64,000 bases of DNA from Octopus bimaculoides. Taxonomy: Eukaryota. Below are positions 1 through 64,000 of the stretch, piece after piece (position 1 is the first letter of the stretch; every line of letters starts with the position of its first letter). The translations under genes and the position numbers were made by a program. Where the stretch lies: positions 189,087,867 to 189,151,866 of the forward strand of contig NC_068982.1 of assembly GCF_001194135.2 (NCBI RefSeq), written 5' to 3'. Under the pieces are notes generated by a model that saw only the letters and a list, made by a program, of their open reading frames with translations, was not told the origin of the DNA and searched no databases.

Positions 1-12213: not shown

Positions 12214-12822
12214 TTAAGTTGGAAATGGGTTTATTCTTTTACTCGTCTCAATCATTTTGACTGCAGCCATGCTGGAGCACTGCCTTTGGTCGAACAAATC
12301 GACCCCAGGACTTATTCTTTGTGAGCCTAGTACTTATTCTATTGATCTCATTTGCCAAACTGCTAAGTTACAGGGAGGTAAATACACCAACATTAGTTGT
12401 CAAGTGGTGGTGGTGGTACAAACACAGACACATAAACACAATCACACACACACGCATATCAACATCAACATCAGTATCAAAATCACAATCATATGGAAAT
12501 TGTAGTTGTTACCCCCATGCCAGTGGCACGTAAAAAGCACCATCCGAACGTGGCTGATGCCAGTGTCACTTTGACTGGCTTCCATGCCAGGGGCACATAA
12601 AAAGCACCATCTGATCATGGTTGATGCCAGCTCCTCTGGCCCCTGTGCCGGTGGCATGTAAAAGGCACCCACGACACTCTCGGAGTGGTTGGCATTAGGA
12701 AGGGGATCCAGTTGTAGAAACATTGCCAGATCAGATTGGAGCCTGGTGCAGCTTCCTGGCTTGCCAGTTTTCAGTCGAATGGTCCAACCCATGCCAGCAT
12801 GGAAAGCGGACATTAAACGACA

Positions 12823-12869
<47 letters not shown>

Positions 12870-13149
12870 AAGCTGGAACTGGGTTTGTCCATGAAACCAT
12901 ATTCTTTACACTGAATTTGTCCCAGGTTTGGTCGATGTTTGTTGCAGCGAGCGGCTGACTGGAAGCATGCCTTGTTGTGTAATTCCTAAGGGAGGGTCAT
13001 ATGTTATTGTCTGAAAGTCATTGTAATATTTTCAAAATGTTATTTATTTGTGTGTTTGTTTATTTATTCATTGCTGATTAAATGTTGCTGTTTAGCGCTA
13101 GGTCAGCCCTAACCAAACAGGTCTGTGATCAATGGAATTCTAGCTGTGA

Positions 13150-13432
13150 AAATCCTGATGGCGACGACGATGACGACGACGATGATNNNNNNNNNNNNNN
13201 NNNNNNNNNNNNNNNNNNNNNNNNNNNNNNNNNNNNNNNNNNNNNNNNNNNNNNNNNNNNNNNNNNNNNNNNNNNNNNNNNNNNNNNNNNNNNNNNNNNN
13301 NNNNNNNNNNNNNNNNNNNNNNNNNNNNNNNNNNNNNNNNNNNNNNNNNNNNNNNNNNNNNNNNNNNNNNNNNNNNNNNNNNNNNNNNNNNNNNNATAAT
13401 GATGGTGGTGGTGATGATGGTGATGATGATGG

Positions 13433-13464
<32 letters not shown>

Positions 13465-13521
13465 GTGGTGGTGATGATGTAGATGAGGGTGATGCTGCTG
13501 ATGATGATGATGGTTGTGGTA

Positions 13522-13566
<45 letters not shown>

Positions 13567-13701
13567 GTGGTAGTGATGATGTAGATGAGGGTGATACTGG
13601 TGATGATGATGATGATGGTCATGATAATGATGGTGGTGGTGATGATGTAGATGAGGGTGATGCTGCTGATGATGATGATGGTTGTGATAATGATGAGGAG
13701 G

Positions 13702-13754
<53 letters not shown>

Positions 13755-13755
13755 A
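13150..13755. repeat. (GAT/GGT)n array with a higher-order unit, interrupted by a gap
   Basis: The unit ggtggtg.tgatgatgtagatgagggtgat.ctg.tgatgatgat occurs three times within GAT runs. Confidence 0.9.
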
Positions 13756-14041
13756 GACATGATTGTTTATTTGTAGCTATTTCCGGCAGCAATCAATTAC
13801 CATTTGTCTAAAATTAGAAAAGATTAACTGCCAGAAATATCGCCGTCTCACTTGTCAAGTTGAGAAGCAAAAACCTTGCACTGTTTGTTTCTATGGCCTG
13901 GTGCTGTTAAGAAAGACGGCCGTCTTCGGACAAATCCTCAACAATCCAAGCCCCACTGCCGCCATCCTGCTCCCTCCTCTCTCTCTCCCTCCCTCCCTTT
14001 CTCTCTGTCTCTGTCTGTCTGTCTCTGTCTGTCTGTCTGTC

Positions 14042-14073
<32 letters not shown>

Positions 14074-15082
14074 AGTCTTTATGTCTTCTGTTTACCATTC
14101 TGACAAGTACTTCCCCAAAACACTCTGAATATACACATACAAACNNNNNNNNNNNNNNNNNNNNNNNNNNNNNNNNNNNNNNNNNNNNNNNNNNNNNNNN
14201 NNNNNNNNNNNNNNNNNNNNNNNNNNNNNNNNNNNNNNNNNNNNNNNNNNNNNNNNNNNNNNNNNNNNNNNNNNNNNNNNNNNNNNNNNNNNNNNNNNNN
14301 NNNNNNNNNNNNNNNNNNNNNNNNNNNNNNNNNNNNNNNNNNNNNNNNNNNNNNNNNNNNNNNNNNNNNNNNNNNNNNNNNNNNNNNNNNNNNNNNNNNN
14401 NNNNNNNNNNNNNNNNNNNNNNNNNNNNNNNNNNNNNNNNNNNNNNNNNNNNNNNNNNNNNNNNNNNNNNNNNNNNNNNNNNNNNNNNNNNNNNNNNNNN
14501 NNNNNNNNNNNNNNNNNNNNNNNNNNNNNNNNNNNNNNNNNNNNNNNNNNNNNNNNNNNNNNNNNNNNNNNNNNNNNNNNNNNNNNNNNNNNNNNNNNNN
14601 NNNNNNNNNNNNNNNNNNNNNNNNNNNNNNNNNNNNNNNNNNNNNNNNNNNNNNNNNNNNNNNNNNNNNNNNNNNNNNNNNNNNNNNNNNNNNNNNNNNN
14701 NNNNNNNNNNNNNNNNNNNNNNNNNNNNNNNNNNNNNNNNNNNNNNNNNNNNNNNNNNNNNNNNNNNNNNNNNNNNNNNNNNNNNNNNNNNNNNNNNNNN
14801 NNNNNNNNNNNNNNNNNNNNNNNNNNNNNNNNNNNNNNNNNNNNNNNNNNNNNNNNNNNNNNNNNNNNNNNNNNNNNNNNNNNNNNNNNNNNNNNNNNNN
14901 NNNNNNNNNNNNNNNNNNNNNNNNNNNNNNNNNNNNNNNNNNNNNNNNNNNNNNNNNNNNNNNNNNNNNNNNNNNNNNNNNNNNNNNNNNNNNNNNNNNN
15001 NNNNNNNNNNNNNNNNNNNNNNNNNNNNNNNNNNNNNNNNNNNNNNNNNNNNNNNNNNNNNNNNNNNNNNNNNNNNNNNNNN

Positions 15083-15133
<51 letters not shown>

Positions 15134-15544
15134 TACACATGCACATGCACACACTCACTCACACACACACATACACACACATGTACTTATATAAGCAAAT
15201 AATTTATAATGCATATTAAAGTGGTATATAAATATGCATATGTGTATGTATATATGTATACACCATCGTTGTCGTCATCATCATCATCACCATCATTTAA
15301 CGTCCATTTTCCAATGCTTGCATGGGTTAGACTCTTTGACAGGAGCTAACCAGCTGAAGGGCTATTCAGCCTCTGATTGTCTGTTCTGGCATGGTTTCTG
15401 TGGCTGGATGCCCATCCTAACACCAACCACTTTACTGAGTCTACTGGGTGCCTTTTACATGGCACAAGATAAAGGATGGATCCACAAGATTAAGGATGCC
15501 CAGCTGGAAAGGATCGCAAGGGACAAGCCTGTATGCAAGGGCAG

Positions 15545-16165
15545 CCACGATTTTACTCAGCTTAGCCTGTCTTTTCAAGCACAGCAAACTGCCAGGAGTC
15601 TCAGCCCCCTGTCATACCCTCTGTGAACCCCAACGTTGGTAGATCCTTTCTCACCACATTGTCCCATGTCTACCCCTTCCACATGTTCCCTCCACAATTA
15701 GAGATCAGCACCTCTTGATGCAACTGTCCTCATTCATACACGTCACATGACCGTACCAGTGCAGTCTTCTCTCTTGCACACAACATCTGATGCTACATGT
15801 TCTCAGTTTTCTCTCAGATCACTTAGACACACACCCTCCTATATCCACCCTGACATTACCCACCCAATGAAACAGACTGGCTTCATTTCTTGCAAGTCTT
15901 CACATATCCTTAGTAATCACAGCCCATGTCTCACTGCCATGCAGCATAGCTGTTCGTACACAGGCATCATACAATCTACCTTTCACTCTGAAGGAGAGGC
16001 CCTTTGTTACTAACAGGTGTTGTAGCTCTCTGAACTTTGCCCAGCCTATTCTTATTCTCACAGCTATACTTCCAGAACAGCCGCACCCCACCACTACTAA
16101 CTTAGTCACCAAAGTAACAGAAACTGTCTACTGCCTCTAGAGATAACCCCTGGCAAATTAAGGAG
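15545..16165 (-). mobile_element. RTE-clade LINE ORF C-terminal fragment
   Basis: LEAVDSFCYFGD..RIRIGWAKFREL..KGRLYDACVRTAMLHGSETWAV..RLHWYGHV; multiple stops. Confidence 0.85.
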
Positions 16166-16174
16166 TCTATTTTA

Positions 16175-16214
<40 letters not shown>

Positions 16215-16272
16215 NNNNNNNNNNTACCTTTTTGGGGTCATTGCTACATTTTTTGCTAACTCTGTATAATCT

Positions 16273-17451
16273 TTGTTTCAGAAAATAATAATGGCAGGTC
16301 CTCATCTTACTCAAGAAATGAAGAGGCATGCTGTTATTGTGGTTATAAAGGCTGAGCATAGCGATTTAGAAATAACTTGGTTTTTAAAAGTTGCCAGATC
16401 TTTCGTCTACAAAGTTTGTAAGGAGCTAGAGACTGAAGATGGAAACGTATCACCAGTATCAAAGCATAAAAAGCATTCTAAACGAACTGAAATCACCAGA
16501 AGACCTGAATTTATCCAGCATTGATTACAATTCCAGAAAGTCCATGAGGTCAATTGCAAAAGATCTGCATGTGTCAGAAGGAACAGTCAGAAATGTTGTC
16601 CACGAAGACATTAGATATAAGTCTTATCTGATGAGGAAAGGTCAATTTGTCTGAAAAAGCAAAAGAAAATCACTACATCAGATCTAAAAGGCTCTTGAAT
16701 AAACTGAAAAACCCAGCAGAAGAAGATTTGATTTGGTTTTTCTAAAATGAGAAATACTTCGACCAAGATCAAAAGGTTAACTGAAGAAATGACAGATGGT
16801 TATGTGCAGACCCTTCTGAAGTTCCAAGTGTTATGCATACAAAATTTCCTGCAACTGTCAGGGTTTTAGGGGTTGTCAGCAATGAGGGACATGTGATGCC
16901 TCCTTGCTTCTTTCCACAAGGCCTTAGAGTTAACTCTGCCGCCTACATTGAGGTCCTGGAAACAATTGCTAAGCCCTGGATAGACAGTGTATGCAATGGA
17001 AGGCCATGCGTGTTTCACTAACACTCTGCACTATCACACGTGGCTCTAGTAACACAGGAATGGATGGCTGAAACTGTATATGATCACGTAACTCCTGATA
17101 TCTGACCTCCTAATTCCCCAGATCTCAATCTATTGGACTATTACATGCAGAGCATTGTTGAGAGAGAGGTCAATGAACACGTCCATGACACCAAAGATTC
17201 TTTGAAAGCTGCTATAGTCAGAGTAATGTCCAAAATGAACCAGGACCACTTGATTCGAGCATATATTTAGATCTCATATAGAAGCATTTGTTGAAGCTGA
17301 AGGTGGCTTTATTGAATAACATTATAGAAAAGAAGGTTTATTTTTATCCTCATAGCATTTTTTTGATGAATAAAGTTATTATCTGTTTTTATATATCTGT
17401 TTTGTTTTTTTTAAACATAAATCTGTCCTCAAATATGTTACACACCCTGTA
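16273..17451 (+). mobile_element. Nearly full-length decayed Tc1/mariner DD37D (maT) transposon
   Basis: HTH region (SMRSIAKDLHVSEGTVRNVV), EKYFDQD, VLGVVSNEGHVMPP, PPNSPDLNLLDYY with 37-residue spacing, end EAEGGFIE*; right TIR ..ATGTTACACACCCTG|TA at 17449-17451; left end lost near the gap. Confidence 0.85.
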
Positions 17452-17469
17452 TATGTATATATGTATATA

Positions 17470-17860
17470 TTCTCTTTTACTCTTTTACTTGTTTCAGTCA
17501 CTTGACTGCAGCCATGCTGGAGCACTGCCTTTAGTCGAGCAAACTGACCCCAGGACTTATTCTGTAATCCTAGTACTTATCCTATTGGTCTCTTTTGCCA
17601 AACCGCTAAGTTACGGGTATGTAAACACACCAACATCAGTTGTCAAGCGATGGTGGAGGGACAAACACAAACACACACACACACACACACACATGCACAT
17701 GGTGGGTTTCTTTCAATTTCTGTCTAATAAATCCACTCACAATGCTTTGGTCAGCCCAAGGCTATAGTAGAAGACACTTGCCCAAGGTGCCATGCAGTGG
17801 GACTGAACCCGGAACCATGTGATTGGGAAGCAAGCTACTTACCACACAGCCACTCCTGTA
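17470..17860 (-). mobile_element. tRNA-derived SINE family B (representative copy)
   Basis: Body ggttccgggttcagtcccactgc..ccttgggcaagtgtcttctactatagcc, internal (CA)n, tail gactgaaacaagtaaaagag. Further copies at about 1620, 12230, 26040, 34290, 38370, 40910, 53407, 56357, 59100 and 62500. Confidence 0.8.
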
Positions 17861-17904
17861 CCTATATGTGTATATAAATATGAGTATATCTATCTATCTA
17901 TCTA

Positions 17905-17951
<47 letters not shown>

Positions 17952-19607
17952 TCATATGTATACACATATACATATATACGTATGCATAGATATCTATGAG
18001 ACTTGGCTGCTGGTCAAGCTACTGAATACAATTTTAGGTTTTCTGACCCAATTTCCGTCCGGTCTATTGATTGGCCAGGTCTGTTTATCTTTCTCTTACG
18101 GAACACTAAACACTTCTACACACTTCTACTCTCTGCACACATTACACTAAACACGAAACACTACTCATTGCACTGTACATGTCTATAGCAATTATAAACT
18201 TGGGTTTCAAGTATTTCTTTACAGACTTACAGAAGCACCCACACAACTACATATAAATACACACTCTCAGACACAAACACACACACACACACACACACAT
18301 CATTCAGCTAGTGTTAGGAACATAAATTGTGACTAAGGTTTGGTGGAAGATTCTAATTCAGAACTTATGAAAACAAGACATTTGTACTCAGAACAAGAAG
18401 CGGTTTCAGCCGGATTGATACTGAAAGGGTTAATGTGTTTATGTTCCTGTAACTTAGCAGTTTGGCTAAAGAGATCAATGAAATAAGTACCAGGTTTTTA
18501 CAAAAACAAATAAGTCCTTGGGTCAATTCTTTGGACTGAAATTCTTCAAGGCGATGCCCCAGTATGACCACAGTCTGAAAGAAGCAAACAATGAATGATA
18601 TTAGCATCATTTAATGAGAATTGGTAAATCACAGATTCTCCCACGGGAATCTATTCTTTTGTGTTTATGTGGTTGGGGGAAGGCTGAATATCCTTTCTAC
18701 TAATCTACTAAAGACACAAGGCCTGAAATTTGTGGGGAGGGGGACTAGTTGATAACATCGACTCCCAGTGTTTCACTGATATTTTTTTCTTATCCCTCAA
18801 TCCCGCTGTCCCCTACTCATCCCTCCTCCTTCCACGTGACCGGTGTCTGGCTAGCCATGATCTTTTTTTCTTGGCCTGATTGCCGACCGCCAACACCTCT
18901 TATGTCCATCCCCTATGTTCCTGTCTTTAGGCTTTCACTTCATACACTCCAGTTCAATTTGATTCGCTCTCAGTCAAAAGACGCCTGTTGTTATTTCTTG
19001 TTGTTTGTATTCATAATTGTGTATAATGTTCTCCGTTTTTTTGTTTGTTTATTTGTTTTTGTGTCTTTGTTGCCGTACACATTCGCTAGCTTTCTTACAA
19101 AGGGGTCTAATGCTCTTAGCTTAGACTTTTTTGGGGGACAACCAGATTGAACCATCTCAAGTGTAACTGCCCGAAATGGTCGTGACCTCTAGAACTTGCC
19201 TGAGGAAAGAAAGCCACGAATGACCCATCTTTTTTTTTTGCCTGTCCTTCTAATTGTTGTTTCTCTTGTCTGCCTTTGTATCGTCAATCTGTCCGAACGT
19301 TTTAATGCCCTCTATTCCGTTTTTGTTCCATTTTTATATATATATACATATATATGTATGTATGTATGTATATATATATACACACACATACATATACATA
19401 TATGTATATCATTATTCAGTTTTATTTCAAGATTTCTTGCAAACAGAAAAAGAGCCGGTTTCTAACCCAGATCCAAGGCTCCTTCACTGGAATTTCAACA
19501 TCAACAGGGTATTTTTTGTTTGTATGTATTTGTGCAGATTTGTATGTTTTGCTTCATGTATGTATCGTCATGCAAATAGTTGCATATCTAGACATACTCA
19601 TATATAT

Positions 19608-21015
19608 TTAAATGATAAATTTCTGCAAAGTTTTACAGATTTTTACAGTTCCAGTGATGGATTGGATCTGTAGTCTTTGAATTAGCTTTCTCCTTTCTGG
19701 TTTTGAGAACCCTAATTTATTATGATTGGTATTTAGGCAGTGTATTACATATCTCAGGGCCCTAATGATTACAGGTATAAACGTGAACTTGTAATCTGGA
19801 TAGAGTAACTGCAGATTTCTCAATAGTTCCGCATAGGTGTTCTCTTTTTCACTGATCTTCAGCTTTATGTTAACATCCTCTGGGCAGATAATTTCCACAA
19901 CCGTGCACAGTTTCTCTTCTCTATCCCAAATCATTATATCAGGTCTTTTAAGCTTACACTTTATTGAGTTCTTCACTGGTACATTCCACCAGTATTCCTT
20001 TTCATTACGAGTGGCTATGGCTTCTACCATATTGTGGGTTCTTATTTCTTTGTCCTCGACATTATCCTTCCGATGGATTTCATTATAGAGGGTCCTAGCT
20101 ACAACATCATATCTCATTGGTAAATAATATGGTTGTGACATTTTCGGACAACTGGTTATGATGTGGGTGATATCCTCAGTGTTGACTCCACAAAGTCTGC
20201 ATCGGTTGTCACATTTTACTGCTTTTCCTGCATCACTATCCCTTTTGTGCATCAGGTACTTGGATGATATTTCCTGTTCCTGGATTGCAAATGCATACCC
20301 TTCAAAGTGGGAGGTAGTAATCCGGCCTTTTGTCCCTGATAAACTGCTTTGAGGATCGATGTTACCATCACTCTGGAGCTTTCTAGTAACATATCCATGC
20401 ATGGTCTTCTGCTCGCATAGGCTCATCCTTTCATCTGATGATACGTTGCGGTAGAGTCATGCGACTTCTTTGGGAATGCATTTAAGGTTATCAGATAAGG
20501 AATGCTGCTCAAGGAGCTGCTTTTTAAGTCTCATGATGTTATCAGCCTCATGTGTGCCAACTTGGTCAAGGGATGCACTTCGACACTTGGTGGTTGAAAG
20601 ATGTTGCTGAAGGGATAGGATACGACATTCAAAGGCATTTCAGATCAATGTTCAGCAACTGTTGCTTTGTTTTCATTTTAGGTGGAAACGGTCAATGTCG
20701 TTGTTGATGTGGAAATTATGTAAGTTGATTAGCATCATCTGAGTTTTCACATCAAAGGCTCAGATCTCATCAAGCAGCCCAAATGTTGGTATGAGTACTG
20801 GCACTGCAAACACATTGTGGGCCACGGTTTCATTGAATGCAGAGAGTTCTGAGGTCCATATTTTTTTTTATTTGGTTATAATCTTCTTTAGTGATACATG
20901 TCCCATTACAGGTGCCATCGTAAGATATGTTTTCATCCGACCCAAGGTACCTGTAACATTCTTCATCGGATACAGGGAAAACAGTTAGTTCATTGATAGA
21001 GATGTTAATCTGCAT
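19608..21015 (-). mobile_element. 5'-truncated R4/Dong-like non-LTR retrotransposon with a restriction-like endonuclease
   Basis: YRYLG..IWTSELSAFNETVAHNVFAVPVL (RT thumb region); 272-aa ORF with CRLC-x8-H-x4-C zinc knuckle, RYD (RHN-equivalent) and RPDIMIWD..VVEI (PD..D/E nuclease); ends sit in TA/TATG microsatellites. Confidence 0.85.
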
Positions 21016-23364
21016 GTATGTATGTATGTATGTATGTCTCTATATAAATATGTGTTTGTATATATGTATATATCATCATCATCATTGTCGTCGTTTAACA
21101 TCTGCTTTCCATGCTGGCATGGGTTTGACGGTTTGACTGGGGTCTGGCAAGCCAGAAGGCTGCACCAGGCTCCAATCTGATCTGGCAGAGTTTCTACAGC
21201 TGGATGCCCTTCCTAACACCAACCATTCTGTGAGTGTAGTGGGTGCTTTTTACATTCCACTGGCACAAGAGCCAGTCAGGCAGTACTGGATATATGTATG
21301 TATATATATATATATATATGTATTTATTTATTTATGTGTTTCAGCCAAGTGGCTGCGGTCATGCTGGTGCACCACCGTGATATGTATGTATATATTGCAA
21401 AAGCGCTTGAGCCAGTGGCACATTAAAAGCACCCAGACACACTACAAAGTGGTTGGCATCAGGAGGAGCATCTAACTGTTGAAACGAAGCCATATCAGAC
21501 AGGAGCCTGGTGCATCTCCCCAGCTTGCCATCCCTGGTCAAACCGTCCAACCCATACCAGCATGGAAAATGGATGTTAAAGGATGATGTTGATGAACAGG
21601 TTTCCACACATTTTCTGTCCACCAAATTCAGTCACAAGTTATTCATTGGCCAAGCTCTATTGTAGAAGACATTTGGCCAAGGTGCTGTGCAGTGGAATTG
21701 AACCTAAAACCACATGGATATTAAGCGATTTTCTTAACTGCACTGCCATGCTTGAATCTACAAGAGTAATTCTTATATTCAATAACACATTATTCTCTCT
21801 CAGGACTTTCATTTTCCTTCTCTTTGCAATATGAGTCTGACATTGTGAATGCAAGATGTTTGCTCCATCAATCAACCGCTAATACGTCTCTCACAACACT
21901 TTTCTTCAATATATCTTATTGTATTAATGGTTCCCATGAGATGGCCAACCTAAGAGCTACATTCATTATATGTGTGTTAATTACTTATATAAGTAGTTTA
22001 GTGTTGTTGTTGTTGTTGGTGTTGCTTAGCCCTGGGTCAGTTCTTATCAAATAGACCTTCATTCAAAAGTAGTTTCACAAACTACATGATCTCATTAGTC
22101 TTACTTTTAAGATGGTCGAAAGTTATTTCAGAAAAAAAAAAACAAAAAAACCTGGCTGCTGTTTCTTGCTGATGGAGTGACAAACATAGAAGCTGTCTTG
22201 TTTGGATTGAATTGCAAAGATACAGAATGAAAGAAAATTCTAAAAAAAATGTAAGAGAGAAAATAACAGAGAAATACAATGGTTGTGTTTGTTATAAACG
22301 ATTGTTTTTACATAATAAATGGGAATTTATAAGAATGGAAAAAGCTAGGTAGGAAGGCTAGAAAACTACTGATATGTGTGTGTGTGTAGTTGTAATAATG
22401 AACTGAAACCAAATAATGACATTCTGAAATTCTTAAATGCATATGTTTCAAGTTTGTGTAATATAAAATAAGGAAGACATTTGACTGAGGAAGGTTTACG
22501 TAATGGATGCATTTCCTGTTATTATACAAACCTGAAACATGTGTATTAAATGATTTCAAAACATCACTGTTTGGTGTTTGACTTCATTATTACAACTAAT
22601 ACAACTCAATGGAGTAATTCGTTATATTTGACTTTAGTTGAAAATTCTGGAAGTGTGCACCGTTTCTTAGCATAACAGGAAACAGAACATCATCATCATT
22701 ATCGTTTAACGTCCGTTTTCCATGCTGGCATGGGTTGGACGGTTCGACTGGGGTCTGGGAAGCCAGGAGGTTGCACCAGGCTCCAGTCTGATCCGGCAGT
22801 GTTTCTACAGCTGGATGCCCTTCCTAATGCCAACCACTCAAAGAGTGTAGTTGGAGCTTTTTACGTGCCACCGACACAGTGCCAGAGGAGGCTGGCAACA
22901 ACCACGATCGGTTGGTGCTTTTTACATGCCACCAGCACAGAAGCCAGTCAAAGCGGCACTGGCATCGGCCACATTCGGATGGTGCTTTTTATGTGCCACC
23001 GGCATGGGGATCACAACTACAATTTCCATTTGATTTTGGTTTTGATGTACTTGACTCAACAGATCTCCTCAAGTACGGTATGTTGCCCTACGATCCAAGG
23101 TACTTTTGAGTGGACTGGTTATACAACACTGACATACGTTACAGCTGTGAACTCAGCCACAGCATATCTCCAGAGGTCTCAATCTTTCGTCATTGCCTCT
23201 GTGAAGCCCAACGTTCGAAGGTCATGCTTCACCACCTCATCCCATGTCTTCCTGGGTCTCCCTCTACCCTGGATTCCTTCAACTGTTTGGGGATATATGT
23301 ATAAGGAGAAAAACAACTAGTTTAAAATCTCTGGTTGAGATCTATGTTGTAACTGTAATGGATA

Positions 23365-23631
23365 GTAAGGTTTATTTGCCAACATAACATGGCAGTCCTG
23401 CATAGGATTGTGTTACTATGTTTTTAACCCCAGGAAAACATCTTTTCCATCTGGTTGATCGACTCATGATCTGTGTCCTAGACATACTGTAAGCAAGGCT
23501 AGAAGGGAGTAGTAAGCCTCTTTGCTTACTGTGTCGATAAACCAGCTGGAAAAGATGTTTTCCTAGGGTTAAAAAATAGTAGCATAGTTGTAGTCAGGAC
23601 TGCCATGTTATGTTGGGAAATAAACTTTACC
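23365..23631. mobile_element. Palindromic fold-back element sharing arm sequence with the 6.2-6.6 kb element
   Basis: GTAAGGTTTATTTGCCAACATAACATGGCAGTCCTG...CAGGACTGCCATGTTATGTTGGGAAATAAACTTTAC, with an inner inverted pair GGAAAACATCTTTTCCA/TGGAAAAGATGTTTTCC. Confidence 0.8.
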
Positions 23632-24343
23632 ATATATATATATATATGTATGTATATTAAATTTATAATTATATATATATGTATATAATTACATTAAGGG
23701 ACCAAGGTAGTATCTGAATGCCTTGGCATTTTCAAGCATGTTGGAGATAGGTCGTTTTTTTCGTCCTTGCTCCCTTAATATAATTATATACATATATATA
23801 TAATTATTAATTTGATATATAAATTACTTCTAAATTTTTATTGCATGCTGACTACCTGATAAAAAATCATTAACGTGATTTTTATCCTTATATTCTATTA
23901 TATATAAAAAAATGGGTTAACAACAAACAAGATGAGGACAAATATCCATCATCATCATCATCGTTTAACGTTCGCCTTCCATGCTAGCATGGGTTGGACG
24001 ATTTGACTGAGGACTGGTGAAACCGGATGACAACACCAAGCTCCAATCTAATTTGGCAGAGTTTCTACAGCTGGATGCCCTTCCTAACGCCAACCACTCA
24101 GAGAGTGTAGTGGGTGCTTTTACGTGTCACCCGCACGAAAACGGCCACGCTCGAAATGGTGTCTTTTATGTGCCACCCGCACAAGAGCCAGTCCAGGGGC
24201 ACTGGCAACGATCTCGCTCGAAAACCCTACAAGGCCAGTCAGGCGGTATATATATATATATATATATATATGTCTGTACGTATTGTCGTCGTCGTTTAAC
24301 GTCCGCTTTCCATGCCAGCATGGGTTGGACGATATGTAAATAA

Positions 24344-24662
24344 TGTAAATAATGTACACTTGCTCCACATGTAGGAAAGGAGTTGAAAGTAATTCCATTC
24401 GCTGCACCCAGTGTAAACTATGGACACCTAAGAGGTGCAGTGGAATCACAGGTAGATTAAAAGATAAGGTCACCTTTGTGTGTGGTAGATATGCAGGAAC
24501 AATAAGCACTGAGAGCACACAGGACTTAGATTCTCTGAAATGCCCAGGAGGCTCTCTTGAGGTTGTAGATAGTTTCTGTTACCTAGGTGACCAAATTAGA
24601 AATGGTGGAGGATGCTCTGAAAGTATTGTTTCTAGAATAAGAATTGGGTGGAGGAAGTTCAG
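24344..24662 (+). mobile_element. RTE LINE fragment with a PHD-like Cys/His finger immediately before the RT thumb
   Basis: CSTC..CTQC.LWTPKRC..CGRY followed in frame by LEVVDSFCYLGD..RIRIGWRKFR. Confidence 0.8.
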
Positions 24663-25210
24663 ATGATGATGATGATGATGCCATTTCTGTATAACGAACG
24701 CAGACACTCCTCAGAAGGTGGCCAAGTTCTGTGTACTTTTCCAGCAAGTCTTTTGTATGAGATAAATTTACTTTTGTCTTGGCTTTTGGTGTTTGGAATT
24801 TTCTTATAATTGTGTGATATTCTGAGACGTGCTAAAGGTTTTAGTGCTAGGGAGTTATCTCCCTTGCTGGGCTTTGTTAACAGCAGACGACAGGAACCGT
24901 GGGAGAAGTTAAATGGAGGTCTCCTGGAATGCATGGAAGCGGTGGGGTGGGGTGAGGAATGGAGTCTCTGCCGTATGGGTCCTCATACTACAGCAGTACT
25001 CGGACATTAATACGCAACGTTCTTTGTGGTATCCCTTCCTCTGTGGACGATTTTACACACACACACACTAGTCATGCAGGTCATTAGTCAATATAAATCT
25101 GATCCTACCAGCTGAGAAGACATTCCGTCTGGTGAAAAGGATTCAACTATGAAAACCCAGTCTTTGGCACAAAGAAGAAGCCACTCTTGAACTCCTTTGG
25201 CATAGCTTAA

Positions 25211-25432
25211 CCTTTACTTTACTGTATTTATTTTGAGATGCTCTGTGTTTCTTTCAATTAATTTTAAATATAACAAAGGATTTAGTAAAATAACTTAGTT
25301 GTCATTCAGCTAGTGTTAGGAACATAAATTGTGACTAAGGTTTGGTGGAAGATTTTAATTCAAAACTTATGAAAACAAGACATTTGTACTACAGAGCCAG
25401 AAGTGGTTTCAGCCAGGTTAGTAACGAAAGGG
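25211..25432. mobile_element. TTAA-flanked MITE, family 1
   Basis: TTAA|CCTTT..AAAGGG|TTAA; body matches 11990-12213. Confidence 0.75.
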
Positions 25433-27099
25433 TTAAACAACACTAATAAACAAGAGGGAGCTGAGAACTAATCCCTGACGGACACTTACCTACTTGCATG
25501 CCAAATTCCTTCCAAAACTTTGTAACTATCTCTCACCATGATGATAACATCTTTGTACATGGCTTCTATGGCACGAAACCAAACCCTGCTTCAAAGCTGT
25601 TTTCCTAAGCAATGAATACAACATATAAAATGGTTTGTCCTCAGCCACACACTTCTTATGAAGTTATTTCATTTACAAGATGATCTTACTTGTATTCTGT
25701 CCTGATTCTCATCTACACTAATTTTCTTCCTAATTAGCTGGGCTTGTAACTGTTCTAATTACTTTCATAAATTAGTCCATTAATTTGCCGCCTCTGAAAT
25801 TGTTTCTTTTTAGAGCATCTTTTACATGTATATATATGTATGTATATGTATATATATGTATGTATATGTGTGTATATATATATCAAATAAAATAAATGTA
25901 CAGTGTATTCATAAATATATAATCATAAATAATACATACATAATAAATACATATACATATATATATTATAAATATACATACATACACACATATATATTAT
26001 AAATGTACATACATATAAATATATATATATATATATATTCTTTTATTCCTTTATTTGTTTCAGCCATGACTGTGGCCATGCTGGAGCACCACTTTAAGTT
26101 GAAGAAATCAACCCCAGGACTTATTCTTTGTAAGCCTAGTAGTTATTCTATCGATCTCTTTTGCCAAACCACTAAGTTACAGGAACATAAACACACCAAC
26201 ATCAGTTGTCAAGCAATAGTGGTGGTGGGGGGATAAACACATATATACATACATTCAGTTTCCGTCCACCAAATCCACACACAAGGCTTGGTCAGCCGGA
26301 ACTATAGTAGAAGACACTTGCCCAAGGTGCCATGCAGTGGGACTGTACCTGGAACCATGTGGTTGGGAAGCAAGCTTCTTTGCACACAGCCACATACAGG
26401 TATGAGTGTATCTATGTTTATAGACATGCAGGTAAATACCCAAGTGCAAAACAAGGTGGAGGAAATGGTACTTGAATACCAAAGGTAGAATAAATTTATG
26501 TTTTATTGAAGCTGTAAAACTTTTATGAACTGTTCTAATAACTCAGAGTTTTTGTGTAACTAATCATTAGACTTGATTGATACTCAGAGTTACATGAGAA
26601 GTTTTTTCAATTAAATGCAACACACACACACACACACACAAGGAAGAATGAAAGTGAAAGTAGAAGAATGTGAAGTTTGAAAATCTGTGAAGAAAAACGG
26701 AAATAAGTGTTGATAATAATGATACATATTTTTCTTTTATATGTTGTTGTGGCTGATGGCAGTACCGCCTGATTGGCACCTGTGCCGGTGGCGTGTAAAA
26801 AGCACCATTCGAGCGTGGTTGATGCCAGTGCTACCTGACTGGCTCCCATGCCGGTGGCACATAAAAAGCACCATTCGAGTGTGGTCGATGCCAGTGGCAC
26901 GTAAAAAGCACCCACTACACTCTTGGAGAGGTTGGCATTAGGAAGGGCATCCAGCTGTAGAAACTCTGCCAAATCAGATTGGAGCCTGGTGCAGCTTTCT
27001 GGCTTGCCAGTCCTCAGTCAAACCATCCAACCCATGCCAGCATGGAAAGCGGACGTTAAACGACGACGATGAGGATGTGTGAATGAATATACATAAATG

Positions 27100-27420
27100 G
27101 CACTCTGTCAGTTACAACAGAGTGTTCCAGTTGTTGCGATCAATGGAACAGCCTACTTGTGAAATTAATGTATAAGTGGTTGAGTACTCCACAGACATGC
27201 ATTCCCTTAACGTAGTTCTCAGGGAGATTCAGCATGAAACAGAATGTGATAAGGCTGGCCCCTTTTGAATTACAGGTACAACTCATTTTTGCCAGCTGAA
27301 TGGACTGGAGCAACGTGAAATAAAGTGATTTGCTCAAGGGACACAATACACGACTGGGATTTGAACTTATGACCTAATGATCATGAGCTACATACTCTAA
27401 CCACTCGGCAACGCCCCTTC
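27100..27420 (-). mobile_element. tRNA-derived SINE family D (representative copy)
   Basis: Shared body gtgaaattaatgt.caagtgg.tgagtactcc..agattcagcatga.acaga and an antisense tRNA head; other copies at about 7545-7800 and 44400-44670. Confidence 0.7.
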
Positions 27421-28418
27421 ACTGTAGATGCATACCACCACCACCACCATCATCATTTATTTTCTTGTATTCTGTATACAAAGATTCCACCAGCATATGT
27501 ATGTGGTCACTTGTTTTATTGGTCTGGCCATTAATTATGGTCCACACTGAATAAATTTAATTGATTGCCGTAGCAATGAAAGAATGGTCAAGGAATAAAA
27601 TGGTGAGCAACTGCAACTGGCTTTTGATTCCGTGTTCTAGCAATTTCTGCTTCACTGATGTCGGTAATGATTCTGGGTGGGTGAGCTATAACACCTATGT
27701 AGGTTCCTCTTTGAAGTTAGGAGGGGGAAATTAACCGATAATTGGATTGCATTAAATTATGAAAAATTAACTAATTGCGTCATGTGACCAAATGTATATT
27801 CACCACAAAAGTGTCTTTGTTCATTTGAGTCTTTCATCTCCAATTTTATATCGCTCTCAATCTTTGACTCTTTTAATGTGTTTGTACATGTGTATATATG
27901 TGTGTATGTATGTGTGTGTACAGTGTGACTGAATGGCTACTTTATAATGATGAAGTGACTGAGTGGTTATTTCATCATTATAAGGTCTCTGATCTGACTT
28001 CACTGTGTGGTACCCATTGTAACTGTTGCCTTCTGTATGGGGTGTGGAGTCAGCCTGAGTCTACTGAGTCAACAGAAAGTTGTACAGATGTCTGTTACTT
28101 TGGAGAGAGAGTCTTTCCACACTGCGTATGAGGAGTCATCATCATCGTTTAATGTCCGTTTTCCATGCTGGCATGGGTTGGACGGTTCAATCGGGGTCTA
28201 GGAAGCCAGGAGGCTGCACCAGGTTCCAATCTGATCTGGCAGTGTTTCTACAGCTGGATGCCCTTCCTAATGCCAACCACTCCGAGAGTGTAGTGGGTGC
28301 CTTTTACATGCCACCAGCACAGGGGCCAGAGGGGGCTGGCAATAGCCAAAATCAGTCGGTGCTTTTTATGTGCCACCGGCACGGAAGCCAGTCAAGGTGG
28401 CGCTGAGAAATAAATTGA

Positions 28419-28620
28419 CCCTTTAGCATTTAAAATGGCCGAAATATTCTACTTGTTTTATGTTCAAACTGGTCAGATCTGACCTTTCACACCTATTCTA
28501 CAATGTCATTCTAAAAATAATCACATCATTGAAACCTGATGCAATGGAGATAATGCATAATTAATTCAAAACAATGTGAATAAATATCATATTTGACAGA
28601 GTAATTTGAATGCGAGAGGG
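28419..28620. mobile_element. TTAA-type MITE, family 2
   Basis: ttga|CCCTTTAGCATTT...AATGCGAGAGGG|TTAA; related copy at about 6700-6910. Confidence 0.65.
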
Positions 28621-30201
28621 TTAAATGCCTGTGGAATATGCAACCACTTTACACTGCAATCCAAATAATTCACTGAGTAAGTCAGCTGATCAAACAACTG
28701 AAATTTTGGTTTCAAGTTTTAGCACAAGGCCAGCAATTTCAGGGGAAGGTGCAAGTCAAATACATTGACACCAGTGTATAACTGGTACTTATTTTATTGA
28801 CCCTGAAAGGATGTAAAGCAGCTTACCTCAGTGAAATTTGAACTCTGAACCTCAAGATGAATGAAATTCTGCTAATGATTCTGCCTGGCTTTCGTCACCT
28901 TAAACTGAAATATTGATTGCTAATATCAACAAAAAAGCCAAAAGAACAAATGTGTGCGCTTTCTGTAGAACAAATGGTAATCCTACCCACCTCCAAAGTC
29001 TGCTACCAAAATTTGATTCCTGATTCTAATTACTGCACATGTTCAATCCTGAAGCCATTCAAAGAACACGCAATTCTTTGACACTTATTCCTTCTCCCCA
29101 TCTTTGAAATTTTGGGTATTGGTACATGGATGGCTGTGTGGTTAAAACACTCATTTTGCAATATTGTGGCTTCAGTGCCAAAGTGTGGTCGATGCCAGTG
29201 CTGAATGACTGGTCCTGTACCAGTGGCACGTAAAAAGTACCATTCGAGCGTGGTCATTGCCAGTGGCACGTAAAAAGCACCATTCAAGCATAGCTGATGC
29301 CAGTACCGCCTGACTGGCCCTCATGCCGGTGACACATAAAAAGCACCCACTACACTCGGAGTGGTGGGCGTTAGGAATGGCATCCAACTGTAGAAACTTT
29401 GCCAGGTCAGACTGGAGCCAGGTGTAACCTTCTGGCTTGCCAGCCCGCAGTCAAACCGTTCAACCCATACCAGCATGGAAAACAGACGTTAAATGATGAT
29501 AATGATGATGAGGTTCTGTCCCAGCAAGCAGCACATGGGACAAGTGTCTTCTACAATGTCTCCAAGCCAATCAAAGCCTTTTGACCAAATTTGGTAGATG
29601 GAAATTGTGTGGATGTGTGTTTGTATGAATGTTTGCGTTTCTTCTGCTTGGCAACCAGTGTTGCTTTGCTTATGTCCCCATAATTTAACAGTTCAGCAAG
29701 ACAGACTAACAGGAAGGGCATCAGGTTGTAGAAACCTTCGCAATTCAAATCAGAACCTGGTGCAGTCTGGCCCCGGCTTATTAGTTTTCAGTCAAACTGT
29801 CCAACCCATGCCAGCTTCGAAAGCGGATGTTAAATGATGTTGATGATGATGACCTGGGGTTAAACAACAACTCAGATAGCTGAGATGATGATAAAACAAG
29901 AGGAAAATAGAAAAAATGTCAAGAAATGTATATAAACAGTGTTTTATTGGGAGCTGAGAATTTATAAAGAAAACCTCTTTTGGTCAATGACAATGCCTGT
30001 TTGACGGAAGTTTGGAGGGAAGTTTCTCAACAGAATTCGATTTTATTAACTGCATCATTCTGCTGTCTGCTGCAAGACTATTACAAAAATGCTTCTGTAA
30101 AAACTTGAACCAAATTTGGTGCCAATCAACGAAACTGTGAAAAGAAGAAATAAAGAAATATATTCAATAATAATGGATATTAGCGTCAAAACTCTCATTA
30201 A

Positions 30202-30243
<42 letters not shown>

Positions 30244-31100
30244 AATAATTTCTATGTGTGATGTGAGAATATATTGAGGAATATACATACACGGGTTTTA
30301 AAATACTGGACTTTGTACCTTTGACCTTTAAATTGTCAAACCAAGGAATTAAATGTAATAAAACCCCAAATAATTAAAACTGCTGACACATTCTGTGCCC
30401 ACCTCATAAAAGGAACAAAGTTACAAAGTATTACATGAATAAATTCTAAACAATAACATAACCCCAAACTTAATCAATAAAAATTTCTCCAAAGCACCTC
30501 TCCATAACAATCCACCCTACAACCTAATTACCATTCCACTCAAACCTCACACCCAAGGAAGAATTTAACTCAATGGAGACTATATAAAGCTAAGATTAAC
30601 TTCAATGATTTGCAGTTTGAAGATGGCTTAACTGACCAAAACTCTGAAGTCACTGTCAACAACATTCTTACTTAAATCAGCTTAATGTAGAATTGTTTTT
30701 ATCATAACTGAACATTAAAAAACATTAACACACACACATGGCTGTGTGACATCTTGGGCAAGTGTCAGCCCCGAGATGACCAAGGCCTTGTTAGTAGATT
30801 TGATAGACGGAAATTGAAAGAAGCCCATTGTATATATATGTGTGTGTGACCTTCTCTTTGTCCTGGCATCATGTGATGGTTGTGAATGAGCATCATTGCC
30901 ATACAAATGATGCTCATTTGTTTCCAGCTTCTGCAAAAAGCATATCCCATTGTGGGGCAAATCTAACCTTACTTGGAAACACGTGAGGGTTGGTAAGAGG
31001 AAAGGCATCTGACGAGGGTAAAGCTGCCTCAACAAGTTCCATTTGATGCATCCAAGCACAGAAAAGTGGGCATTAAATCAATGATGATGATGATGCAGTA

Positions 31101-31566
31101 CAGTGGTTCCCAACAGGGGTTATCACCAACCCTTCTATTTAAATGAGTTTCCCCACAGACCCATTTTAATGCTTATCCTTGTGTGTGTGTGTGTGTGTGT
31201 GTATCTATCTTTCTATCACTCTCTCTCTCTCTCTCTATTTATCTATCCATCCATCCATATATATATATATATATGAATATACATGCATATATATATATAT
31301 ATATATATGAGTAGTTGGCGTTAGGAAGGGCATCCAGCTGTAGAAACTCTGCCAAATTAGACTGGAGCCTGGTGTTGCCATCCGGTTTCACCAGTCCTCA
31401 GTCAAATCGTCCAACCCATGCTAGCATGGAAAGCGGACGTTAAACGATGATGATGATGATGATGATATATATATATATATATGAAATTTTGAATTCAGTT
31501 CATGGACCCCCAGTACTACTTTAGCAAACCAGCAGGGGTTTGAAGACCCCAGGTTGGGAACCACTG
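31101..31566. mobile_element. hAT-type MITE with a nested young SINE
   Basis: Perfect 14-bp TIR CAGTGGTTCCCAAC/GTTGGGAACCACTG; 8-bp flanks ATGCAGTA/ATGTAGTT (6/8); an RTE-SINE sits in the internal (TA)n. Confidence 0.8.
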
Positions 31567-32651
31567 ATGTAGTTTGTTACCAAGGTGATCTAATTTGCAA
31601 TAGAAGATGCAATGATGTTTCAAAAACCAGTAAAAGAACAAAAGTGAGAGAAAGTTTGAGGAGTTTTTTTTACCTCAGCTGGCAACAAAGAGTTTCTCTG
31701 AGTGAAAGGACAGTAATATGGCGCTTGTGGACGAAGTGTGCGTGAAACATGGGCATTGGATGCTGAGGTAGATAGAGCAAAGGCTGGAAAGAAATGAAGC
31801 AGATATACTTCAATGAGTGTGTGGTGTGTAGTGAGAAGAAAGGACGCATGAGATGGGAGAAAGAAAAAGACACAGGTGTAGTGTGGCAAGATGCTTGCTT
31901 CTCAACCACATGGTTCCAGGTTCAGTCCTACTGCACGGCACCTTGGGCACGTGTCTTCTACTATAGCCCTAGACCAACCAAAGCCTTGAGTGGATTTGGT
32001 GGATGGAAATTGAAAGAAGCTTATGTGTGTGTGTAAAGTACTATTCGAGTGTGGATGATGCCAGTGCTGCCTGACTGGCTCCTGTGCTGGTGGCACGCAA
32101 AAAGCACCATTTGAGCATGGCTGATGCCTGTGCTGGTGGCACATAAAAAGCATTATCCAAGCGTAGACGTTAAACAATGATGATGATATATATAGAGTAA
32201 AGAAATAAATGGGCTAATTATCCCCTTATACAGCACAACTAATTAGCGCTCCAATAGAACCTCACGAATATAAAACCAAGAAAGAGAGAACAAATTTCAA
32301 AGGTCAGAGTTCATCTTCACTCAATATATTTCAAAGCATTGGAATACTCCACAACATAAATAGGTGCATTCATATACACAAGACATAATATATAAATTTA
32401 CATAAATGTACTTGTATGTCCGTATTAAAATCAATGAGGATGTTAAAATATGTGGATGGTGAATGTATAGTGGTAATCCAAATAGATGAGAAAGTTGGTA
32501 TAAAATGATTTCAAAAGGAATCTTGAGCAAGTGCAAAGTCTGTCGGTCATTTTGAGAGAAATATCGATGGTTGTTATGGTTAGAATTAACTCACCCATTT
32601 GTTGTCTCTTTCTTGGTTTATATATATTATATATATATATATATATATACA

Positions 32652-32682
<31 letters not shown>

Positions 32683-32714
32683 GTGTGTATATATATATAT
32701 ATATNNNNNNNNNN

Positions 32715-32771
<57 letters not shown>

Positions 32772-32826
32772 CTAGGCGTATATATAAAATTTAATATAAA
32801 CAGCAAGGCACAATATAATATGATAA

Positions 32827-33171
32827 AGGAAAAATTTTCATCATCACTACTTGTGACTGAGGGTGGCAAAGCACCTATTTTGTAAGAAATGAGTTAAAAA
32901 CTCCTGACGCTGGAAGAAGTAGGCAACATATAACAGGGGAGATAACTGCCCCATGAGTGTCTCAGATCACAAGATTAGACTAGCTCCACCTATCAGTCAT
33001 AGGCTTGTCAATAGTTATGACTCCCTTGTTTGAAAATATCTCAGATTCACACACTTATTGCACCAGTCCTTCAGTTTTTCTAATCCCTGTAAAAGAACTT
33101 GGAAGGTTGGGCCTCCAAGCAGGCCTTTCACAATACCCTTAAAGCCAGGAAGTTTTTAGCACCCCTTTGGA

Positions 33172-33203
<32 letters not shown>

Positions 33204-33384
33204 GTTGAAATTTACAGAAAAACAAAAGACGAAGACAGGTGTATAAACAAACAGGTGCACTAGTTTGACACTTGGGAAGGTGAGAAAGTCTTTATATATA
33301 TATATATATTGCTTGCTTTTATTTCTTGCAATATAGATGCTTCAGCCCCCTCAGTCACAATTAGTGATGATGAAAACTTTTCCT
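32827..33384. mobile_element. Element with about 60-bp imperfect inverted arms
   Basis: AGGAAAAATTTTCATCATCACTACTTGTGACTGAGGG.. versus ..CCCTCAGTCACAATTAGTGATGATGAAAACTTTTCCT; the interior contains CTCCCTTGTTTGAAAATAT, nearly identical to a stretch of the 6.3-6.5 kb direct repeats. Confidence 0.7.
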
Positions 33385-33509
33385 ATATACATACATATAT
33401 ATTATATTTTAGTCAGTAGACTGGCCATGCTGGGGGCCTACGCTCTTCAACAGAAAGAAACATGAAGAAATAAACAGAGAGAGAATAAAAAAAACTTTTG
33501 GGAACTAGT

Positions 33510-33860
33510 GGGCAATCATGGCATATGAATCCAGTATGTTCTGCTGGACGGGTAAAGTCAGTGTGCATATAGGACAGAGTCTAAGTGATTTGAGAGAAGA
33601 ACTGGGTATACAAAGAATCTGATGTAGCATGCAAGAGAAAAGACGGTGCTGGTGTGGCCATGTGATGCATATAAATGAAGACAGTTTTATCAAGAAATGC
33701 TGATCTCTAAATGTGGAAGGGGTAGACTCAGAAAGATATGGAATGAAGTGGTGAAATGGGGCCTCACAGAGGACAGGGGACCAAGACTCCTGGCAGTTTG
33801 TGGGGCTTGAGAAGAAATGTCAAGTAAAGTAAAATTGGGGTTGTCCTCACATACAGGTGT
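33510..33860 (+). mobile_element. RTE LINE 3' ORF relic
   Basis: ESSMFCW..LREELGI..QEKRRCWCGHVMHINEDSFIKKC; similar relics at about 31660-31870 (+) and 37930-38180 (-). Confidence 0.65.
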
Positions 33861-34502
33861 GTCCACTACATCCCTCTTCAGCTGAGCATTCCTAATCTTG
33901 TGGGCTCTTGTTTGCTGGTGCCATGTAAAAAGCACCCATGCTGGTACTGGGTAGAAACACCCAGTATACTCTGTAAAGTGGTTGGCATTAGGAACCATGC
34001 CAAAACAAACATGGAGCCCAGGATTGGCAAAATAGACTGATAGAATAAACACCAGGCCAAAACCAAAAGTAAGTCCTGGGGGTTGGTTCATTTGACTAGA
34101 AATTCTTCAAGGTGGTGCCCCAGCATGGCCGTGATCTTAATGAATGAAACAAGTAAAAGATAAAAGATATATACTGGATTTTCTAGACAATAGTGTTATA
34201 AGTTCTATATATTCCATGGGGCAATCAAAGCGTTTATGATGGTAAAGAGTGATATAAGAATATCAATTTCACTCGGGTGGAACAAATATTCATTTACTTG
34301 TTTCAGTCATGACTGCGGCCATGCTAGAGCACTGCCTTTAGTTGAACAAACTGACTCCAGCACTTATTCTTTGTAAGCCTTGTACTTATTCTATCAGTCT
34401 CTTTTGCTGAATCGCTAGGTTATGGGGGCGTAAACACACCAACATTGGTTGCCAAGCGATGGTGAGGGAACAAGCATAGACACACAGAGAAATATATACA
34501 TA

Positions 34503-34560
<58 letters not shown>

Positions 34561-35983
34561 CGACGGGCTTCCTTCAGTTTCCATCTACCAAATTCACTCA
34601 CATGACTCTGGTCCGCCTGACACTTTACTAGAAGACATTTACTCAAGGTGCTACGCAGTGGGACTGAACCCGGAACCATCTGGTTGGGAAGCAAGCTTCT
34701 TACCACATAGCTACGCTGCACATATCATATAAGAAAGTTTTGTTTGAAAGCACCAGTTGGTTATTCTTTTCGCACTTACACACAGGACAGGCCTTCACGG
34801 ATCGTTTACCAAATTCACTCTAAAAGCAATGGGAAAACCGAAGTTACAATAGAACATGGACGGACCAAGCTGTCGACTATTGACATTGAACCTGAACTCA
34901 CGTGGTTGCTAAGGCAACTTTTCCGCTGACCACACGGCTATATAAACACTTATTTTCTTTTATTATTCACATTGATTGAAGTTCTGCTCAATCAGGATTG
35001 ACCTGAAAGTTACATAGAACTTTCGTTTGATAAATTATCACCGTTCAACAATAATCTCGTGTGTAGATTCCTTATACATTTTAACTCATCATCATTATTA
35101 TTATTATTAGTAGTAGTAGTAGTTAAGGCGGGAGCAGGTAGAATCGTTAGCGCATCGAACAAAATGTTTAGCGGTATTTCTTCCTACTTTGTACGTTCTG
35201 ACCTGAAATCTCGCCGAGGTCAACTTTGCGCTTCATCGTTAGCGGTTGATGTAATCGATTAACTCACTACCCCTAAAATTGCTGGCCTTGTTACAAAATT
35301 TAAAACATCATTATTATTATTATTATAATTGATATTCCTTTAAAAGAATAAATATATAAGCGAAAGTACAATTTATTTCAAGAGCACATGGATATAATAC
35401 CTGGCAACGGTGGAGCCTGTATGTGGTCACTAAATCTACAAGAAATAAAGAGTCCGTCTCGAATCACATACTACATTCTCAAATAAGGAAAGGACACACC
35501 ACAAAAAGACGGGATGGTCACAGCTAAAATGTCCATGGTCATAGGTGTGCTCGGGGTTAAACAACATTAACAAGGAATAATTCGTTGAACTATTATTTAA
35601 TTTCTTTCATAAACTAATCAAGCAAATATGTGAAATAACATTTAAAACACATTAAATCATATTTTATGAAATACTGGGGGTGGGTGTATGAGATATTTAT
35701 ACAAGAGAGGCAGGTTTCGTTTAGTAAATATATTTAAAAATATCAAAAGTTAATATATAATTGAATGAAAATATAAAATACCTAAGAATCATCAGGTTTT
35801 AAGTTTTAAGTGTCTAATCCCGAAAATAGAGAGAGATTAATTAAAAGACACAACTTCTTATATTTATTTTTGTTCAGCTTCCTTTTAACAGCTCCATATA
35901 ACAATGTATATACATATATATATATCATTAATATTATTATTATTATTATTTACATATTCCTTGCTAAACCCCAAAAGCCGTCA

Positions 35984-36364
35984 TCAAGATTCCGAAGGTG
36001 GTTCTTTTACTTGTTGTGTGTCCTTCTGAGTTTCCAAATCAATTCTTTCTTTGGCTCGATAAACTTTCGACTGTATGTAGAAAGAACCACCCTTTTGCTT
36101 GTCGTTGACATCAAATAAGTGTTTGAAGTTCTTATTTACTTTTTCCAAGTCCTCCAAATCCGTGACATTGAGGATAGTTTTGGCTTCGGCCAAAGTAATC
36201 CCCGTCACATTGTCGTCGGCAGCGCGACGGGTCCCTCTTCGTCCGCCGCCAGATCTCTGAGCATTTTGTTGACTAGTCCTCAATTCCTGGCGTAAAGCAG
36301 CCGTAAAGGCCCGTCCCACGATCTGGGCTCCAGCCACAATGATTTGTGCAAGATACTTGGCCAT
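35984..36364 (-). CDS. PAM16: Mitochondrial import motor subunit PAM16/Tim16/Magmas (J-like protein), 126 aa, uninterrupted CDS
   Basis: MAKYLAQIIV..VGRAF..ALRQE, ITLAEAKTILNV, HLFDVNDKQKGGSFYIQSKVYRAKERID closely match Pam16 family hallmarks; full length, no stops; tandem TGA TGA; AATAAA at 35863-35868 (-). Confidence 0.97.
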   Translation of the reverse strand: MAKYLAQIIVAGAQIVGRAFTAALRQELRTSQQNAQRSGGGRRGTRRAADDNVTGITLAEAKTILNVTDLEDLEKVNKNFKHLFDVNDKQKGGSFYIQSKVYRAKERIDLETQKDTQQVKEPPSES

Positions 36365-36438
36365 GGACCGTTGTTATGTTCGGGTTACAACACCAAATTA
36401 CAATTATTGAGGCAGCATGTCGTGTCCTTCACAAGTAG

Positions 36439-36446
36439 CTTCCGGT
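36439..36446 (-). promoter_or_regulatory. ETS/GABP-like site upstream of PAM16
   Basis: ACCGGAAG on the minus strand about 75 nt upstream of the ATG, in CpG-retaining unique sequence. Motif match only. Confidence 0.35.
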
Positions 36447-39400
36447 TGAGGTTCCAGGGAAATAACTTCAACACGAAAAAGACCGGTTCTTATAAAATGG
36501 TCGAAACGAAACTGGTTTCTTGGCTGAGCAGGGTAAACCAGTTTCGTTTCGGAAATTGAAATGGTAACCATAATATTGTACCTGCTAGAAATAGCAACGA
36601 ATGTTTTTCTCAAAATCACAGCTATCTTAAACACAGACACACACACACACACACATCAAGCAATGTAGCCTAACTTATAAAAAGACAAGATGGTCATATA
36701 TGGAAAACCCTTGCTTACAGACCGTTTATCTATCATAACCTCAGTTATATTTACGAGTTTTCATAGAAATATACGAGACTTTAGAGTACACAAGTCCTCA
36801 ATTGTCTGGTCTCTATCACAGAAGGTCGTATTTGAGGTCAAGGAGTGAGGCTTTGCGGAAAGAAAAATGATTTCCTTTCGTGCCCCCATGAACTATTTAG
36901 CGTACGATTGAAGAATAAATGCACCTTTGGTTTTTAGGTCATTGGTCTATGTGGTCACTAGAGCTGCTAGTAATAGCAGCCATATAACTCAGAAAATCAC
37001 ATCATTAGAGAGAAAAAAATTATGGTGACATTGGATAATGTAGGTCGAGGTACATCTTGCTGGTAAAAAGGATTGATTGGAAGGTCGTTAATTATGTACC
37101 TACTCAATCAAGGCATACTCGGGAATTAAACGATCTAATGGAAGCTGTTTTTTTTAGACCGGAAGTGAATTTTTAAAAATGATACCCCTAGTTGCAGATA
37201 TGGCTTTGTGCTTAAGAAACTTGCTTTCCAACCACATGGTTCAGGGTTCAGTCCCACTGTGTGGCACCCTGGTGGAAAAGGAGAGGGGTGAAGAGAGGAG
37301 AGAGGGAGAGAGAGAGAGAAGAGGGAGAGAAAGAAGATGAAGATATGTTGGGGCACAAGTTAAAGGGGAGAGTATATAGGTGTAGTAATACAGGGGATTG
37401 AATAGGGTGAATGGGTGGGTAAGTTTGCAAGAGTGTGAAAAGAGGGTCCAAAATGGTTGGGAAGGGAATGTGGATGAAAGGAGTGAGGTTCGGAAGATGA
37501 GTTGCAGGGTAGTGGGAAGGGATTCAGCAGGAACAGGTTGTGGTGCAGGTAAGTTTGTGAGGGTGCAAAAAAAAATGGGAGATAGAGGGGAGGGGAATGC
37601 AGTGAGTGGTGGACATGAGAAGTGGGAGGGGCATTAGGGGAGAGGAGTATATATTTCCTTATTGCTCACAAGGGGCTAAACATAGAGGGGACAAACAAGG
37701 ACAGACAAAGGGATTAAGTCAATTACATTGACCCCAGAGCATAACTAGTACTTATTTAATAGACCCCCGAAAGAATGAAAGGCAAAGTCGACCGCGGCAG
37801 AATTTGAACTCAGAACATAATGGCAGATGAAATACCATTAAGCATTTCGCCCAGCGTGTTAACGATTCTGCTAGAGGAGTATAGACTCGAGAAACACACC
37901 TTTAGGGCCTCCTTTTTACTTACTAGACGGGTCTTCCCAAGCACAGCAAATCACCAATGACCTCAATCTTTTGTCATCTTCTCTATGAAGCTCAACATCT
38001 GAAGGTCATTTCCTACCAGTTTGCCCTGCATCTTTTGGGTTTACCTCATCCACAACCAAGAGGTTTATACGATGGACTCATCTGTCGAAGACGATGGATA
38101 AATGTTCAGCTTTTTGCTGAAAAACCTGCACAAGTGATCAAAAGCACGTGCCACCACATCAGCTCACTCTCTCTCCATCAAATCGATGTTGCCTGAACAG
38201 GTGCATCAGGTGTGCCACGCATCAGGTGTCACAGTGATCACAGAGCAATGTGAAATGAAGAGTTTTACTCAAGAACACAATGCACTGCTCAGTCTAGGAA
38301 TTGAAACCACAATCTTGCAATTGTGAGTGCAACATCTTTACCTTTAGGCTATGCGTTGTTGCATATATTCTTTTACTTGTATCAGTCATTTCTCTGTGGC
38401 CATGCTGGAGCACCACCTTTTAGTCAAAGAAATCAACCCCAGGACTTCTTCTTTGTAAGCTTAGTACTTATTCTATCAGTCGCTTTTGTCGAACCGCTAA
38501 GTTACGGGGATGTAAACATGGTGGGGGCACAAACACAGACATATACACCAACACATACATATATATGTATAATATATATATACATGTGTGTGCAATGGGC
38601 TTCTTTCAGTTTCTGTCTACCAAATCCACTCACAAGGCTTTGGTCGGCCTGAGGCTTTTGTCAAACCTGAAAAACAGAAAATTCGCATGCACGCATGTGT
38701 CAGAGTTTGTGCATATCCTTATCTTGACATCATGTAATGGCTATAAGCAAGCATCACCATCGTACAAGCAATGTTATCCATCCCAGTCTTCTGTGGAAAC
38801 TATGTCTAGCTATTGGGATATAATAGGTTTCTTGGAAGCAGGTGAGGTTTAGAGACAGAAAGAGCATCCGATCATGGAAATTCTGCCTCAACAAAGACCC
38901 ATACAAGCAAGGAAAAATTGATGATAAAAAGTTGATAAAAAAAAAAAAGAAATTCCTTTCTTCTTTTGGGCTTTTCAATAAAAAATATTTAAAGAAATTT
39001 AATGAAAATACTTAACAAAATTTATAAAGAACCATAAAAATTCAGTCATATTACATTTATATATTCAGAACATTTAATGTGAAATATGTTTGGTGAATAT
39101 TAATTAATATTACATCAATGTTTGGCTGGAAATTAGTTTTTAATTTTAAATTACTCACATTCTTCCAGATTCAATTTGCTAATTAATAATTTAACACCTT
39201 TAACCATTAACTGCCAAATTTTTTGGCTTTGCCAGGTGTCTTAGGAGTTCAAATAATATAGAGAATTAAAATTTTCTTTATATGTTAATTATTTTGGAAA
39301 ATATGGTAAATTTTTGAAAAGTCTCAAATGGGGATCGCTGAAAACAAAGGCATATTTATCCTTTTCTATTCAACTACAATAATAAACATATTAGTTTTTA

Positions 39401-41831
39401 TGAAACTATAGAATCGAATGTGAAAGTGTATGAAATATCAATGAATGATATTTTGATGGGAAATGCCAAAACAAAAAAAAAACAAAAAAAAGGTTTTCAA
39501 AACAGTCAATATTTTTGTGGTTCAAAAATTGTGATTTATTACACAAAATGTCCTCTAGAATTGGCCAGATTTAATAATGACAAACTTTAACAACTAAATA
39601 TTGTTAAACACACCTCTGCAAATGCAGAGTACATAAGCAATTCACTTTAAATATAACAAAACCTGGCAGTGAGACTGTTTTTAGCAGATCCCTAAATGGG
39701 GCTCATGGCAGGCAATGGGTCAAGGCTCAAGATCGTTTGTTTATTAATCGCTTGGATAACCACATAGAATCCCATGGGGTCAGTATTCAGCCCTGATTTA
39801 TTCAGTGATTCTCAGGTCTATGGACTCCTTTGACCCCTATTTTACTCAACTGGACCCTCATAACCATTCAGTGTTCAATAAAATCCTATTATATTTTTAT
39901 GATTAAATATTATTTGGAATTGTATAAAAAAATTGTTAAAATATTTTGTGTAATTGTAACCAATTTATTGCAGATAAACCATAGCTGTGGCCAGTGCCCT
40001 CTGACTGGCTCCCATGCTGGTAGCATGTAAAAAGCACCATCTGAACGTGGCTGATGCCAGTACCCCGTAACTGGCCCCTGTGCTGGTGGCGCGTAAAAAG
40101 CACTATCCAAATGTGATCGATGCTAGGCCCGCCTGACTAGCACCTGTGCCGGTGGCATATAAAAAGCAACCATTGGCATCCAGCTGTAGAAACTCTGCCA
40201 AATCAGATTGGAGAGCCTGGTGCAGCCATCTGGTTCTCCAGACCTCAGTCAAACCGTCCAACCCATACCAGCATGGAAAACGGACATTAAACAATGATGA
40301 TGAAACTTTAGCAACAAAATCTTGGATGGTCATGGCAAGAATGTCTCTGATGAAAGGGTCCCCAAAGGTCATATGCTCCGTGGTTAAGAACCACAGGTTT
40401 AGATAATTTCTCATATTTCTACATCCAGCTAAGGTCAAACCACAGAGGGTTGATAAAATACTGCTTGTTGTTTGGCCCTAGGTCAGCCGTGGTTGAGCAG
40501 ATCTTTGATCAAACACATCCTTGCCATGACCACCCAAATTTTTCAGACATTGTTTATCCTTCTAATTTTTGTCGATGGTAAAGCGTGTTTTGAGAGATTC
40601 AGCTGCTATTTCTAGCGTATTTGAAAACCACGTCGCAGCATTCAGCCGTAATCACAAATTCAAACCTTGTGACTAAGGGAGAAACCAGAACAAAATCAAA
40701 TTATAAAAAGAACCAATTTTTCAAAGGTCCAAGGGACATAACTCGAACAGACTTAAATAGCACTGCTATTTGATACTAGCCCTGATCAAGCTGACATTGT
40801 TAAAAGCATTCCAGCCGTGACCATACCGACATTTTTCACACATAGTATACATTATCCAATGCGTCCGCTTTTTTTCACAGACAGTATAATTTGAGAAAGA
40901 TTTGGTTGCAGGAGTGGCTGTGTGGTAAGTAGCTTGCTTACCAACCACATGGTTCCGGGTTCAGTCCTACTGAGTGGCACCTTGGGCAAGTGTCTTCTAT
41001 TATACCAAAACTTTGAGTGGATTTGGTAGAAGGAAACTGAAAGAAGCCCATCGTGTGTGTTTACGTCTCTATAACTTAGTGGTTCGGTAAAAGAGATCGA
41101 TAGAAGTACTAGGCTTAAAAAAAAAGTACTGGCGTTGATTTGTTTGACAAATATTCAAGGTGGTGCTCCAGCATGGCCACAGTCTAATGACTGAAACAAG
41201 TAAAAGATGAAAGATATCATCATCATCATCATTTAACGTCCATTTTCCATGCCGGCATGGGTTAGACAGTTTAACAGGAGCTGGTAAGGCTGGAGAGCTG
41301 TACCAGGACCCAGTTGTCTGTTTCCGCATGGTTTCTATGGCTGGATGTGAATGACTGAATTTTGGTTGGTCGACTCAAAATGGCACTTCATGCTGTTTAT
41401 TATTTATAGCTTCAACTACTTCAAGTTCCACCGTTAAAAACAAAGTATTATAGTTACCATCATCATCATCATTTAACATCTGTTGTCCATGCTGGCATGG
41501 GTAGGACGATTTGACCAAGCTGCACCAGACTTCAGTCTGATTTGGTATGGTTTCTACAGCTGGATGCCCTTCCTAACATGCCAACCACCTTTCAGAGTGT
41601 CACTGGGTGATTTTAAGTGGCACTGCATGGGTACTTTTATGTGTAGTCTATTTAATGGAATTATAAACAATCTCCATAACAACTGCCAGTCTTTCACCCC
41701 AATAACTCTTCCATCAAGCTGTCACATCCTTCATCCATTCATTTGGGTTCTTTTGTCATAAATCTCCCTTCTACTCATTCTCTGGGCCACATGGACTTGA
41801 AATAAAAGGGACAACATAGGGTAGTAAATTT

Positions 41832-41975
41832 TGAGGATCGAATACTGGAGATAGCAAGTCGGACAAAATGCTTAGAAGCATTTCTTTCGATGTTTTACGT
41901 CAAGTACTGTGGTTGATGTAATCGACAAGCCCCCTCCCCTCAAAATTACTCTGTGTGTGTGTGTGTTATGTGTGC
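41832..41975 (+). repeat. Internally deleted SINE derivative, copy 1 of an inverted pair
   Basis: Aligns over about 140 bp with the reverse complement of 50596-50735, sharing the same rearranged structure. Confidence 0.85.
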
Positions 41976-44900
41976 AAGGCTACTTCATTGGTGCTGGTGT
42001 CATGATAGAATATAACCAATACCCTTGGCAAAGTGGTGGATGAATGGGAGGAAACCATGTAGGGTCCTGTAGGGCCCTTTAGTCAGGTTGAGTAAATGAA
42101 AATCTCTAACCATAGCAAAAATAAAAGGTGTGAGTGAAATCTAATACTGTGAACCATCTCGGAGGACAGTGACTCCAAAGAACTAGCTTGGACAGAGACA
42201 ACCCATTTGATGCGTGTGAGACAGGAAAGTGAAAGTGAAACTGATGTTGGTGATGATGACTAAAGACCCACCCACCACAACAATTGAAATCCTAAAACTA
42301 AGGCACCACATAAAAAGTACTCAGTACACTCTGTAAAGTGGTTGGTGTTAGGAAGGGCATCCAGCTGTAGAATCCATGCGAACACAGATGATTGGAGCCT
42401 GGTGCAGCTGCTGTCAAACCATCCAACCCATACTGGCATAGAAAATGGATGTTAAATGATGATGATGATAATATTGTGCTCCGCAGTTGGTTCCATCCAT
42501 TATGGTAGTAGTGTCACACAGAAACAGCAACCAAAATAGCTGCAAAATATTTTAAAACAACTCAGAAACTATAAACAAGAACAGGATTTGGCCATTTGTA
42601 ATTCTTCTTTTTTCTTCTTCTTGACAGAACATATTTTTCAGATAAATTCTAAAAAAGATTTCTGAAACAGACATAAGCCAATGTTATATTTTGAAACAAA
42701 TATGAAACATGTGTGTTTGTTTGTTTGTTTTTCCTTGTCTAGACAGAATGCTGTAATTATAAATGGTTATCATGAAAAACATGTCTGGCCTTGGAGGGGA
42801 AATATTACCTTGCTTGGAAACAGGTGACGGTTAGCAACAGGAAGGACATCCGAATGCAGAAAATCTGCCTCAATAAACTCAGTCTGAGCCATACAAGCGA
42901 CGAAAAGTTGACGTTAAAAGACGGATGGTGGAGAATCTAACACAGTGATCTCCCCTTCGTTGCGAAGATTTAACTCGGATCAAATCAAATCTGGGACTGA
43001 ACGACAATCTGACAGTTGATTATTAATATCAGAGTTAGAACTCATTCACATTTAGTAATAATTAATAATAATAATAATAACAACAACATTGACGTCCACT
43101 TTTCCATGCTGGTATGGGTTTGGTGGAGTTCATGGTGATGAATTTTCTACAGCTCAATGCTTTTCTTGTTGTCAACCCTCGTTTCTTAGCAAAGCAATAT
43201 TTCACCCTGGCCACACGTTTCCACAAAATATTAGAGGCGTGTGGGTGTGTGTGTGTGTGTATCATCGTCGTCATCATCACTCAGTGATCCTGTTCCATGC
43301 TGGTTTGATGGGATTCAATGTGCCCAAAGGACTGTACCATGCTCCAGTTGTCTGTTTTGGCAAAGTTTCTAAGGCTGGAGACCCTTCCTAATGCCAACCA
43401 TTTTACAGTGTGTACTGGATGCATTTCTCATGTCACCTGCACGAGCGAGGTTGCCATGCAGCTCACATGACTACAAACCCTGGGACGGGGATTAGCTTCA
43501 TGCGAGTGAACAGTGAGGGAGGGGTTTGAATAATGAAAAGGGGAGACAGTACAGGTTCTTGAAAAACATCCGTAAGGTTACTCACGTGGCACACAGAAAC
43601 TAAACAAAAGATTCTCCTCCCCATCCATCTCTATATATACGCACTTATGTGTGTGTGTGTGTATCCTTGTCTTGACATTATATAACGGTTGTAAGGTGGC
43701 AGGTTGGCAGAATCGTTAGCACACTGGGCGAAATGCTTTGCAGTATTTCATCTGCCGCTACGTTCTGAGTTCAAATTCTGCCAAGGTCGACTTTACTTTT
43801 CATCCTTTTGGGGTCGATGAAATAAGTACTAGTTATGCACTGGGGTTGATCTAATCGACTTACCCTTCCTCGCAAATTTCAGGCTTTGTGCCTAGAATAG
43901 AAAGGATCAAATAATGGTAGTAAATGAATATAATTATTATACAAGTGATGTTGTTTGTTTTCAATCTTCCAAGAAAAAGATGTTTGGCCATGGGGGAGGG
44001 GGGATGTTACCTTTCTTGGAAAGAGGTGAAGGTTGGTGACAGGAAAGGCATCAACAAGTTCCATCCAATCCATGCGAACATGGAAAATGGACATTAAAAA
44101 AAATAATGTCTTTATTGCCCACAGGGGGTTAAACATAGAGGGGACAAGCAAGGACAGATAAAGGGAATAAGTCGATTAGATCGACCCCAGTGCGTAACTG
44201 GTACTTATTTGACTCCGAAAGGATGAAAGGCAAAGTCGACCTTGGTGGAATTTGAACTCAGAACATAACGGCAGGCAAAGTACCACTAAGCATTTCAGCT
44301 GGTGTGCTAATGATTCTGCCAGCTCACCGCCCTAATGATGAAGATAATGGCAAGATATTACTGTTATATTCTGGGTGAAAACGCCAACCATGTAACTGGC
44401 ACTCCATCGGTTATGACAACAAGAGTTGCAGTTGGTCCAACCAATGGATTAGCCTGCTTGTGAAATTAACATGCAAGTGGCTGAGTACTCCAGACATATG
44501 TACCCTTAACATAGTTCTCCAGGAGACTCAGCATGACACAGCTGGTCCTTTTCTATTACAGGTTCTACTCATTTTTGCCAGCTGAGTGGAGTGGAGCAAT
44601 GTGAAATAAAGAGCCTTGCTTAAGGCCACAACGCACTCCTGGGAATCATGACCTGATACACTAACCACAAAGCTGGTCATTAATTAACAAAGTGAAATAT
44701 TAATTAAAAAAAGAAATGTTTCTTTATTAACCAATTTGTCTGTTGAATTCTGTTCTTTTACAAGGAAAAAGGAATTGAAAAATATTTCTAGTTTTAATGA
44801 TTTTTCAGTCACTTGTGTTGTGTTATAAAAAAAAAATTTATTTAAAACAAAAGTTTTTATAATTTATATAATTTGCTACAATTCAGTTCTGTAGTGTATA

Positions 44901-44994
44901 GGTGCGTGTGTGTGTGTCGTTATTTTACATTTATTTTATATGCTATATACAAATATAGCATGTGTGTGCATGCGTGTGTAGATATATATATATA

Positions 44995-45247
44995 TACTGT
45001 TGTGTCTGGGGAGAACCATTCTCTTTTAGTGTCTTATAATTTAACACACTCACCAGTTCGATTTCCACTCATTTACTTATTTATTTTTTCTAAAATTTTT
45101 GTTGCGTCCTGCAACCTTTTCAAGACTATTGAAAAGGTTGCAAGACGCAACGAAAAAATTAAAAAACAAATAAGTGGAAATTTTCCCAGTGAGTGTGTTA
45201 AATTATATGGCACAAAAAGAAAATGACTCTCGCCGGACACAACAGAA
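44995..45247. mobile_element. Palindromic TA-flanked MITE (about 125-bp arms, 5-nt loop) downstream of TIMELESS
   Basis: CTGTTGTGTC..TTATAATTTAACACACTCAC..GTTGCGTCCTGCAACCTTTTCAA-gacta-TTGAAAAGGTTGCAAGACGCAAC..GTGAGTGTGTTAAATTATA..GACACAACAG; TA on both sides. Confidence 0.85.
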
Positions 45248-45475
45248 TATGCTTCAATACACAAACTCACATAAAGAATCTTGCAAACCAAATCCCAAAA
45301 CAATATATATATATATATGATGCTGACTCTCCATAAATATAAAAATAATAATGATAATTTCCTGTTAGACATTCTTTGAGCCTTTGAGTCACAGAAGATG
45401 CCAAAGGAAGAAAATATGATTTGGGGAATGGTTACTTAATTTCTTTTACTCCAAGAAAGATTTGGAAAGTCACCT

Positions 45476-48400
45476 TTAATCATTCTCATCATCACTGCTA
45501 AGAACACGTTTCCTGCGAATGGCAGTAACAAGTGGTATATGGTCATCAAAGACATTGGTGTCTGGTTCCATATTTGGTAAGGACAACAAAGTGGCTGGGA
45601 AAGTATCAACAGTATTGTTGTTGATAATATTTGGATTCTGTTTGACATATTTGGGGGTCTGGACACTTTTAGCTTTGTCGAACAAATCAACATCATCCTG
45701 TTTTGGGTTCAATTCTTTAGTGGAATCAATTTCATGATTTTCCTTATCTTCATCACCTGAATCATCATCAGAGCTCTCCAATATTGCAATTTTCTGCCGT
45801 TTACTTCCATTTACCGTTTTTCTTTCTGCAGCAGAGTCATCCAACTCCTCCATAGTCTTCCCACTGTGGCCACCGTCACTGCTCTCAGAGTCTATCAGTT
45901 TTTGTCGCTTTTTGGTTTTCTTCACAAAACTTGGTCCTGCAAGCTGCGGGACTGTTGCTTCCTTATTAAGGGAAACATCATCGTTTTCTTGTTGAAGGTC
46001 TACAGTGCTAACATTATGATTTCCCGCATCCTCATCGCTGCTATCACTCAATAAACGCTTCTTTTTCTTCTTCTTCTTTTCGGAGGTTCCAACAGTGTCA
46101 AAGTTCTCCAACTCAGTTTCGATAAACAACCGGCCATCATCACTGTCACTGTCGGAAGAATTGAACTTTGCTAAAGGAGTTTCTTTTCTCTTTGAACAGT
46201 TAGCGTTAAAATCTTGGTTAATTTTTTTCTTGGATGTTGGCAGAGAATTAAGAGGTACATCACTATCATCATCACTGTCATCATCAGCATTTTGTTTAGA
46301 TTTTACCTGAGAAATAAGAGGTTCATCCCCACTCTCATCATCATCATCAATTTGGATGGAACCATTCCGTGCATTACTCTCAGATCTATCTTCTACATCA
46401 TCCTCATCACTGCTGTCCTCAAACTCAATTCTCCTCCTCTTCTTTTTTTTATTCTCTTTTGAATTTCTTTGTTTAGAAAACTTTGGAGAATTACTCCCAG
46501 AAACATTTAGTTGAGAGTTGGAATCACCATTTTCTTCTTCAGAGTTTTCAGAAATCTTTTTCTTCTTTGTTCGCCGTTGCTTTTTTGAGTTTTTTTTATC
46601 TTCATCATTGTTTTTACTGGATTTTGCTTTGTTCTTTCCTTTAGTTTTTTTGTCTTTTGTTTGTTTTTTCTGCAGTGCCATTAGCGCTTTCTTCCTTTTA
46701 CCATTATTTTCAGAGGTTTTTGATTTCTCTTTCTTTGATTTATTTTGTTTTTGACCAGTCTTTGACTTCACTGACCTAGCCACCAACCATGTCTTCAGTT
46801 CTGCTGTATTTGTAGGCTGACCGTTCTCGTCCAGATTCAAGCCATCAGCAATCATGGTCAACGTGGAACCATCCAAATCACCAGTGATACGCCAGAAAGC
46901 CTCTTGACCAGTGATAGGCTTTGAGAGGCCAATCAGCAACAGGAAGTCAAGAAATATAGGGTCTTCCATTGCCTCCTCATTTTCTTCAGTAAGTGGTACC
47001 ACAGGTACACCAACATAGGTACCCGGTGTCTGTCTGTCTTCAGCAGTTCTTCGCAGTGACCTCTGGATCCAGCTGATGGGACCTTTGTAGTCATGGCTCA
47101 CCAAACATTTCAAAACATCCTCAATATCAGTGCTAGGTAGGTCATCACTGTTGCTAGGTTGGCCCTCAATATCACGAGTTCCTTCGACTTCATCACTTTC
47201 CTCTCCAGAGGAATCAGAATGGGTGGCCATCACATGACCTTCTTGAACACAATCATCATCATCATTTGAATCACTGTTACTTCCACTCTCACCACTCCCA
47301 TCCATTCGTCCCTGTTTCTTCCTCCTTGATCTTTTCTTATAGAGTTCTTTCTTATCCTGGACAATATCCAAACCAAAAAGTTTATCTTTGATTTTATTCT
47401 TGGGTTTAGTAAAAGACAAATTCTGCATGGTGTTACCAAGTGGATCATCAGACCCTCGAAACCGTTCAAAAGCATCTCTGAGTTCTGTTTCTTGTTCCTC
47501 CGTCCATGGCGCCCTGTCACTGTTGGTCGATGGGGGTTGTTTTCGTTTCAAATCTTTAGCAGATTGAATCAAGCCACTGATTCTCAGCTGGCGGAGAACC
47601 TGACCACGAGATTTGGTCTCGTCCGTTAAATGTGCCATGATATGACCAACAATATCCTTCTCAGGGTCTTCTTTCGCTTCATCAAACAACCGTTTTAGTT
47701 CCATTTCCTGGTCCTCAGTCCAAACTTGTTTCACATTTTGGTTTGGATTAAAGTAACCATCCGAAAGTTCTCCAGCTTCCCGGGCTGTTTTCCAGAATAA
47801 CATTTCCATGAAAATTTTTTTGTTCTTCTCAGCTACAACGAAGAATTTCCGGACAATGAACACACCAAATTGCACTATTTCCTGAAAATGCTTCACTTTG
47901 GACAGGGCAAATGCTTCTCTGAAGATGCAAAACAGGCGGGCTTGGAAGAACATGCCCTCCTGATGAAGATCAACAGCAATACGGTGGAACATTTTGATGA
48001 TGCAGTGGTTTGTAAAAGCTGAATTGTTTTTGAAGTTAGCAAGTAGGGTGGTGTAACTTTGGAGAATCGCAGGTTTGGCAAATTTAGCAATAAAATCTCG
48101 AGTACTGAGTTCTTCTTCACTGGTAACAACCGAAGACATTTCCTCTTCGACAATATCATCTTCCTGTTCTTCTAATTCTTCAGCCACTGTAGCAGCCATG
48201 TTTTCACTATTCTGAGATAAATTTGCCATAAATACCTCTCTTAGGGCTAAAAATTCATCTTCGGGACTCATTTCAGCACTGCCAAATTCATTGTTGTCAG
48301 GCCAAACCTCCCGGGCTGCACGGAGAAGTGCCACAGCTTCTGCAGGATTTTTTGATCGAAGGCAGGTCTGTATACGTACCATAGTATCTGCTCGCTGTTG

Positions 48401-50176
48401 ATCAATGTCGACTTCTGAAGCGGCATCGAAGGGGAGAACACCTTCACTCATTTCATTCTCTCCACTCAACACAGCAGAAACTTCACTAGAAACATCATCC
48501 CACAGATTAAGAAGTTCTTCTTCAGATAATTGCGTTCTCGAAGAATTGCCAGCATTGTTGTTTTTATTATTCCGAGAGCTTTTAGATTTCTGTGAGGCTT
48601 TCTTTTTTTTTTGTACCACGATACATCGGTTAGATTTCTGGGAAATCTCCAACATCTTCAAGAACAGATGAGTTGCATGCACCAAATCTGTCAAATAGGA
48701 GGTAGAATATTTGCTGTGATCGAACTTACTTAACAGAACCACGAATATATCGCGAAATTCCATCATGTAGAAAATATTACCTTTTAAGACCTTAGCACTT
48801 GATACAAGGTGCTTGTTCTTGGATGTTTCCATAGAATGAAGAGTCATTAAAAGTTCTTGATAAGCCTTCAGAGCCAGATGCACTCGTTTCGCCCAGACTT
48901 TAGCTTCTTTCTTATCTGTCGTAATCATTTCATAATAATTGAAGAGATTCACCTGGATGTAATGAAAGGCAGACACTGACAGAGTTTCACTAATGAGTTC
49001 AACCTGTTGGCTGTGCAAACGACAAAATTCCATGAAAAACCGCAAGGCCCACAAATAATAGGTTTCATCATGATCTTGAGCAACCTCACGCACCAAATTA
49101 TCTTTCACTGCAGACATAAGGGGATTGTAGCAGTTCTCCAAGAACTGGACGCAGAATTCTTTTAGGCACAGGCGAATACTCAGAGTTGATCTGCGAACAA
49201 CATCGACTTGTGTGATGGGGGCACGGTTTTTGGGGGTAACACGAGATTTTTTAGTAATATCAAAAGAATGGTTACCTGCTTTATACAGGGATCCGTGAAA
49301 GATGACTTCTCTATCGCTAATCGACTGGACATTCTTAAGTACGTAGGTGCCACCGAACCGGGAGTGTCTTGTACTCATGTATCGAACTCGTTTTTGTTTA
49401 GCAATTCGTTCCTGTTCACGAATAATTTCCAATTCTCTCACATCTTTTTCTTTTTCGCTGATCGCTCGTTGGACACCGGCCGAAGCAAGCAAGGCAGGTG
49501 TTTGTTGACGAAACATCAGAGTTACAATCTCCAATGTATGCATGCAGTACTGTCTTTCGTCAGCAGAATTAGACACATATAGGAGTAAATCTTCCATACC
49601 GCTGACGTGTAACGACCACAGCACTTGGTCGTGAATGCTGGCATCGTCGTCCGTCCTCTTTTCTTCGTTGGCATCTGGCTGAACATGAAGCACATTCCGT
49701 ACTAGGATCAACAGCCTTTCAATCAACACTCGGTCCTCTTCGTGTCTGTGTTCCCAGTCAAGTTTCAATAAATCGGTTAATTTCTCGGTGAGTACAGCGA
49801 AAAGCACATCGTCGACGAAGGCCTTTTTGTAGTTCCTCAGAATGCTTTCTACTTCCATGTAGTAGTTCCTCAGAACTTTATCTTCGGGAATCTGGCCCCC
49901 AAAACAAAGACGTGCCGGCTGTGTAAGATTAAGTAACAGCCGTATGACAGTCTCGAAAAGACTGCGATCGGATTTGTATTCTTTAATCAAAGGTAGTAAG
50001 TCACTTTGTACAATTTCTGCCTGTCCCAGCTGGCGACGAATGCAACACGTATCGTCATCTCGTCTCAAACAACGTATCAGATCTTTTACCGATTCCAGAC
50101 AATCCGGTTCTTTTAAGTATTTCGACCCTTCCTGGTAACCGAGGGCACTGCATATAGCTTGTAATTCAACATCCAT
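45476..50176 (-). CDS. TIMELESS: TIMELESS homolog of the mammalian/timeout (TIM2, fork protection complex) type, 1566 aa, single uninterrupted ORF
   Basis: N-terminus CSALGY..KEPDCLESVKDLIR, RHSRFGG, FLENCYN, DETYY.WAL.FFM, RVHLALKAYQELL; two SANT/Myb-like repeats (WTEDQE.., WTEEQE..); PARP-binding region VPVVPLTEENEEAME..GQEAFWRI; strong Kozak context atcATGG. Confidence 0.97.
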   Translation of the reverse strand: MDVELQAICSALGYQEGSKYLKEPDCLESVKDLIRCLRRDDDTCCIRRQLGQAEIVQSDLLPLIKEYKSDRSLFETVIRLLLNLTQPARLCFGGQIPEDKVLRNYYMEVESILRNYKKAFVDDVLFAVLTEKLTDLLKLDWEHRHEEDRVLIERLLILVRNVLHVQPDANEEKRTDDDASIHDQVLWSLHVSGMEDLLLYVSNSADERQYCMHTLEIVTLMFRQQTPALLASAGVQRAISEKEKDVRELEIIREQERIAKQKRVRYMSTRHSRFGGTYVLKNVQSISDREVIFHGSLYKAGNHSFDITKKSRVTPKNRAPITQVDVVRRSTLSIRLCLKEFCVQFLENCYNPLMSAVKDNLVREVAQDHDETYYLWALRFFMEFCRLHSQQVELISETLSVSAFHYIQVNLFNYYEMITTDKKEAKVWAKRVHLALKAYQELLMTLHSMETSKNKHLVSSAKVLKGNIFYMMEFRDIFVVLLSKFDHSKYSTSYLTDLVHATHLFLKMLEISQKSNRCIVVQKKKKASQKSKSSRNNKNNNAGNSSRTQLSEEELLNLWDDVSSEVSAVLSGENEMSEGVLPFDAASEVDIDQQRADTMVRIQTCLRSKNPAEAVALLRAAREVWPDNNEFGSAEMSPEDEFLALREVFMANLSQNSENMAATVAEELEEQEDDIVEEEMSSVVTSEEELSTRDFIAKFAKPAILQSYTTLLANFKNNSAFTNHCIIKMFHRIAVDLHQEGMFFQARLFCIFREAFALSKVKHFQEIVQFGVFIVRKFFVVAEKNKKIFMEMLFWKTAREAGELSDGYFNPNQNVKQVWTEDQEMELKRLFDEAKEDPEKDIVGHIMAHLTDETKSRGQVLRQLRISGLIQSAKDLKRKQPPSTNSDRAPWTEEQETELRDAFERFRGSDDPLGNTMQNLSFTKPKNKIKDKLFGLDIVQDKKELYKKRSRRKKQGRMDGSGESGSNSDSNDDDDCVQEGHVMATHSDSSGEESDEVEGTRDIEGQPSNSDDLPSTDIEDVLKCLVSHDYKGPISWIQRSLRRTAEDRQTPGTYVGVPVVPLTEENEEAMEDPIFLDFLLLIGLSKPITGQEAFWRITGDLDGSTLTMIADGLNLDENGQPTNTAELKTWLVARSVKSKTGQKQNKSKKEKSKTSENNGKRKKALMALQKKQTKDKKTKGKNKAKSSKNNDEDKKNSKKQRRTKKKKISENSEEENGDSNSQLNVSGSNSPKFSKQRNSKENKKKKRRRIEFEDSSDEDDVEDRSESNARNGSIQIDDDDESGDEPLISQVKSKQNADDDSDDDSDVPLNSLPTSKKKINQDFNANCSKRKETPLAKFNSSDSDSDDGRLFIETELENFDTVGTSEKKKKKKKRLLSDSSDEDAGNHNVSTVDLQQENDDVSLNKEATVPQLAGPSFVKKTKKRQKLIDSESSDGGHSGKTMEELDDSAAERKTVNGSKRQKIAILESSDDDSGDEDKENHEIDSTKELNPKQDDVDLFDKAKSVQTPKYVKQNPNIINNNTVDTFPATLLSLPNMEPDTNVFDDHIPLVTAIRRKRVLSSDDEND

Positions 50177-50270
50177 GATGGTGCTAAAACATTAAACATC
50201 AAGTAAGAGAATCAACCGTGGACACTAGTTTAGAAGGAAACAACAACAACGTGACAACACCTTCACTCAC

Positions 50271-50284
50271 AATTGGCGCCAATT
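50271..50284. promoter_or_regulatory. Perfect palindrome AATTGGCGCCAATT, E2F-like site
   Basis: About 95 nt upstream of the TIMELESS ATG; the TTGGCGC core matches the E2F consensus. Confidence 0.5.
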
Positions 50285-50595
50285 CTGAAAACGAGGCTGG
50301 CCGCTTACGATGTTGTCACAAACCAACACCAACAGTTAAAATTTATGTATATATAAAATTACATTTAATGTATATATCTATATAAGCTTATTTAACCTAG
50401 TCATAAATTTCTACATATTTTTTTTTCTTAAAAAAGGATTCTCTCAGTTATAAACACAATTGTCTTCTCTCCTATTTTTCCTTCCTCTCATTTTACTCAT
50501 CACTTTCTCCCTCTCTCTCTCTCTCTCTCTCTTTTCCCCTATTCACACGCAAACCTCTTCAAGTAACACTTTTTAAAGATATCCAACACACTGAC

Positions 50596-50735
50596 GCACA
50601 CGTAACGCACACACAGAGTAATTTTGAGGGGAGGGGCTAGTCGATTACATCGACCGCAGTAGTTGTCGAAAAAAAGTCGAAAGAAATGCTTCTAAGCATT
50701 TTGTCCGACGCGCTATCTCCAGTATTCGATCCTCA
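50596..50735 (-). repeat. Internally deleted SINE derivative, copy 2 of the inverted pair
   Basis: Reverse complement matches 41832-41975; this copy keeps CpGs that are TpG or otherwise lost in the other copy. Confidence 0.85.
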
Positions 50736-51562
50736 GAATATTAAAAAAATTTCTTTTTCCTAAAAAACCTTTCCCCCGTCATTACGAATTGTGTGGTGCC
50801 AAAAAGATTTGAAAAATCTCCGTCAAAACGGAGACTTGTGTCGGCGGCCAATTCTATCCTCACCTATTGTTATGAATGTTGAGTAATGATTGAAAGGGTC
50901 CAATCGTAAATACAAGCGGCCGAAATAGGGTTTCTCCCAAGGGTCTTTGTAGTGATGTTACTCGATATGTTACGTAGCTCGGAGGTGAAGGAGTCACTTC
51001 GGATCGAACCTCTCCGTATTGAGAGGTCACAACTCCAGTACGACGGACGTGTGAATTAGAATGTCATAAGAAAGAACCGCAAGACGAATTCTTCAAGCCA
51101 AGCTAATTGGTAGAAGACCTTGGGGGAAGAACAAGAACGAGATGGATGAATAATTATTTGTTTATTGCCCACAAGGGGCTAAACACAGAGGGGACAAACA
51201 AGGACAGACAAAGGGATTAAGTCGGTTACATCGACACTAGTGCGTAACTGGTACTTATTTAATCGACCTGGGCAGAATTTGAACTCAGATGAATAATATC
51301 CATAGACTTAGACGCTTATGAATCCATCAGGAAAGTCTAATGATAGTTACTTTTGATAGGCCCCTAAAGAATAGGGGACCTGAGGGCTCTCCCTCCATGA
51401 CTCTTCCAAGAAGTAGGAGGAAATAAATGGAAAAAAGAAGAATAATCCTGTATTTGGGGATTAAATCCGGAATTGTCTTCTCTTGTTCGTCACAAATACC
51501 AAAAATAAATTCGTCGTTTCGCTTGGGAAGGAACTTCCGCCTGTTATTATTATCACTTGACT

Positions 51563-52318
51563 ATGATCTTATGGCTGCTATGGACTTTACTCGAGATTTA
51601 TATATGTTTTAATTTCATACAATATATACTTTACCAATATACTGATTTCTCATCGTATTTACCTTTAGCGAAGATACGCCTCAACGAACTGTGGCATTAT
51701 TCAGTGAAGCCGATGTTACTCAACTTTAATTATCACATCATAGATTTATGGCGAAACTTTACTTTCGAAAGACTTTATGAGAAACTCTATTCTTTTGGCT
51801 GCTTTATTTTCATGCCTCTCTATAACAGTTATCTTTTTAAAAGTTGTAAAAGACTCTTCACGAAATATGCCCCATCATATCTTCCTGCCAAATACCTCCC
51901 AATATATTTGATTATTTTTGCAATAACTTGCTATCTGATATATAAACTGTGTAGAAGGGAACCACAAAGGATGCGGTCCCATACGCAGAGACACAGAAGT
52001 GGTCTTCGTGCCCCACGACCTCATTTTCCCCCGGACATTGAACCATTTTCTGACGACGAGCCTGACAACGAAGCTGAAGATATTTCTTTCAACAACATCG
52101 ATGATAATGGTAATAGTGGTTCTGTTGATTTAAGTAGTTACAGAAATGCCAGCCATCGCAGCTGTCCTGTTTGCAAACATTACGAGTTTAATGCCGTCGT
52201 CTTACCGTGTGGACACACAGCTCTGTGTTTGAAATGTGCCTTGAAATATTATTATCACCAGAGGAAATGTCCCGTATGCCAGAAAGCGATCTCCACCGTC
52301 CATCGAATATATCTATAA
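51563..52318 (+). CDS. Membrane-anchored C3HC4 RING-finger E3 ligase (RNF26/MUL1-like RING type), 251 aa from the first ATG, uninterrupted CDS
   Basis: C-x2-C-x11-C-x-H-x3-C-x2-C-x10-C-x2-C ending HRIYL*; hydrophobic N-terminus and a TM-like YLPIYLIIFAITCYLIY segment; acidic linker; Kozak actATG. The ORF track starts at a TTG two codons earlier. Confidence 0.85.
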   Translation: MILWLLWTLLEIYICFNFIQYILYQYTDFSSYLPLAKIRLNELWHYSVKPMLLNFNYHIIDLWRNFTFERLYEKLYSFGCFIFMPLYNSYLFKSCKRLFTKYAPSYLPAKYLPIYLIIFAITCYLIYKLCRREPQRMRSHTQRHRSGLRAPRPHFPPDIEPFSDDEPDNEAEDISFNNIDDNGNSGSVDLSSYRNASHRSCPVCKHYEFNAVVLPCGHTALCLKCALKYYYHQRKCPVCQKAISTVHRIYL

Positions 52319-53152
52319 CAATTAATTACTGCTAATAATTATTAGTTTTAATTAAGGTGAGAATGTTTACAGAAGAAAAAAGGCGACCGCTTCCATTTAT
52401 ATCGCGACCTGACAGAATGGTTGGCACCGGACGAAATGCTTTGCGGTAGTTCGTCCGTCGCTACGTTATGAGTTGAAATTCCGCCAAGGTCGACTTTGCC
52501 TTTCAATCTTTCGGGGTCGATAAATTAAGTACCAGTTGCGTACTGGAGTCAATCTAATCGACTGGCCCCTCCCACCAAATTACTGGCCTTTAGCCTGTAG
52601 TAAAAAGAATTTATATCCTGGTCTTGTTATCTCTACATTAAATGTTTATTTACTTTGTTAATTTCATGTTAATTTCTTTGCAAATATTTGTTATCTCATG
52701 CTTATTCTGTCAATGTCTTGGGTTACCAAATTCCAAACTTATGGAATTTGGAACTTCGTTTCCCACGTCTCATTCCCACCGCGGTTTTTTTTTAAAATTT
52801 CATTTTATGATCTTGATTTTTCTCTTATTTGAACAATTCGATCCTTCTTCTTTCAGTATTTAATTTAAATACAAAAACAAAATATATTTGCCTATGTTTG
52901 TTGACATGTCTTCCTATATCTTACAATCTTTCATATATTCTTTGTAACACCCAAACCCCGATTTAAGAATAAAGGGTAAAAATACTCTACAAGAGCGGGA
53001 ATTCTCGTGGATTTCTAAAAACTGGTTATTTGTCAAGTAGGTTTAAATCGCACTTGTTGTGTAGTAAGAAGTTTGTTTTACAAACTTCCGGGTTCAATCC
53101 CACTGCGTGGTACCTTGAGCAAGTACCACGGCCTCGAGCTCCACCAAAGCCT

Positions 53153-54008
53153 CCTCTCCAAGAAAATGACGCTTACTTGTTAAAAAAGTTACGAAAATGG
53201 GAAATGTATCCAAAATAAATGAAGCATGCAAAAAATTAGGAAGATTCATCAATTTTTAGATATTTTATATTAAAAAATAAAACACGGAAAACGGGAACCG
53301 GCGAATGTAAACAAACATGTCGGACGATACAAAGGGCGGTAACTTACTTTTACCAGTTTAGATATTATTAATGATACAAGGGGCCCGACAATATCGTNNN
53401 NNNNNNNCGCTAAGTTACGGGGACGTAAACACACCAGCATCGATGGTGGGGGGACAAGCACAGACACACATACATATATATATATACATATATATGACGG
53501 GCTTCTTTCAGTTTATGTCTACCAAATCCACTCACAAGGCTTTGGTCGGCCCGAGGCTATAGTAGAAGACACTTGCCCAAGGTGCCACGCAGTGGGACTG
53601 AACCCGGAACCATGTGGTTGGTAAGCAAGCTACTTACCACACAGCCATATACTATTAAGTCAAATTTTGTGTCTGAACGGGAAATATCACATCATAAAAT
53701 GGGCAAAGGTAAAGCGAGTCCACACCACCTAACCTTAACCCTAACCAGTGCGCAGTAAAAATCTGATTAAAAATTATCAAGAATTTGCAAACGTTATTGT
53801 CGGGTCCCTCATATCATTAATAATATGTGATACATCATCTGACTTGTCTTTATATTCGTGAGTGCCCGTTTTCCGTGTTTTATTTTTTAGTATAAGATAT
53901 TTAAAAATAGATGAATCTAACTAGTTTTTTGCATACTTCATTTATTTTGGATATATTTGCCATTTTCGTAATTTTTTGGAGAAATTAGGCGTCATTTTCT
54001 TGGAGAGG
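53153..54008. mobile_element. MITE with about 220-245-bp inverted arms, inserted into a SINE and itself carrying a SINE
   Basis: CCTCTCCAAGAAAATGACGC..GGGCCCGACAATATCGT versus ACGTTATTGTCGGGTCC..GCGTCATTTTCTTGGAGAGG; the flanks are two halves of a family B SINE; another family B copy lies at 53407-53650. Confidence 0.85.
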
Positions 54009-54061
54009 TGCGCTTCTAAAGAAGCGCTGATTTGGTAGACAAAAACTGAAAGAAACCCGTC

Positions 54062-54095
<34 letters not shown>

Positions 54096-55427
54096 AAGAA
54101 AGTTAGGGGTTGTGAATCCAACCCACCAAGAGATAATATCTATCCAATATACTGCCGGAAGGATACCCAATTATTATTACACTAGTGTTTTCACCAAGTG
54201 CAATAAATGGGTGTGGGTAAAAGGATATTTTACCCTTAATTTATATAGCAATAAGAAAATGGAGGGGAATATGTGGTACTCATCAACTTGCAGACATTGT
54301 ATTATGTCAATTTACCTGTTTATTTTTTAACTAAGAGGACAATAAAAACAATATACCAACACATACTGATATGACATTACGTCATATCAGTAATTAAAAT
54401 TAAAAAGGACATCTAGTGACCGAAAAAGGACAATGTCTTACAGCTGTTTCAGCCTAGAGGTGGCATGCCTCATTCTATCTATATAACTCCAGTAAGCTGG
54501 AGTAATTGATAGATGAAATAGAGGTACATGTATGATTCTCTAGGCCTCTTCAGAGATTTTATAAAGTTCATGAAGTTAATTTACAATATCCAAATATAAA
54601 ATTGTAAAAACTCACATATATATGCATACTTTAACATATATAGATATACATAAATACATGAATACATATATGTACACTTAAATGTACATGCACAAATGTC
54701 TATACATTCATACCAATGAGTCAATTATTATTGTTGTTATACATGAGGAGGACACATATATACCCACCCACACATACATACATACATACACATATGTATA
54801 CATAAACATTCCCATGCAGACATGTTCCCTGGTACATACGCATTAGTTGCATTTGGAAAGGAAGACTGGTGCATTGGTTCCTATTGCTATATTTCCTGCA
54901 AAATGTCCAGACCTATATATCATCATCATCATCATCATCGTTTAACGTCCGCTTTCCATGCTAGCATGGGTTGGACGATTTGATTGAGGACTGGTGAAAC
55001 CGGATGGCAACACCAGGCTCCAATCTAATGTGGCAGAGTTTCTACAGCTGGATGCCCTTGGGGTACATACGGATTAGTCCTGTTTGTAATGGAGGAATTT
55101 ATATAAAAAATAGTTTGTGAGAATTGTTACAATAATGTCCAGACTTCTATAAACCTGCGATGAATTACTCCATTATTTTTCTGCTTATGGAGAAGTTAGA
55201 ATCCTGCTGGTAGTGGGTAGTTGGAAATCCTGCTGGTATTGGGGAGGGTAATTTTTGCTGTTTAGTCCCCTCATCTTATTGGTCATCTATTGTTTTAAAA
55301 TGTCTTGGCTTAGCTACGGTTGGACAACCATTAACTGGTTAAATGAATTAGGCATGAGTATATATACACATACACATGCATGTACATTCATATATTTATA
55401 TACGTGCACACATACCAAAGGAATGCT

Positions 55428-55760
55428 GGTACTTTTTGGTTATAACATCCCCATTAAAAAATTTGGATAATCTCCACCCCCGTTTTATGAAAAAATTGGT
55501 ACTTTTGGTTATCTCCCCCACCTAAATGAAAAAAAAAAACTGAAAAAATTAAATATCTTACTGAATCTGATAACAATTTTATAACAAACCCTTCCATTCC
55601 TATTGAGGGGGCCAAAAGTCAACAATGTGTTGAAGTATTGAGTCTAAAGGATTTCTTTTAATCCAATCTCTTGTTGCCACAAACTCAATTTTTTAGTGGA
55701 GAGGTAAACCAATATTCTAATGGCAATTATTTAATGGGGGTGAGATAACTAAAAAGTACT
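55428..55760. mobile_element. GGTACTTTTTGG-ended MITE, copy 1 (8-9-bp TSD; MULE- or hAT-like)
   Basis: TIR GGTACTTTTTGGTTA../..TAACTAAAAAGTACT; flanks GGAATGCT/GGAATGCC. Confidence 0.75.
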
Positions 55761-56144
55761 GGAATGCCTATTAAAATAATCTCCGTCTCTAGTGGATGTA
55801 TCAATTACTAAACAGCAACTGGAAGCAGTGGGCCTATAGAATGAGAAACACGTCCTTGACTGTCCCCTTTTCTCCTGACAACAAACTTGTCCTTTTTCTT
55901 AATGGCATGTCCATTTTGGAGAATGCTTGAATCTTAGGTTTGCAGCAGGGCATTCACTACCATATGGTGATTGTGGTACATCATCTAGGGGCAGAGATCA
56001 TTTTAATAAATGAGGAATGGATGTTGTGTGGTATTTGATAGATCTGTATTTGCCTGTGTTCCAATACATCACATTAACCACTCTGACTTATCCTAGCTTA
56101 TTTTCATTACATACATCCATACATACACACATACATACATTATG

Positions 56145-56568
56145 GGTACTTTTTGGTTATCTCACCCCCATTAAAAAATTGGGTTATCTCCCCACTAAAA
56201 AATTGAGTTAATGTGGTGATGAGATTGGATTAAAAAAATTAGATTCGTTTGATTCAATACTTCAACACATTGTTGACTTTTGGCCTCCATAATACGCATG
56301 GAATGGTTTGTTATAAAAATATTATCAAATTCAAAAAGATGTTCAATTTTTTTCAGTTTTCATGTTTTATTCTTTTATTTGTTTCAGTCATTTGACTGTG
56401 GCCATGCTTGAGCACCACCTTTAGTCGAGCAAATCGACCCCAGGACTTATTCTTTGTAAGCCTAGTACTTATTCTATTGGTCTCTTTTGCCGAATGGCTA
56501 AGTGACAGGGATGTAAACATACCAGCATCGGTTGTCAAGCGATGCTGGGGGGGCGGGGACAAACACAG

Positions 56569-56618
<50 letters not shown>

Positions 56619-56954
56619 TGGATGAGTTTCTTTCAGTTTCCGTCTACGAAATTCACTCTCAAGTCTTTGGTCAACCCGAGGCTATAGTAGAAGACATTTG
56701 CCCAAGGTGCCACGCAGTAGGACTGAATGTGGAACCATGTGGTTGGTAAGCAAGCTCCTTACCACACAGCCACTCCTACACCTATATATATTTATTAATG
56801 TTTTCAGTTTTGTATGTTTTGTTATAAAAATATTATCAGATTCAAAACGATGTTTAATCTTTTCACCTTTCTTGTTTATTAAGTTTTACAATTTTTTTTT
56901 AGTTGGGAGAAATAACCCAATTTTTTAATGGGGGTGAGATAACCAAAAAGTGCC
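56145..56954. mobile_element. GGTACTTTTTGG-ended MITE, copy 2, inverted relative to copy 1 and split by a SINE
   Basis: TIR GGTACTTTTTGGTTATCTCACCCCCATTAAAAAATTGGGTTAT; flanks TACATTATG/TACATTGTG (8/9); SINE B at about 56357-56780. Confidence 0.75.
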
Positions 56955-57184
56955 TACATTGTGTTTTTCACTCATTGGACTGTGGCCAAGCTGGGGCACC
57001 ATTTTAATTAGTCGAACAAATCGACTATAGTACATATTTTTAAAGCCTGGTACTTATTTAAGCGGTCTCTGGAAGCAAGGCTTATGAAGATGTAAACAAG
57101 CTAACAAGTTCTGAACAAGAATAATACATATGACTTCAGGGAGGTTTGGGTGTTATTTCTAGCGGAGCCAGCGACTGTATAGAG

Positions 57185-57806
57185 CAGGGCTGGCCAACCT
57201 GAGGCCCGCAGGCTTTTATCTTGCGGTCCACTCGATACTTTCTTGAAATGGGTTTATTTAAACAAACTTTAAAATTTTATCAAAAATTAAAGATTGTAAT
57301 GAAAAGTAAAAAAGAGAGATACTACTGTTTTTGCAACGATAATGTTTCATGTTGAATCAACAATCATTCATTCATTATTGTAATAATAGCATGAGAAAGC
57401 AAAATGCTTTCAATTCTGTCAGTATACAAGTGGCCCTCAAAAAACTTCAAGATTTTTCTTCCTCACTGCATAGCTGTCCTGTGTTTTCCAAACTCGATCT
57501 GATAATAGCTTACCTTCAGCTCCATGTCCTCCCTAAAGACATTCCAAAGATGGCAGTAACAACTCCATTTGGCTCTTTCGGATTCTTGACTGTCATTTGG
57601 CGTCCGAAATGCTGCCAGCACATTTCAACAATTTACAGACAGTCATTGATGGACTGGATTTCGTCGATGCCTATATCAATGATCTCCTGATTGCCAGTGC
57701 TTCAGCAGAAGAACATACTTGTCATTTAAGATTACTTTTCCAGCACTTTACCCAATATAAAGTGTGAATTAACCCGGCTAAATGTAATTCGAGTTGGCCA
57801 GGCCTT
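57185..57806. mobile_element. Non-autonomous hAT element with a perfect 8-bp TSD, containing a Gypsy RT fragment
   Basis: TIR CAGGGCTGGCCAA/TTGGCCAGGCCTT (11/13); GTATAGAG at 57177-57184 and 57807-57814. Confidence 0.85.
57465..57790 (+). pseudogene. Ty3/Gypsy reverse transcriptase fragment
   Basis: FSKLDL..AY.Q..D.PK.AVTTPFG.F, FGVRNAASTFQQF, FVDAYINDLLIAS..EEH..HL (YxDD box as YIND); frameshifted. Confidence 0.85.
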
Positions 57807-58799
57807 GTATAGAGCATTGCGGCTTGGTTCCTGAGTCTGATCCTCACATGAACCTTAATTCCCACAAGAGTGACGAACAAATATTCACCTCTCTTAAAAA
57901 TATGACTTATAAAAACCAAACAAACATCCTAAAGGTTAGGGAATTGGCCGCTGAAGTAAGTTGGAAAGGAAAAACGGCATGGATCTTTTGGAATTCTTTT
58001 CAGCCACAATTATTTTTCAAATAACCATGGAAACAGACAATTGCGACTTCCTGTATGTCGGTAATGGACGCTTCCGATTACCTAAAACTACATAACACTA
58101 AAAGCTTGTAATTTATTAATAATTTCTGGAGGAAGGTGGCAAGCTTGACAGAATCGTTAGCATGCCGAATAAAATGCTTAGCGGTATTTCTGAGTTCAAA
58201 TTTTGCCGGGGTTGACTTTGCCTTTCATCCTTTGGGGTCGATAAAATAAGTACCAGTTGGACACTGGGGACGATGTAATCCTAATCCCTCTCCCAAAATT
58301 TCAGGCCTTGTGCCCTATAGTAGTAGANNNNNNNNNNNNNNNNNNNNNNNNNNNNNNNNNNNNNNNNNNNNNNNNNNNNNNNNNNNNNNNNNNNNNNNNN
58401 NNNNNNNNNNNNNNNNNNNNNNNNNNNNNNNNNNNNNNNNNNNNNNNNNNNNNNNNNNNNNNNNNNNNNNNNNNNNNNNNNNNNNNNNNNNNNNNNNNNN
58501 NNNNNNNNNNNNNNNNNNNNNNNNNNNNNNNNNNNNNNNNNNNNNNNNNNNNNNNNNNNNNNNNNATAAAATAATAATAATAAAAAAAAAAAGACTTAAA
58601 TCGACGGAACTGAACTAAACGCTAAATTCAGTTCAAAAGAGTCTTAAAAATTATTTCGTGACAAGTTTTTGTACAGTCATTTTAGAGTTGTCCCCCTTGT
58701 ACTGTAGACTATGACTCGAAATTATTTGTGATTCTGCTCAATGCATGTGTTTGTACGCCTCTCTTTTTCCCCGTCTCCCACTCTGTCTGTTTGTCTGTT

Positions 58800-58858
<59 letters not shown>

Positions 58859-59589
58859 GTAACGCAAAGAAATGGGGATTTTTAATCTTGGCAGCCTACC
58901 TTACGAGCATTCTGATAAAATCCAGATTTGGCTAACCTCATCGAGTTTTCACTCCTTTAGTTTTGTTTAGAATAAACCAACCACTTTGAATGAAGTTGCA
59001 TAAGACTGTCAACCTTTGGATTAGAACGTGAACTACAACTGATTTTAATATAAATTGGACTTCGGCCATACTGGGGCATGCATTAAAGGGTATAGTCGTG
59101 CAAATCTACCCCTGTACATTTTTCTTATTTTTTTAAAGTTTGGTACTTACTTTACCATTTTTTTTGTTGCCGAACTACTAAGTTACAGGATATAAACAAA
59201 CCAACGTCGGTTGTTATGTGGTGGTGATAGTGGTGGGACAAGCACAACGACACACATAAACGTATATATATAGATCGGCAGGCTTCCGCACAGTTTCTGT
59301 CTACTAAATACACTCACAAGACATTGCTGGATTCGAGGCTTTACTAAAAGACAGAAAGTGCCGTGCTGTGGGACTGAACCCGAAACCTTGTGGTTGCAAA
59401 GTGAACTTCTTAACCGCACAGCCACACCTACGCCTCTTCATTATTTGTAAGGAATAAGGGTGGAAAACTTTAGCCTTTTATTAATTATATGTTTTGAGTA
59501 CCACAAATGAGTTAATCTTAATCCTGCAATCCAGGGATTAAAATGTCTTTAAACTAAAATCCCCACCTGCTTACATCTGATTTGAAAGT

Positions 59590-59810
59590 GCTATTACGAT
59601 ACGGATACATTAAATACACCATATGGTTCGCTTGTGCAGACAAGCAGCGTTGGGGCATCTAAGCGGGTCTCATTGCCGGTTTCTATATTTTTGGTGGCGT
59701 CAACAGCGAAAAGCTGCTGGGACAAGTGAGCGAACACAATGGCCTTAAAGGACAGCGAGGAAAACATAAGCGATAAACGACGACAGAATAAGTTCAAGAC
59801 ACAGGCAATT
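59590..59810. other. CpG-rich unique island, possible first exon or regulatory element
   Basis: About 13 CpGs in about 215 bp amid AT-rich repeats; acaATGG at 59739 opens MALKDSEENISDKRRQNKFKTQ, followed by CAG|GCAATT; no homology recognised. Confidence 0.25.
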
Positions 59811-60572
59811 TATATATAAGTATATACATATATATNNNNNNNNNNNNNNNNNNNNNNNNNNNNNNNNNNNNNNNNNNNNNNNNNNNNNNNNNNNNNNNNN
59901 NNNNNNNNNNNNNNNNNNNNNNNNNNNNNNNNNNNNNNNNNNNNNNNNNNNNNNNNNNNNNNNNNNNNNNNNNNNNNNNNNNNNNNNNNNNNNNNNNNNN
60001 NNNNNNNNNNNNNNNNNNNNNNNNNNNNNNNNNNNNNNNNNNNNNNNNNNNNNNNNNNNNNNNNNNNNNNNNNNNNNNNNNNNNNNNNNNNNNNNNNNNN
60101 NNNNNNNNNNNNNNNNNNNNNNNNNNNNNNNNNNNNNNNNNNNNNNNNNNNNNNNNNNNNNNNNNNNNNNNNNNNNNNNNNNNNNNNNNNNNNNNNNNNN
60201 NNNNNNNNNNNNNNNNNNNNNNNNNNNNNNNNNNNNNNNNNNNNNNNNNNNNNNNNNNNNNNNNNNNNNNNNNNNNNNNNNNNNNNNNNNNNNNNNNNNN
60301 NNNNNNNNNNNNNNNNNNNNNNNNNNNNNNNNNNNNNNNNNNNNNNNNNNNNNNNNNNNNNNNNNNNNNNNNNNNNNNNNNNNNNNNNNNNNNNNNNNNN
60401 NNNNNNNNNNNNNNNNNNNNNNNNNNNNNNNNNNNNNNNNNNNNNNNNNNNNNNNNNNNNNNNNNNNNAACCACTACACACATTTTTTCTCTCTTTTTTT
60501 TTTCTCCCCTTGTTTTTTCTCTCCTTTTTTTTCTCTCCTTGTGTCTTTCCTTGTTTCTTTCTGTGTTCCTTT

Positions 60573-60609
60573 CTGTGGAAGAGCGTAGGCTCGAAACGTT
60601 AAAAAAGAC
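60573..60609 (+). ncRNA. Hammerhead-like motif, second family, degenerate core
   Basis: CTGTGGA-a-GAGC(gtag)GCTC-GAAAC-GTT; stem II and the palindromic AACGTT are intact, but the core differs from CTGATGA. Confidence 0.45.
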
Positions 60610-60695
60610 TTTCTCAATTCCCGAGCGTTATACTAATACATCTGTTTGTTTTCTATATGACGAAATATTAGCGCCAGGCAGTGTTTAAGCCTAAG

Positions 60696-61296
60696 CAAAG
60701 TTTAGGTTAGTTAAAATATGTTTGCGACATATTTCAACTGTTAAAAAGCAAATTCCCTGAAGTTGCCATGGAGAAAATATTTCTCTTATGGCAAAAAGGT
60801 GTGAAAACACCTGGTTTGTTCAGTGTTGTCATTTATCGTGTTGGCATCAATTATAAAATCCATCCAAGACTCGGCCCCCGTGCTATCCACTCAAAACAAA
60901 AATCGAACTCAGGACACATAACAACATTACGCCATAACTACTTTACCTCAACCGGTCCAGCTCTCTTTAACACCATACCAAAATATGTCAAAACAGAAAC
61001 GGATCCCATAAAATTCAAAAGTTCACTGGACAACTTTCTTAAAAAAATCCCAGATCAACCTCCTACACCCAGAAATGTCTCCAGCAATAATAACTCTTTG
61101 CTAGAGTGAGCCATGGTACCCCATATATGACTAAAAGACATCACCAGGTGGTGCTATCAAGTTAGACATGGCCTGGGCCTATACTGACCGGAATCTATCA
61201 GAGTTATTATCAGATCTCCTAGACATCGATGTCTGTGAATTTGCGTTTTAGCAGTTGAAATATGTCGCAAACATATTTTAACTAACCTGAACTTTG
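60696..61296. mobile_element. 60-bp inverted repeats enclosing a CR1-like ORF2 C-terminus and 3' UTR
   Basis: Arms 60696-60755 and 61237-61296 are 57/60 identical; the interior encodes ..TLRHNYFTSTGPALFNTIPKYVK..KFKSSLDNFLKKIPDQP.. Confidence 0.8.
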
Positions 61297-61994
61297 TTTG
61301 TTTGTTTGTTTGTATGTATGTATGTATGTATGTATGTATGTATGTATGTATAATATTTACGTGGCGTAAAACTATTGGCGAACAGCATGCCAGAATCTAA
61401 TGTATAAAATGTATGAAGCCTATTTGAATGTATTTATCCAGGATCATTGTCACTGTGGTAATATCATCATCACAATTGAACCAGTTGTAGGGGTTCGGAG
61501 AGGAGTTGAGTAATCAACAAAACTGTGATGTTAGAGAGGCAACGGTACAGGTGGAATCTGGTAATCGTCGGGTTGGATTAGATACAATTATTCAATTTTG
61601 TTCTTCATTGGCAGATGCTAGAGACCCTTCGCATTGCTAAAGTTCCAGAGAACACAGTCAAGGCCATAGACAACGTGACCTCATCCTTGATCACTATCAT
61701 GCATGAAATTAAATGCATGAAGCGATTGTGTGTTTTTCATTAGAATAGCCAGTCGCAGAAGTGTACTTTAAGGAGACAGTCTCTCTGTGGTGCTATTTAC
61801 AATCGCAAAGAAATCCTTATGTTTTTGTTGAGTAAATCTGAAAGATATGTGACTGGATCATAGCAAGACAGGAAGTCCAACCTGACACACGACTCATTTA
61901 TGGTTGGCCTGAAAGTATAAGTCAGGAATATGATGGGAATAAATAGTCTTGACCTCGTTGCGACATTCTCTAAAGATGTATGGCTGGAGTTCTA

Positions 61995-62060
61995 TATTTA
62001 AGAGATGAGGAATTATGTACATTATTTATATTATTTACATAATTCCTCATCTCTTAAATA
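61995..62060. repeat. 25-bp perfect hairpin made from the Penelope-like tail sequence
   Basis: TATTTAAGAGATGAGGAATTATGTA / TACATAATTCCTCATCTCTTAAATA; the inner arm ends plus loop read as the reverse complement of atgtaaataatataaataatgta, the tail of the 7.3 kb SINE. Confidence 0.85.
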
Positions 62061-62064
62061 ATGA

Positions 62065-62325
62065 ACTGTATTATCTAATGGCTACGGAGCCGACATTAGA
62101 CTTCAATGGAGACATATAGAGAAACTCCATCAAAAACTAGCTCGTCTTTCAAAGCATCTAACTTTCTTGTTTAGATGTTGAGACTCAAAACTAATACCAC
62201 CTGGCTTGAATATAAATGACACCAGTGGATTCATACAAAGCTAGAAGAGTAGCAGAAAAGGCAGGACATGCCCTCGTTCGTGAGAAGATCCATTACAACC
62301 GTCAAGATGAGGACAAAAAATGTTC
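62065..62325 (+). mobile_element. Penelope-like element ORF N-terminal fragment
   Basis: YGADIRLQWRHIEKLHQKLARLSKHLTFLFRC*DSKLIPPGLNI (fs) TPVDSYKARRVAEKAGHALVREKI resembles the HLxFLxRC..IPxGL motif at the start of Penelope-like ORFs; runs into caagatgaggacaaa. Confidence 0.65.
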
Positions 62326-63119
62326 CTACGCGAAGAGAAGTTCTTGGCCATTACAGCGGTGTTTCTTGGGTGGTTTGTGATTATAAACCGGCCAGACAAC
62401 TTCGCTACAAAGAACTACGATTTCTCTGATGTGTAACGAGAAATGGGTGAAAGACACACCTAATGATGATACATGTAAGAAGAAACGTGTAAGCGGGGAA
62501 TGCTTTGGTCAGCCCGAGGCTACAGTAGAAGACACTTGCTCATATTTATGTGACAGGCTTCTTTCAGTTTCCAAAGACTTGTGAGTGGATTTGAAAGACG
62601 GAACCTGAAAGAAGCCCATCATTTATACACACGCGCGCATATGTGCGTGTGCGTGTGAATGTATATATGTGTGCGTGTGTGTGTCTGTGTGTGCGCGTGT
62701 GTCTTTGTGTCCGTGTTTGTCCCCACCACCGCTACTTAACAACCGGTGTTGATGTGTTTACGCATCTGTAACTTAGCACTTCAGCAAAAGAGACCGATAG
62801 AATAGGTACCAGCCTGGGGTCGATTCTTTCGACTAAAAATTCTTCAAGGCAGTGCCCCAGTATGGCCGTAGTTTAATAACTGAAACAACTAAAAGACACT
62901 CCGCTTGGAGTATAGCTTTAGAATTATAATTGCTGGGGTCCTTGGAGTTGTAACTGACTCCGAACCAGTTCCGAGGTGGCGGGGTGGGGGTGGGGGAGCT
63001 GGGCACACGCGTGAGCCGAATGCCCGAACCACTAAGCCATGCGCCTTCACCATCAACAACGACAACAACAACAACAACCAATCAGTTTGAATGCTCCCCC
63101 TCCCCCGACCACTTTTCCC

Positions 63120-63325
63120 TGTTGGCAGAACCGTTAGCAAACCGGGAAAACTGCTTTGCAGCATTTCGTCCGTCTCCAAGTTCTGAGTTCGAATTCCGCC
63201 GAGGTTGACTTTACTTCTCATCATTTCGCGGGGTCGGTAAATTAAGTACCAGTTGCGTACTGGAGTCGATGTAATCGACATTCCCTTCCCCCCATTTTTC
63301 AGGCCTTGTGCCTATAGTAGAAAGG
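63120..63325 (+). mobile_element. tRNA-derived SINE family C (representative copy)
   Basis: ggcagaa.cgttagca..gagttcgaattccgccgaggt.gacttt..gtcgatgtaatcgac..ggccttgtgcctatagtagaaagga; other copies at about 5440, 35120, 37665, 43695, 44105, 51155, 52410 and 58135. Confidence 0.8.
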
Positions 63326-63394
63326 ATAATTATTATTATTATTGAGTGAGAGAGCAGTGCATGCCATCAGTGACACTGGGGTAAAATATACGAA

Positions 63395-63522
63395 GCCCAA
63401 TATACCCATCATGACTACCAGTCTGATAAGGGTACATGCCCAATATACCCATCATGACTACCAGTCTGATAAGAGTGCATGCCCAATATACCCATCATGA
63501 CTACCTGTCTGATAAGGGTACA
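63395..63522. repeat. 43-bp unit tandemly triplicated inside a larger interspersed repeat (about 63340-63885)
   Basis: GCCCAATATACCCATCATGACTACCAGTCTGATAAGGGTACAT x3, with a few substitutions. Confidence 0.9.
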
Positions 63523-64000
63523 CCAGTCACATGCATCACAACCATATGTGCGTGACATGGTGATCTCATATCAAGATAAACAACGCATGACCTCACAGGT
63601 GAGTCTCAATTAGAATTTTCTTCTGGTCGAGTAGCCCATCCCGCTCAAAAGGTCCCTGAATAAGGATTATTTAAGGATATTGAATAAAACACCCATGTTT
63701 CCTACTACTTCTGCTCCTGATCAGAGATGCACATATCGTCAGTCACCAAGGGACATGCTCAACTGGTTAAGGTCAAACTACTGACAAGCAAATCTGTGGT
63801 ATTAAGCGGAATATTTGCTGAGTCCATCTTTTATACCAAGACAAAACAATGTACATGATAACACTTCCAATCAGTTGAGATCTTATAATAATAATAATAA
63901 TAATAATAATATTAATAATAATAATAATAATAATAATTATTATTATGACCGTTAAGCGCGCCGTGCGAAATGCTTAGCGGCATTTCCTCTGTTTCACGTT

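What the first reader, a model, noticed from the sequence alone, without database searches (positions are those of the whole stretch)
45476..50176. A 4.7-kb intronless TIMELESS in an intron-rich genome
Seen: one continuous 1566-codon ORF with all domains intact and no interruption despite dense surrounding repeats. Established: vertebrate TIMELESS and insect timeout have many exons. Inference: the gene is a functional retrocopy or lost all its introns through recombination with cDNA. I see no remnant poly(A) tail or TSD, so any event is old.
Basis: partly seen in the sequence, partly recalled or inferred. Interest (0 to 1): 0.75.

Follow-up and report, generated by a model that had tools for sequence, protein, structure and literature searches.

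The report
Intronless TIMELESS gene in octopus
Octopus and its cephalopod relatives carry their essential DNA-replication gene TIMELESS as one uninterrupted exon, whereas oysters, abalone and chitons split it into about 30; it most likely descends from an ancient mRNA-derived copy, a rare but already known kind of event.

Summary
Window 45476-50176 (minus strand) is one 1566-codon ORF in Octopus bimaculoides chromosome CM046602.1. It encodes the mammalian-type TIMELESS (timeout/Tof1) replisome protein with all domains intact.

Oyster, abalone and chiton orthologues have about 30 or more coding exons with shared boundaries. O. sinensis, another octopod, Argonauta and a second, unnamed cephalopod lineage all have a single exon. 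In that second lineage the transcripts are colinear with the genome through both UTRs.

The gene is under purifying selection (dN/dS 0.1-0.2). It has a conserved core promoter with an E2F-like palindrome, TTGGCGCCAA, 106-118 nt upstream of the ATG in all five genomic loci.

Other molluscs carry an antisense LRR gene, like Drosophila 2mit, nested in one TIMELESS intron. In octopus the probable orthologue lies on a different chromosome, and no flanking genes are shared with oyster.

The best reading is an ancient retrogene that replaced its parent in the stem of coleoid cephalopods (about 0.55). In-situ conversion by cDNA (about 0.3) is not excluded. This is a new member of a known kind and of moderate interest. 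Nautilus and the octopus LRR locus are the decisive checks.

The parts
45476..50176 (-). Single coding exon of mammalian-type TIMELESS (mTIM/timeout/Tof1 orthologue), 1566 aa plus stop
   Evidence: ORF; Pfam TIMELESS and PAB domains; human TIMELESS 7pfo_K E=2.5e-298; annotated as one CDS in GCA_001194135.2; dN/dS 0.18 against O. sinensis
50273..50300 (-). Conserved core-promoter block CCAGCCTCG-N9-TTGGCGCCAA. The perfect palindrome TTGGCGCCAA (50273-50282) resembles overlapping E2F sites.
   Evidence: It occurs once in the window against 0.02 expected. It occurs once per locus, at -106 to -118 from the ATG, in O. bimaculoides, O. sinensis, the 83% octopod, Argonauta and decaB genomic DNA. The E2F function is inferred, not tested.
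50177..50275 (-). Inferred 5'UTR of about 100 nt without an intron. The transcription start is inferred to lie at the 3' edge of the palindrome.
   Evidence: Three independent transcript contigs of the related cephalopod (L008-L010) start at CAACTGT, directly at the palindrome, and are colinear with genomic L003. The position in Octopus is by homology only. A short Octopus-specific 5'UTR intron (GTGAGT ... TTTTAG) cannot be excluded without RNA data.
46076..46258 (-). In-frame 183-nt segment (aa 1307-1367) that an older gene model (UniRef A0A0L8FYM3, 1505 aa) spliced out as a GT...AG intron. It is real coding sequence.
   Evidence: P0001 equals the window protein minus this one segment. The segment is conserved in frame in O. 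sinensis, the 83% octopod and Argonauta.
45070..45475 (-). Candidate 3'UTR. The first AATAAA lies about 390 nt after the stop. It includes a 51-nt hairpin-forming inverted repeat at 45101-45151.
   Evidence: The first ~150-400 nt of the 3' flank align between O. bimaculoides, O. sinensis and the 83% octopod; coordinates. The poly(A) site is tentative because the hexamer is not conserved in O. sinensis. No A-tract remnant follows it.

Best explanation
The ORF is the only mammalian-type TIMELESS (timeout/Tof1) gene of Octopus bimaculoides. By homology it encodes the fork-protection-complex subunit of the replisome. It most likely began as a processed, mRNA-derived copy. In the stem lineage of coleoid cephalopods, a spliced TIMELESS mRNA was reverse-transcribed and inserted at a new site. 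There it gained, or carried with it, a TATA-less promoter bearing an E2F-like palindrome at the transcription start. It then took over the function, and the ancestral gene of about 30 introns decayed (retrogene replacement, also called an orphan retrogene). That ancestral gene hosted an antisense 2mit-like LRR gene in one intron. The LRR gene survived at the old locus, so in Octopus it now sits on another chromosome. Shown here: the single exon, the multi-exon outgroups, the shared cephalopod state, purifying selection, expression in a relative, promoter conservation, and the nested gene in the outgroups. Inferred: retroposition rather than in-situ conversion, E2F control, and loss of the parent.
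For: The CDS is a single exon in O. bimaculoides, O. sinensis, Argonauta, an unnamed ENA contig (L003) and an 83% octopod contig. Oyster, abalone and chiton have 25-30 detected exons with more than 30 shared boundaries. The cephalopod sequences form one clade, and the second lineage is sister to the octopods, each with 200/200 bootstraps. A transcript of the second lineage is colinear with the genome over nt 1-4614, so the UTRs also lack introns. dN/dS is 0.10-0.21. The promoter block is conserved in five species. An antisense LRR gene sits in the same intron (after about aa 650) in oyster, abalone, chiton and L012. It lies on the same chromosome as TIMELESS in three further Haliotis species, Mytilus and Pomacea. 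This matches Drosophila/Apis tim2-2mit in position, orientation and architecture (PMC3786989). The probable Octopus orthologue (XP_014783402.1/XP_052829873.1) is on a 57.4-Mb chromosome, whereas TIMELESS is on the 192.5-Mb chromosome. Oyster TIMELESS is flanked by ABI and MRPL53, while Octopus TIMELESS is flanked by a RING gene and Pam16, with no translated similarity between the flanks. No second mTIM appears in the annotated Octopus or Argonauta proteomes among the top hits. No exon relics occur in the window or the cephalopod flanks.
Against: No poly(A) remnant or target-site duplication is present. That is expected at this age, but it means the classical hallmarks are missing. In Pecten and Patella the LRR gene and TIMELESS are also on different chromosomes, so the pair can separate by other routes. 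Orthology of the Octopus LRR gene rests on best hits and family membership. Internal bootstrap values are low, and the annotated model lacks the conserved cytosolic tail. Coleoid genomes are heavily rearranged (my own knowledge), so lost microsynteny is weak evidence. The conserved promoter block lies just upstream of the inferred transcription start. An mRNA copy would not carry it unless the source transcript began further upstream. The old locus in Octopus could not be inspected.
Confidence: 0.55

Rival explanations
1. In-situ intron loss. A full-length TIMELESS cDNA recombined with the ancestral locus by gene conversion, erasing all introns at once and deleting the nested LRR gene. The promoter stayed in place. 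The Octopus LRR gene on another chromosome is then an earlier relocated copy or a paralogue.
For: This model also removes every intron precisely. It explains without extra steps why a conserved promoter block lies upstream of the transcription start, and why there is no poly(A) tract or TSD. Pecten and Patella show the LRR gene can leave the TIMELESS chromosome without intron loss. RT-mediated intron loss is an established mechanism (PMC3652778).
Against: No neighbour is shared with the oyster locus. Conversion across a gene of more than 20-60 kb with about 30 introns in one tract is unusual, since RT-mediated loss typically removes a few adjacent, 3'-biased introns (established knowledge). 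It would also have deleted a conserved neuronal gene unless that gene had already moved.
Confidence: 0.3
2. Stepwise loss. The roughly 30 introns were lost in many independent events along the long coleoid stem branch.
For: The stem branch is long, and Nautilus was not sampled, so intermediates cannot be excluded.
Against: Zero introns remain in the CDS and UTRs of both coleoid lineages, while three other mollusc classes keep more than 30 shared positions. The genome is otherwise intron-rich. The nested gene is also gone from the locus.
Confidence: 0.08
3. Artefact. The intronless copy reflects cDNA contamination or misassembly, or it is a non-functional processed pseudogene beside an unassembled real gene.
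For: None beyond the general possibility.
Against: The same structure, embedded in genomic flanks with a conserved promoter, is seen in five independent assemblies or species. The ORFs are intact and dN/dS is 0.1-0.2. Transcripts match this copy.
Confidence: 0.02

Closest known systems
Retrogene replacement / orphan retrogenes (amphioxus SYCP1, PMC5803294; human orphan retrogenes, PMC3548309)
   Same: There is a single coding exon where orthologues in related groups are many-exon genes. No parental copy is detectable. The copy is conserved across a clade, under selection and expressed. It sits head-to-head with another gene (here a RING-finger gene 1.4 kb away in Octopus), as AmphiSYCP1 does with CHIC.
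   Different: The new-versus-old locus comparison is incomplete here. The gene is an essential replisome component rather than a meiotic gene. The event is much older (shared by octopods and a second cephalopod lineage). The parent hosted a nested gene that appears to have survived elsewhere. The head-to-head RING arrangement was not found within 10 kb in Argonauta or L003.
Human TIMELESS / Drosophila timeout (tim2), the Tof1/Swi1 family
   Same: The domain order is the same and similarity to human TIMELESS is very strong over aa 1-1196. The protein is of the mammalian type, not the Drosophila dTIM type (E=2.5e-298 against 1.1e-33). An E2F-like promoter element fits the reported E2F1/E2F4 activation of human TIM (PMC9998586).
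   Different: The gene structure differs: there are no introns, whereas mollusc, insect and vertebrate genes have many (vertebrates from my own knowledge). There is a long, fast-evolving acidic/basic Ser-rich tail (aa ~1197-1566, dN/dS ~0.3). No biochemical function was tested.
tim2-2mit host-nested gene pair of Drosophila and Apis (PMC3786989)
   Same: Oyster, abalone, chiton and L012 carry an antisense, largely single-exon LRR transmembrane gene inside a mid-gene TIMELESS intron. Its architecture matches 2MIT: signal peptide, LRR domain, Thr-rich stalk, TM segment, Ser-rich tail.
   Different: In cephalopods the pair is dissolved. The intron no longer exists and the probable LRR orthologue is on another chromosome. 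Sequence orthology between the mollusc genes and fly 2MIT was not tested here.
mRNA-mediated (reverse-transcriptase) intron loss (PMC3652778)
   Same: All introns were removed precisely, with the reading frame preserved.
   Different: Typical cases lose one or a few adjacent introns, biased towards the 3' end. Here every intron is gone, including those in the UTRs.

Membership tests
TIMELESS / Tof1 / Swi1, mammalian-type (mTIM, timeout) | N-terminal TIMELESS domain | tested here: met
   PF04821, aa 19-279, E=5.5e-66
TIMELESS / Tof1 / Swi1, mammalian-type (mTIM, timeout) | Central Tof1-like helical region and HTH DNA-binding domain | tested here: met
   PF27570 and PF26019 are on record for this exact protein. 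PDB 6taz_B aligns to aa 817-952 and 6t9q_A to aa 890-949.
TIMELESS / Tof1 / Swi1, mammalian-type (mTIM, timeout) | C-terminal PARP1-binding (PAB) domain | tested here: met
   PF05029, aa 1022-1106, E=1.3e-26; 4xhw/4xht hits
TIMELESS / Tof1 / Swi1, mammalian-type (mTIM, timeout) | Closer to mTIM than to Drosophila-type dTIM | tested here: met
   Human TIMELESS E=2.5e-298 against Drosophila Timeless 8dd7_B E=1.1e-33. The protein groups with 'protein timeless homolog' of molluscs and other animals.
TIMELESS / Tof1 / Swi1, mammalian-type (mTIM, timeout) | Binds TIPIN and travels with the CMG replisome | not testable with these tools
   Inferred from homology only
Retrogene that replaced its parent (orphan retrogene) | Lacks all introns that orthologues or the parent possess | tested here: met
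   One HSP at 100% identity over the full length in four cephalopod loci, against 25-30 exons in oyster, abalone and chiton. UTRs are colinear too.
Retrogene that replaced its parent (orphan retrogene) | Lies at a locus different from the ancestral one | tested here: inconclusive
   No neighbours are shared with oyster, and the probable orthologue of the formerly nested LRR gene is on another chromosome. However, Pecten and Patella also separate the pair, and the old locus could not be read.
Retrogene that replaced its parent (orphan retrogene) | Poly(A) tract remnant and target-site duplications | tested here: not met
   None are seen in five species. This is expected to be erased after an event predating the octopod-second-lineage split, so it is uninformative rather than contradictory.
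Retrogene that replaced its parent (orphan retrogene) | Parental multi-exon copy absent from the genome | tested here: inconclusive
   There is only one mTIM per species among the annotated Octopus/Argonauta proteins in the top 120 hits. There are no relics in the 64-kb window or the flanks. A whole-genome search was not possible.
Retrogene that replaced its parent (orphan retrogene) | Functional: selected and expressed | tested here: met
   dN/dS is 0.10-0.21. Polyadenylated transcripts were found in three RNA runs of the second cephalopod lineage. Expression in O. bimaculoides itself was not tested.
E2F-regulated S-phase promoter | E2F consensus (TTTSGCGC-like) close to the transcription start, conserved across species | tested here: met
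   TTGGCGCCAA occurs once per locus at -106 to -118 in five species. The O. sinensis copy matches TTT[CG][CG]CGC exactly.
E2F-regulated S-phase promoter | E2F binding and cell-cycle-dependent transcription | not testable with these tools
   Inference only. Human TIM is reported to be activated by E2F1/E2F4 (PMC9998586).

The most novel reading that the evidence does not exclude
In the coleoid stem lineage, an essential replisome gene was replaced by its own retrocopy. This dissolved a host-nested gene pair (timeout with an antisense 2mit-like LRR gene) that otherwise persists from insects to chitons, bivalves and gastropods, making it one of the oldest known nested-gene arrangements. The neighbouring single-exon Pam16 and RING genes hint that this could be part of a wider wave of retrogene replacement accompanying the coleoid genome reorganisation.
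Probability: 0.3. Interest if true: 0.6.

Novelty: new member of a known kind. Interest (0 to 1): 0.42.

Why it matters
TIMELESS is an essential, dosage-sensitive replisome component, so swapping the whole gene for a processed copy is a rare and risky event. A clean, clade-wide case dates a reverse-transcriptase-mediated remodelling event to the base of the coleoid cephalopods. It also gives a compact, 4.7-kb intron-free gene with a roughly 130-bp conserved promoter for functional work in cephalopods. The comparison shows in addition that the timeout-2mit nested arrangement, described only in flies and the honey bee, is probably ancestral to protostomes. That gives a natural experiment on what happens to a nested gene when its host intron disappears.

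Tried and rejected
- **LRR homologue search.** The profile search for the nested LRR gene with the search for homologous proteins was swamped by generic LRR proteins. So was much of the exhaustive HMMER search. Orthologues had to be picked out by length, single-stretch coverage and the C-terminal tail motif.
- **Naming the second lineage.** The second cephalopod lineage (P0005/P0006) could not be named. The SRR and ERZ accessions appear in no paper, and the clusters carry no names. I call it 'probably decapodiform' from the tree only.
- **Pecten look-up.** The look-up for Pecten TIMELESS failed, so its exon structure was not verified.
- **Synteny.** Translated comparison of oyster, abalone and chiton flanks with all cephalopod loci gave nothing. 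Pam16 and RING are not in the oyster flanks.
- **Retroposition hallmarks.** A search for poly(A) remnants found none. I did not search formally for short TSDs, because chance matches would dominate at this age.
- **Promoter in outgroups.** The cephalopod promoter block is absent from the 3 kb upstream of the oyster, abalone and chiton CDS starts. This is uninformative because their 5'UTR exons may lie further away.
- **Readings rejected.** I rejected pseudogene (dN/dS, intact ORFs), assembly or cDNA artefact (five independent assemblies), and identity with the circadian dTIM (PDB and Pfam scores; cephalopod dTIM is 874-920 aa).
- **Non-coding RNA.** Rfam and tRNA scans of the window found nothing.
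Full report
**Observation.** The window holds one uninterrupted ORF at 45476-50176 on the minus strand, 1566 codons from an ATG. Pfam finds the TIMELESS N-terminal domain (aa 19-279, E=5.5e-66) and the PAB domain (aa 1022-1106, E=1.3e-26). The protein aligns to human TIMELESS in the replisome structure 7pfo_K over aa 1-1196 (E=2.5e-298). It also aligns to the isolated DNA-binding and PARP1-binding domain structures. Drosophila circadian Timeless scores only E=1.1e-33. It is therefore the mammalian-type TIMELESS (timeout/Tof1) orthologue with its domains intact. An exact-sequence look-up places the window on Octopus bimaculoides chromosome CM046602.1 (GCA_001194135.2, about 189.1 Mb), where the deposited annotation also calls one 4701-nt CDS. 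An older UniRef model of 1505 aa differs only by one in-frame 61-aa segment (window 46076-46258) that starts GT and ends AG. That segment is conserved as coding sequence in all octopods, so the old 'intron' was spurious.

**Is single-exon unusual for molluscs?** Yes. The orthologues span 21.6 kb in Crassostrea virginica, 60 kb in Haliotis cracherodii and 34.8 kb in the chiton Liolophura sinensis. tblastn of each protein against its own locus resolves 25-30 separate coding exons. Together they share more than 30 boundaries (aa 29/30, 81, 120, 141/142, 175, 189/190, 227, 249, 272, 360/361, 397/398, 433, 468, 494, 537/538, 590/591, 617/618, 649/650 and onward). By contrast, four loci each give one HSP at 100% identity over the full protein: O. 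sinensis (1563 aa), Argonauta hians (1590 aa) and an unnamed ENA contig (L003, 1460 aa). A Logan contig from another octopod (83% identity) carries the upstream RING gene, the intergenic spacer and an uninterrupted 1551-aa TIMELESS.

**How old is it?** A neighbour-joining tree on 1196 well-aligned columns recovers three clades, each with 200/200 bootstraps: cephalopods, octopods, and a pair P0005 + P0006 as sister to the octopods. P0005 and P0006 are 78% identical to each other and 61-64% identical to octopods. I could not name them. Two such divergent species outside Octopoda are most simply decapodiforms, but that is inference. The single-exon state therefore predates the octopod-second-lineage split. 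Nautilus was not available.

**Is it functional?** All six cephalopod ORFs are intact. Nei-Gojobori dN/dS values are as follows:
- O. bimaculoides against O. sinensis: 0.18 (dS 0.24).
- O. bimaculoides against the 83% octopod: 0.21.
- O. bimaculoides against Argonauta: about 0.10.
- Between the two members of the second lineage: 0.15.
- Structured first 1200 residues: 0.06-0.18.
- Acidic/basic C-terminal tail: about 0.3.

P0005 sits on contigs of 4.8-5.06 kb from several sequencing runs, with nearly identical ends. These contigs end about 27 nt after an AATAAA that is conserved in the genomic sequence of the sister species. One of them aligns to that genomic locus as a single HSP over nt 1-4614. 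They are therefore polyadenylated transcripts, and the gene has no intron in the 5'UTR, the CDS or most of the 3'UTR. Expression in O. bimaculoides itself was not tested.

**Promoter.** The block CCAGCCTCG-N9-TTGGCGCCAA is conserved between octopods, Argonauta (one substitution in the left half) and the second lineage. The perfect palindrome TTGGCGCCAA occurs exactly once per locus, 106-118 nt upstream of the ATG, in all five genomic loci. The chance expectation is 0.02 per 64 kb (window 50273-50300). The transcripts begin at its 3' edge. The motif matches the E2F core in both orientations (my reading of the consensus), and human TIM is reported to be activated by E2F1/E2F4 (PMC9998586). I infer S-phase-type regulation, which is untested. 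The block was not found within 3 kb upstream of the outgroup CDS starts, which is uninformative.

**The nested gene.** In oyster, abalone and chiton an antisense gene lies in the TIMELESS intron that follows about aa 650. The three products are orthologous LRR transmembrane proteins, 30-37% identical over about 550 aa, with a shared C-terminal ...KVYTW tail. A fourth case turned up on an unnamed mollusc-like ENA contig (L012), where the LRR gene lies between TIMELESS exons for aa ~618-650 and ~683-761. Using contig length as a chromosome tag, the LRR gene and TIMELESS share a chromosome in H. rufescens, H. rubra, H. asinina, Mytilus trossulus and Pomacea canaliculata. They do not in Pecten maximus or Patella caerulea. 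In position, orientation and architecture this matches Drosophila 2mit, which lies antisense in intron 11 of tim2/timeout, and in intron 14 in Apis (PMC3786989). Sequence orthology to fly 2MIT was not tested.

**Where is the nested gene in cephalopods?** No homologue of it lies in the 64-kb window or in any cephalopod locus. The best cephalopod match to the family profile is O. bimaculoides 'LRR-containing protein 15(-like)' (XP_014783402.1/XP_052829873.1), on a 57,421,550-bp chromosome. TIMELESS is on the 192,492,730-bp chromosome. Its best BLASTP hits are the nested mollusc genes (33-36% over about 530 aa), and it falls inside the family relative to generic LRR outgroups. Internal bootstraps are low, and the annotated model lacks the conserved tail. 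I treat it as a probable orthologue.

**Synteny.** Octopus TIMELESS is flanked by two genes. A divergent RING-finger gene lies 1.4 kb upstream; it is also there in O. sinensis and the 83% octopod. Pam16 lies 9.1 kb downstream, and is also downstream in Argonauta. Oyster TIMELESS is flanked by ABI and MRPL53. Translated comparison of the outgroup flanks with all cephalopod loci gives no hit. No poly(A) remnant is visible, and no TIMELESS relics occur in the sequence available.

**Mechanism.** Three observations point to an mRNA intermediate with high confidence (about 0.85-0.9):
- More than 30 introns were lost precisely and completely.
- The UTRs are intronless.
- The host intron, with its nested gene, has disappeared.

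Between the two RNA-mediated routes I favour retroposition to a new site followed by loss of the parent (about 0.55). The reasons are that the probable LRR orthologue survives on another chromosome, no ancestral neighbour is retained, and one-tract conversion across a 20-60-kb gene would be unusual. In-situ conversion by a full-length cDNA (about 0.3) remains viable for three reasons. Pecten and Patella show the pair can separate by other routes. Coleoid genomes are heavily rearranged (my own knowledge). And a conserved promoter element lies just upstream of the transcription start, which a retrocopy would normally not carry. Stepwise loss (about 0.08) and artefact (about 0.02) are unlikely.

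**Comparison and novelty.** The case works like retrogene replacement, as described for amphioxus SYCP1 (PMC5803294) and for human orphan retrogenes (PMC3548309). For membership of that class, some defining features are met: intron absence against multi-exon orthologues, function and clade-wide conservation. Relocation and absence of the parent are inconclusive. The poly(A)/TSD hallmarks are not met, as expected at this age. Literature searches found no description of an intronless cephalopod TIMELESS, although public annotations already model it as one exon. I rate it a new member of a known kind, of moderate interest. The more interesting by-product is that the timeout-2mit nested pair seems ancestral to molluscs and perhaps to protostomes, and was dissolved in cephalopods.

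Noticed in passing
window 35984-36364 (-); L002 19092-19472: Pam16 (mitochondrial import motor subunit, 126 aa, full-length Pfam match) is also a single coding exon. It lies 9.1 kb downstream of TIMELESS in the same orientation. The same order is seen in Argonauta, 4.3 kb downstream. Whether Pam16 is multi-exon in other molluscs, which would make it a second intron-loss case, could not be checked.
   Followed up: partly
window 51563-52318 (+): A divergent RING-finger gene (zf-C3HC4_3 at the C-terminus, hydrophobic N-terminal half) reads as one 251-aa ORF from the ATG at 51563. The deposited annotation calls only the last 115 aa. The full length is 85% conserved in O. sinensis, and a 251-aa ORF is present in the 83% octopod contig. 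It lies head-to-head with TIMELESS, 1.4 kb apart, which suggests a possible shared bidirectional control region. It was not found within 10 kb in Argonauta or L003.
   Followed up: partly
L004 14458-16482 (-), L005 34263-36845 (-), L006 18509-21473 (-), L012 10001-12664 (+): An orthologous LRR transmembrane gene lies antisense inside the same TIMELESS intron in oyster, abalone, chiton and an unnamed mollusc. It mirrors Drosophila/Apis 2mit inside tim2, which suggests a very old host-nested pair. It is broken in Pecten, Patella and Octopus according to chromosome tags.
   Followed up: partly
window 46076-46258 (-): An older O. bimaculoides protein model (UniRef A0A0L8FYM3, 1505 aa) removes this in-frame 183-nt GT...AG segment as an intron. 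The segment is conserved coding sequence in other octopods, so the model is wrong, or at most reflects an exitron.
   Followed up: yes
L012 about 900-2850 (-): In the unnamed mollusc contig, the intron next to the TIMELESS exon for aa ~683-761 holds about 15-20 tandem copies (period ~89 nt) that translate to the last ~30 residues of that exon (aa ~731-761). This is an exon-derived tandem array.
   Followed up: no
L012 contig (ENA ERZ25071447 ctg86603): A second LRR paralogue of the nested-gene family (P0294, 1083 aa) is on the same 454,834-bp contig as the nested copy (P0165).
   Followed up: no
window 9327-9756 and 13399-13754: Long (ATG)n microsatellite arrays (143 and 119 copies) create spurious ORFs of 150-230 aa in several frames on both strands.
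   Followed up: yes
window 19608-20426 (-): A 272-aa ORF has a weak match to the zinc-binding region of reverse transcriptases (zf-RVT, E=0.0011, below the Pfam cut-off). It is probably a LINE relic.
   Followed up: no
window 45101-45151 (-): A 51-nt near-perfect hairpin (GTTGCGTCTTGCAACCTTTTC...GAAAAGGTTGCAGGACGCAAC) lies in the candidate 3'UTR and is also present in O. sinensis. It may be a small inverted-repeat element or a structured UTR motif.
   Followed up: no
window 50186-50268 (-): In Octopus the sequence just after the inferred transcription start reads GTGAGT, and the sequence just before the ATG reads TTTTAG. A short 5'UTR intron specific to Octopus is therefore conceivable. The related lineage's transcripts show no intron there.
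   Followed up: no
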